Source: Eledone cirrhosa (lineage: Eukaryota). From it: DNA of 64,000 bases. Below, one piece after another: positions 1 to 64,000 of the stretch. Made by a program: the position numbers and the translations under genes. The notes beneath the pieces are model-generated. The model made no database searches. It had not been told where the DNA came from and saw only the letters and a program-made list of their open reading frames with translations. Location: NCBI GenBank assembly GCA_964016885.1, contig OZ024740.1:142042001-142106000 (forward strand). Direction: 5' to 3'. Position 1 is the first letter of the stretch. Every line of letters starts with the position of its first letter.

Positions 1-239
1 TTTTGAGATTGAGTGTCCGTGCTGTTTGCTCTGATCACACACATATATCAGAGCAAGCAGCACGGACACTCAATCTCAAAATTATTTTTGAAAAGCATTT
101 AGAAATGCGCAACCGGTAAAAACTTAAAAACTTAAAACCACAACTGAATACTAACCCATACAATCACTAATACTCATTTATTCCTAATTAAACCATTTTT
201 CAACTGTGAACAATTTGTCAGCATTTTCTATTCCGTTTA

Positions 240-244
<5 letters not shown>
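1..244 (+). mobile_element. Fold-back PLE pseudo-LTR fragment (family also at 11443-12469), ending at (TA)n
   Basis: 1-35 is the near-perfect reverse complement of ~47-81. About 47-244 matches 11481-11670 on the minus strand, and ~122-244 matches 12352-12469. It abuts (TA)n and carries an HHR-like motif. Confidence 0.7.
85..121 (+). ncRNA. Minimal type I hammerhead-like motif, U3-A8 and A13C variant
   Basis: ttt-TTGAAAA-gcatt(taga)aatgc-GCAA-c-cg-GTA-aaa. Stem II is a perfect 5 bp, the stem III/loop ACCGGT is palindromic and stem I is weak. Confidence 0.5.
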
Positions 245-286
<42 letters not shown>

Positions 287-320
287 GGATTTTAATGGAT
301 ACAGTTTAGTTAAAAGGAAT

Positions 321-441
321 TTATTGACACGTGTTTCTATAACAGTTACATAACCTGAAAACAGCTGCTATCTACAAAGTATTAGTTATGCAGACATTCA
401 ATATTTCAATGTTATTATCAACTGTCATTTCATCGGAATAA
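321..441 (-). ncRNA. Type I hammerhead motif (U4C core, 92-nt stem II), left-arm copy
   Basis: Reverse-complement copy of 3242-3362. Confidence 0.6.
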
Positions 442-932
442 TTTTACTGAGGACCTGTTTGGTTTTTATAGAGAATATTAGGAGGGAGGGGTGAAGTTGT
501 TAGAAGAATAATTGAGGGAGTGGTTTTTTGATAGCAGTGAGAATTTTTGGTGGCAGTGAGTAATTAGATTCCCATCTGTTGTTTTGACATTTTTATAGAA
601 TATATTATTGGTTATTTTTCTAAATCTATAGAAGGATTAGAGATAGTATAGATATGCGTGGTTGGTTTTGTGTTTGCACTTAATTAACATTCAGACTTAA
701 ATTTTTCTTTCAAGTGTACGTATCCTTTCGCCCACGCATTCACACATATATGCACACCTCTACAAAATACATATACTCACATACACATACTTACATACAT
801 ATACACATGCATATATATATACACATATATACATGTACATACATACGCGTTCATGTGTATACATTTTCATACTCAACTTATCTTTATATACACACGTCTA
901 GACACACACATATATACACACATACTCCAGTC

Positions 933-1037
<105 letters not shown>

Positions 1038-1313
1038 ACTTTAATACATGAATGCACTTACATCTAACGATACACATTAAACATATATATATATTTACTT
1101 ATTTATATACATTTTTTCCCATATATATACATACTTATGGTCGCTTTTAGACACATTCATTATAGCATATTTGCACCTATTCTCATCAGCATATCTTTCC
1201 ATTATTAGTGTGGTAATTTAAGGTTTTAATATACATATATATGTTGAGAAGAGATTATTTTTATATTTTTCTAACTAGATTGAGGTTTATATAGTTGGGG
1301 GGATGTCCCTCTT

Positions 1314-2440
1314 TTATGTAATATTCAGCTTGTAGTGGGAAAAAATGGTTTTAGTTCGGTGACGGCAGAATAATGTTCGTTCAATTCTGTTATTCAGCAA
1401 TTTCCTCTTGTGTGTGATTATGTAATAGATCTCAAGATTACACAATTTGCAGAAATTTTGGCTCCTGGAAAAGCTTTGGGTTTTAGCTAATTTCTCCCAT
1501 TTTAGGGTAAACTTTTGATCGCTATCCCTGAGCGTCCAAGCTTTTTCTGCTAAAGTTGTTACATTTCTTTGGCTCTGGTGTTTTATTGAGTAAGAATGCC
1601 TATATAATCCAGATTTAAACGATGTTGCCGTTGATCCCACGTAATACCACTCGTTGCCTCCGGATTTAATGGTACACTTATAAATAATATTTTTTTCCAG
1701 GCAGTTATTGCCGAGGGGGCAGTTGTCAGGATAGGTGCAGTTACAGTTGTGTACGTTGGGTTTTCTCTGGAGTAGTATTGCGGACGAACTTAGGTGTGGT
1801 TTATTTATGTTCTGTAGTGTATTGTCTACTGTTTTTTTTGTGTTCTTTGTACTTAAGTTTTTAGTGTTTTCGTTTAACCTTCTAGTATTGATCTTTTTTA
1901 TGTGTTGTTCAAGGTTTAACGCTGTAGAGTATGACAGTCTTATAGTGGTAGGGTTTAGGATTTTGTGGTATTTGTGTGATGTAGGAAAATGTCTCTTAAT
2001 TATTTTAAAGAAGAGTACTGGAAATTTGTACTAATGGAACTATTGTATTCAGGGTTATACCATAAGTACTCTTTGCATTGCTTTCTATTAGTTTTGTTTG
2101 TTGGTTTACTGGTGTGTATACTATGGTAGTAAGTGTGGTTTGGTGTTGTGTTATTATATCTACCTATGTGGGATTTATTTTGGGTGTTTTGATTGTTCTC
2201 ATCTATATACTCTATTTTGTTGAGGTAGCCTGCTTTACTAAGGGCGTTATCGTAGTACTCGGCGTGTTCCTTAAATACTTGTATGTTAGAAGATAGAACC
2301 GAGATTCTAAGGGAAATATTTTTAGGGATAGATTTAATTATAGAGATGGGGTGGTTAGACCCAACATTTACGTACTTGAGATTTTCATTCAATTTATGAA
2401 ACGGTTTAATCAGACCAGAGTTTAAGTTGAGTGTGACATA
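1314..2440 (-). pseudogene. PLE RT thumb + Cys linker + GIY-YIG endonuclease (frameshifted, 5'-truncated)
   Basis: ORF 2000-2452 has KPFHK..YVNVGSNHP..IPKNISLRIS..WYNP. The middle frame reads HFP..YHKI..SYST..CNC..CPLGNNCLEKNIIYKC..YYVGST. ORF 1314-1640 has CKLCNLE..LLNNR..CRH. Confidence 0.88.
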
Positions 2441-3241
2441 AAAGAGGGACATCCCCCCAACTATATAAACCTCAATCTAGTTAGAAAAATATAAAAATAA
2501 ACTCTTCTTAACATATATATGTATATTAATAACCTTAAATTACCACACTAATAATGGAAAGATATGCTGATGAGAATAGGTGCAAATATGCTATAATGAA
2601 TGTGTCTAAAAGCGACCATAAGTATGTATATATATGGGAAAAATGTATATAAATAAGTAAATATATATGTTTGATGTGTATAGTTAGATGTAAGTGCATT
2701 CATGTATTAAAGTGTTTACATATATATATATATACACATAGACTGGAGTATGTGTGTCTAGACGTGTGTATATAAAGATAAGTTGAGTATGAAAATGTAT
2801 ACACATGAACGCGTATGTATGTACATGTATATATGTGTATATATATATGTATGCATGTGTATATGTATGTAAGTATGAGCATGTAAGTATGTGTATGTGA
2901 GTATATGTATTTTGTAGAGGTGTGCATATATGTTTGTGTGTGAATGCGTGGGCGAAAGGATACGTACACTTGAAAGAAAAATTTAAGTCTGAATGTTAAT
3001 TAAGTGCAAACACAAAACCAACCACGCATATCTATACTATCTCTAATCCTTCTATAGATTTAGAAAAATAACCAATAATATATTCTATAAAAATGTCAAA
3101 ACAACAGATGGGAATCTAATTACTCACTGCCACCAAAAATTCTCACTGCTATCAAAAAACCACTCCCTCAACTATTCTTCTAACAACTTCACCCCTCCCT
3201 CCTAATATTCTCTATAAAAACCAAACAGGTCCTCAGTAAAA

Positions 3242-3362
3242 TTATTCCGATGAAATGACAGTTGATAATAACATTGAAATATTGAATGTCTGCATAACTA
3301 ATACTTTGTAGATAGCATCTGTTTTCAGGTTATGTAACTGTTATAGAAACACGTGTCAATAA
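3242..3362 (+). ncRNA. Type I hammerhead motif (U4C core, 92-nt stem II, palindromic stem III)
   Basis: ttatt-CCGATGA-[atgacagtt...aactgttat, with inner pairs ataac/gttat, tgaaa/tttca, tctgca/tgtaga]-GAAAC-acgt-GTC-aataa. Confidence 0.65.
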
Positions 3363-3509
3363 ATTCCTTTTAACTAAACTGTATCCATTAAAATCCTTCT
3401 ATTTTTCTCTGGATTACTTTTGGAACTACAACTGGAACCGTCGAGCAAACTCTACGTGAGCTGTCCATCTACTGTGTGTAATATTTATATTACAACACTA
3501 CGGAAAATA

Positions 3510-3576
<67 letters not shown>

Positions 3577-3757
3577 AGTATTGGAGTTTGCTTGAAGCAT
3601 TGTGGAATAATAAAAAAAATGTTGGTCGTTTTGGAAACCTCAACAATGCAGAAGGGTAAATCTCCGGGTAACAGAATCCGGTGGCGAGGAGAGAAATGTA
3701 AGAGGAAATGTAGAATGAGACGTATAGTGTGTAGAGGAACGTAGGAAAGAGCGTAAA

Positions 3758-3938
3758 AATAATTGTTTCTACTTTAGGCACAAGGCCACCAATTACCCAG
3801 TGCATTACTGGTACTTTATTTTATCGACCCCGTAAGGATGAAAGGCAAAGTCAACCTCGGCGGGATTTGAACTCAGATCGTAAAGGGACGTAACTATGCT
3901 GGAAAGCATGGCATCCGACCCTCCACCGATACTGCCAA
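3758..3938 (-). mobile_element. tRNA-derived SINE (major family)
   Basis: A-box-like TGGCAGTATCGG, B-box GAGTTCAAATCC, core GACTTTGCCTTTCATCCTTACGGGGTCGATAAAATAAAGTACCAGT and (ATT)n tail. More than 12 copies occur in the window. Confidence 0.85.
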
Positions 3939-4251
3939 ACACGAGATAAAGTTACATTGGAAGAGATTTAATTTTTCATATATTTCGGACAAACGGCGGA
4001 CAACAGAGGCCACGTACCGTTGCTCTCCGACTAAAAACTTTCCCCCTCGGAAAAACCCGCAGTTGATGGATGCGAAATCCAAAATATAGGGACAATTAGA
4101 TCTCTTCCAAGGTAACTCTATCTCGTGTTATTATTTTTACACTCTTTCCTACATTCCTCTACACACTATATGTCTCATTCTACATTTCCTCTTACATCTC
4201 TCTCTTCACCACCGGATTCTGCTTTTTTTAAAAATATTTACTTCTGCGTTC

Positions 4252-4327
4252 ACAGATTGACTTTTTTAGTTTCAGAAGATCCCGTTAAGGGTGAAAGCAG
4301 CGATTCTTTGCTTAAACTTTAATCTGT
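4252..4327 (+). ncRNA. Type I hammerhead motif (U4A core) with extended bulged stem I
   Basis: agttt-CAGAAGA-tccc(gttaa)gggt-GAA-agca..tgct-T-aaact. A distal stem I pairs acagattga (4252-4260) with ttaatctgt (4319-4327). Confidence 0.65.
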
Positions 4328-4453
4328 TATTTTAATAAATATATATATATATATATATATAACGAAGGAAATGTGGTAAGTAACCAAATAGACCATAACG
4401 CACCAGAGTACTCAATACTTAGGGTAGTAGAGTGGGTAATAGGAAAAAGTATG

Positions 4454-4549
4454 ACCCCGACGGCAGAGCTCAAGCCGTTTCGACGGCTATTTCTGGACTA
4501 AATTAGAATTTTTAGCCTCGTAAATAAATAGCCGAACTTGTCAAGGGGT
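4454..4549 (-). ncRNA. Type I hammerhead motif (U3-A8 core), apparently intact
   Basis: Minus strand: acccc-TTGACAA-g..cggctattt...aaatagccg..c-GAA-acggc(ttgagctct)gccgt-C-ggggt. Stem III is 5 bp, and the cleavage triplet is GUC. Confidence 0.75.
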
Positions 4550-4711
4550 ACATCCTTTCAACGCTTGACCGGCTCCACTCACTCCCTCATTGTTCTACAG
4601 GCAAGTTCATCCACTCCTACCTCCCACCAAATGCCATGACAGACTTATTTGTGTTAACAACAAATTTTGACCAATCCTCTTGACAACTAAAATCTTCCCA
4701 TATAAGGAAGT

Positions 4712-4807
4712 ACCCCTTGACAAATTTGGCTATTTATTTACCAGGCTAAAAATTATAATTTAGTCCAGAAATAGCCGTCGAAACGGCTTGAGCTCTGCCG
4801 TCGGTGT
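4712..4807 (+). ncRNA. Type I hammerhead motif (U3-A8 core), second copy with stem mismatches
   Basis: acccc-TTGACAA-...-GAAACGGC..GCCGTC-ggtgt. Confidence 0.65.
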
Positions 4808-5357
4808 CATACTTTTTCCTATATATATATATAGATATAGATATATATACCAGGGTGGCGCTTATTTTTCAACTTTCTAAAAGTTTAGCTCCCACCCTCC
4901 TATGTTGTACCAAAAACCAATCTATGCAAAACTTTAGCTCAAGCAGACAACTGCAACGTGACCCTCATCGACCGTGAAATTTTGAAGTTTTCGCCTGGAA
5001 AGTCATTCTTTTTCAGATAAAAATTGTTTATCTCTTATATAATTTTCTCTTAAATTAAAAACTTGTTCACACGCCATTTTTCTGGCATAGACATACAATA
5101 CAACAGGAGGAAACATAATAGTACCACTGATGATGTAGCAGATGTGCAACGAAAGAACTTTGATAGACTATATATATATATTTATACTGTATTTTTAACC
5201 GTTGGTCAATCAATGATAAACGTTGATTGCCAAATAAATTAACTATGGAGATATAAAAGATACAGAAGCGAAAACCAACCAAACAGTGAGTGTGTTCTGT
5301 TATTATTTCTGGCAATACTATTTTATTTATTACAACAATATAACCCTCTTCAAGTAT

Positions 5358-5433
<76 letters not shown>

Positions 5434-5518
5434 CTCCCCCCCCCCCACTCTCAAGCGTGAAACTAAAAACCATATCATTTGTACTGCCTCTCTGTTTTTG
5501 TTCTCTGTTCATTTATTA

Positions 5519-5558
<40 letters not shown>

Positions 5559-5699
5559 GTGAGTTTTTTTTTACAAAATGAAAAATAACCGAGGTGTCCT
5601 ACACGAGTGGAAGTATAAAGAAAAAGAGATGAAATCGAAAATGCAACTGAAGTCTTTATTTATTTATTTTTTTTTAAAAATATATATATTTATTTGGTT

Positions 5700-5737
5700 C
5701 CTTTACCGGTTTTGCAGTTCTTCTGCTTTTCAAAAGG
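5700..5737 (-). ncRNA. Minimal hammerhead copy with G12A substitution (probably inactive)
   Basis: Same as 7616-7653, but with AAAAC in place of GAAAC. Confidence 0.55.
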
Positions 5738-7615
5738 TGAGTTGAGATGGAGGGTCTGTGGTTTTTCTCACATCTGGTTGGTCTCTGAATGTTACTTGTT
5801 TTATATGGAAAAAGTGGCTCGTAAGCCAGGTTTTTCGAGAAGTAATTTGATTGGTTTGTCAATAATTATAATAAATTTCGCGCCAGTTCGCGTTACAATA
5901 GTTCTTCAAATAAGAGAGAGGGGGGGGGGTTGTCACAGGTTGTTTTTTCATATATGAGTGTTTGAATTTCTTTTTACTTGAAAAAAGGAGGCTCACGAAG
6001 GCTTTTTTTGGTTGGTTATAAATGAAATTTGGCTGTCACGTGAACAAGTTTTCATTACATTTTTGCGCCCTTATTTGGAAAACTATTCTGTAGTCTTTAT
6101 AGTGAATGTTATGACAATGGAGAGATAGTGGTCAAGGGAAAAGGGATTGGGAGAAATGTTCTGGTTCAGTGAATATGGCCAGCTGTCAGAGTTCAGGTGT
6201 CAGAGTTCAGATTTTCTATTGAGACTGAAGATATGTGTTTATTTGTGTGCTTGTGTGTGTGTATGAGTGTGTGTGTGTGTATGTGTGTATTGGAAGATGA
6301 TTCTATTAGTAGAGATGGGGGAGGGAGTTGTGTGTGTGTGTATATGGGTGTTATGTGTGTGTGTGCGAGTATGTTAAGATGGAGAGAATATATATTTTGT
6401 GTGTGTGTATATATATATGTGTGTAGGAAAGTGGTTCTATTAGTAGAAATGGGGAGGGAGTTGTAGGTGTGGGGGTTGTTATGTGTGTGTATGGGTGTTA
6501 TGTGTGTGGGAGTATGGTTAGCATGTTAAGATGAAGAGAATATATATATATATATATTGTGTGTGTGTGTATGTGTGTGTGTAGGAAAGTGATTCCTTTA
6601 GTAGGAATATTTTTGAATGAACATATTTTCCTGACTTTTTCGTGTTTGCTGTTGTATTGCCAGTGCAAACGTATGTTAAGGTTTATTTAGTTCGGGTTTT
6701 TATTTTCTAAAGTAGAAGGTGTTATGTGTGTGTGTGTATGTCATATTGTGGTGTTGACATAATGTATATTAAACCTTATTTAATGTTGGTCTATATTTTT
6801 GAATAAACATATTTTCCTTATTTATTCGCATTTGTTCTGTTGTATTGTTAGCGCATACTCCCACACACATAACACCCATACACACACATAACAACCCCCA
6901 CACCTACAACTCCCTCCCCATTTCTACTAATAGAACCACTTTCCTACACACATATATATATACACACACACAAAATATATATTCTCTCTATCTTAACATA
7001 CTCGCACACACACACATAACACCCATATATACACACACACGCAACTCCCTCCCCCATCTCTACTAATAGAATCATCTTCCAATACACACATACACACACA
7101 CACACACAAGCACACAAATAAACACATCTTCAGTCTCAATAGAAAATCTGAACTCTGACACCTGAACTCTGACAGCTGGCCATATTCACTGAACCAGAAC
7201 ATTTCTCCCAATCCCTTTTCCCTTGACCACTATCTCTCCATTGTCATAACATTCACTATAAAGACTACAGAATAGTTTTCCAAATAAGGGCGCAAAAATG
7301 TAATGAAAACTTGTTCACGTGACAGCCAATTTCATTTATAACCAACCAAAAAAAAGCCTTCGTGAGCCTCCTTTTTTCAAGTAAAAAGAAATTCAAACAC
7401 TCATATATGAAAAAACAACCTGTGACAACCCCCCCTCTCTTATTTGAAGAACTATTGTAACGCGAACTGGCGCGAAATTTATTATAATTATTGACAAACC
7501 AATCAAATTACTTCTCGAAAAACCTGGCTTTCGAGCCACTTTTTCCATATAAAACAAGTAACATTCAGAGACCAACCAGATGTGAGAAAAACCACAGACC
7601 CTCCATCTCAACTCA

Positions 7616-7653
7616 CCTTTTGAAAAGCAGAAGAACTGCGAAACCGGTAAAGG
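7616..7653 (+). ncRNA. Minimal type I hammerhead (U3-A8 core, palindromic stem III)
   Basis: cctt-TTGAAAA-gcag(aagaa)ctgc-GAAAC-cg-GTA-aagg. Confidence 0.75.
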
Positions 7654-7765
7654 AACCAAATAAATATATATATTTAAAAAAAAAAAAAAAAAAAAGACTT
7701 CAGTTGCATTTTCGATTTCATCTCTTTTTCTTTATATATATATATATATCTATCTATATATATAT

Positions 7766-7850
7766 ATATGCTCTACGGTTCTTATATATCTGATATATAT
7801 TTATCCTTATCGAGCCCTCTTTGGATTTTAGTCTTCAAATTTATTATTAT

Positions 7851-7855
<5 letters not shown>
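7766..7855. repeat. ~90-bp TA-embedded short interspersed repeat
   Basis: A near-identical reverse-complement copy lies at ~46200-46288. Both copies abut (TA)n. Confidence 0.7.
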
Positions 7856-7908
<53 letters not shown>

Positions 7909-7915
7909 GAAGTTT

Positions 7916-8034
7916 AATATAGAAATGGCTTCTACAGGATTAGAACTGTTTCATTCGAAATAAATCACAAGGAAAGCCTTGATGATTTCTTTCGAATGAA
8001 ACAGTTCTAGTCCTGTAGAAACCATTTTTATATT
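7916..8034. repeat. ~55-bp-arm hairpin containing the 3' half of an HHR-like motif
   Basis: The arms are nearly perfect. TTGATGA-tttc..gaat-GAAAC-agttcta-GTC lies at 7979-8012. A related single arm lies at ~44706-44761. Confidence 0.6.
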
Positions 8035-8715
8035 AGTAAGATGAGAAGACGGTCAGGTAACTTTTAATGGGTTGTCGAATGAGCACTGTATGTATTGTAT
8101 TTTATGTAGTCTTCAAGGCCAACAGCAAGTAATATTGTTGACAAATTTCTATCTATTAACCATTCTAATTCTAATAGAGGCATTTTAAATATCTTTGCAG
8201 CGAGGGTATAAATGCCTCGGAATTTGTTCCGGCTATCTCAGCTCGAAGTTCAAATACCGCTGAAGTTAACTTCGTTTTCATCCTTGTGTGGATGTAGTAT
8301 CAGATCCGGCTTTTTTCGAGCTGATTTCAAAATCCGCCTCCTTCTGCCAGGGGTCGTGATTGGTAGATAGTATCAGCAATGGATCGACCACTGAAAACAT
8401 AATTTCCTCGGTCCGATCCGACGTTCAGCACCTTTCTGTTTCTTCTCTTTTCTTTCGTTGTAATGATCATATCAGTTTGAGTATTTACAAGACCAGAGGC
8501 AAATATATATTTTTTCTTTTGTTATAGATTTACAGTCATCACTACAATAATTATCATGTTAACCTTAGCGATAATTGAATAGATTGAATATTCAGGAGAC
8601 GATACTGCAAGAAAGCTTCATTTTCATTGGTTGGTTTATTGACTATTTGATCCATTTAAAACTTTCCTTTCCAAGAGAAGAAAAACAACGTTTTTCGTAC
8701 TGCTATATATGTCCT

Positions 8716-8848
8716 CATTTATAGTCAATGTTTTGCGGTATTCGTTCCAAATCTCGGTGCCCTTACTTCAAATCCTGCCAAAGTCAACTTTGACCTTTCT
8801 CCTTTCGAAATAGATAAACAAAAATACCAATCCTGTACTAGGGTGAAT
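8716..8848 (+). mobile_element. Degenerate tRNA-SINE
   Basis: ttcaaatcctgccaaagtcaactttgacctttctcctttcgaaatagataaacaaaaatacca matches the SINE core. Confidence 0.55.
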
Positions 8849-9501
8849 TCACCCCCCCCCCACACACACACACACCCACACACCCACACCCTCTCTCCCT
8901 CCCTCCCTCTGTTCCACGTTCTGCTCAGACTTGGAGATGGATGGGTTCCGTTAAGTTTAAAATGTCGAAGAACAACCACAGCTTGAGACGACGACTCGGT
9001 TACATTTACATTGGGAGTTAGTGGTCCATACATACATAAGTCATTTGGTATATCTTTTATTTTTAACATTAATAATAAGGTTGTAAAGAATAACATAAAT
9101 AATATCTGAAAAATCTGCTGGGAATCGAACCTACATACTCTACCTCGATTTGGTAGCAGATAACCAACTAGAAAACATGATTGCATGTTATGTAGTATAT
9201 AAATTATGTAAAATTGCTTCTACTAAGATTAGAGTTATTGCAATTTAAAAGTTAATTTTGTGTAAACTGGTTTCTGATTATATGTTGGAAAGACAAACAC
9301 ACACGTGAACACTGGCATATGTACAAGTACTGAGATAACCATGGATACATACAGAGTGAAGAGACAGGAGGGTGGAGGAAAGAGAGACGAAGATGGAGGA
9401 GTGGAGAGATATAAGCATATATATACATATATATAAATATATATATATGTATATTTATATACATACATACATACACATATATATATATGTGTGTGTGTGT
9501 A

Positions 9502-9548
<47 letters not shown>

Positions 9549-10429
9549 TATATAGAGATATAGTTATATATATATACATATACACTCACAAACACACATA
9601 CATATATATATATATATAAATATATAGATATTTATATAATATATATAAAGATATAAATAAATTTATATATATGTATATATCTATACATATATATAAATTT
9701 ATTTATATCTTTATATATATTATATAAATATCTATACATTTATATATATATATATATGTATGTGTGTTTGTGAGTGTATATGTATATATATATATGTGTG
9801 TGTGTGTGTATGTGTGTGAGTACGCACACATATATAACAACATATATAGGGTGAGAAAAGAGAAAATGTATACAACCTTACATACACACATATTCAAACA
9901 ACAAAGACTCGTCAGCATTACAGCGAGAGAAAAACATAAGTGAAAAAATAGAATTATAAAAAAACGAAGTAAAAAAATTAAATATATAATACTCATACAC
10001 ACACACACAAACACACACACACAAACACACACACACGCGCGCGCAAACATTCACATATATTCGTACATGTATGTTTGTGCGGGTTTTTTTATGAATATAT
10101 ATACACACACAGCCACACACACACACATGTACATATATATACGTATGCTTTCTGGTGAATTTATTGGCAAACGTATGGTAAATGATCTGATAGAAATGAT
10201 ATCGAGAAACAGGAGGCTTGCCAAAATACGAATTACAAACAAAACTCAGTACTATTACATAGATACACACCCGCGCATGCACACACATGTGTGTGAGAGA
10301 GAGAGAAATGGTATTCGCAGAAACTTTGAAATAACTGCTTCTGTTTTCTTTAGAAAATATCTTAAATTGTACCGATGTGTATTGAGTGCTTATTCAGTTA
10401 ATGTTAGAGTGTTCTATGTACACTAACAC

Positions 10430-10491
<62 letters not shown>

Positions 10492-11355
10492 TGATTTATT
10501 GATGTCTTCTAAGAAGACAAGTTCACCAGTTCTCACAGGAGCGTGTGTATAGTGTACAAGTTATCAATTAATGAATTGAATCAGCTATAGTATATTATCG
10601 AGACTCATTTCCATTAGCTCCCGGAATAATGAAAGGTCAACTCATCACGGCACCTGTATGATTTGTGCACAGAAAAATGAGAATAAACAATGTAAGCGAA
10701 AGCAGTTTAGCTTTGAGATCCCGTGTTCGACATGGTCAAATGATTTGCACGATGAAGGAAATGAGAAGAGATTCTACACTCGCGAGGCAGATATATAATT
10801 TTGATGATCATTAAGAAAATCTAGAGATATAAGGTAATATTTAACGACTGCTACAGTGAACTTTAACCCAAAACGTTCTGTACTTCATAAAACACATTAG
10901 TAAGACATTCTTGAGAAGTACAAAATTATACTATGACTGCACCGCATTAAAAATGAAATTCTCCTTTTCTTCTTTGTATGCAAATTATCATTATGATATC
11001 TATATTAGTAAAGATATTACAAGCATTTGAATTAACAAAATCATTTAAAGTTTTTTTTTTCTGCTGAATCATTAAGTGTTAGATGCTGCAGGTTAAAACG
11101 GAAGATACTTTGGTAATAGGTTTCGAAATATTAGGATAGATCCCTGTACAGAGAGATAGAGAGATATAGAAACAGGGAGATAGAGAGGTTGATACATACT
11201 TGAATTGGAGTACGTTTCAGAGCTTTAAAAAGGATATTTTGAGGTCCAGTGGGCCTCATACTTTGAAGTGAATACAGGTATTCTTTGCATATCTATGAGT
11301 TTCCCAGTAATCATTTTGAAAGAGTGCATTGTAGAATCGTAATTAATACACACAC

Positions 11356-11442
<87 letters not shown>

Positions 11443-11860
11443 GTTAAAAGAATAGAGGTGTAACACACAAGTTATTATATATTGGTAAACGGAATAGAAA
11501 ATGCTGACAAATTGTTCACAGTGAAAAATAGTTTAATTAGGAATAAATGAGAATTAGTAATTGTATTGGTTAGTATTCAGTTGTGGTTTTAAGTTTTACC
11601 GGTTGCGCATTTCTAAATGCTTTTCAAAAATAACTTTGAGATAGAGCGTCCGTGATGTTTGCTCTGATCTGATTAGTTTTGGGAATTCTACCTGTTTTTA
11701 TGTTAAAAAAATGGCTCCAGCGCTATTAAAATTATTTTTTGCGCCAATTCGTGTTGCAAAAATTCTTGTGGTCAAAACAATTTTGATTGGTCGGTAGAGG
11801 TCATGTGAATGTAAAAAATTGATTTTGCGCCAAGACTGAAAAATGACTCTTTCAGAACAA

Positions 11861-11912
<52 letters not shown>

Positions 11913-12004
11913 TAGTAGTAGTAAAGTGTTCGTTGTTGTGATAATGGTTAGCAGGGATGTGTGTGCGAACCGCAGCCTGTTGACAGTTCAAATGCCTATT
12001 AAGA

Positions 12005-12056
<52 letters not shown>

Positions 12057-12464
12057 GCAGAGTAATTCGTGGTAGAGGGATGGTCAGTAGGAATGTGTCT
12101 GTAAGGGAGTGGGGTATATTTTAACATGTCAAAAGATATTTTTCAGCTCTTGTCTTATACGGAGAAGTGTGTGTGTGTGTGTGTGTGTGTATAAGTCTCT
12201 TTGTATGTTAATGTACGCGTGTGTATGTGTGTGTGTATGTATGTGTGTGTGTGTGTGTGAGAATGTGTGTGTGTGTATGTATGGGTGGACCAGTATTTTT
12301 TTCCTGGTAAAATGGTGTACATTATTCGATATTTTCAGTAAAATCGATTCTTAAAACTTAAAACCAAAACTGAATACTAACCAATACAATTACTAATTCT
12401 CATTTATTCCTAATTAAACTATTTTTCACTGTGAACAATTTGTCAGCATTTTCTATTCCGTTTA

Positions 12465-12469
<5 letters not shown>
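11443..12469 (-). mobile_element. PLE pseudo-LTR-derived element with inverted ends
   Basis: 11481-11597 is inverted relative to 12352-12469. Internal 11700-11830 resembles 5805-6070. It has an HHR-like motif at 11591-11636 (-) and TA flanks. Confidence 0.7.
11591..11636 (-). ncRNA. Minimal hammerhead-like motif (U3-A8, A13C)
   Basis: The core is identical to 85-121: TTGAAAA-gcatt..aatgc-GCAACCGGTA. Confidence 0.5.
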
Positions 12470-12520
<51 letters not shown>

Positions 12521-12524
<4 letters not shown>

Positions 12525-12698
12525 TTAACCATTTTTTGTTTAATTTCATTGTTTTAATATTTTTATTTTTGACTCTGTATCCAATGAATTATATCGTTGA
12601 ACATTTTGTATTTTAAACTTTGCTTCACGACATCTACATACGAATTACATTGAGTTCTTCATGCGGTTTAGACCCTACCATTAATTGGTGGATTTATC

Positions 12699-12703
<5 letters not shown>
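12521..12703 (+). mobile_element. Solo 3' tail of a PLE related to the 40381-44002 element
   Basis: attacattgagttcttcatgcgg..tagaccc..gtggat..ctgt resembles 43945-44002. It is embedded in (TA)n. Confidence 0.55.
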
Positions 12704-12757
<54 letters not shown>

Positions 12758-13376
12758 GGAAAAAATGAAACGAAATTTCATTACTCACTCTTAGTACGGC
12801 TGTTACTTAAATATAAGTATGTATACGTACATACATATATGTATACAGACGTACAGTAGTATGTATATATATATTCATACATGCACACATATATATATGT
12901 ACGTATGGATTCACAGAACAATTATTATAATGCTCGGTGTGTTTGTAAACAAACATCCCGTATTAAGCCGTAGTGTCTAGCAACCATCGTTGCTCATTTG
13001 TTCAACACTGATAAAGGAACGCTGTACTAGTTTCAAGCTTATTAGCTATCGTCAGTACCGTATACCTTCCTGCCAGATGGTGGAACGTCTGAAAGTATAT
13101 ACTTTCCTTATGCATATATATATATATATATAATATATATATATATACATATATATATATACACACGTATACACACACAAACATGTATATATATATATGC
13201 AGATGTATATGAGCATGCGTGTCTGTGTGAATATCTGTTATTCCCCGAAAGACGAGAGGAGGAGGAGATTATCTGTTACGATGTGTTTTGTTTACCGATA
13301 GTCGATCTGGTGAACAATATGATCTGATCGATCTACGATGTTTCTTGTAACCTTATCTCTTCCCGGTCTTTCCTGT

Positions 13377-14474
<1,098 letters not shown>

Positions 14475-14787
14475 TATATATATATGCTCATACACCCCAC
14501 ACACATACACAAACAAACATACGCACACGCACATATATTGCCATCATTGCCATTCTATTTCTACATCTTTATTCTTTTTTTTGTTTTGTTTTCACATCAC
14601 GACAAACTTGTTAATTCGTTTGACGGATTTCTTGACGGATAAGACATTAGCTGTTTAAACAAAATGGACGGCCATGTTGCAAATCTAGGAATCTGATAAG
14701 AGTATTTTCTAAGAACGGATTGATTTTTTTCTTTGTTTCCATTTTACTTCGTTACATTTGCTCTGTGTGTGTGTGAATTGGACCTTC

Positions 14788-15045
14788 GTTGATTTCGATG
14801 ATGAGTGTTCCAGTTGATTGATAAATGAAATAATTTGCCTCTGAAATTAAAGTGCAAGTGGCTGAGCATTCCAAAGACTTGTGGTCACTTAGTATACTTC
14901 TCAGAGAGATTCGGCGGGACACAGTGTGTTTGAATTACTGACTGTACTCAATTTTGGGGGAGCTGAGTAGACTTGAGCAACGTAAAATAAAGTGCCTTGC
15001 TCAACGCGCAACCTTATAATCGTGAGGCTACACGCAAACTATTAA
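14788..15045 (-). mobile_element. Second SINE family (CORE-like segment), degenerate
   Basis: gagcaacgtaaaataaagtgccttgctcaa is shared with ~44166-44200. The body resembles the common octopus SINE, from recall. Confidence 0.6.
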
Positions 15046-15249
15046 GCCCCAGCATTTATTCGTTAGATGTTGACTGCCGTCTAAGGCAATACTTCCCCAA
15101 ATTTTCACTACCAATCACCCCTTTTTTGTGACCATACTTATAATGAAATACGCTGTATTTGAATCAATTAATGGGAAATTATTAAGTTACTATTAAGTTA
15201 TTATTTCTAACATAGTTTTAAAAAAGGCTCTTGTGTCAAAATATTTAAT

Positions 15250-15595
15250 ACAAGTAGTAGAGTTGGAAGATGACGAAACTGAACATTGTATGGAAAAGCA
15301 ATTCCACCAGTTTCCAAACTAAGCTGGAAAAAGAACTCTGGTGACTTTGATCCTTCTGTATAAGTGGGAAAGCTGAACATTTACAGTCAACATGGAACGA
15401 AGAATTCAAGCAAAGAAGTTACTGACACAAAGAAAATCATAGTCTGATAACATCAAGAATTGGACAGGTCACAGCACTGCGACCCTACTGGTCATGATCA
15501 AAGATAGAGATCAGTTGTGACTGCTGGTTACCAAAAATCCTTCAGTAGCATCCCAACGATTGGTTGCCGTAGTTACGGGATGATGGTGATGATTA
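15250..15595 (+). mobile_element. RTE-type LINE 3' fragment (deleted, degenerate)
   Basis: Contains an SDNIKNWTG...DRDQ-like C-terminal motif followed by a (GAT)n-type tail. Confidence 0.5.
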
Positions 15596-16300
15596 TCTCT
15601 GGTTTCGATAAAAATAAATACCTAGTGTTAAAGAGTGCGAGACAACTGACTACACCACTCTCCTACAAATGCTAAGCGTTCTACAAATCTTAGAAATCGT
15701 TATATGTTAAGGTCCTTGATGTCAGAAAATAAAATATTGCAATATTTCCTATTATATGAGACAGAAGCGTCTTAAAACAACTTTCTTAATTAGATTTTTG
15801 AATTAAAAGAACACACAAACAAACATAAAACAAAGAAAATTACATTTTGTTTTATAATCTATCGTCTTAAACTTTCCACGCTTGAAATAGAATTCAGAGA
15901 GAGCTAACCATTTAGAACTTCCATTTTGAAATTGGAATTTACATTTATCAGTTATGTTAATGAGAACATTGAGCAAGTGTTTTAATACAACACACTCTCC
16001 GTAAACGCTGTGTATGTAAGATCTCCCGAGGTGAACATATGAAAATAGACACTAACCTCTGTGTGAGTTGCATGTCCTATCCGTTATTGATTTAATGTTT
16101 GTCGTTATTTTATTTCAGTAATACACTTGGGAACTAATCTCTCATCAATCTATTTTACCCTTCGATGAATATAGCAATTGCAGACTTTATAGTTACTTAG
16201 AGAGGAGACGCAGAGAAAACATTCCAGTATATTTCACACATCCCAGATCATTATGCAGTAACAGCAACTACCAAATCAGGGACGAAAAGTACGTCTACAT

Positions 16301-16473
16301 AATAATTGTTTCCACTTTTGACACAAGGCCAGCAATTATCCCAGTGCATTACTGGCGTTTTATTTTATCAACCCCGTAAGGATGAAAAGCAAAGCTAACT
16401 TCGGCTGGATTTGAACTCAGGACGTAAAAGGCCATAACTCTATGCTGAAAAGTATGGTGTCTGACGCTCTACC
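16301..16473 (-). mobile_element. tRNA-SINE, 5'-clipped
   Basis: Matches 3758-3938. Confidence 0.8.
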
Positions 16474-16712
16474 CTCACCTTCTTTTCCAAATAGAACTTG
16501 AAAAAATTGACGAGCGTTTGGTCGAAGAGGAAAGTGTCTGTCTTAAGTCCTTTCAGCCGCGTCCACCACACAACCTCTTTCACTACGACCATCAGGCACA
16601 GGAAAAGTCCCTTCCCTTCTCGGCACAAAAGAAGGCGGGGGAGCGATCTTCACGATGGGCTCAGTCGATAGCCGGATCGTCCCTACACGCGATAATAGCT
16701 GTTGAACAAAAC
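16460..16712 (-). mobile_element. Tx1/L1-like LINE ORF2 C-terminal fragment
   Basis: KEVVWWTRLKGLKTDTFLF..FFKF is homologous to ORF 29039-29638. Confidence 0.75.
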
Positions 16713-16721
16713 TCTGGAAGT

Positions 16722-17019
16722 CAGTATTGGTAGAGTGTTCTGAGTTCAAATTCCACCGATGTTAGTTTTGCTTTTCATCTTTACGCGATCGATAAAATAA
16801 AGTACCAGTTGCGCAAAATTGTTGACATTGTGTCTAAATCAGAAACCATTATTATTATTATGTCTGCTGGATTTTCAGGATTGGTAAAGAGTTCTGCCGA
16901 GGTTAGCTTTGCCTTTCTCCTTATGGGGTCGATAAATAAAGTACCAGTAACGCATTGGGATCGATTTAATCGACTTTCCCCTTCCCTTCAGATGGTGCCA
17001 AATGTAGAAACAATTATTA
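16722..17019 (+). mobile_element. Two tandem internally deleted tRNA-SINEs
   Basis: Core motifs at ~16745-16810 and ~16895-16950, each ending in gaaac(a/c)attatt. Confidence 0.65.
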
Positions 17020-17024
17020 TGTCT

Positions 17025-17505
17025 GATGGCTATGGCGAAATAGATTGTGTGGAGGACAAAACTAAAACGCTTTGGTAAAGCTTTCATCGATATTTTCAAG
17101 TTTCCCTTGGAAAAGAAGTTCAGGGTAGGGAGGAAGGTGCTGTTCTCCAATAAATTTACAAAAAGGTGGGTGTAAGTAGCGAGAATGGTAAGAGTTTATG
17201 GGACTAGTCTCAGTTTGTGCCTGTGGGTCGAAAAATGATATATGGGTGAAGGCATTCGCCCTTGGTGGTTAAAGTGATTGTAGATCTGTGGGGTTCCTCA
17301 ATTAGCTTTAGTTATTGAACTCTCTATAAGAGAAGGAACCGATGTTTCATGTAATAGTATATTTTATATACCCAATTTGTATACTATGTATACATGTCAC
17401 CCTCTCCCCTTTTCCTTCCCATTTCTATTTAATACTCCGTCTTGTAACCTCTCTTTGTATCACCCCCCCCCTTTAACGTCCATATGGCAAATAAAAGTAA
17501 TCATC
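17025..17505 (+). mobile_element. Tx1/L1-like LINE 3' end, degenerate
   Basis: Similar to 29420-29945. It ends in ..tggcaaataaaagtaatcatc. Confidence 0.6.
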
Positions 17506-17544
17506 ACCACCAACATCATTATTATTATTTTGATATTCTTACTC

Positions 17545-17725
17545 TATTGTTCCATAGAAATTGATTAAATCGACACGAGTACTTGAGCTGTACTTTATTT
17601 CATCGACATTAGAAGGATGAAAGACAAAGTTGACCTTGGAAGGATTTAAATTCTAAACGTTAAGAGCCATAACTAAATACCATAAAACATTTTTACCTGA
17701 AGCTCTAACGTTTCTGCTAATGCGC
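17545..17725 (-). mobile_element. Degenerate tRNA-SINE
   Basis: tactttatttcatcgac..aaggatgaaagacaaagttgacctt core. Confidence 0.6.
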
Positions 17726-19514
17726 CTTATAACAACACTAACACTAGCATAATCAGCATTACAAAGAATTTTAGATGGCAATGTTCCTAATATCATGAAC
17801 CTTTGCTGTGTGCTTTTGTGAAATATGATATGAATGCAGGCAATAAATCTGTCATAAGACCAGCAATAAAATTCTGGCTAACAATTAATTAGGTTAGGCT
17901 TTCAATAGCTCGAATCTAAAACTATACCACGGACGAAAACGGAGTTAAAAAATTGCTAATATGAGATTCATAATTAAGAAATGTGAAACCCTTTATGGAA
18001 GAATTAGCCTTGTCGCTGACCTTTAAGATTTGTAAGCTAAACATCCCCCTACATGTAATTAACTCCCAACATCCTGCAATGATTTAGCAGAAAATGTCTA
18101 AAAATAGGTTTTTAAATTCACGTTAATAGTATCTTTATTAGTGGACTAATCGTTGTAAAATATTACAGTATCAAATTCTTAATGTAATGCGGCTATAATC
18201 CTGTTTTTATACTTTCAAAGAATGCCTTGCTAATGTGGCTTGATGTAGTACAGAATGTTAAGAGTTACGATGTCTCTGACATCACACATGTGCCTCCTCA
18301 AAATAGAAAATACCGAAAACTTACTATACATAAACATATCGTCACTACAGAGTTCGTAATAATGAAGAAATAAAAAAGATACCGAGTTGAATGTGTAGTT
18401 CCCAGTAACCGGGTGCCCATCTATTGATCTATCAATAATAATGGCTTCAATCTTTTCAAATTAGTACCTTTGTAGCTTATGAAATTGTATTCACCACAGT
18501 CGGAATAAATGTCGTCATTCAGACACAGAAGCTTTAAAGTAGTGAAACATTTAGAAGGAAGTATTTATATTTAAACAGCTAATAATTTATCAGTCTTTCA
18601 TACACAATAACAACAAATTGACTGTTACATATTAATTGAACTTTAATAAGCTTTAACTTTCATTTTTTAAAATCCAAAATGTATTTTAACATAAAGTTCA
18701 TATTCAGTAACTGTAAAGTCTTTTATTATAACTGCCCACCCATGGAAAATATATAATAGTATATTATAAATTAAGGACATTAAATTTAATTAATTTTACA
18801 CCATTTAATATATCTATTTATATATTTAACCTCCAAGCAATTATTTTCCTTATTAGGTCAGTGTATATAAAATTATATTATAAACTGTATATTATTTTAG
18901 CTCACAATTTAAGTCCACATTCCGAACAGTTATTCGAGATTTGACTATATTCCATTATTCTTTTATTCCTTTATTCAAAGTGTGAATAATTTACTGCGGT
19001 CTCTTTTATGTTTGGTGTTTTGGATATGACAGGACAATCGCATTATTTCCACTTACATCGCACTGATATTTCCAACAATTAGAATTGCCTTCCCTTGGCG
19101 TCTTTCTTATGCGTAGATGGCACAAACATTACATTTTAACCCTTCCAGGAACTTAGATTCCATTCTGCATATGCTGCAGCGAAAGAAGAAAGAAAAGTCC
19201 ATGTTCTCACAACACACATGAGAGTCGTTTAGATAAAGTGATGCCTGTCTTTGCACAGGACCAATCCCACTCTGAGCAACAATGATAGGTATTCAATAAG
19301 AAAAAAAAAGGAAAAAAAGAAACAGATAAACATCATTGGCTGCCATCGAGTATTTCTTCTTCTAGAATGATGTCCTAACAAGAACTACCGATCTCTTACT
19401 CCCGGTGGGCTAAGCGTGTGCTCGGTCACTGACAGAGTATTTCCATGTCCCTACGCATACATACGTGCATGCATACATATATACATACATGCATACATAC
19501 ATATATACATACAT

Positions 19515-19830
19515 GGTGATGATGGCTGCCCCTTCGTTATCGAGTATGGCCATTGCACGACAAAGAAAACAAAACATACATAATAATAACAATAATAATA
19601 ATAACAACAATAATAATAATATACATATATACACACACACGCACACACACAAACATATCTACACACACACACACACGATAGCAATTAACAGCGCTGCGAT
19701 CGAATATGGCTTTTTAGCCCAGCCAATGATCTAAAATGTCTTGCACAGAGTCGGCAACCAAAACATTCACTGGGAATAGCCGGCTGTGGTTGGAGTTCAT
19801 GTACTTTTGCATGTCGTTTGAACCCTCCTA
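19515..19830 (-). mobile_element. RTE LINE 3' end (same family as 58343-60795)
   Basis: [22 protein letters not shown] and the 3' UTR match 58345-58650. It is flanked by (CATA)n. Confidence 0.85.
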
Positions 19831-19892
19831 CATACATACATACATACATACATACATACATACATACATACATACATACATACATACATACA

Positions 19893-20130
19893 TGATGATG
19901 ATGATGGCTGCCCCCTCCTTAACGAGTATGGCCATTGTACGATATCGCATTATTAATAATTATCAATTAATGCTATCGTGCAATGCCTGTGCGTGAAGAT
20001 TTTTTTAAGTGAGGAAAGACTGGTCACTGAGCCAATCCCACTCTACGAGCGACAGTAGCTATAACCCGAAAAGAAGAAATGAGGAACATCATCGGTAACT
20101 ATTGAGCCGCAGGTTTTATGTCGGAGTTAT
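19893..20130 (-). mobile_element. Related RTE-like 3' end
   Basis: Shares the terminus gatggctgcccc..acgagtatggccattg. ccaatcccactct is also found at ~19261. Confidence 0.55.
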
Positions 20131-20139
20131 CCCAGTTTC

Positions 20140-20660
20140 CTGAGTTGCCTTCTCCGAGAAGTATGCTTGGAAGAGAGTATTCTATGTTAGAAACTGGCTA
20201 TCTTTCTATTGGTGAAAATTTATAAAATAATCAAACCAGAAGAACATACATACATAGCGAAAATGATGATATCTATGCAGAACTAATGAGAAATCTGAAG
20301 ATACTCTACACTGACTATACCTTCAGATTTATACCTGTGATTATTGGGGCACTAGGATATGTTAGTAACTGCCTCAGTACAAATCTAGAGAAGTTGAGTT
20401 TCACAGAACTAGAAGGAAAACTAGTTAGGAAATTACAAGTACAATTCATTAATGGAAGAATAAATATAAAACATTCACATCCACACATGCAATAACATTC
20501 ATACTTGCATACACACGCATGTACGCAGACACACATACATATCTACCAATTTGATGCCGTCTAAATTCCAATGAAAGAGTCTTGTGTGTATGTTAGAAAC
20601 CGACTCTCTCTATTAGTAAAATTTTATAAAATAATGCAACCAGAAAAACATACATGCATA
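20140..20660 (+). mobile_element. R4/Dong-like LINE 3' fragment (family of 60845-64000)
   Basis: DYTFRFIPVIIGALGYVSNCL..LVRKLQVQ matches ORF 61409-61654. Confidence 0.75.
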
Positions 20661-21047
20661 CATACATGCACACATATATACATACATATATTGCATTTTA
20701 AATTGTCCAGTAATACATTTGGTAACTGTACATTTATATATTTCCTTTTTTCTGTTGTACAAATAAATATAAAGGGCCATTGCTTCAAAATAAAGAGACA
20801 CATTCCAAAATGATTTATTTGTTGTCTTAACTTTATTATATATTATTTAATTATCCTTATTTTAGCAAAAACATGTTAGTAGCCGGTAATTCCAGGTCAT
20901 TAATATATTTGTTCACTTATTTGACATTCGACCATTATGATGTACTTAAACAAGCAACAGATTAAACTAAATCAAATGTACATTTTTGTAAATAAACATT
21001 GATGGGTTGAGTGAATTGAAATATGTTTAGAAATGAAGAGAATCTCA

Positions 21048-21355
21048 AACGCTGGAGGATTTCAGAAAACCGGATAAAATACCCATATAGACTCATACAG
21101 GCGCTGCAGAGAATTGAACTCTGTGCCTATCAAATTCCGACTGAGCACTCTGTACCATTGAAAAGCCTATATTTAAAGTTATAAAAGAAGTGTCTGTTGT
21201 AAGAAATGGTTTAGCTCCACGGTGCAGAGCGTTCAACTGGAATTTGAACAGTACAGAGTTTGATTATCTGTAGCGATTGCTGGCCACCTATTCCGTCAAT
21301 AGAGGTATTTTTTCAGATGTTTTAAAGCTGTTTTCACTGCTATACGCAAGCGTTC
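21048..21355. mobile_element. Old palindromic MITE-like element
   Basis: Imperfect inverted arms ~21102-21160 and ~21216-21275 extend outward with weaker pairing. Confidence 0.5.
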
Positions 21356-21590
21356 GAAATTATTTAAGTTTATCATGTTATTATTTGTGGTATATAAATG
21401 TTGAGATTTGTTGTAATAAATCACTGCCAATACTGGAATTGAACCATCAAGACAGTTGAGGTATGTCATACATCAATTCATGTATTTTATCTGACGAGGA
21501 GGTACTGAAAAAACAGCACAGTACCTTCGAAATATATATAATAAAACAGATATTTTGATTATGTGAATGTCTTCATTTATTAATATTTTA

Positions 21591-21676
<86 letters not shown>

Positions 21677-22171
21677 ATATATATATGCGTATGTCTTAAC
21701 TCCGCCTAATTGCAATGGATTTATCTTCTGCAAGTTGTTGCTTCTCTCGTTGAATGAATGCTGGGAAAAACAAAATAAAAGTAACATCTCCGTACTATGA
21801 AGTATAATAATAGTAATTGAGTAATCGACAGCGTTCATCTTTTCTTCGAGTCGAGCGAAATCATTAAAAACAAAATGGCCGGCCAAACGGTACATCCATA
21901 TCGTAATTGGATTCGTAAATGTAACATACAGCATTACAAACAAAAAGACACAACAAACGCAACGTAATAATTGAGTTCAGTCCATAACTGGAGAGTAATG
22001 AATACTGTTCGCAGTTCACAAGATACTATCCGTGTTAATCATTATAATCCAATCTCTGTTTGTGATTGCCTTTGTACATAAATTTCATTTTAGTAAACTC
22101 AGTTATGTATATGTATATATATATATTTATATACACATACATAGATATGGAAATACTGATACCCCCCCCCC

Positions 22172-22255
<84 letters not shown>

Positions 22256-22286
22256 TAGAATTGGTGCTCTGAAATAGCAATATATA

Positions 22287-22494
22287 TATGAATGTATATA
22301 CAGTGTATTTTGCAATACACTGTATGCTTAATTAAAAGCATTTTGAAGACCTTACGCTATTGTTTTAAAGTAGCGACAGCTGAAAATTGAAGTAAGTAAC
22401 ACTGTCGCTACTTTAAAACAATAGCGTAAGGTCTTCAAAATGCTTTTAATTAAGCATACAGTGTATTGCAAAATACACTATATATACATTCATA
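22287..22494. repeat. Near-perfect ~93-bp-arm hairpin adjacent to TA repeats
   Basis: 22287-22379 is the reverse complement of 22401-22494. Each arm has nested small hairpins. Confidence 0.85.
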
Positions 22495-22763
22495 ACTCTT
22501 TCTTTCTCAAAGCTCCTTTCACAATGCCTCTTTAATTATTAGACTATTCTCTTGTATTATCTGTTGCATGTATTCCACTGTGCTTTTAATTTGAATTTGA
22601 ATTTTTGTACAATTCTCGTAAAATATATTATTTATGTTCCTGCTCTGTAAAGCAACTGATGTTCTTACATTGAGCTATTTCTCTTACTGGTAATAAGGTA
22701 GTAGGAAATCACTGACATTCCTGTTTATAGTTGTTTATACTATATACATAACTATAAATAGTA

Positions 22764-22826
<63 letters not shown>

Positions 22827-23051
22827 TATGTAAACATATAAGTGTGTGAGGGTGAGACACACATGCGCATATTTATATATAATCTCCGTTGAAAGGATTT
22901 TACATGCTGATTTATTGAAATTTGCAACTGGTAATTACCATTCTATGACAAAGGTCTATTAAAACTGCACGTTTTGAATCCATACCGTTTTAAATCACTT
23001 CTAAATTTGATATTATCATTGCTTTTTAAAATGATCACAAAGCCAATGAGA

Positions 23052-23131
<80 letters not shown>

Positions 23132-23132
<1 letters not shown>

Positions 23133-24325
23133 GGACAAGCCCTCCGTATATCCACGTATGAGGGTTCACCAGTTTTCTCAGTTAATTTTTTGTGGTTATG
23201 CCTTAAATGCCAATTCAGTCCATCTGCTGATTTGCACATGAAGCCACATTTAGTGCAGCTGACAGGATTTTGAGTGGAGCATGATGGAAGGTTTGATTGA
23301 AGATCACGAAGTTTGACCAGATAAGGTTTTTCGAAGTTCTTTATACATTTATGGCAGACAGTTCTCTGTACTTCAATTTCTCTTTATATCAGAATAATGG
23401 TGCCTACATTTCGTGTACAATTATGAAGTTGAATGTATAGCAATACGTTGGATGTGCAGTCCTCAGTCATCCATAGGACATGACCGGCCATCTAAGTCGG
23501 GATTGCGTCAGAATAACACAATCCCACCGATGTTGCACATCGTTAACCTATCGGCTATCAGCATTGGAGATTCTGCTAGAAAGTGTATTGCTGTGTTTCA
23601 TACAGTTCCATACACCAAAGGATTCAGAACATCCGCCATTTGACCTAGTTGATGCTTTCATGTCTTCATGAAAAGATATGATGACATCCAGCATATTATC
23701 AGATATGCCAAGACTTTTGAGGATTTTCCAGAGAGCTTCCGATTGACAAAAACAAAAGCTTTAGTCAAGTCGACAAAAATAATAAATTGCTCCTGATTCT
23801 TTTCACAAACCCTTTCTGCAACCTAGCAAAGAGAGAATACCATATCAATAGTACACCGACATGTGCGGAATCACATTGGTTTTCAGACTAAATATCATCA
23901 ACAAGTCTGGATGTAATTCTATTAAGAATGACGCGGGAAATACCTTACCAACAACACAAAGAAGGGTGATGCCACAAGAGTTGTCACAGATTTTTTTACC
24001 TTTGTTCTTGAAGAGATCGGTTATAAATGCATCTCTGAAGTCATGAAGAACATGATCGACCTTCCTCATTTCCAGAAATAGCCGAAGCTTACGAACCAGT
24101 ATTTTACTGTCATATTTGAAAATTTCAGATGAGATGCCCATCTTTACCAGGAGCTTTAATGGATGAGAATTGCTTCATAGAGGCTTACACTTCATTCAAG
24201 CTTGGATTGAATGCTAATTCGCATATCTCTAGCCTTTCTGGTATAGGTATTACATTTTCATCTACGTTTGTCTCAACATTTAGGACCTTTTCAAAGTGTT
24301 CCTTCCACCGAGAGAGTATCCTAGC
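23132..24325 (-). mobile_element. RTE LINE RT fragments, degenerate and internally deleted
   Basis: APGKDGISSEIFKY..FRDAFITDLFKNKG..CDNSCGITLLCVVGKVF and FVDLTKAF motifs. Confidence 0.75.
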
Positions 24326-24371
24326 TTAGGAAACTCTCAGAGGATAGATATATATAATATATATATATATG

Positions 24372-24432
<61 letters not shown>

Positions 24433-24524
24433 AAGTATATGTATAATGTATGTGTGTGTCTGAGAGTGTATGTATGTGTGTATGTGTGTGTATGTGTGTG
24501 TATGTCTCTGTATGTATGTGTGTG

Positions 24525-26310
24525 TATTATTTTAGGAGGGTTATGTTCCCAACAAAAAGACTCGCACCAGTTTTATTTCAACTTATCAATACTTAAATAA
24601 TTAATCCATTCCTCAATTATTTTAATAACCGGATGGTTATTTAGTTAATTGCTATGTGAATTGCCAAAGCCCTTTCGTCACACATCCTGTGACCAACTCA
24701 ATGACTATTCTTGTTATTCTGTATCTTTTCATTGTTCTGTTTTAATCCATCTTTTATTTTCGATGTATGCTTCTGGTCTGCGAATGCAAGTCATTGTACG
24801 TATGTCTTTATCCATCTCCGTCACAATTTTTGTATATTTTGTGTGTCTGTATATACTAGAGTTGTTCTTGTGTGTCCTTATATTGTCCTTAATTGCTATG
24901 TTGTGGGATAGCTGTTATTCCATTCATGCTTTCTATTTAGTTTCTGTTCATGTTCAGCTGTGTTTCACTTCCATCATCTGTCTGAGAATCACATTTGTTC
25001 GGTGTGTAAATATAATTTTTTATTTCAATGTTTTTAGAGAGCCCCCCACGTTCTAATGTGGCATGCTGGTAGAGCAATGATGCGCTTTTCCTGTCTCAGT
25101 TTTCACGCCAATGCTCCTGCATCCTTTCTCCAATACTGCGAGCTGTCTGACCTCTATATGTTGTGGTTATATTTCTACATTATCCTTCTATGCATCTTGT
25201 GCTATAAACTGCATTTCTAGTTTTACAGTTTATCAATGAGTTAATTCACCACAAGCTATACAGTTTCTAACATTATAGAAGGTTTTTAAAAAGGGTAAGT
25301 TCTGCTTTTCAGGGCCATTATGGGAATTCCTGTCATTTTTACTATCTAAAATTTTAATTTTAATTTATCTAAAGCTTTTCCGAATTTCTATGCTAGAACG
25401 CCCATCGACAAAACAGCACATTCCGCTATTTTTTGCTAGCATAACTCGAGTTCACCTTATCTACCTTCTTGATTTTCTCTATTCTCTTCCATGATTTTCT
25501 ATACATGAAGCGTACTCCATTCGCATCGTTTTCTATGTTTTTCTTCAATTATGCCCTGGCCCCTTTGTATACCCTGATTCTGTCTCTTTGGTTGTATCTA
25601 GAGAACTGCATGTGGATGATGAAGTGTTGTGATTACACACGCGGGGACCGTTTTTCACTGCTCATACCGCAATCAATATGTTGATTTTTCACACTATCCG
25701 AAACGGCTGAGCTCTGGTGGATCAAGTACTTGGAGGTCATGGTGTCAGTGTAATGCCAATGGAGGAAATACGCTTTGTTATTGTAGAGTTTCTCCCCAGA
25801 ATTATGTGTCTGTAATGGATAGTCTAAGTTGGGCTGTCTAGAACAATTTTGACACTCTGGTAGATGGAGTTGACTATTTACTGGATGTTCTCCACAATGT
25901 TCATTTCTAGTCACTGGATATTTTCTTGTGGGAATGCCTTTAATACTATAATGATGTAGAGGGATTACTGGGTGTGGTTCGGCAGGCTGTCTACTGACAT
26001 TCTGTCGGACTTATTTGTAATGAAGCGTCCAATCTCTTCATTTATTGTGCGCTGTGTGAGCTTACTCAGGCCATATGTGGATTTTTCACGAAGCTGCTAT
26101 GCTTCCGTTTTGCTCTGCTTCTTATGTTGTTCTAGAATTTGTCTAAGTTTTGTCCTGGTGACTGTGAATTGCGCTTCGGTTTGATCATCTACATATGGTG
26201 GGATCCAGATTCTTTTGTTGAACAGGAGTGTTGTTGGATAAATACGGAGGATGTCATGGATTTTGTCGAATGGGTTGATGAATAGGGAGTTTAACCGGGT
26301 TTAAAATTCC
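24525..26310 (-). mobile_element. Degenerate Penelope-like element (different family)
   Basis: The minus strand gives TNKSDRMSV (TDKSG-like), YTDTMTSKYLIHQSSA (thumb-like) and CKTRNAVYSTRC..C..YRGQTARSIGERMQEHW (GIY-YIG, ~25095-25230). Confidence 0.7.
24658..24710 (-). ncRNA. Degenerate hammerhead-like motif in a PLE 3' region
   Basis: gaatagtca-TTGAGTTG-gtcaca(ggatg)tgtgac-GAAAG-gg-CTT-tggcaattc. The stems are good but the 5' core strand is non-canonical. Confidence 0.45.
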
Positions 26311-26659
26311 ATGCTGCTTCTATCAGTTGCGTTGTCTCCTTCTTCACCAACATCTTCATAACAGTTATTTCTTTCATTGTTCCAACAACTATTTTCAATA
26401 TTTCATCTCACTCTATGCTTATCATTGTTAATTTTACTTCTGCCCCTTCCTTCTCAGTACGTTATTGATGTTAGTACTGTTGCTGTTGCTAACTTGGTTT
26501 GTGTCACTGTGGTTATGATGCTTGAGCTGTTGTTGTTGTTTGCGTTGCTGTTATTGTTGCTCGTGTTACTAAAATAACCAATGAATGGATTAGTTGCTCA
26601 CTAAAAGTAAACTGAAGTGAAAATAAACTGGTGCGTGTGTTATTATTGGCAATGAAAAG

Positions 26660-26708
26660 ATAAAATGCCGGTATACCCAGCCGGCCGCCAGCCGGACGGG
26701 CCAGCTAG
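26660..26708 (+). mobile_element. Helitron-like 3' terminus
   Basis: GC hairpin ccggc-cgcca-gccgg followed by CTAG|T at 26705-26709. No 5' end was identified. Confidence 0.5.
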
Positions 26709-27306
26709 TAACAATATATGTTTCAACAGATGATTTCACATAAATAATCTAGCAAAACAAAACAAAAACGAAGTATATATATATATTATACGTTTTTTTA
26801 TCAAAACATTAATTTTGAAAATATGGGTGCCTTTCCTATTCTGAAAAACTTAGTATATAATGCTTTTAAATCTTAACGTCTTTCTGGTTATTCGTGGGCA
26901 TAACATAAATAATTTGATTGAAAGAATAGCATTAGTGTTGAATAGGACGTTTTGAAGTGACGAGTGTGAATTAACTCGCTGCTAATATCATTTGATATTT
27001 AAACTTTACCAATAATACTTAGTTTGCTACTTTCGAAAGATTCGTCGATTTCATGGCGATAATATCTGAATAATTGCCCGTGTAATATTTCACCGGTCAC
27101 AATCATTCACCATACAAGATGAATAGACACAATAACACACACAGTGTTATACTTAAACACATGATAAACCATTCAAGTAATAGGTGGGAGGTGTCTAAAC
27201 TCTTTTCGTACATTGAAACTTTACCTGTTAAAAAATAAAAGAAAACATATAAATGCATATGTAGTAACATGAATAGAAGCATGTGTATATGAGGGTAGAT
27301 TATATA

Positions 27307-27403
<97 letters not shown>

Positions 27404-27450
27404 AAAGAAAGAAGAATAACATGGGTCGGCTATACAATAGGATTTATTTA

Positions 27451-27563
27451 CAGTATTAACAATTGTTTCTTTAACCAGATGAGTCTAAAAGCCACTGATC
27501 GTTAGAAGTTACGTCACTCGACCTTAATTACAGTCCATACCCAATCAAATCGTCAGAATACTG
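27451..27563 (-). ncRNA. Type I hammerhead, canonical core, 80-nt stem II, palindromic stem III
   Basis: cagtatt-CTGACGA-tttgattggg...tctggttaaa-GAAAC-aatt-GTT-aatactg. Stem I is a perfect 7 bp and AACAATTGTT is a palindrome. Confidence 0.78.
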
Positions 27564-27638
27564 GTGCGTATATAACACAGGGCACTGGTATTTATAGATA
27601 CATCGGAGAATAACCCAAATGAAAACAATGATAATAAT

Positions 27639-27823
27639 AATAATTGTTTCTACTTTTGGCACAAGGCCAGCAATTATCCCAGTGTATTACTGGTGCTTTA
27701 TTTTATCGATCCCCGTAAGGATGAAAGACAAAGTTGACCTCGGCGGTATTTGAACTCAGAGCATAAAGGGCTGTAAGTCTTTGCTGCAAAGCATGGCGCC
27801 AGACCCTCTACGGATACTGCCAA
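27639..27823 (-). mobile_element. tRNA-SINE
   Basis: Full match to 3758-3938. Confidence 0.85.
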
Positions 27824-28532
27824 TCCATAATAACATGAAAACAGATAGGGAAGAAGGAATGTGGTAGGTGAAAACTGATCAGTCATAAACTGAGGTATTG
27901 GCGCCATTCTAATATAGTGGATTAATTTCATGAATTGGCGAAATAAAAATTGATAAAAAATAAAAAGTAAAAGAATAGGAGTTAAAAATATAGAACAAGG
28001 AGTCGAAACACAAAATAAAAAAATAAAAATAAAAATCAGAAAATGATAAATAGATAAATAGAGAATAAAACGTAAAAGAGACAATGATAACATATGGGTG
28101 ATTAAGGTTGGAGTATTTTGAATGTTTTATCTTAATGGAGGTGAGGTCTGGGGGTAACGTTATGTGTGAGAGGATGTGTCTATAAAAAGTTGAGGGATTG
28201 CCGAGATTGATTTAATGTTCGATTGGTCAACTGACAGTTGATAATAATGAGGAGGTGTAAATTTGGTCCGTTGGCGTCGGTGTAGTAGACATTCCAATCC
28301 GGGTGGTTTTGAATGGATAGTGAGATCGCTGGATCAAATCATGCTCGTCGCGGTTTATAGTTGGAGATTTAGTGGCGGCTTTGTGCCAGCAGAAAATTGT
28401 TCCTTCTTCCCTAATGTTTTACATGTTATTGTTACTGTCATTACTATTTTACGCATCTATCTAATCACCATTACAACTATGACTACTACCACCACTACTA
28501 TTAATGTCAGTAACCTTATTATTATTATTGTT

Positions 28533-29950
28533 GTGGTGACGAGCAGGGTGGCCTCCCTCACCCAGAAATGGGCCGAGAGGAAGCTGTCCCTGAAAGGCCG
28601 GGCGGAGGTGGCGAATGCGTACATCGCATCCGTCATCTGCTACCGCCTTACCGTCGTCCCTTGCTCCAGCCCAACTCTCATCAAAATGGAGCGCCTCCTC
28701 TTCCGCTTTTGTGGAAGGGACGCGCTCCCATGGTCAGACGATCCATCTGCTGTCAACACCCGTTGCGTGGAGGACTGGGTATGCCATGGCTGATGATGCG
28801 CAAACATGCGCTGAGGCTGCGACATCTCTGGTGCTTCCTTGATGGTGAACAGGTGTGGTCGCCGTTCGCCAGGCACGTTTTCCCACAGCTCGTCTCCTTG
28901 ACGGAGCTGCAGTCCTGGGTCAGAAAAGGACCGAGGGATAGCGCTTGGAAACTGGAATGTCTCCAGGCGCTCACTACCCTCTGCCAACTGGGCACCAGTA
29001 TCGGTGGAACATCCACCTCGGCGTTCTAAAGAGGACTAGTGGAGGGGAAGAGTGACGACATTCTGGGAGCGATCCTGAGGCTTCGAAGAAGATCAGCTGT
29101 TTGCTCTCTTCCGGAGAACTTTCAGGGTCCTATGGATAACTTCCAAAAATCCCTGGCCTGGCAGTGCTACCGGGGAGCGCTGCCGGTTCGAGATAAGCTC
29201 TACAGGCACGGAAGTGCCGTCAACCGAGATGCGCGCAGAGCGACGAAACCGTCGTGGCACGCACTCGTTCAGTGCCCGAGCATTGCTGACTTGTGGAGCT
29301 ATGTCGAACAGTTGCTGTCGCGTGTAGGACTGATCCGGTTGTCGACTGAGTTCATTGTGCAGATGGTCTCGCCGTCTTCCTTCGAGGAGGAAGGGCAGGC
29401 GGTTTTCATCTGCCTGGTGGCCATGGCGAAAGAGATTGTGTGGTGGACAAGGTTAAAAGGGTTAAAGACAGACACTTTCCTCTTCGGCGAATCCCTAATT
29501 ACCTTTTTCAAGTTTCACTTGAAGAGGAAAATCAGGGTGGAGAGGCAAGTGCTGCCTTCTAGCAAGTTTGTTGAAAGGTGGGTGAATGTAGCGAGAATGG
29601 TCCGAGTGAAAGGGACCACTCTGAATATACGTCTGTAGTTTGAGAGATGGACAAAATTGAGAGAGGGCGCTTGACCTGGTGGTCAGGGTGGCCGTGGTCT
29701 TTTGTGTGGTTTTCGCCACGAGTAAATCTCAGAGGTTTACACCCTAATGGGGAATTTTTCATTGTTTCAATTTTCATTTTTATTGTTTATATATATATAT
29801 GTTTCTATGTCCTTTTTTTTTCTTTTCTTATATAAATAATAAAAATATTTACACGCACAAAACCCACATCGTACCGTCTTGTACCGTCCTGTGCCGTCTG
29901 TAATGTTTTTCTTGATGTCAGCCCTTGTGGCCAATAAAGAAATCATTATT
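28533..29950 (+). mobile_element. Tx1/L1-clade LINE 3' portion (RT C-terminus, Zn-binding domain, 3' UTR)
   Basis: WAERKLSLKGRAEVAN..., LLWKG..P.RGGLGMP, W..YRGALPV..H.LVQCP...W. It ends in gtggccaataaagaaat-(CAT/TAT)n, with frameshifts. Confidence 0.85.
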
Positions 29951-30209
29951 ATTATTTTTATAGTTGCATTTATCTTGCTTTATGTTCATACGAGTAATCA
30001 CCGACCAGTACACATTTATATACTGTCTGAAAAGAACCTGTAAGAGGTTCATTATATCTCCGAAATACCTATAACGAATAAAATAGAGATGTACGAATAA
30101 AACCGTCTCTCTTAATTACTATACTAAAACTCCGGGTGAACAAAAATCGTTGAGTGCTTCACTTCTGATTGTAGGCAGATTTTTAATTTTTAATCAACCA
30201 ACTTTCTTC

Positions 30210-31227
<1,018 letters not shown>

Positions 31228-31300
31228 CTTGAATCTCAGTCATTGATGTTAGTCAACTGGAAAGTCCGTTGGAATGAATATCAAGCCACTACCTGCAGCC

Positions 31301-32350
31301 TCAGATATTCAGGACGTATCGGAGGGTTCTTGCTGTTCCCAGCAAGCATGCCTTTTGAAGCGTTCCAAAAAGCGTGAAGGGGCCGATTTTCTTTAACCAT
31401 CCCTGGAAACTTTTGGAGATAGTCCCCAGTGAGCCTATGACAATCGGGATCAGTTTGACTCCATGGCAGTTCCAAATCCTTTTTACCTCCCACTTTAAGT
31501 CCTGGTATCGGTTAATTTTCTCCCTCTCCTTCTCTTGCACTCTCGTGTCGAATGGGCAGGCCACATCCACAATCAGACACGATCTTTTTTCCTTGTCCAC
31601 AACCACCAGGTCAGGTCTATTGTGTTCCAGTTTCTTGTCCGTCTGTATCCTAAAATCCCACAGCACCTTCACCTGATCGTTCTCCATCACCGCCTCTGGC
31701 TTATGCTCATACCATTTCTCAGAATGTGGTAAATTGTTTACTTTGCACAGGTGCCAGTGGATCACCCTGCCCATCACATCATGTCTCCAGCCCTTATAGT
31801 GGGTCTGGGCTAGGTGTTTACACTCGGATACAATGTGAGCCACAGTCTCTTCTCTCACTCCACAGATCCTGCACAGTGGGCTAGCCTCCTCCTTGTAAAT
31901 ATGGTGTTTCAACCACTTCGTTTTGAGGGCCTGCTCCTGCGCAGCCATTAACATTCCTTCTGTATCCTTTTTAAGGTCTCCTCTTCTCAACCAGTTCCAT
32001 GTCTGTGGATCTCTAAATTCAGTTTTCTCAAAGAAGGTACTATGAAGGGATTTTTCCTGAAGGCTGCTCTTTCTCCTTGATGTTATTTCCTCCTTGGACA
32101 TCCCCTGGTCTATTGTCCCCTCCTTCAGTACAGTTCTGAGCATTGGCTCCTTACTATCAGTCACGTATTTGTGTAGGTTGTTTTTCTCCATCTGAACACA
32201 GTCCTCTATGCTGATAAGACCTCTTCCACCTTCAGATCTCTTTAAGTAGAGTCTACCGACATCACTCCTCTCGTGGAATATGTTGTAGATAGTCAATAGC
32301 TTCCTAGTCTTACTATCCATTTCTTTTTGTTCAGCAACATTCCATGTCAA
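31301..32350 (-). pseudogene. Thumb + CCHC knuckle + restriction-like endonuclease of the R4/Dong-like LINE
   Basis: 349-aa open frame with GGRGL, CCHC and PD..D motifs, ending at a stop followed by a short 3' UTR. Confidence 0.88.
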
Positions 32351-33390
32351 ATGGGCAGGCTACATCTACAATCAGGCACGATCCTTGTCCAAAACCACCA
32401 GGTCAGGCCTATTGTGTTCCAGTTTCTTGTCGGTCTGTATCCGAAAATCCCATAGAACCTTCACCTCATCGTTTTCTATCACCGACTCTGGCTTATGCTC
32501 ATACCACTTCTCAGAATGTGGTAAATTGTTTACTTTGCATAGGTGCCACAGGATCACCCTGCCCATCACATTATGCCTCCAGCCCTTATAGTGAGTCTGG
32601 GCTAGGTGTTTATACTCGGGTACAATGTGAGCCACAGTCTCCTCTCTCTCTCCACAGATCCTACACAGTGGGCTAGCCTCCTCCTTGTAAATATGGTGTT
32701 TCACCCACATCGTTCTGAGGGCCTGCTCCTGCGCAGCCATTAGTATTCCTTCTGTAGCCTTTTTAAGGTCTCCTCTTTTCAACCAGTTCCATGTCTGTGG
32801 ATCTCTAAATTCAGTTTTCTCAAAGAAGGTACTATGAAGGGATTTTTCATGAAGGTTGCTCTTCCTCCTTGTTATTTCCTCCTTGGACATTCCCCGGTCT
32901 ATTTTTCTCTCCTTCAGTACAATTGTGAGCATTGGCTCCCTACTGTCAGTCACGTATATGTGCAGGTTCTTATTTTCCATCTGAACACAGTCCTCTATGC
33001 TGATAAGACCTCTTCCACCTTCAGATCTCTTTAAGTAGAGTCTATCGACATCACTCCTCTTGTGGAACATGTTGTAGACAGTCAATAGCTTCCTAGTCTT
33101 CCTATCCATTTCTTTTTGTTCAGCAACATTCCATCTCACAATTCCCGCACTGTACCTAATAATAGACACAGCTCGGAAATTCACTGCACTTATGACATTC
33201 CTACTATTTAGATGTGATTTTAATACGCTCCTTACTCTCCTAATGTACTCAAATGTTATCAATTCCTCAATTTTATTTGTTCTTGATGTCATCTGCCTCC
33301 AGAACACCTAAATATTTGTATCCTTCTTCGGTGTCAATTTCCTTTATCATCTCACCTGTTGGTACCTGGATTCTGTTGCTTCTGCTCAAT

Positions 33391-34152
33391 TTACTCAATC
33401 TTCATCACTAGGACTCCACACTTATTAACACCAAATTCAATACATATATTATTGCTGAAAATACGGACAGTGTCAACAAGTACATCCAACTCCATCTCAC
33501 TCGTCCCAAAGAGTTTAAGATCATCCATGAAGAGGAGGTGGTTGATGGTAAGCTCTCCTTTTCCCAACTTGTATCCTGCTCTCACTTTTCGCAATATAAT
33601 GGTCAGGGGTATCAGGGCAAGGAGAAACAACAGAGGGGACAGACTATCTCCCTGGAAGATACCTCTCTTGATCTTCACGCCTCCCAAGGATTCTCCACCC
33701 GATGTTAATTCTGTTTCCCAGGACTTCATACTTTTGCTCAACAACTGTCTGATGTTATCTGCCACCTTGAAGATCTCTAGGCTTTTGGTTATCCAAGAAT
33801 GAGGTACCATGTCGAATGCCTTTTTGTAGTCTATCGATCCCATGGCAAGACCAGTGTGTCTCCTCTTGCAATTCCTGATTACCATCTTATCAATAAGTAG
33901 CTGGTCTTTTGTACCACGGGACTTCTTTAGGCATCCTTTCTCTTCGTCCGGTAACAAGTTGTTTGTGTGGAGGTTATGGTAGATTTCCTCAGATACAATG
34001 CTTGTTAATAGTTTCCACATTACGGATAGACATGTGATAGGTCTATAGTTGGTAACATCATTACCCTTGATTCGGTCTTTCATTACCAGGACTGTGGTAC
34101 CCTTTGTCAACCACTCTGGTACTTCACCCGACATCAAGCAGTCATTGAACAT
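33391..34152 (-). pseudogene. Reverse transcriptase domain of the R4/Dong-like LINE
   Basis: Motifs NYRPITCL, KAFD, QGDSLSP and FMDD. Confidence 0.9.
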
Positions 34153-35897
34153 GGTTGTCAGTTTTGGGTGGATGGATGTTATATTTTTAATCCAATACCC
34201 TGCACACCATCTGGGCCTGGTGATTTCCAGTTGGTTAGTTTTCTGGCCTGCCCTTTATGAGTTTCAACTGTGATACTTAAATCAGTTTGTTGGTGGTGTG
34301 CTTGTTCACTAATCTCCTTTTGTACTGTCTCAATCCACACTGCCTGACTATTATGTTCAACATCCTTCTCCCATATCACTCTCCAGAATGTCTTAGACTG
34401 TTCCGCCTCAAGGATCAAGTCGTTGCCTCTTTCTTTCCCTTCAAGCTGCCCAAACATCTTCTGGTTGTTGTCAAACATGCAGTTCTGTCTATACTGACTG
34501 ACTCCGTTCTCTTACCGCCTAATCTTTGCACTCTTTGCTACAATGCATTGCTTCAGTTCTTCTATGATCATATTTAACCTTTTCCTCCTAGTTTTGTACT
34601 TTATTTCCAGTCTATGTTTAGTGCCTATGTTTTGTAGTGTCCCATTCAGTAGGGACTCAAGCTTTCCAATGTCATTTATCATTTCCTTGATTTGACCATT
34701 CAGTCGTTTCTTCCACAAAGGTTCTGATCTTTCTTGTTTGTTGTTTCCTCTCTTTTTTATGCCAAGTAATTTCCTCACCGTATTTGCTGTTGCTTTGAGG
34801 ATATTGTTGCATTGGTGAAGGTTCCTCGCCTCAAGGTATGGGATGACTTGTTTACCTTAGCTGTTGTTTCTTTTAAATTTTTCCTGTCTACAAATCTTAG
34901 GTTCATAGGTTTCCCACTATCATTGTTCATTTCATCTACCACTAAGTTCAGGATATCAACCAAATCTTGTCCTAGCCCGTCAGCATTCATTTGCTCAATG
35001 GCCGCATCTTTGTTCTAGATGTTATTTATGTCAGCATTCAGATCAATGTTTGCTTCGGATGTTTCCTCCGGTCTCTCAACCTCTTCACCTTCATTTCCCA
35101 CTGGTTCGTTTGTCTGGCATACTCCACTCTCCATTTCCAACCTAATCTCTCTGCTCAGTTCCTCCAGTTCCAACTCTCTTATCCATCCATTAATACTTAT
35201 TACCCGAGCCTGCCCGGCCAATTTTTGTTCATCTAATTTAAATAGACCAATCTCGTTCCAGATGTTATGCATCCGTTTCCTATAGCCTTTTTCCTTGGGG
35301 TTACTCTTCAGGTAACATTGCATAACAGTTCTATTCAATTCTTTCGTCCAGTTGGTTCTTGTCCCTTTCCTTCTTCTTTCTCCTCCAACACCAGCAGTAT
35401 TTGGATGATAGCCAGGTCCCTGCTGCTGGGCCAAGGAGCACCTGCTGGGTGTGAGTCTGTCACATGACGTTCCAGTCTCCACTTACCGTTATTCGAAATG
35501 TTTAGGTTCGACATTTAAACACTCATATCGAGGATTGGTGAATATATGCTTACATAACCACCGGTGATTTCATCACTCCCAGTGATTTCATAACCCCCGG
35601 TGATTTTAGCGTGGCACCATCCCGCTGTAGACGAACATAAATAAACAAATAAATAGATAAAAACTTTTAAAAATAAACATAAGTTTGAATGTCTGACTTC
35701 GTATTTTTTTTGTTTGTTTTTTTCCTTTCCGTTTTTCGTTTTTCAAGGTCAGTAACATGGTTACTAGTGTTGTTGTTGCTGCTGCTGCTAAGGGAAGTAG
35801 GGGTTGTTGTGTTCAAAACTTTTGAAATTTGTGTTTGTTGTTGCGTTTGCTTCTGTCTGTGTTCTGTTCTATAATTTTTCGACTTGTTGCTTATCAT

Positions 35898-36180
35898 TTG
35901 GCAGTATCGGTAGTGAGTCGGACACCATGCCCTGAAGCACAGAGCTACGACCCCCTACGGTCCGAGTTCAAATCTCGCCGAGGTTAACCCCGCCCCTCAT
36001 CCCTAGGGGTCGATAAAATATAGTACCAGTAATACACTGGGAAATTGTTGGCCTTGTGCCAAAAGTAGAAACAATTATTATTTTTATTTTTCCTTTCATC
36101 CTTACGGGGCCGACAAAACAAAGCACCTGCAACACACCGGGGCAATTGCTGGCCCTGTGCCAAAAGTAGAAACAATTATT
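35898..36180 (+). mobile_element. tRNA-SINE with tandemly duplicated 3' half
   Basis: A full copy at 35898-36080 is followed by a second core and tail at 36090-36180. Confidence 0.8.
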
Positions 36181-36765
36181 ATTATTATATTATAGTTTAG
36201 ATTTGACATCGTTTAAACTAAACATTTTGAGAGAGTTTAGAGATACAACAACATAATTATTTTGGTGTTGTTGTTGTTGTTGTTAGCTGTTTGACCCAGT
36301 CACTAACCCAGTCTATTTATATCTTTTGATACCTTCCTCGCTTCTTTTCATGTGTAGCGGCACTACCACCATCCCTCTCTTAAATGGTGAGGGGATAGTG
36401 GTGGTAGCGCTGATGCAGTGGTGGCGGTGGTGATGGGATAGCAGTACTATAGGGATGGTGCTGGTTTGTATTTGGCTAAATTTTTTGTGGTAGTGGTGAT
36501 GGTGATGGTGGCGGCGGCGGTGGTGCTGTTGGTGGTGAAGTTATTTGGCTGTTGTTTTCTAGCCATTTTCTTTTCTGACTATAACATTTCTGGTACAAAA
36601 TTAAATATTAAATATTGGAGCCCTATGCCATAAAGTGATGCGTTGCCACTTCCTGAGAGTTAAGACTTATTTTTATTATTAATATTATTATTATTATTAT
36701 CAGTTTTCATTTAGGTTATTCTCCGATGTATCTATAAATACCAGTGCCCTGTGTTATATACGCAC

Positions 36766-36878
36766 CAGTATTCTGACGATTTGATCTGGTATGGACTGTA
36801 ATTAAGGTCGAGTGACGTAACTTCTAACGATCAGTGGCTTTTAGACTCACCTGATTACAGAAACAATAGTTAATGCTG
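36766..36878 (+). ncRNA. Type I hammerhead, canonical core, long stem II (right-arm copy)
   Basis: cagtatt-CTGACGA-...-GAAAC-aata-GTT-aatgctg. Confidence 0.72.
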
Positions 36879-37085
36879 TAAATAAACCCTATTGTATAGC
36901 CGACCATGTTATTCTTTATTCTTTTACAGTTATTACTCCAAGAACCACCTGCCTAGGAACTTTCTTAAACCGGCCACCCGACTAAGGAAACTTCTTGTTG
37001 AGTCAAACAACGCCGTACGTTAAAACTATCCTCGACACAGAATAGTCACAACCTCTAGCTGGATTACATTATACGATACCTTGTT

Positions 37086-37130
<45 letters not shown>

Positions 37131-37213
37131 TGTAATAAAGGGAGGAGTGTGGAATAGCGTCCGATTTATATCCTTTAATCCAGTTAGTAAAATAAGTTGT
37201 ATTACTTTGAATA

Positions 37214-37396
37214 AATAATTGTTTCTACGTTAGGCACAAGGCCAGCAATTACCCAGTGTATTACTGGTATTTTATTTTATCGACCCCGTAAGGATGAAAG
37301 GCAAAGTTAACCTCGGCGGGATTTGAACTGAGAATGGCAAGGGCCGTAACTCTATGCGTCAAAGCATGGCGTCCGACCCTCTACCGATACTGCCAA
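37214..37396 (-). mobile_element. tRNA-SINE
   Basis: Full match to the family. Confidence 0.85.
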
Positions 37397-38129
37397 TCCA
37401 GAATAAATAATGAATGAATAGTAAATAATTTATGTACTAAATTTCGCAACTCTTGATTAAATATAAATAATTTTATTGCTTATTTAAAATTAACTTCTTT
37501 TAAAATTTTCAAATTTCTACACTTTCATTATATCGCCGCCGCTACCACCACTTCAATTACCATATATATAGAAAGAGGGAGTGTGTGATGAGAGAGATAC
37601 AGATAGATAGAGTGATTATGTGAGAGATATATATATATAGAGAGAGACAGGGAGTGAAAGAGATAGATGAAGGGATTAGGATTTTCAACACGCTGACGCG
37701 TATGTGCGTGTGTGTATATGCACATACAACATCTATAATCGCGCAAACACAGGCGAACTTACAAAAATACACGCTCACAGACATACATTCACACAAACAC
37801 ATACATACATTCACATATATATACATTTACACAAACACACTCATACAGTCATGATAGCAGCGTTCGATAAATTGAAAATGGGAGAATAAGTACAATTTTT
37901 TATTTATTTATTAACAACACAGTTTGACTCTTTTTTTTCTTTTGTAAAACACATTAGTATAAAAATGTAATATAATGGTTACAGAACGAAAACACAAACA
38001 AATATAATATATACAAAGGAAAGGGAAAGGAAAAAAGGACAAAGATAAAAATACACAAGCACATAATACACACATCTAAGATCACATAGAACAACATGCA
38101 GACGAAAGGGGTGGACAAACGAGCCACAA

Positions 38130-38773
38130 GAATGAGGGGCTCATTCTAGTGACATGGCTTTAAAAATGAGGCTTGTTTGCATAATTGCAAACGAATCGAA
38201 TACGCCGAGGTTAACTTTGCCTTTCATCCTTACGGGGTCGATAACATAAAGTACCAGTATACCAGTAATGCACTGGGATAATTGCTGGCCTTGTGCCAAA
38301 AGTAGAAATAATTATTAATATTCGAAAAGCTCAGATTACATTTATTGTATTCAGCCATGTAGAGCGAACATTTTTTTTGTGTTATTTGAATATGGCAAAG
38401 CCAGCCATTCAACGCTCGTTACAGGAAATTGACTGGCCAGCCTGCTGATATGCAAATCTGGCTGATCACTGGATCTTCTAATATGCAGATCTGACTGATC
38501 AGCCAGTCTGCTAATATGCAAATCAGGCCAGTAACTGTATATTTTAGAAAATATATATTTTCACTAGCTCTGACAGTTGGCAGGTGACAGTGAACTGTAC
38601 TGATGAAGGGTATTACCCAGAAAGATTAGTGTCTGCAGTTCTGTTTACATGCCAACACAAGAGAAATAATGAAGGGTTCATTCTACTGACATGGCTTTAA
38701 AAATGAGGCTTGTTTGCATAAATACAAACTTATCGAATATTATTAATATTCGAAAAACTCAGATTACATTTAT
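38130..38773 (+). mobile_element. Partial tandem (pLTR/retrozyme-like) element with an HHR and a SINE fragment inserted at ~38203-38316
   Basis: The direct repeat ~38130-38345 (minus the SINE) recurs at ~38668-38773, and it ends at TA. Confidence 0.6.
38592..38641 (+). ncRNA. Type I hammerhead motif (canonical CUGAUGA), slightly degenerate
   Basis: gaactgta-CTGATGA-aggg(tatta)ccca-GAAA-gattagt-GTC-tgcagttc, with an 8-bp stem I. Confidence 0.68.
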
Positions 38774-38844
38774 CATATATATATATTGAAAGGCCAGAAA
38801 TTATCCCAGTGCATTACTGGTACTTTATGGTCAACAGTACGAAA

Positions 38845-39110
38845 AAGGGTTTTATTTACAGTATTAACAATTGTTTCACTGATTAAGTTGTCTAAAAATT
38901 GCTGAACACTTGAAGCTGTCGCATTCAATTTTAAATACGTTGTTAGCTTAACCAGATCATCATAGGGGACCATTTTATTCTTCACTCTTTCAATATTATT
39001 ACTCCAAGATAAACTTACATGGGGATTCAAGAGGACTCAAAGGGCAGCCACTTACGGAAACCTCTCCTTGAGTCGAACAATTACCTATAACGATATTTTG
39101 TTATCCCTTA
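38845..39110. mobile_element. Inverted pLTR fragment and tail of the 27413/37090 PLE family
   Basis: A minus-strand HHR remnant at 38859-38963 has GAAACAATTGTTAATACTG, a different long stem II and a lost 5' stem I. The plus-strand tail resembles 36903-37090. Confidence 0.65.
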
Positions 39111-39376
39111 TATATATATATATATATCCTAGATTGAATTATAAACTCAAAATAGTCTTTTACAATGAAGTAGCTCAAAGAAGGGAATCTTTCCGAGCCG
39201 TGTAATATAATTGGATATATGAGAGGGATGAACACAGATATAAGTATACATGTGCTCCAATTGCAAATGACCAAGTTAGCTAGGTTGACAAAATACTAAT
39301 TTAAAACAGAATGGTTTGTCTGACTCGATTTAAAGTAATAAATCAATAAAAAATAACAAACCTATATCGGGCCTTC

Positions 39377-39455
39377 GATACCCGGACAGACCAAAATCTG
39401 TTTCGCAAGAATTATTAAGTGAAAGCCAGAATTCCTGTGCTCATCTGCGGGTATC
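39377..39455 (-). ncRNA. Type I hammerhead (U4A), inverted copy
   Basis: Reverse complement of 39608-39686. Confidence 0.75.
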
Positions 39456-39607
39456 CAGGAAAATTCATACCTTTCACTTCATAAACCCAGCTGCTATTTT
39501 TAGCGGCATGAGTATGAGACGCGCTAGGCGTTGCGACATATGCGTTTATATCAGCACTTCGTCCAGTCTTTTTCCATCCTTTGAAGTGAAAGGTACGAAT
39601 TTTCCTG

Positions 39608-39686
39608 GATACCCGCAGATGAGCACAGGAATTCTGGCTTTCACTTAATAATTCTTGCGAAACAGATTTTGGTCTGTCCGGGTATC
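39608..39686 (+). ncRNA. Type I hammerhead (U4A core) with three good stems
   Basis: gatacccg-CAGATGA-gca.aggaatt..aattct.tgc-GAA-acaga(ttttgg)tctgt-C-cgggtatc. Confidence 0.8.
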
Positions 39687-40102
39687 GAAGGCTATTGCCC
39701 GATATAGGTGTGTTATTTTTATTGATTTATTACATTAAATCAAGTCAGGCAAACCATATTGTTTTAAATTAGTATTTTTTCAACCTAGCTAACTTGGTCA
39801 TTTGCAATTGGAACACATGTATACTTATATCTGTGTTCATCCCTCTCATATATCCAATTATATTACACGGCTCGGAAAGATTCCCTTCTTTGAGCTATTT
39901 GATTGTAAAATACTATTTTGAGTTTATAACTCAATCTAGGATATTCTCGGCTCCGTATGTAGAGCTAACATTAGTCTCATAAACCCAGCTTCTATTTTTA
40001 GCAGCATGAGTATGAGACGCGCTAGGCGCTACGACATGTGCGTTTATATCAGCACTTCGTCCAGTCTTAGATCCTTTGAAGTGAAAGCTGCGAATTTTCC
40101 TG

Positions 40103-40177
40103 GATACCCGCAGAAGAGCACAGGAATTCTAGCTTTCACTTAATAATCCTTGCGAAACAGATTTTGGTCTGTCCGGA
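40103..40177 (+). ncRNA. Type I hammerhead (U4A), second tandem copy with altered stem I 3' strand
   Basis: gatacccg-CAGAAGA-...-GAAACAGA..TCTGTC-cgg. Confidence 0.7.
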
Positions 40178-40424
40178 TCGCGAATCGAAGGCTATTGCCC
40201 GATATAGGTTTGTTATTTTTATTGATTTATTACTTTAAATCGAGTCAGGCAAACTATATTGTTTTAAATTAGTATTTGTTAAACCTAACTAACTTGGTCA
40301 TTTGCAATTGGAACACATGTATAGTTATATCTGTGTTCATCCCTCTCATATATCCAATTATATATATATATATATATATAAGTTAAAACAATGAAATAAC
40401 AAATCAAGTCATTAGATATATACA

Positions 40425-40564
40425 TCACTGCTTTACAATCGTTTCTAGATGATGATAATACATTGTATCTATACTCAGTTATTGATCTATGTAAGTTTAC
40501 TAACAATCAGATAAAGAGAATATTTACTTACATGCATATCACCAGCTGTTTTCAAAAGCAATAA
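40425..40564 (-). ncRNA. Type I hammerhead (U3-A8, 103-nt stem II), left-arm copy
   Basis: Reverse-complement copy of 43686-43825, with loop III GATT. Confidence 0.65.
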
Positions 40565-41323
40565 TAATTTTATTCAATAATAATTTTATTCAGAATTAGT
40601 AGTGTGTTAGTATCATGTCCTTATTTGGAGGTAGTTGAAGAACTAACGAATCAAATTGTTTTTTTCATATGGTGTTAAGATTATAAGTAATACACTTTAG
40701 TTGAGGTCATGACCCTTTGAAAGGAATGGTTGAAGGGTGTTAATAGTAGAATTGGCATAACAATCTATTGGGAGGACGGGGATTGTCAAACTGATAGTTG
40801 AATGTATCTGGTATAGTGAATTCAAAAGGAATGTCAAAATAAATGGTAACTAGTGTTGTATTGAGTTTTCAGGTGAATATAAATTAAGGTTATGGCTAGG
40901 AGAGATAGTTTATTAAAAGATGAAAATTATAATAAGATAATGAAATACAGTAATGCGATAATATACAACTTAAGCAACACAATATAGTATGGTGCGGTAA
41001 ATTGCACTTAGTATAATATAGCATATTATACGCTCTAAAATACTATCAAGTATGTTTATGCATAAATAATGAAACTAAGATAAATACATGTTGGCATAGT
41101 TAAAACACATAAATTTCATAGATTACAAAGTGCATATATCCACACTATATATAGAGAGAGGTACAGTTATATTGATATCCAACCAAAAATATACATACGT
41201 ACAAATAGATGCAAACCTAAATACACATTTACACGTATGCATATAATCATATACATACATATCCTTACATATCTATATCCACACATACACATCTATATAC
41301 ATCTATATATATATATATATACA

Positions 41324-41395
<72 letters not shown>

Positions 41396-41804
41396 TCATA
41401 CACCAATACTCACATATACACACACACAAACACACACACATATATATATATACACACATATATATATATACACATACACATACACACATACATATACAAG
41501 TATATATATATATATATATACATATACACAGACATAAATATATATACATATATATATATAAATATACACACACATAAATATATTTCCATATCATACATAA
41601 ATATATATTTACTCATGCAATTACGGGTGGTTGTGTATCCTGTTGCCTTTAGTCATTAACGCATAAATCTAAGGAAGCTAAAACATTAACAGGCAAAAAT
41701 AAGCATGAATGCATATAATTAGGGGAACGAGGTGCCAATAAATGTTACTCTATACGGAATTATAGTGAGTTGCTATTTAAAATATTTAATTATGTTTATA
41801 GTAT

Positions 41805-42790
41805 TTAAATAGGTTTATAGTATTTAAATGTTTTTCGTATACGGTGATTACAAACTATGATGAATTCCTGTCTTTTATTTAATAAATCGTCCTTATATTT
41901 AGTAATTTCCAAGATCTCTCCTGAACATAATCTGCATTCCCTCCTGTTCCCAAGATATGGAGTTTTTTGTAGAATGGTGTTCCACGATAACTTGAAATCT
42001 ATTTTTTTCTTTTGATAATTATTTACCGCTTCAGCTAAAGATCTGGTGTTTGCTAGTTTAGTATTGTTGAAACTACTAGAGTGTGCGTAAAATCTTTTCT
42101 TAAATGTGTTTGATATAGATCCTATATATGTTTTGTTGCAGTCTGTAGTAGACACAGTGCATTTATATATTACATTATTAATAAAACAGTTTCCATTTAA
42201 GGGGCAAATGCTTCTATTTCTGGAATTACAGCCATACGTAAGATGGTTTTTGGGGTGCCTATACTATTCTCATTTATCCTTGAGCTATTCCTATTGTAAT
42301 TAATGATAGCAGGAGAATGAAGGTTGCTTTGTGGGTGGTTTGGTGCTAGAGTTGTATTGTGATTTTGTGTTCTGTTGTTTTTGTGTTGGTGATTTGGGTG
42401 GTTGTGTTTGCTAGGTTGAAGGATTGCATTATTTGCCTTTTTAAAAGGTGCAGTCCTATTTAAATTATGTTGCGTTGGTGTAGTCATATTATTTTAAAGT
42501 TTATAAATGTTGTAGTTGCTTATTTTTTGTTTGAGATTGCTTGATGTAGAGTATGAGAATTTAACTGTATATTTGTTAAATATTTGGTGGTATCTGTGGT
42601 TTGGTGGAAAATGTTTATGTAGTATTTCAAATAATTTTTGGGGGATTTGTCCAATAGTTTGCAGGTTGAAGGGTGCGTTGTACCATGTTATGTTTCTTTT
42701 GTGGTTTTTAGTTAAGTTTTTATTATCACTTATATTATTCTTTTGTGTTCTAGAAGAATTCCTATGGTCGGTGTCCTTATTTGTGGTGTT
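41805..42790 (-). pseudogene. PLE linker + GIY-YIG endonuclease remnant
   Basis: RNITWYNAPFN..KHFPPNHRYHQIFNKYTVKFSYST; CN..CPLNGNCFINNVIYKCTV..TYIGSISNTFKKRFYAH; CRLCSGE..LLNKRQE..CNH. Confidence 0.9.
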
Positions 42791-42812
42791 TGGTAAATAT
42801 ATAAATATATAT

Positions 42813-42869
<57 letters not shown>

Positions 42870-42927
42870 ATGTATATATGTGTGTGCATATATGTACATG
42901 TATGTATATGTATATATGTATGTATGA

Positions 42928-42966
<39 letters not shown>

Positions 42967-43685
42967 GGTATAGATGTGTATGTGTGGATATAGATATGTA
43001 TGGATATGTATGTATATGATTATATGCATACGTGTAAATGTGTATTTAGGTTTGCATCTATTTGTACGTATGTATATTTTTGGTTGGATATCAATATAGC
43101 TGTACCTCTCTCTATATATAGTGTGGATATATGCACTTTGTAAACTATGAAATTTATGTGTTTTAACTATGCCAACATGTATTTATCTTAGTTTCATTAT
43201 TTATGCATAAACATACTTGATAGTATTTTAGAGCGTATAATATGCTATATTATACTAAGTGCAATTTACCGCACCATACTATATTGTGTTGCTTAAGTTG
43301 TATATTATCGCATTACTGTATTTCATTATCTTATTATAATTTTCATCTTTTAATAAACTATCTCTCCTAGCCATAACCTTAATTTATATTCACCTGAAAA
43401 CTCAATACAACACTAATCACCATTTATTTTGACATTCCTTTTAAATTCACTATACCAGATACATTCAACTATCAGTTTGACAATCCCTTTCCTCCTAATA
43501 GATTTTTATGCCAATTCTACTATTAACACCCTTCAACCATTCCTTTCAAAGGGTCATGACCTCAACTAAAGTGTATTACTTATAATCTTAACACCATATG
43601 AAAAAAACAATTTGATTCGTTAGTTCTTCAACTACCTCCAAATAAGGACATGATACTAACACACTACTAATTCTGAATAAAATTA

Positions 43686-43825
43686 TTATTGCTTTTGAAA
43701 ACAGCTGGTGATATGCATGTAAGTAAATATACTCTTTATCTGATAGTTTGTAAACTTACATAGATCAATAACTGAGTATAGATACAATGTATTATCATCA
43801 TCTAGAAACGATCGTAAAGCAGTGA
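43686..43825 (+). ncRNA. Type I hammerhead (U3-A8 core, 103-nt stem II, palindromic stem III)
   Basis: ttattgctt-TTGAAAA-[tggtgata...tatcatca; tatactc/gagtata]-GAAAC-gatc-GTA-aagcagtga, with a 9-bp stem I. Confidence 0.75.
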
Positions 43826-43998
43826 AGTATATCTCTAATGACTTGATTTGTTATTTCATTGTTTTAACTTATATCATGACTCTGTTTTCCTTTTAATGTT
43901 TTATTGTTTTCCGAGATTTATCTTAACCTACATTTTAAACATATGGATTACATCGAGTTCCTCATGCAGAATAGACCCCACAACTTACAGTGGATACC

Positions 43999-44046
<48 letters not shown>

Positions 44047-44067
44047 TATATATATATATATATAAAG

Positions 44068-44285
44068 GAACGATCGACTTTCGTCAAATCGGACCGAAGA
44101 AACAATGTTTCCGTTGGTCTTTCTAATTGCTAATAATATATATCGGTCGCAACTCCAGGTAGAAGGAGCAACGTGAAATAAAGTGTCTTACTCAAGGACA
44201 TAACGCATCGCCTGGTCCAGGAATCGAACTCACAACCTTACGATTGCGAATTCAATTCCCTAACCACTCACCCACACGCCTTCAC
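44068..44285 (-). mobile_element. tRNA-derived SINE with CORE-like segment
   Basis: Minus strand has GGCGTGTGGGTGAGTGG (A box), GAGTTCGATTCC (B box) and gtccttgagtaagacactttatttc. Confidence 0.75.
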
Positions 44286-44364
44286 ATATATATATATATA
44301 TCGCAATTGGAAAGACCAACGGAAACATTGTTTCCTCCGTCCGATTTGACGAAAGTCAATCGAC

Positions 44365-44418
<54 letters not shown>

Positions 44419-44500
44419 CATGTATATATACATACATGTCTATATAAATACATACATATATATATATACACACACATACACATACTTATATGTATAATTC

Positions 44501-44695
44501 TGAAGGTGCGTGGCTGAGTGGTTTTGTGAGTTCGATTTCTGGACCGGGTGATGCGTTATGTCCTTGAGCAAGACACTTTATTTCATGTTGCTCCTCCTAC
44601 CTGGAGTTGCGACCGATAGGTTGTATTAGCAATTGCAAAGACCAATAGAAACATAGCTTCCTCGGTCCAATTTGACGAAAGTCGGTCGACTGTCG
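44501..44695 (+). mobile_element. tRNA-derived SINE with CORE-like segment (head-to-head partner)
   Basis: TGGCTGAGTGG..GAGTTCGATTTC..gtccttgagcaagacactt, with the same 3' tail. A solo tail lies at ~44302-44365. Confidence 0.75.
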
Positions 44696-44856
44696 ATATA
44701 TCATGTTTAATATTGAAATGGTTTCTACGGAACTAGAACTGTTTCATTCAAAAGAAATCATGCATACATACACACACTCAAACATAGATACATTCATACA
44801 TGCATGTATACATACATGGATACATACATACATACATACATACATACATACATACA

Positions 44857-44890
<34 letters not shown>

Positions 44891-45689
44891 CCTACCTACC
44901 TACCTACCTACCTACCTACCTACCTACCTACCTACATACATACATACGTACGTACGTACGTACACACGTCTCTCTGTGTCCGGGATATACTCAGAAATTA
45001 GAGAACGAACACCCGTAAAAATATATACTATTGTTCTTTGTACCACCGGACATATCCTAGCATTTATTTTGATGTATAAAACAGTATATTATATTTAATT
45101 CAATTCTATTTTCCCCCGTATTCGGATAAAACAATTTGACCATTTGTTTTGGAATTGTCTCCCTTTCTGTTTTCTGTAGAGAAGGGCTGATAGGACGAGA
45201 GAAGGGAAGAGAGGGTGTGCAAGAAAATGAGAGAGCAAAAATGAATAAAGAGATGGTGAGATGTTGAATATGAGAGAGAAAAAAAGATAAAACAATATGA
45301 GAGGGAAAATCTTAGAGATGTGGAAATAGATAGATTACGAATGAGACACATGTCAAGGGAGAGACAGAGAGAAAGAAAAAGAGATTTTAAAAGAAAAGAG
45401 GAAATGTGTTCAAAGAGTGACTGGAGACGGTTTTCTTTGATTATGAAGTTTGCAACGCTACATTTCACATACACAAACACACCATAAGTGTGTGTATGTG
45501 TTATGTGTAAAGTGTACTCTGATAGTAATAACATTAATGAGTGAACTCATATTTTCAATGCTGGAATAAATGTGGTCTCACCTGAGATCTGTTACATATT
45601 TGCCTTGCAAGATACTCAAGGTCAGTCATTGGCTGCTTTTGTGGACACTGACCCAGGATAAGCTAGTACTAATGTTGATACAGATCGAA

Positions 45690-46180
45690 ACTGTGTTCGT
45701 TCATTTCAACAGCCGATTGCAAACAGCTCTTACTTCTTAACGTGGTCTCATATTCAACCCGCAAAATCTTACGAGCCTGGTAGCCCAAAATTCAATTTGT
45801 GTTTACTCAAGTGCCTTCTAATAACTAAATCTAATCTGGTCTATTTAATAAGAAATCCGAAATAATTTCAACCTGCCGACATAGAAATACTTATTCCTTG
45901 CGTAATAAACAATCTTACGTAATAAACAACTTAGTATAAATTTCAAATTTAAAACTCATATATAAAATAAAATAGAAGTCAACAGGTTAGAATTTACCTC
46001 ATTTATTCGTTACACAATTACTGTTAAACGGATAAATGAGGTAAATTCTAAGCTGTTGATTTGTACTTGGTTATTATACCTATACTTAGGAGTAGGCAAA
46101 CCTCCACGTATACTTCGCCGAGTGCTCTAACCTACGTACACACTAATGTCAGTTTATTAACTAACATATATTATACCAAG
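45690..46180 (+). mobile_element. PLE endonuclease C-terminus with fold-back junction and tail
   Basis: LTWSHIQPAKSYEPGSPKFNLCL..NKKSEIISTCRH, then a hairpin 45976-46011/46027-46062, ending at TA. Confidence 0.7.
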
Positions 46181-46315
46181 TATATATATATATATATATA
46201 GTAATAATAATAAATTTGAAGACTAAAATCCAAAGAGGGCTCGATAAGGATAAATATATATCAAATATATAAGAACCGTAGAGCAAATATTTATTAAAAT
46301 AACTTTAATCTGTTA

Positions 46316-46570
<255 letters not shown>

Positions 46571-46784
46571 TTATCTTACTCGAATGACGCAGGTAAGGTA
46601 TTATCCACCATTGAAAAAAACGATGGAAAGTATAATTAACAGCACTAGGGTAAGTGTTCCTAACTACACTGTCAAGGAGCAGTCCGGTCATTATAACTCT
46701 GGTGGTTTAAAACCGCTGGGAGAGCCAGTGAATGATGAATGGGCTGTCTCTGAGACACACAACACACACACACAGACACACACA

Positions 46785-46880
<96 letters not shown>

Positions 46881-47399
46881 TAAACAACAAAAAACAAAAA
46901 CAATAACGAAGAGTGCAGTACAAACAGTGTTGGTATTAGGTTACGAGCCGTGCACTTTGCAATAGATAATAAAAGCCGAAGTGAACACAAATATTAGAGA
47001 ATAACAAAGAAAACGAACAAGAAAGAACAAAAGAAACAAGACGTAAGGAAAGAAAAAGACTGGAATCTTCAGAGACTGTTCGGCCTGAAAGAGGAAGAGG
47101 GGAAAAGAAAGAGAGAGTGAGAATAAGTGATGGTATAGAATCGAGACGCAGAGTGCACGCCGTATATAAATGTATAAATATTTGGTTTGTGCCTGTGAGC
47201 TAGTCTCATTCAACAAGCGATGTGTCTTATCACATATGATAGTGTTAATACATGAAATGTATCGATAAATCACGGTAATGGCATAGCATACAATACTTTG
47301 TTTGCTGGGAAAACTTTTTTCCAATGAATCATCTGTGGTGATTTTTATCCTTGTTTAATCTATGGTCATGGTGATGCCTTAATCATATTCTTTATTTAG

Positions 47400-47972
47400 C
47401 TTGTCCACTCTCTGATAATGTCATTTTAGATTCTCTTTATTCTAAACTCTGTTCAACGCCCTTATAGCAGTAAAAAAATAATCGACAAGGAAGATCAGCA
47501 GATTTTTCTCTGTTGAGTGGCTCTGGTAAAAGAGCTTGTGTGGTCAACAAGAGTGAAAGGTTTCGGGATGAACTTTCCTTTCTGACCAAGCTCTCGTTTC
47601 CTTCTTCGAGCAGCGCTTGAAGAGAAGCGTAAAGTTAGAGAGAGAAGTTCTGCCAGCTAAAATATATCAAGAAAGGCAGGTAAGAAACTGACGAAGCTAA
47701 ATTGGGCTACTGTGATTGTGAGTTTCTAAGGTAAAGTAACTGGGATAAGACATTTACAGATAATCCGGAACTTTTTTGTCGGGGTGTTTATCTTGAATTA
47801 CCCTAAGTGGTCATGCCCCTATTGGAGAATTTTTCTTGGAAATGTATTGTTACATTTATTGTTTTCTGTTGATTTTGAACGTGTTTACTCGATGTGACTA
47901 CCACTTTGTGTTGTAATTTGTCCTTGTATTGTTCCCAAAGTCTTGCGCCATTGTGACCAATAAAAGAAATAG
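47400..47972 (+). mobile_element. Tx1/L1-like LINE 3' end, degenerate
   Basis: ELVWSTRVKG..FF..LKRSVKLEREVL resembles ORF 29039-29638. It ends in ttgtgaccaataaaagaaat. Confidence 0.6.
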
Positions 47973-47973
47973 A

Positions 47974-48160
47974 TTGACAGTATCGGTAGAGGGTCGGACA
48001 CCATGCTTTGATGCATAGAGTTACGGCCCTTGACATTCTGAGTTCAAATCGCGCTGAGGTTAACTTTGTCTTTCGTCCTTACGGGATCGATAAAACAAAG
48101 CATCAGTAATGCACTGGGATATTTGCTGACCTTGTGCCCAAAGTAGAAACAATTATTATT
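47974..48160 (+). mobile_element. tRNA-SINE
   Basis: Full match to the family. Confidence 0.85.
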
Positions 48161-48164
48161 ATTG

Positions 48165-49380
48165 TCTCTTGAACGCTGGTAGATCTTCGACCGAATTTAG
48201 CTTTGGAAGTGGGTCATAGCAAATGACCAGAGATTACAAAGCTTCCTTCAAATTGAAGTTTTTCCTCATAATTCTTGCTGTTCTTAACAAGACTGTTGTT
48301 TGTAGCGTGTATGTTTATATTTCGAGCTTCCAAAGCTAACCTCCTTATTTCCTTGACATTGTTCCAACTGCTCCTACTACTACAGGCATTATTTCTACCT
48401 TGTTCATTTGCCATAATGAAGCAACGTCTCGTTTGAGATCCCGATACTTTTTTATCTTCTCCTCCTTTTTCCATCCATTATGTATTATAATACAATGTTT
48501 GCTTTTCTTGTTGGCAATTACTTTGTCTGGCCTCCTTACTTCAATCATATTGTCACATTGTATCATAAAATCCCACAACATTTTAACCTCACGGTTAGCA
48601 ATGACAAACAAAGCTCCCAGTGATCTATGCGTAGTATGTTGTCATGACATCTCTTGTATTCTATTTGAACAAGTTTGGAGCATTCGCTTACTATGCGGTT
48701 TACAGTCTCTTTTTTAGCTCCTTACATCCTCCATAAAGAGGAATCACTGGTCTTATCAATATGGCACTTGACATAATTTGTCCTCAAGGATTTGTCCGTC
48801 ACAACGTTTAAGTCACGTTTTCTCGTCCACTTCCCTGTGTCAATCTTATCGACATGACCACCCATTTTTCGGATAAATTTAGCGTGCATTCCTCAGCTTA
48901 TCAAGCTTCTCTTCATTTGTGTTTTTGTACTTCTATTTCACAAAAGTTGAGATTTAAATAAGTTTTTAAAAAATGAGAAAATAGATATAGAAAAGTAGTA
49001 GTAGGAGGAGATAAAGATAAGTATTAAGAAGAATAAAAGATATGAATTAATTTTGCATTAAGGATATTTGAATGGTATTAAATACCAATTAAATTTGCTA
49101 TAAACATTAAACAGAAAAGATTGTTTGTTGACATGTATAGCGAAGACAAAGAATTACGAAGTATATGGACGATAGTTGTTAGAACTATCTTTTGGAGTTC
49201 ATAGATGCTAGGTTTATCAGGTAGGTTTTGTAGAAACCTTTGAACACTTTTCTTTATGACACATAAAGTTCCTAACATTAGCGGAATAGTTGGTGTACCA
49301 CATTTTGTTTATCTCAATTTCTAGATCTTTATATTTTGCAAGTTTTTCATACGCTTTTGCTGACACATTCCTATCAGATG
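48165..49380 (-). mobile_element. R4/Dong-like REL-domain fragments, degenerate
   Basis: VKMLWDFMIQCDNMIEVRRPD..KIKKYRDLK..W; KLAKYKDLEIEI and ELQKIVLTT in the 49130-49380 fragment. Confidence 0.7.
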
Positions 49381-49384
49381 ATAT

Positions 49385-50815
49385 GAACTTCAGTACCTAC
49401 GTCGACGACCTGTCGCAGCTCTCGATGTTGGAGGTGGAGTCCTGTAAAATGCCGATAACAACCACTGAAATATGGGATACAATGACTAACTTCACAAGGG
49501 CTAAATTGCTTGGTTTGAGTGGTCTTCCCGATGAGATTTACATTCACATGCCAGACTTGTTCATTGACTTTTAGGTTGATGTCTATGGCATCTGGCAGCA
49601 GAACGGGAGGATTTCTAGTTCTGTGAGCCGAGGAGTGGAAGCGCTGCTGAGAAAAGATCCGAACAAGGGGGACTACAAGAAAATTTCAGGCCTATAACTT
49701 TGCTAAACACAGAGTTCAAAGTGTTGGCCAAGGTGTTTGCGACGAGGTTCGTGCTAGTCGTCGGATGTCTAGTGGGAGAGGCTCAAACATGCGCCATTCC
49801 AGGAAGATCCATCCACGACAACCTACACCTTCTGTGATACATCATAAAGAGAGTAGTTAAGTAACCCGGTACAGGTGGAGCCCTGATCAGCTTGGATCAG
49901 TCGAAAGCATTCGGTAGAGTGGAGCATCGATATCTGGTGGTGGTCCTCAGGGCAACCGATTTTGGACTCTTTTTTCAGAGGGTAGATCTCTGCAATGCAC
50001 AGCGACATCTGCTCTCTGGTGAGAGTGAACGGTCACCTTCCGGAACCTGTCAACATCATGTGCTTGGTACTCGTATGTATTGACTCTAGAGCTAGTGTTG
50101 CACAAACTGAAGATGTTGATGGGCATACCGCCTGAACTAGGATGCAGGAGAACCATGTCAGCTTATGCCGACGACGTCACTGTAGTGGTGTCGAGCGCCA
50201 AACACATCGAAGCGATCGGCATTGCTCTGAGAGAATACGAGGCGGTGACATGTGCAAAATTAACCTGGAAAAGCCGGTGGGCCTGCGACACGGCACCTGG
50301 AGAGGCTGGTCTATGTCGTCTGACAGCGTCGTCTGGCGCAGGATGGTGGGAACGGTTAAATTGCTCGGGGTCCGGACCTCCAGACGGACAAAAACTAGGA
50401 CGAGGGGACGTGCAGGGTGGCCACACTCTCCCAGAAACCAGCCGAGAGGAAGCTATCGCATACATCACTTACTATCTCCTGACCGTCGTACCTTTTCCAT
50501 AGCTTCGTCTGCCTGGACAGGAGCGCTTGCTCCTTCGCTTATTGTGGAAGGGACGCACTCCGATGGTTAGGTGGTCTATCTGATGCTGGAGTACTGGGCA
50601 TGCCATTCACTAAGCATTCACTAGGCACCAGATGTGGTCGCCATTCACTAGACCCCCCCCCCCCAGCTTGTCTGTTTGACTGAGCTACAATCCTGTTTGA
50701 AGTGGAGACCGAGGGGGAGCACTTTGAGGTGAGAATGTCTTCAGGCACTCACAACTCTCCTCCAATCGGACACTACGATTGGTGGAAACGGTGTTCTATA
50801 GAGAGTTAGTGATGT
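49385..50815 (+). mobile_element. Tx1/L1-like RT fragment, degenerate
   Basis: GLSGLPDEIY, FRPITLLNTEFKVLAKV, DQSKAFGRVEH and SAYADDVT. Confidence 0.8.
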
Positions 50816-51962
50816 ATTCTGTGGTATGCTGTCGCAGCGACCAATACGTTCTTTATCCTTCGCATTTAGGGAGAAAAATAGTCAAAATCAGGATCTCCAG
50901 AATCTCACCAGATGTGAATATCTAGTAGATCCTGGTTTGCGTTGTCCTAGAGCAAAGCGACACCTTCATGGAAGTAAAAAGAACTCTCATCCGCTATTAG
51001 TTTGGATGTTCTCCTACACATCAAGCCAGAAAAGCTGAATAAGATCCCGGACCTGATTCGCCTGCCGTATTGTATCGTTATCTATTCCGTAGTTGATGCT
51101 GTGTAGTGATGCCAACCACTTGAGATCTTTCAACAAAACATAACGAATTGTAGGACCGCCTTGCTGCCAACAACAAAACTCAAACAACATCATTAACACC
51201 AACACTGGTGGTAGCAGCTGTAACACCAAGAATAGTGACAGTAACAGCAGCAGCAGCAACAGCAGCAACCATGACAGTACCACCAAAATCAAACCCCAGC
51301 CCATGCAGAAGAGATACTGTTCCCTGATGTCATAGTGTTAGATATGGATTGGAGCGTCAGAGAGGAGTGGCAAAACTGTCACGAAAAGAAAGAAAGCTCT
51401 CTGACTTCGCCCACAATAAATACAGCAAAAGGTAAAAGGTTTAAACCACAAGGTCCCAAACGCCAACACCTTCAAGTTGATCATCAACACCATAACATAT
51501 ATCAGCAACATCTCAAGCACATCCTAGCCATTACCTGTAACATCAACGAACGCAGACCCAACAAAAAGAGTCAAACACCACAAGTTAGACAGCCATAAAC
51601 ACAAACAACAAAAACAGCACAACAACATTAGAGGAAACGATTATATCATCATTAAAAAATCGCAGTGATCGTACAGATAATACAAATTGAAGAAAACACG
51701 AACTGCAAATGAAAAGGGAAATGCCTGATAAAATCAAATATATCAGAAGGTCTATCAACAAAGGAATCTACTCAGATTTAATCGTGTAGATATCCACTGC
51801 AAGCTGAAAAAATGGATCACCCAAATGGATGGACTATTGGAGTAAAATGCCCTAGAAACACTGTATGTCAATATGGCTCCCCTGCGACTCCTCAGGAGTT
51901 ACGGGTCCATACCATACCATATTCATCGATAACATTAATATTACTATCATCATTACCATCAT

Positions 51963-52319
51963 TTATCCAATTTGCAATATCATAACTAAATAAATGAAAC
52001 ACTCACATATTTCATCATCAATGTCTTCCTTTGATAACCATTTTTTTCGTTTGGCAGTTTTTCTCATATGTTCAAATATGCATTTTTTCTGATCAGCTAG
52101 TCTTTCGCTGCTGCAATTGGATGATGGATATAGTTCTTTCCAGAATCGATACATTGCTTGCCTGTATGACTTGGGACTATCTTGAAGGCCCTTAAAGTAA
52201 CAGTTGACAACATCTTGATTCAATTCTTTCGTCCACTTGGTTCTTTGTCTCGAAGAGCCTGAGTTTTTTTTTTGAGGTGCCGACTTTCTACACTGTACTG
52301 TGTCAATCATTGTTGACAT
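51963..52319 (-). mobile_element. R4/Dong-like N-terminal fragment
   Basis: RTKWTKELN..CYF..YRQAM..W..RLADQ is homologous to ORF 35015-35482. Confidence 0.7.
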
Positions 52320-52416
52320 TACCTACATGAAAATAATCAAGGTTAAAAAATAACGTATGAGAATGCTCTAAGATTATTTACAGACCCTAATATTGCTACA
52401 TTTTTTAACCCGCTTA

Positions 52417-53331
52417 TCTATATATATAAAACTGAGGTTGTCTGTATGTCTACTAAAACGGTCGGCACACATATCCACCTAAACTGTACGTTCAAATTTC
52501 GGTGAAATTGCTACACTTATAGATGAAGGTCCGGCGGAGACATCGGTCAAAAAAATTTTCAAATCGACCCACGCCAAGTGCAAAAATCGAATTTGTAATG
52601 TATTGATTTTTCAGTTCAAATGTATAAATAGAGATGAGAGACGAGTTATTTCCCTTTTATGGCGTCATTCTGCTTATCTATTTACGTTACGAATAAACGA
52701 CGCGTGCAAAAGTACAAAAATACACGAACAACTTTTGGGCCAGCAATATTTTAACCTACAAAATTCATGAGTTCAAAATGTCAACATTAAGCTTCCATTT
52801 TGCTTCATTTCCATTGAAAAGTCTTTTAAAACAATATTTTTACTTGAAAACAAACCTATTTGAATATACCGTAAAACAAGCAAATATTTTGTAAAAAAAG
52901 CATTGATCTCGAATAAAGCCTTATGAGATTTTCATTTAGAAGCAATGATTTTAAACGACAGACAGATAACGCATTTTTTTTTTTTCCTCTCAGGTCCATC
53001 CAATTTCTTCGATTCAAAATAACTGATAGTTTGGTTACGCTGATGTTTTTCTCTGAGACAAGTGTTGCAGTGTTTACATTTTCGATTTTTGTTAATAGAT
53101 TACCAGTGCAGTTTTTATCCCCAGCATCCTCTTTTGTTTTAACATTCGGGTTATGGTTATGTTTTCTTAACTTCATAAGGCATACTGTTGGTTGAGGGAA
53201 TATTAATCAAAAGTACCACATGAAAGTCTACACTGTAGACTCTACAGATTTTAAGCCAAGAAAGGAACTTAACATTGTAACTTTAACACAGCTACTGAGC
53301 AGCCCCGAGCAACGCCGGGCTTTACTGCTAG
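52417..53331 (+). mobile_element. Non-autonomous Helitron
   Basis: 5' end A|TCTATATATATAAAA, 3' hairpin cccgagcaacgccggg (~53304-53319) then CTAG|T. It is inserted between A and T without a TSD. Confidence 0.75.
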
Positions 53332-53984
53332 TGTCTTATAAGTATGATGTCAAAGATTGCGTATCATTCCAGAAGTACCAATTACAAATAGGGAGATTAT
53401 TTAACTGCAATAATTTTTTTTTATTCAACAGCGTCGCGTCATGGGATCTAACATTTGATAGAGGTGTAGGGGCTTGTCTCCGGAATTTAAATCTGTAGGA
53501 GCCCATCTCTCTCTAAGTTTGAACACAGCCAATTCCATCTGGTGAAAGGGATAAAAAGTGGGAAGTAACTTTAGAAGAATTGAAACCAGAATTCGATTGG
53601 TACTTTATTAATCAATATCAAATGATGAATTGCAAAGTTATCCTCGGCAAGATTTAAACTCAAGGCGCAGAGAGCCGAAGCAAATACCGTAATGCGTTCT
53701 ATTCGACGTTCTAACGAACCTGTTAGTTTTTGGTCAGTGTAATTCCTTAGCTTTTCAGCTCACTTCTGCCCAACATTGAGGTCACTTGATATTGCAATGA
53801 AGATTTTTCTCATGACGAATATTAAGCTTATGTTATACTTAGTGGGTACTTCGTGGGTTTTCTGTAGTCTAGAGCTATATATCATTCTCATTGTTATATT
53901 CTATAATAGTTAGGGGTTCATATGAATACCACATACATTTTTCTCAAGTATAATAATAATAATTATTATTATTGTATGGCAGGC

Positions 53985-54200
53985 AGTGGATTGATAGTAT
54001 CAATAGAACGTCGGACCAGATGGTTTGCAGCACATAGTTACGTCCCTTTGCATTCTGAGTTCAAATCCCACCGAAGTTAGCTTTGCTTTTCAACTTCACG
54101 GGGTCGATAAAATTAAGTACCAGTAACGTACTGCGGCCGATGCAATGACATTTCCACTCCCCGCAAATTGTTAGCCTTGTGCCTAAATTTGAAATAATAA
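53985..54200 (+). mobile_element. tRNA-SINE (related subfamily)
   Basis: B box GAGTTCAAATCC, the family core and a ccttgtgcctaaatttgaaataat tail. Confidence 0.75.
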
Positions 54201-54349
54201 TTGGTTTCTTAAGTAACCGTACTGTCGCTCCGTAAGATTTGTTGATTTTCCTTTGTTTGTATACTATTCTTTGCTAAAGTTGTTATTATAAACTGTAGAT
54301 ATTGCTATAATATTTGTAAATTACACCCCTAAAATCATTTTTAAAATTA

Positions 54350-55560
54350 GGCGAAAACAGATGAGAACAGCGAAAATGATGCTTCATTTTGTCGATAATA
54401 GCCAGATGCAAAAGTTAATAAGACCAACGTTACCACCACTGCCACTGTCACTAACACGACTACAGATACCACCAGTAAAGTTACCGTCGCCAACAGCAAT
54501 AACAACAAACGGGAAAAAAAAATATATATATAGTTTTCCGCATTAAAAATTATAAACTCAACGCTGTCCCTAGTACAAGAAGGACAAAGAAAAACCAACA
54601 CCAATAAAAACAACAACATTAGCACAAACTCTGCCATCAACAACAACACCACGCCATGAACACCACTACAACAACAGAAAATACAACAGAAGGAAACAAC
54701 AAAAATAACAGTAACAGGACAACACAAATAGCAACATGAACGAACAATATTAACAGAAATAACAACCACAACAATGAGTTTACAGCGGTTGCTGTAAACG
54801 TAAAGCGTTTCAGCATGAACATTTCAGAAAAGGATACATAATTAGTCCAATCGGGCAGACTAGTCAAACGTTCCCATCCCACGATGGCCCGAAGTGTGGG
54901 CAACAACGGAAATCAAACATTGATATACAAATGTGAAGTAGGAAAAGCACTGGAGATAATGCCCGACATACAGCACGCTGCATAGCCCCTCAATTTGCAA
55001 GCATTTCATTGCTCTGTAACAGTGAAACCCTGACCATCAAGAACTGCGTCCCCCAGACGAAGCGACAAATATGTTCTTTCCCTTTTATATTTCGGGAGAA
55101 GAACGGTAAATGTCAGGATTTCTGGGGCCCCAAGAGAGATGAATATCTGGTGGATCTTGGCCAGCGTGGTCTTGGAAGGTAGTAAAATCCTCCTAGAAGC
55201 AAATTAAACACGGAAAGAACACTCATCTGAGATGCTCCTTCACATAAAGCCTGACAAAATGGACAAGATTCCAGACATCATTCGCTTTCCAGAAAAACAC
55301 CCGTTAGCATCTGTGTGGTGAGATTGGCCACGAGAGCGTCTTGCCCTTAACAGAAGACAGAGGACACAGAAACCCCTTGCGCCAATAACAGGGCTCCAAT
55401 AGCAACAAAAACAGTGGTGCATCTCCCGGACGCAACATCAACACCAAAAGCAGCAACAGCAGCAGTAACACCAACAACACGAGAAGAAGAAGCATTACCA
55501 TCATCACAAACAGCAGCAAGAAAGGCAACAGACAGTAACAAAACTACACAGGGTTCTCCT
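54350..55560 (+). mobile_element. Probable degenerate ORF1 region of the Tx1-like LINE (CAA-rich)
   Basis: 55055-55280 resembles 50830-51060. Both lie beside Tx1-like RT fragments. Confidence 0.4.
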
Positions 55561-55595
55561 AATGAAGTTCTCCCTATCCTTTCTCTCTCTCCGCC

Positions 55596-55836
55596 CTCTA
55601 AATTCAGAACGTAAAGGGTCGTAATTCTATGCTGTAAAGCATGGTGTCTGACGCTCTACCGATACTACCAATTACTAATAATTGTTTCTACATTTGGCAC
55701 TAGGCCAGCAATTACCCCAGTGTATTACTGGTACTTTATTTTATCGACCCAATAAGGATGAAAGGTAAAGTTAACTTCGGCGAATTTGAACTCAGACCAT
55801 TAAGCATGGTGTCAGACCCTCTACCGATACTACCAA
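55596..55836 (-). mobile_element. Two stacked tRNA-SINE pieces
   Basis: A 5' half at 55596-55671 and an internally deleted copy at 55677-55836. Confidence 0.75.
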
Positions 55837-55899
55837 ATCCATCGCGCTTACTAATAACGTGTGTCTTCTAGAGACATACAAATATTAGGGAGAGCTTAA

Positions 55900-56940
55900 C
55901 CAACAAAGTGGGGACCCCTAACTCGACGCCCTGCACGAGTCTGGACAGAAGATGCGGAATGCTGCAGAAATCCAATAACGTAAGTCGAGATACGGGAAGG
56001 CCGGATCGGCTGGACAAGGCGTAGATCATCTGTTTGGAAGGTTTGCCCTACGAATTTTACGTGTATATGTCAGATTTGTTCGCCGGTGTCCTCGCAGCTG
56101 TCCCACTGCGACTGGCAACAGAACGGGAAATTTTCCAGTTCTGTAAGCCCGGGAGCAGTAGTAGTGATGAGGAAAGACGTGAAAATTACCTGCCCATAAT
56201 TCTGCTCAACACAGTGTCTAAGATTTTGACCCATGTGTTCGTAACGAGGTTGGCACTTGTCAGCAAGACTCAGGTCGGGACAGTGGAAATATGTGCAATC
56301 TTGTCAACGTCAATACACGCGAGGATAATGAGTAAACTTGGCTTTAGTGAGGTTCTGATCAATTTAGATCAATCAAAAGTTAGATTCAATATGGAGTCTG
56401 TCTGTCCTCAAGGCAGCCACTTTCTGTCCTGTTTTCAGAAGTTGGATCGCTGCACAGCGGCATCTGCTCGGTGGCAAATGGTAAATGGCCACCTATCGGA
56501 ACAGTTTCAGATCCCACCCACTGGCGTCAAAGATGCCCCCTCTCTTCCGTTCTGTTCGTACTGACTCTCGAGCCACTATTGAGGAAGTTAGAGCTGTTGA
56601 TGTGCATCCCACTCAAACTGGAAGGTGGGAGGGCTGCGTCGACATATGCGGACGACGTTACCGTGATAATAACGAATACCTAGGAAATTGTGGTAGTCGG
56701 TAACTTCTTAGATGAATACGAAAAGTTAACGGGAGCAAAAATTAGCCCAGACAAATAGGTTGGTTTGCAGATCGACATCTAAGAGGCTGGCATTTCATGC
56801 CGTTAACCAGCGTTGTGGGATGCTGCACAGATGGACAGGTTAAGCTGCTCAGGGTCTGGTTAGGTCCACATCTTCAATTGGATAAAAACTGCGACGAGGT
56901 AATGAGCAGGATGGTCACTATCACCCAAATCTGGGCTGCT
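55900..56940 (+). mobile_element. Tx1/L1-like RT fragment, degenerate
   Basis: GLPYEFY, ENYLPIILLNTVSKIL, LINLDQSK, RQRCPLSSVLFVLTLEPLL and STYADDVT. Confidence 0.8.
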
Positions 56941-58342
56941 CTCTATTATTATTTTTGTTAATATTATTCTTGTTGTTGTTCTTGTTTTAGTCAAAATCTG
57001 TTATCACTTCGTCTACTTTGTTGGATTTGTACTTCACTTTGCTGATGTTAACAGTGAAAATGGCGTTCAACAAATTCTTTCACGCAAAGCATGAAGTATA
57101 CGTTTGTCTGATTTAAAACGCATGCTCGAGGACACGAGGGCCCAAAAGTTGTTTGATAGACCTGGTTGACAGAGACGCGACGTTGCGGCGAAGTCCCAAT
57201 TAAACTTTTGAGGTACCAGTACAAACGCGTGTTATTCGATCCTAGACAGATGTGTACGGTTTTCAAACAGCCCTTTGCCCGTCTCTTTGAATGAAATACC
57301 GAATAGTATCTCGTCCTACTCTTTAACCATTTCACCGATCCTGGACTAGTATATTATTCATCGACTATGGAAGGAGGAACGGCGAAGTAAACCTTGGCGA
57401 GATTGAAACTCAGAGTATATTGAGCCAGACCAAATACTGAGATATTTAATCCGACGCCCTAACAATTCTTCCCCTCAAAAACAGTTGACTTGAAACATGT
57501 TATCATTCCCCACATCTGGTAGAGCATACTCTTTAGTCAAGTGAAAGATGACATCCCACCCTATAGCTCCTTAGTGCCTAGTCACAGTATCCCTATAAAC
57601 CCCACACTCTATCCAGGATCACTCCCACACCGTTAAATCCTAAAAAGCCAGGCATAGCTTTAGTAACTCCTCTCATATTCATTGTAACTCCTTTTATCCG
57701 GGGCCACCACTTCCCCCTCTTCTCTCACCTCACACTACCAACTCCCCCAACACATATTACACACACACATAAAACCATATATATCATCTTTCCTTCATTC
57801 ATGACATCACGTCTATCATGCTATTTACGTTTCCATATCATATTTGCCTCACAAACGATTTAGTTGGCACAACTCATCATGCCCTTCCTATAGAGTTAAG
57901 AGAGCTCTTCAAACAAGTCAATTGTGAAAGCCTCCCCAGAGCTGACGCCACAAAAAACACACCCAGTACATTTTGAATAGCAGTTGGAGTAAGGAATTAT
58001 TTCCAACCGTAGAAATTATACCAAAAAAGTATTGCGAGAGCCCCACGGTCACTGCATGACCACCTCACGACTGCTACTACTGTCAAGTTAAACCTTACGC
58101 AGTACAATCTGTAGAATATAGGAACGTTTGTAACCGAAATGCATCCCCTCTCCTGGCCCGTCTACGTCAGTGGCCCATATATGTATGTATGTATGCATGT
58201 GTATATATATATACACACATACATACATACATTCATACATACGTACGTACATACATGCATACATGCATACTATACATATATACATACATACATAGATACA
58301 TACATACATACATACATACATACATACATACATACATACATA

Positions 58343-60795
58343 CATGATGGCTGCCCCCTCGTTATCGAGTATGGCCATTGCACGAGAAAAAAAAAACAAA
58401 AAAAAAAAATAATAATAATAATAATAATAACAATAATAATAACGACAACAACAACAACAACAATATACATATATATATATACACACACGCACGCACATAA
58501 ACATATCTATACACACACACAGGATAGCAATTAACAGTGCTGCGATCGAATGTGGCTTTTTAGCCCAGCCAATGATCTAAAATGTTTTGCACAGATTCGG
58601 GAATAGCCGGCTGTGGTTGGAGTTCATGTACTTTTGCATGTCGTTTGAGTCCTCCTTCTGATTTACATTCTCTACCACATGCTTGGCAAGCATGATGAGT
58701 AGCATCTCCAACAGCAGCCTGGTAGTCAACCACTGGTCTTACTTTATGACTTTCGATTCCAGCTTTGCTTAGGCAGAGTCTCGCAGAGACGCTGGATGTC
58801 AGCACCATAGGAGGACCTTCGCCGTCTGGAAGTGCAACAGCAATGCCCTTCCTCACATACCGCTTTACTTTCTTGTATGCGATTCGAGATGCCTCAAAGG
58901 CAACTTCCCCCTCATATACAGTCTTTCTCCATATATTACGATCAGCAACAACATTTTCCCATGTATCAGCAGAGATGTTAGCGTCTTTCAAAGAGGTTTT
59001 CAAGGAATCCTTATACCTCTTTTTAGGTTTATGTGGCGGTCGTTTTCCTTTAACTAACTCTCCATAAAAGAGTTGTTTTGGTATTCTAGAATCCTTCACC
59101 CTGGCACGGTGACCACTCCAACGGAGTCGTTGCTTAAGCACAAGAGCTTCTATACTGTCACACATAGAGCTTTCCAAAATCTCGACATCACTGATGTGGT
59201 CCCTCCTGTGAACGCCATCGATCCGTCTGAGACACATCTGATGGAAACGCTCCAATTGCTTAAGGTGGTGTCGATATGTAACCCAGGTCTCGCAGGCATA
59301 AAAAGAGAGCACACATGCCTTGTACACCTTTACCTTTGTCTTCTTGCATATGTCTCGCCGACCCCAGAGTCGCCTTTCTAGCTTTCCGAAAGCATCACTT
59401 GATTTCCTAATCCTGAGTGGGATTTCACTATCAAGGTTGCTGTATCGATTGACAGTGCTTCCCAGGTAGACAAACTGATCAACCACTCAAAATCGTTTAC
59501 CATACACATATATATTTGGTTCACTGTACTGCTTACCAGGGGCAGGTTGGTACATGCCAACGGTTTTCTTGAGACTGACAGTCAATCCTAGGGCAGTGCA
59601 AGGATCAGAAAATGCATTCAAAATGTGCTGCATATCACACTCTGTGTGCACTACAAGATCGCAATCATCTGCATACAAGAGATCTCTTATGATTGATGTA
59701 AATACTTTTGCATTTGCAGCAAAGCGCCTGATGTTAAATATGCTGCCTGAGGATCGATATCGGATGTAAACACCATGCTCGCAATTCCTGAATGCATTAT
59801 AGAAAACCATTGCAAAAAATATGGCAAACAGGGTCGGTGCTGGAATATCCCATGTTTCACTCCATTTTTTACTCAGATAGGCTCCGACATGTTACCTCTG
59901 ACATTAACCCAAGCCTTCATGTCGTCATGGAAAGACCTAACTAAATCAAGGAACTTATCAGGGCAACCAATTTTCTGTAGAACCTTCTATAATGCATTTC
60001 TGTTAACAGTATCGAAAGCTTTTATTAGATCGACAAAAACCTGATACAGATCCAAACCTTGTTCCATGCACTTCTCCTGAAGTTGTCTAGCTGAGAAGAT
60101 CATATCATTAGTGCCGCGTCCAGCACGAAAACCAGATTGACTTTCAGGAAGAACACAATCTGCAATGTGTGTCAGCAGACGGTCCAGAAGCACCCTACAT
60201 AAAACTTTCCCTACGACAGAAAGCAATGATATACCTCTGTAGTTTCCACAATCATTCCTGTTACCATTTCCCTTGTACAAGACCACCATTACTGCATCTC
60301 TCCAGTCCCCAGGTACGGATTCATTAGCCCATATCCTTCCAAACAAAGACTGAAGATGTTGCAGGAGTCTCTCACCACCATATTGTAGGAGTTCAGCATG
60401 TATGCCATCCATACCTGGAGACCTTCCACTGTTCAGCTTCGAGATAGCCACTGCAACCTCCACAAGCGTCGGAGGTTCTGCGAGAGCTACTTTCACAGGA
60501 CTTTTTGGAAGGAGATTGAGGAAATCTTCATTGACGACAGACGGCTTATTCAAAAGATCATCAAAGTACTCTCGACACGTTCGTAGAATTCCTTGTGAGT
60601 CACGATGAAATTCTTTGCCATCCTTGCTGCGAAGAGGTGTCACCAGAAAAGAAGACGGTCCATAAACTTCACGCAAGAGACTGTACAACAGCTTTGTGTT
60701 ATTGGAATCTGACGCAGTTTGTATCTCATCAGCCTTCGAACTCCACCACTGATCCTTCATCTGAAAAAGACTCCGCCTAACACATGATTTCGCAT
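58343..60795 (-). mobile_element. RTE-clade LINE, 5'-truncated (RT to 3' end), frameshifted
   Basis: SPGMDGIHAELL, CGNYRGISLLS, LPESQSGFRAGR, FVDLIKAFDTV, LLYADD, FVYLGS, RLRWSGH, PKQLFYGEL. (CATA)n lies on both sides. Confidence 0.92.
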
Positions 60796-60844
60796 ACATA
60801 CATACATACATAGATACATACGTACATACATACATACATACTTG

Positions 60845-61830
60845 ATCGTAAGCAGAGGCCTAACATCAGTCCAGAGAGCATTTGAGTGTTGCATCATACG
60901 CCTCCGACAACATTTACGAACCTCGAAGCGTAGGAGCTCATCTATCGAGTAAGTCTATCTACGAGGCAGATAAGATCATGAGAGTTGGGATGGAACTCCT
61001 TGAAAGATATTTCCTGCATGTTAATAAAAAAACTGACACCCAGGGAAATTGCCTAGCAGTACCGCAGTGAATCCATGGATGAAAAACTGCATGCGTATCA
61101 GAAAAAAATCATGCATGGATATGTTGTCAGGAATCTCCAGAGTGATAGTAATATAGAGTCTGCACTTGTCACATCTAGGTGTTTTGCCTACATCCCTATC
61201 TCTTTTATGAATCACGTATTTTGTGTTGATTTCTTGTTCTTCGATTGCATAAGCAGCTGTCCAAAGATGTCACGGTGGTACTATCTACCTATGAGGCATG
61301 ATATAGTGGCCAAAACACTGTACAATGCAATCCGTAGAAAAGATAACCCGACATTAAAAGCTACAGCAATGTGGAAGTCATACATATACATAATATGAAA
61401 GAGTACTGGTGGAATGTTCCAGTAAAAATCCCAATAAAATAGGCATAATAGACCAGATACTCCACCCTGACTATACCTTCAGATTTATGCCTGTGACTGG
61501 GGCACTGGGATATGTTAGTAATTGCCTCAATACAAATCTTGAGAAGTTAGGCTTCACAGGAACAGAAAGAACACAACTAGTTAGGAAATTACAAGTACAA
61601 TCCATTAATGGAACAGTAAAAATATGTAAAACATTCCAAAAGTTTTGCATCTAACAACTGCATATACACATGTACACATACAACTCAAAACATACACATC
61701 CATATCTTCACATGCATGCATACATAATCTACCTAGTTGATGTTGTGTAAATTCCATTAGAAACCGACTCTCTCTCTCTATTGGGAAAAAATTTGTGAAA
61801 TTATAAAACCAGAAGAACATACATGTGTGA
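60845..61830 (+). mobile_element. R4/Dong-like LINE 3' fragment with internal inversion/deletions
   Basis: Matches 63170-64000. About 61158-61245 is inverted relative to 63545-63635. Confidence 0.75.
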
Positions 61831-62049
61831 ATGCAAAGAAATTAGAGAACAACCAACACATAATTTGGAAGTTGAGAATATTATTTTAACAGTTTGACGT
61901 ATTTTTGCAGGGTTTCATAATAGTAGGTATTCCAACACTCCCACAGACACACAAATACATATATACATACACACACATATACGCATTATACACACACACA
62001 TATATATATATATATATACACATATACATACCTGATGTATAATATATAT

Positions 62050-64000
62050 ACAGCCTGCTTGAACCTATTTCTCCAAGATCCCTGTGAAAATAATAACATC
62101 ATCACAGATGAAGAAGCAGCTGGAAAGAAAGTATTCAGGGGTGTGCTGAACAACTAATTAACAAAAATGCCATGTCGGAGGTGCGACAACTTAGGAAGAA
62201 ATGGCTACAGTCTGGATGGACTACAGGAAAGGTTTTAATTCAATTCCCCACTCTTGGATGATAGAGGCCCTCCGACTTGCTAAAGTCCCAGACATTATTA
62301 TCATCAAATCTCGCCGAGGTTAACTTTGCTTTTCATCCTTACGCGGTCGATAAAATAAAGTACCAGTAATGCACTGGGTAATTTCTGGCCTTGTGCCAAA
62401 AGTAGAAACAATTATTATCAGAGCCATAGTAAATCTGTATTCTTCTTGGGCTACTATCCTAAAGTTAAAAACAGAGAAGGAGGTCTCTATTTTCACTGAT
62501 AAAATAGAATATTAGAGGAGTATATTTCAGGAAGACAGTCTCTCTGTGCAACAATTTATCCTGTCATTAAACCCATTGTCCTTTTGCTCAAGAAATGTGA
62601 AGGATACATCATTAGCCCACAGGAGGATAGAAATACGAATTTAACACATAATTTCTGTGTGGATGACCTGAAACTCTATGCTAAGAACATAAATGGGATG
62701 AAGAAAACTCTTGACCTGGTTACAACATTCTCAAAGGATATATGAATGGAGTTTGGCCAAGATAAATGTTCATATATGAATGTAAAGCGGAGAAGAACTA
62801 CAACCCAATCTAGCAACATTTTTATCAATGTCCTAATTGTTTCACCGATATCTGTGACGAGGACGGTTACAGATACTGGGGATAGATGAGAATATATCCC
62901 ATAATAGTATTTGTAATAAGGAACGCGTAACCAGTGAATACTACATTCAATTAAGAAAAATATGGTCATTGGAACTCTCTGCGCACAATAAAACAATGGC
63001 TCACAATGTGTTTGCTGTGCCTGCCCTAACACCAACGTTTGGAACACTCGATTGGACGATAGACGAAATCCGAGCAATGGCTGTTAAAACTCGAAAAATT
63101 CTAAACAACACCGGAAACTTCCACATCAACAGTGACATAGACCAGTCTACTTGAAACGTAAGCAGGGAGGCAGAGACCTAACATCAGTCCAGACAGCATT
63201 TGAGTGTCGCATCATATCCCTCCCACAACATTTACCAACCTCGAATGGTAGGAGCCCATCTATTGAGCAAGTCTATCTGTACGAGACAGATAAGATCATG
63301 AGAGTTGGGAAGGAACTCCTTGATAGATACTCCCTGTATGAAAATCAAAATCTGACACCCAGGGAAATTGCCCAGCAGTACTGCAGTGAATCCATGATTG
63401 AAAAACTACATGCTTATCAGAAAAAAATCATGCATGGATATGTTGCCAGGAATCTCAAGAGTGATAGTAATATAGATGAGCAAAGTAGTCTATCTTGGAC
63501 CAAAAACCGCTATATTGGCTCCCATTTTGAAGGATACGATTTTGCAATCAAAGAACAAGAAATCAACACAAAATACGTGATTCACAAAAGAGATAGGGAT
63601 GTAGGCAAAACACCTAGATGTGACAAGTGTAGACTCTGCGGAATCAACATCGAAGATGTCACCCATGTCATAAGCAGCTGTCCAAAGATGTCATCGCGGT
63701 ACTATCTACCTATGAGGCATGATGTAGTGGCCAAAACACTGTAGAATGCAATCCGTAGAAAAGATAGCCCAGACATCAATGTGGAAGTCATACATATACA
63801 TAATATAAAAGAGTGCTGGTGGAATGTTCTAGTAAAAAACCCCAATAAAATGCAGGCATAACAGACCAGATATTATGATATGGGACAGGGGAAAGAAGGC
63901 ATGCACAGTAGTGGAAGTTAGCTTCTCAGCAGATGCCAATATCAAAGATTAGCGAAAAGGAGAATATCTATGCAGAACTAATCAGAAATCTACAGATACT
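62050..64000 (+). mobile_element. R4/Dong-like LINE (RT to REL), degenerate, runs off the window
   Basis: RGVYFRKTVS (degenerate GIFQGDS), THNFCVDDLKLY, GGRDL, KEQEINTK, CRLCG..EDVTHVISSC, RHD and HNRPD. A SINE is inserted at 62303-62418. Confidence 0.85.
62303..62418 (+). mobile_element. tRNA-SINE 3' half
   Basis: Family core and tail. Confidence 0.8.

Follow-up and report, generated by a model that had tools for sequence, protein, structure and literature searches.

Can a repeat that encodes no protein be spread by Penelope-like retrotransposons (PLEs), and does it pass through a circular RNA on the way? A locus in a 64,000-nt stretch of the Eledone cirrhosa genome (contig OZ024740.1, positions 142,042,001 to 142,106,000; hereafter the window) raises both questions. 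An initial annotation proposed a retrozyme that was inserted as a multimer by rolling reverse transcription of a circular RNA of about 495 nt. Our preferred reading, to which we give a probability of roughly 0.55, is that the element is a decayed copy of a family without open reading frames (ORFs), carrying Penelope-type ends and copied in trans from a unit-length RNA that is predicted to be cut by a hammerhead and to be circular. The family is likely a protein-less parasite of PLEs.

Anatomy of the locus

Self-alignment resolved the locus into an inverted arm of 358 bp followed by a direct part that holds 1.79 copies of a 495-bp unit, all flanked by (TA)n, much as first described (an inverted partial copy and about 1.8 direct units). 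Unit positions are numbered from q1 = 39679, and E1 and E2 are the two end sites treated below.

39109..39127, no strand: left (TA)n target tract, running into the outer end of the inverted arm
39124..39481, minus strand: inverted arm, q399-495 plus q1-266; outer end at E2, with the 81-nt tail at 39124-39204
39479..39678, plus strand: 5'-truncated unit, q299-495 (self-alignment)
39679..40173, plus strand: full 495-nt site-to-site unit, the predicted monomer
40174..40363, plus strand: final partial unit, q1-185; outer end at E1, without the tail
40359..40380, no strand: right (TA)n target tract; beyond it lies a separate PLE insertion with an ORF

Read along the window, the inverted arm runs from q266 to q1 and then from q495 to q399, with 94.5% identity to the direct copy. 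It meets the direct part at a 3-nt microhomology (39479-39481). The direct part (39479-40363) comprises q299-495, q1-495 and q1-185, in all 885 nt at 92.6% in self-alignment. The extent first given, 39128..40360, was thus roughly right, with ends that reach 39124 and 40363 and merge with the (TA)n. The ORF scan of the window found no stop-to-stop frame of at least 150 aa overlapping the element, in agreement with its description as ORF-less, and the 64-kb window gave no Rfam match at gathering score. Of 186 body positions, 12 distinguish the middle unit from its upstream and inverted counterparts, and 3 of these 12 are known family variants, so that mixed templates or conversion are possible at this locus.

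The surroundings are rich in other mobile DNA. The adjoining ORF-bearing PLE insertion (40376-44002) has inverted arms and a tail of about 128 nt and is not homologous to the unit; its broken endonuclease-region frame (41811-42691, minus strand) yields a protein piece that draws 59761 first-look candidates. Further PLE endonuclease-region remnants lie at 1332-2395 and 6772-6873 (minus), and at 33394-34254 and 59990-60859 (minus) broken multi-frame elements hold remnants of reverse transcriptase (RVT_1). A short dispersed repeat at 36006-36186 and 38211-38322, possibly SINE-like, also flanks many of the fetched loci. The host genome measures 3.0 Gb and is (TA)n-rich.

Three dispersed families without ORFs

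The 495-bp unit (family A) drew 3237 first-look candidates in the genome, and 40 that were scored matched at 86-93% over the unit; given this dispersed family, the window element is not a chance resemblance. Narrower queries gave 889 candidates for the ribozyme part and 2846 for the 3' part. From 90 family-A loci, 72 were analysed after 16 overlaps and L011 and L086 were dropped; the searches rank by likeness to the unit, and the arm sample is biased to long copies.

Two sister families were recovered from PLE loci. Family B, found through a diverged covariance-model motif, has a 559-bp unit that is 66% identical and colinear to A, with 3967 candidates and 44 analysed loci (from 60, less 16 overlaps). 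Family C, found through a match in another PLE locus, has a 556-bp unit, 2233 candidates and 30 loci; its copies are 97-100% alike and the family is very young. The three are 62-69% identical to each other, all of them ORF-less, colinear and of different ages. The unit body contains a conserved ATG, from which the family alignments revealed no conserved reading frame.

L142:1656-2214: family B reference copy; core UUGAUAA, long stem III
L250:920-1475: family C reference copy; core UUGAUAU, long stem III and a far larger loop II

In all three families the longest arms hold about 2 units, and single loci reach 3-4. Only 8 of 101 family-A arms cross the cleavage site twice, so the long multimers looked for on the initial annotation's advice are rare.

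Hammerhead-like motifs

The element carries three hammerhead-like motifs, one more than the two sites predicted at the outset, the third being an intact-stemmed copy in the inverted arm.

39596..39686, plus strand: motif 1; core 39616-39622, CAGAUGA (U4A); predicted cut after 39678
39596-39607 with 39626-39634, plus strand: predicted pseudoknot of motif 1
39608-39615/39679-39686, plus strand: stem I of motif 1, 8 bp
39623-39625/39656-39658, plus strand: stem II of motif 1, with GAAA at 39659-39662
40098..40192, plus strand: motif 2; core CAGAAGA (U4A); predicted cut after 40173
39371..39460, minus strand: motif 3, in the inverted arm; core CAGAUGA, all 8 bp of stem I intact; predicted cut 39385/39384

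The two GUC triplets, with their last letters at 39678 and 40173 and a spacing of 495 nt, are exactly where cleavage had been placed, and the U4A core was correctly called in both direct motifs. The three solid stems first described held for stem I and stem III (6 bp) of motif 1. They did not hold for its stem II, which is missing from the minimum-energy fold (its 3 bp are kept across the sister families), nor for stem I of motif 2, where a 5-nt insertion breaks the helix and 3 contiguous bp remain. In a pseudoknot-blind model the hammerhead fold lies 4.6-8.4 kcal/mol (motif 1) and 4.0-19.2 kcal/mol (motif 2) above the minimum, which counts against our preferred reading.

Among 75 family-A motifs (77 less 2 partial or duplicate rows) the core is conserved except at positions 7 and 4, the latter being A in 68, U in 6 and C in 1. 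Family A thereby departs from the canonical core (CUGANGA or its U3-A8 covariant), with A4 in 68/75. The core of family B is of an accepted type, UUGANAA in 38/42, and in family C, the youngest, position 9 is U in 24/25. No pair of the 21 changed on both sides within family A alone, a further point against our reading. In the three-family alignment 4 of 23 pairs changed on both sides, with 95.3% of cells paired: three compensated pairs fall in stem I, C3-G8 becomes U3-A8, and stem II has 3 bp. The stretch that follows stem II is paired to the flank immediately 5' of stem I, and one of these pairs is compensated across A-C. The shuffle control for covariation overstates this support, because only three related families enter it.

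The compensatory pairs across A, B and C support a type I hammerhead fold. G5, G8/A8, GAAA, GUC and all stems are retained, with compensation, across families that are 62-69% identical, and the fold is under selection. The hammerhead is probably pseudoknotted, loop II pairing with the 5' flank. An inhibitory role of this pairing is also possible, since it extends into a hairpin that the pseudoknot-blind fold prefers over stem I. A 7-bp stem II was considered and rejected in favor of 3 bp plus the pseudoknot, as it showed no two-sided change within A and was not kept in B and C.

Whether the families cleave is uncertain in view of the U4A and A9U cores. A mutational scan recorded low activity when CUGA was altered at single positions (PMC9901934). 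A natural U4C hammerhead is described as weak in vitro yet sufficient in vivo. Searches of the hammerhead and core-variant literature retrieved no published test of U4A. Self-cleavage and a circular monomer RNA of family A are predictions, the circularised monomer having a stable predicted fold (z of about -4). In three runs from one sample, in which the contigs were of unrecorded type, element and flanks were covered alike, a result uninformative on expression. Reverse-transcription PCR across the GUC junction, or with divergent primers, cannot discriminate a circle here, because the circle junction is identical to genomic tandem sequence.

Fixed ends, tail and target

Permuted starts, which the initial annotation had suggested looking for, were not found. 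Outer ends are instead fixed at E1 or E2, where 101 of 152 arm ends in family A and 62 of 72 in family B fall.

Family A: E1 at q185, E2 at q266; spacing 81 nt
Family B: E1 at q172, E2 at q257; spacing 85 nt
Family C: E1 at q156, E2 at q237; spacing 81 nt
39864..39944, plus strand: 81-nt tail, between E1 (39863) and E2 (39944)
39870..39895, plus strand: GCUC...GAGC stem-loop 3' of E1
39950..39965, plus strand: GCUC...GAGC stem-loop 3' of E2

The two sites are used in a strikingly regular way. In two-armed insertions with both ends fixed, E1 was paired with E2 in 28/29 cases in family A and 18/18 in family B, as well as in 18/18 in family C, whose loci were selected on E2. One of each end was thus used in 64 of 65 two-armed insertions, L088 being the sole exception, where equal independent use would predict about half (p of about 3e-13, A and B). 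At least one end lies off E1 and E2 in other two-armed loci, 14 of them in A, 8 in B and 2 in C. The window locus follows the rule, with E2 on its left and E1 on its right. Ends are followed by ATAT in 71/95 cases in A and 51/60 in B, indicating a target that is AT-rich or (TA)n. At L015, L019 and L132, where the target is not pure (TA)n, target-site duplications are visible and short, about 8-13 bp.

A GCUC...GAGC stem-loop lies within 1-7 nt 3' of all six sites (E1 and E2 in A, B and C) and, with a gap of up to 30 nt allowed, nowhere else in the three units. Across the six sites it is intact in 75/100, 38/50, 66/73, 42/48, 42/42 and 15/17 aligned copies.

The 5' ends are scattered, with no pile-up at the cleavage site, which 65 of 101 family-A arms cross. 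A small cluster of family-A 5' ends (7/101) at q387-392 (window 40065-40070) could mark a transcript start, a structure-related stop or an alignment artefact.

PLE hallmarks, according to two reports (PMC8557442, PMC3846280), are an inverted 5'-truncated arm, a tail and (TA)n targeting, the tail being a 30-40-bp extension at one end. The E1-E2 interval is such a Penelope-type 'tail'. The biochemistry of an anole PLE places the tail between two internal starts of reverse transcription (RT), both target strands being cut and extended, and its protein is predicted to be a dimer (PMC11167929). We infer that E1 and E2 are RT start sites. ORF-bearing PLEs of the host genome have the same two-end design with different tails. 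Together, the fixed ends, inverted arm and (TA)n target uphold the proposal that a hammerhead-bearing tandem was mobilised in PLE style.

A local tandem duplication, or a satellite of a dead fragment formed without an RNA step, has in its favor the local re-duplication seen at a few loci (L022, L068). We nonetheless consider it very improbable as an account of the element, because copies lie on many contigs, with variable 5' truncation, some short target-site duplications and paired fixed ends in three families that already contradict it.

Agreement of units within insertions

Consecutive units of an insertion tend to resemble each other. Their subfamily alleles agree at 178 of 215 informative sites in family B, compared with 14.8% between loci, and at 80 of 194 in the older family A, compared with 9.5%. 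Divergence in family C is 0.8-1.1% within a locus versus 1.8%, and its haplotypes agree within loci except in L234 and L248, which hold two each. Discordances common to several loci show no position bias in family B (11 in the same direction, 10 opposite) and a mild excess in family A (81 versus 59), which may come from ascertainment by likeness to the query.

Such sharing is what rolling reverse transcription predicts. The homogenised units fit a unit-length template that is copied repeatedly, whether a circle or a jump from end to start, and fit plain read-through poorly; the allele sharing accommodates circle and jump alike. One circle does not suffice for every locus, given the two haplotypes in L234 and L248 and the three variant sites at the window locus.

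These data bear on an alternative that keeps the same parasite of PLEs but takes as template a linear read-through RNA that stays uncleaved, or several linear RNAs connected by template jumps, the hammerhead being slow, protein-assisted or structural and the circle unneeded. Several observations favor it: non-canonical cores dominate two of the three successful families, long multimers are rare, L234 and L248 are of mixed haplotype, and the 5' ends at q387-392 could represent a transcript start. In vitro, moreover, insertion by the anole PLE is independent of ribozyme cleavage, with unprocessed RNA as the main substrate (PMC11167929), which we count against our own reading. Read-through, however, would let units diverge and pass on position-specific alleles, whereas the alleles are homogenised, and the G5, G8/A8, GAAA and GUC elements and stems have been kept with compensation. 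We therefore rank the linear template as possible but clearly less probable than a unit-length circular one.

Two further signals were followed. A third arm segment copied from a different template was suggested by pooled values of 4.1% versus 2.2%, and was rejected when the paired test failed (7/13, p=0.22 in B; 4/8 in A) and the body proved more variable anyway. At q104 of family C a G/A discordance outside CpG recurs within insertions (L243, L247, L248, L249, L255). It was considered as the mark of a heterodimer source; as it recurs on four haplotype backgrounds, a hotspot is likelier, possibly one of RT error.

Search for a parent and a driver

The genome contains many GIY-YIG PLEs with a CX4CXXC linker, autonomous endonuclease-bearing (EN+) PLEs among them. 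This linker is assigned to Neptune/Nematis in PMC8557442, and 'Neptune-type' is used here as a motif call. In none of 80 PLE loci (30+20+30), a shallow sample of 10596 and 59761 first-look candidates, did the unit serve as a pseudo-LTR (pLTR) of an autonomous PLE. The covariance model found no autonomous parent in 50 PLE loci and the window. Local alignments of the unit with 13 downstream regions and with the neighboring PLE end, and of the tail with one Neptune-type tail, stayed within shuffle range. Upstream of the ribozyme, 72 A, 44 B and 30 C loci had the unit again, (TA)n, the inverted arm or unrelated flank, with no shared ORF, and the RT-GIY-YIG ORF that marks an autonomous PLE between its repeats was absent. 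Copies always joined to an RT-encoding PLE body, which the initial annotation would have taken as the sign of a mere pLTR, were not what the loci of the three families showed.

It may still be asked whether an autonomous PLE outside the sample has this unit as its pseudo-LTR, or left it behind as a remnant after internal deletion. Its end structure is the same as that of the ORF-bearing PLEs of the host, and the 80 loci come from a far larger pool through searches that rank by unit likeness. The consistent lack of a shared upstream ORF and the persistence of three colinear ORF-less families of differing age make this origin improbable in our judgement.

PLE protein matches lie near 14 of 116 A and B loci. 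Direct fusions joined the families to three different Neptune-type PLE families.

L262:1114-3415, minus strand: family A fusion
L263:2681-4220: family B fusion
L245:1020-1712: family C fusion

Two of the 14 are same-strand fusions, which run at L068 through a 6-nt microhomology into mid-RT and at L152, from E2, into the endonuclease region of a PLE; in the third, at L245, family C is joined to a Neptune-type pLTR piece. These fusions may be template switches or nested insertions with deletions and serve as leads only. The three point to a Neptune-type PLE as the likely driver.

Loci of the type of L091, L100, L102 and L031 represent two Neptune-type autonomous families with minimal hammerhead-like motifs, a U3-A8 core and a palindromic loop III; in L091 two pLTRs enclose an open frame of 938 aa.

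Proposed mechanism and its significance

In our preferred reading, that of a unit-length and predicted circular template, a tandem source copy would first be transcribed. The type I hammerhead, probably stabilised by the pseudoknot and with covariation support for its fold, is predicted to release a 495-nt monomer, which would then be ligated. A PLE enzyme, likely of Neptune type, would nick both strands of the (TA)n target found at the insertions, and E1 and E2 would each serve as the internal start of one cDNA, immediately upstream of a GCUC/GAGC stem-loop. The fixed ends, pairing rule and stem-loops are seen in the copies, and we infer their role from the anole PLE biochemistry. The cDNAs would run upstream past the cleavage site, in some cases more than once, end at varied positions and be joined head-to-head by microhomology, giving the inverted arm and partial tandem observed. 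The window locus itself is probably a poor source of monomers, as its second ribozyme is damaged.

We tentatively suggest that the duplicated stem-loop docks the halves of an RT-endonuclease dimer, giving the two target strands separate priming sites, always one of each, and that the hammerhead has persisted on a rolling template as a switch that is pseudoknotted and detuned (U4A, A9U). If the dimer-docking idea were true, a 500-nt RNA would be a complete portable cargo signal for two-ended insertion by PLEs.

The element itself is no surprise, since its class and the dependence of that class on PLEs are already in print. The added value is mechanistic, as the field has yet to settle how PLEs build tailed copies in tandem and inverted form. 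Three ORF-less families of graded age offer a natural data set on the start-site rule, the duplicated stem-loop, homogenised units and non-canonical cores, and copies of the very young family C lend themselves to testing the need for cleavage and circularisation.

Comparison with known systems

In the main-text literature searched, we found no description of family A or of the one-of-each rule. PMC8557442 was the sole match for cephalopod or octopus retrozymes or PLE hammerheads, and a search for twin priming in the Penelope literature returned one unrelated review only. The idea that PLE tandems are copied from a circular template was put forward in 2014 (PMC4209133).

Non-LTR retrozymes are described (Cervera and de la Pena 2020, PMC7229834) as tandem repeats of 150-450 bp, expressed as circles of 170-400 nt, in mussels among others. 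Retrozyme families of 51-972 bp, related to pLTRs, appear in a recent preprint (Li et al. 2026, bioRxiv 10.64898/2026.07.22.740005), in which 1 of 9 tested Xenopus retrozyme dimers cleaved and 8 did not. The unit had been thought large for its class; against these 51-972 bp and the roughly 500 bp of the cricket repeat pDo500, 495 bp is ordinary. Like animal non-LTR retrozymes, family A is an ORF-less tandem of published size with a type I hammerhead fold and low GC that coexists with PLEs. Unlike them, it mostly has U4A, a 3-bp stem II and a predicted pseudoknot, and its insertions are mostly of 1-2 units with full PLE ends rather than arrays. No homologous autonomous pLTR was found for family A in the shallow sample of 80 PLE loci, and its expression and circular RNA are putative.

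The Dolichopoda repeat pDo500 (PMC2837043) shares a unit of about 500 bp and a hammerhead under structural constraint. It differs in that it forms a long satellite array, its core is almost invariant and its cleavage has been demonstrated, whereas family A is dispersed and its core drifts. The pseudoknotted hammerheads of Perreault 2011 (PMC3088659) also have a short stem II, with a loop that pairs at stem I, and the U3-A8 covariant core, the last present in the sister families; the family pseudoknot, in contrast, is predicted, and its pairing could belong to an inhibitory hairpin.

PLE insertions (Arkhipova 2013, PMC3846280; Craig 2021, PMC8557442; Frangieh 2024, PMC11167929) resemble ours in their partial tandem, inverted 5'-truncated arm, one-ended tail, (TA)n target and ribozyme upstream of two internal starts. 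Ours differ in lacking an ORF and in a tail of 81-85 nt against the usual 30-40, and they go beyond known PLE insertions in the one-of-each use of ends quantified here (64/65) and in having the same stem-loop 3' of each site. Every tested feature of a non-autonomous element mobilised by PLEs was present: fixed 3' ends, an optional tail, 5' truncation, tandem plus inverted arm, (TA)n and EN+ PLEs in the genome. As family A lacks the canonical core and its RNA features are predicted, we file it as a variant of the retrozyme class: the element is a retrozyme-like non-autonomous PLE.
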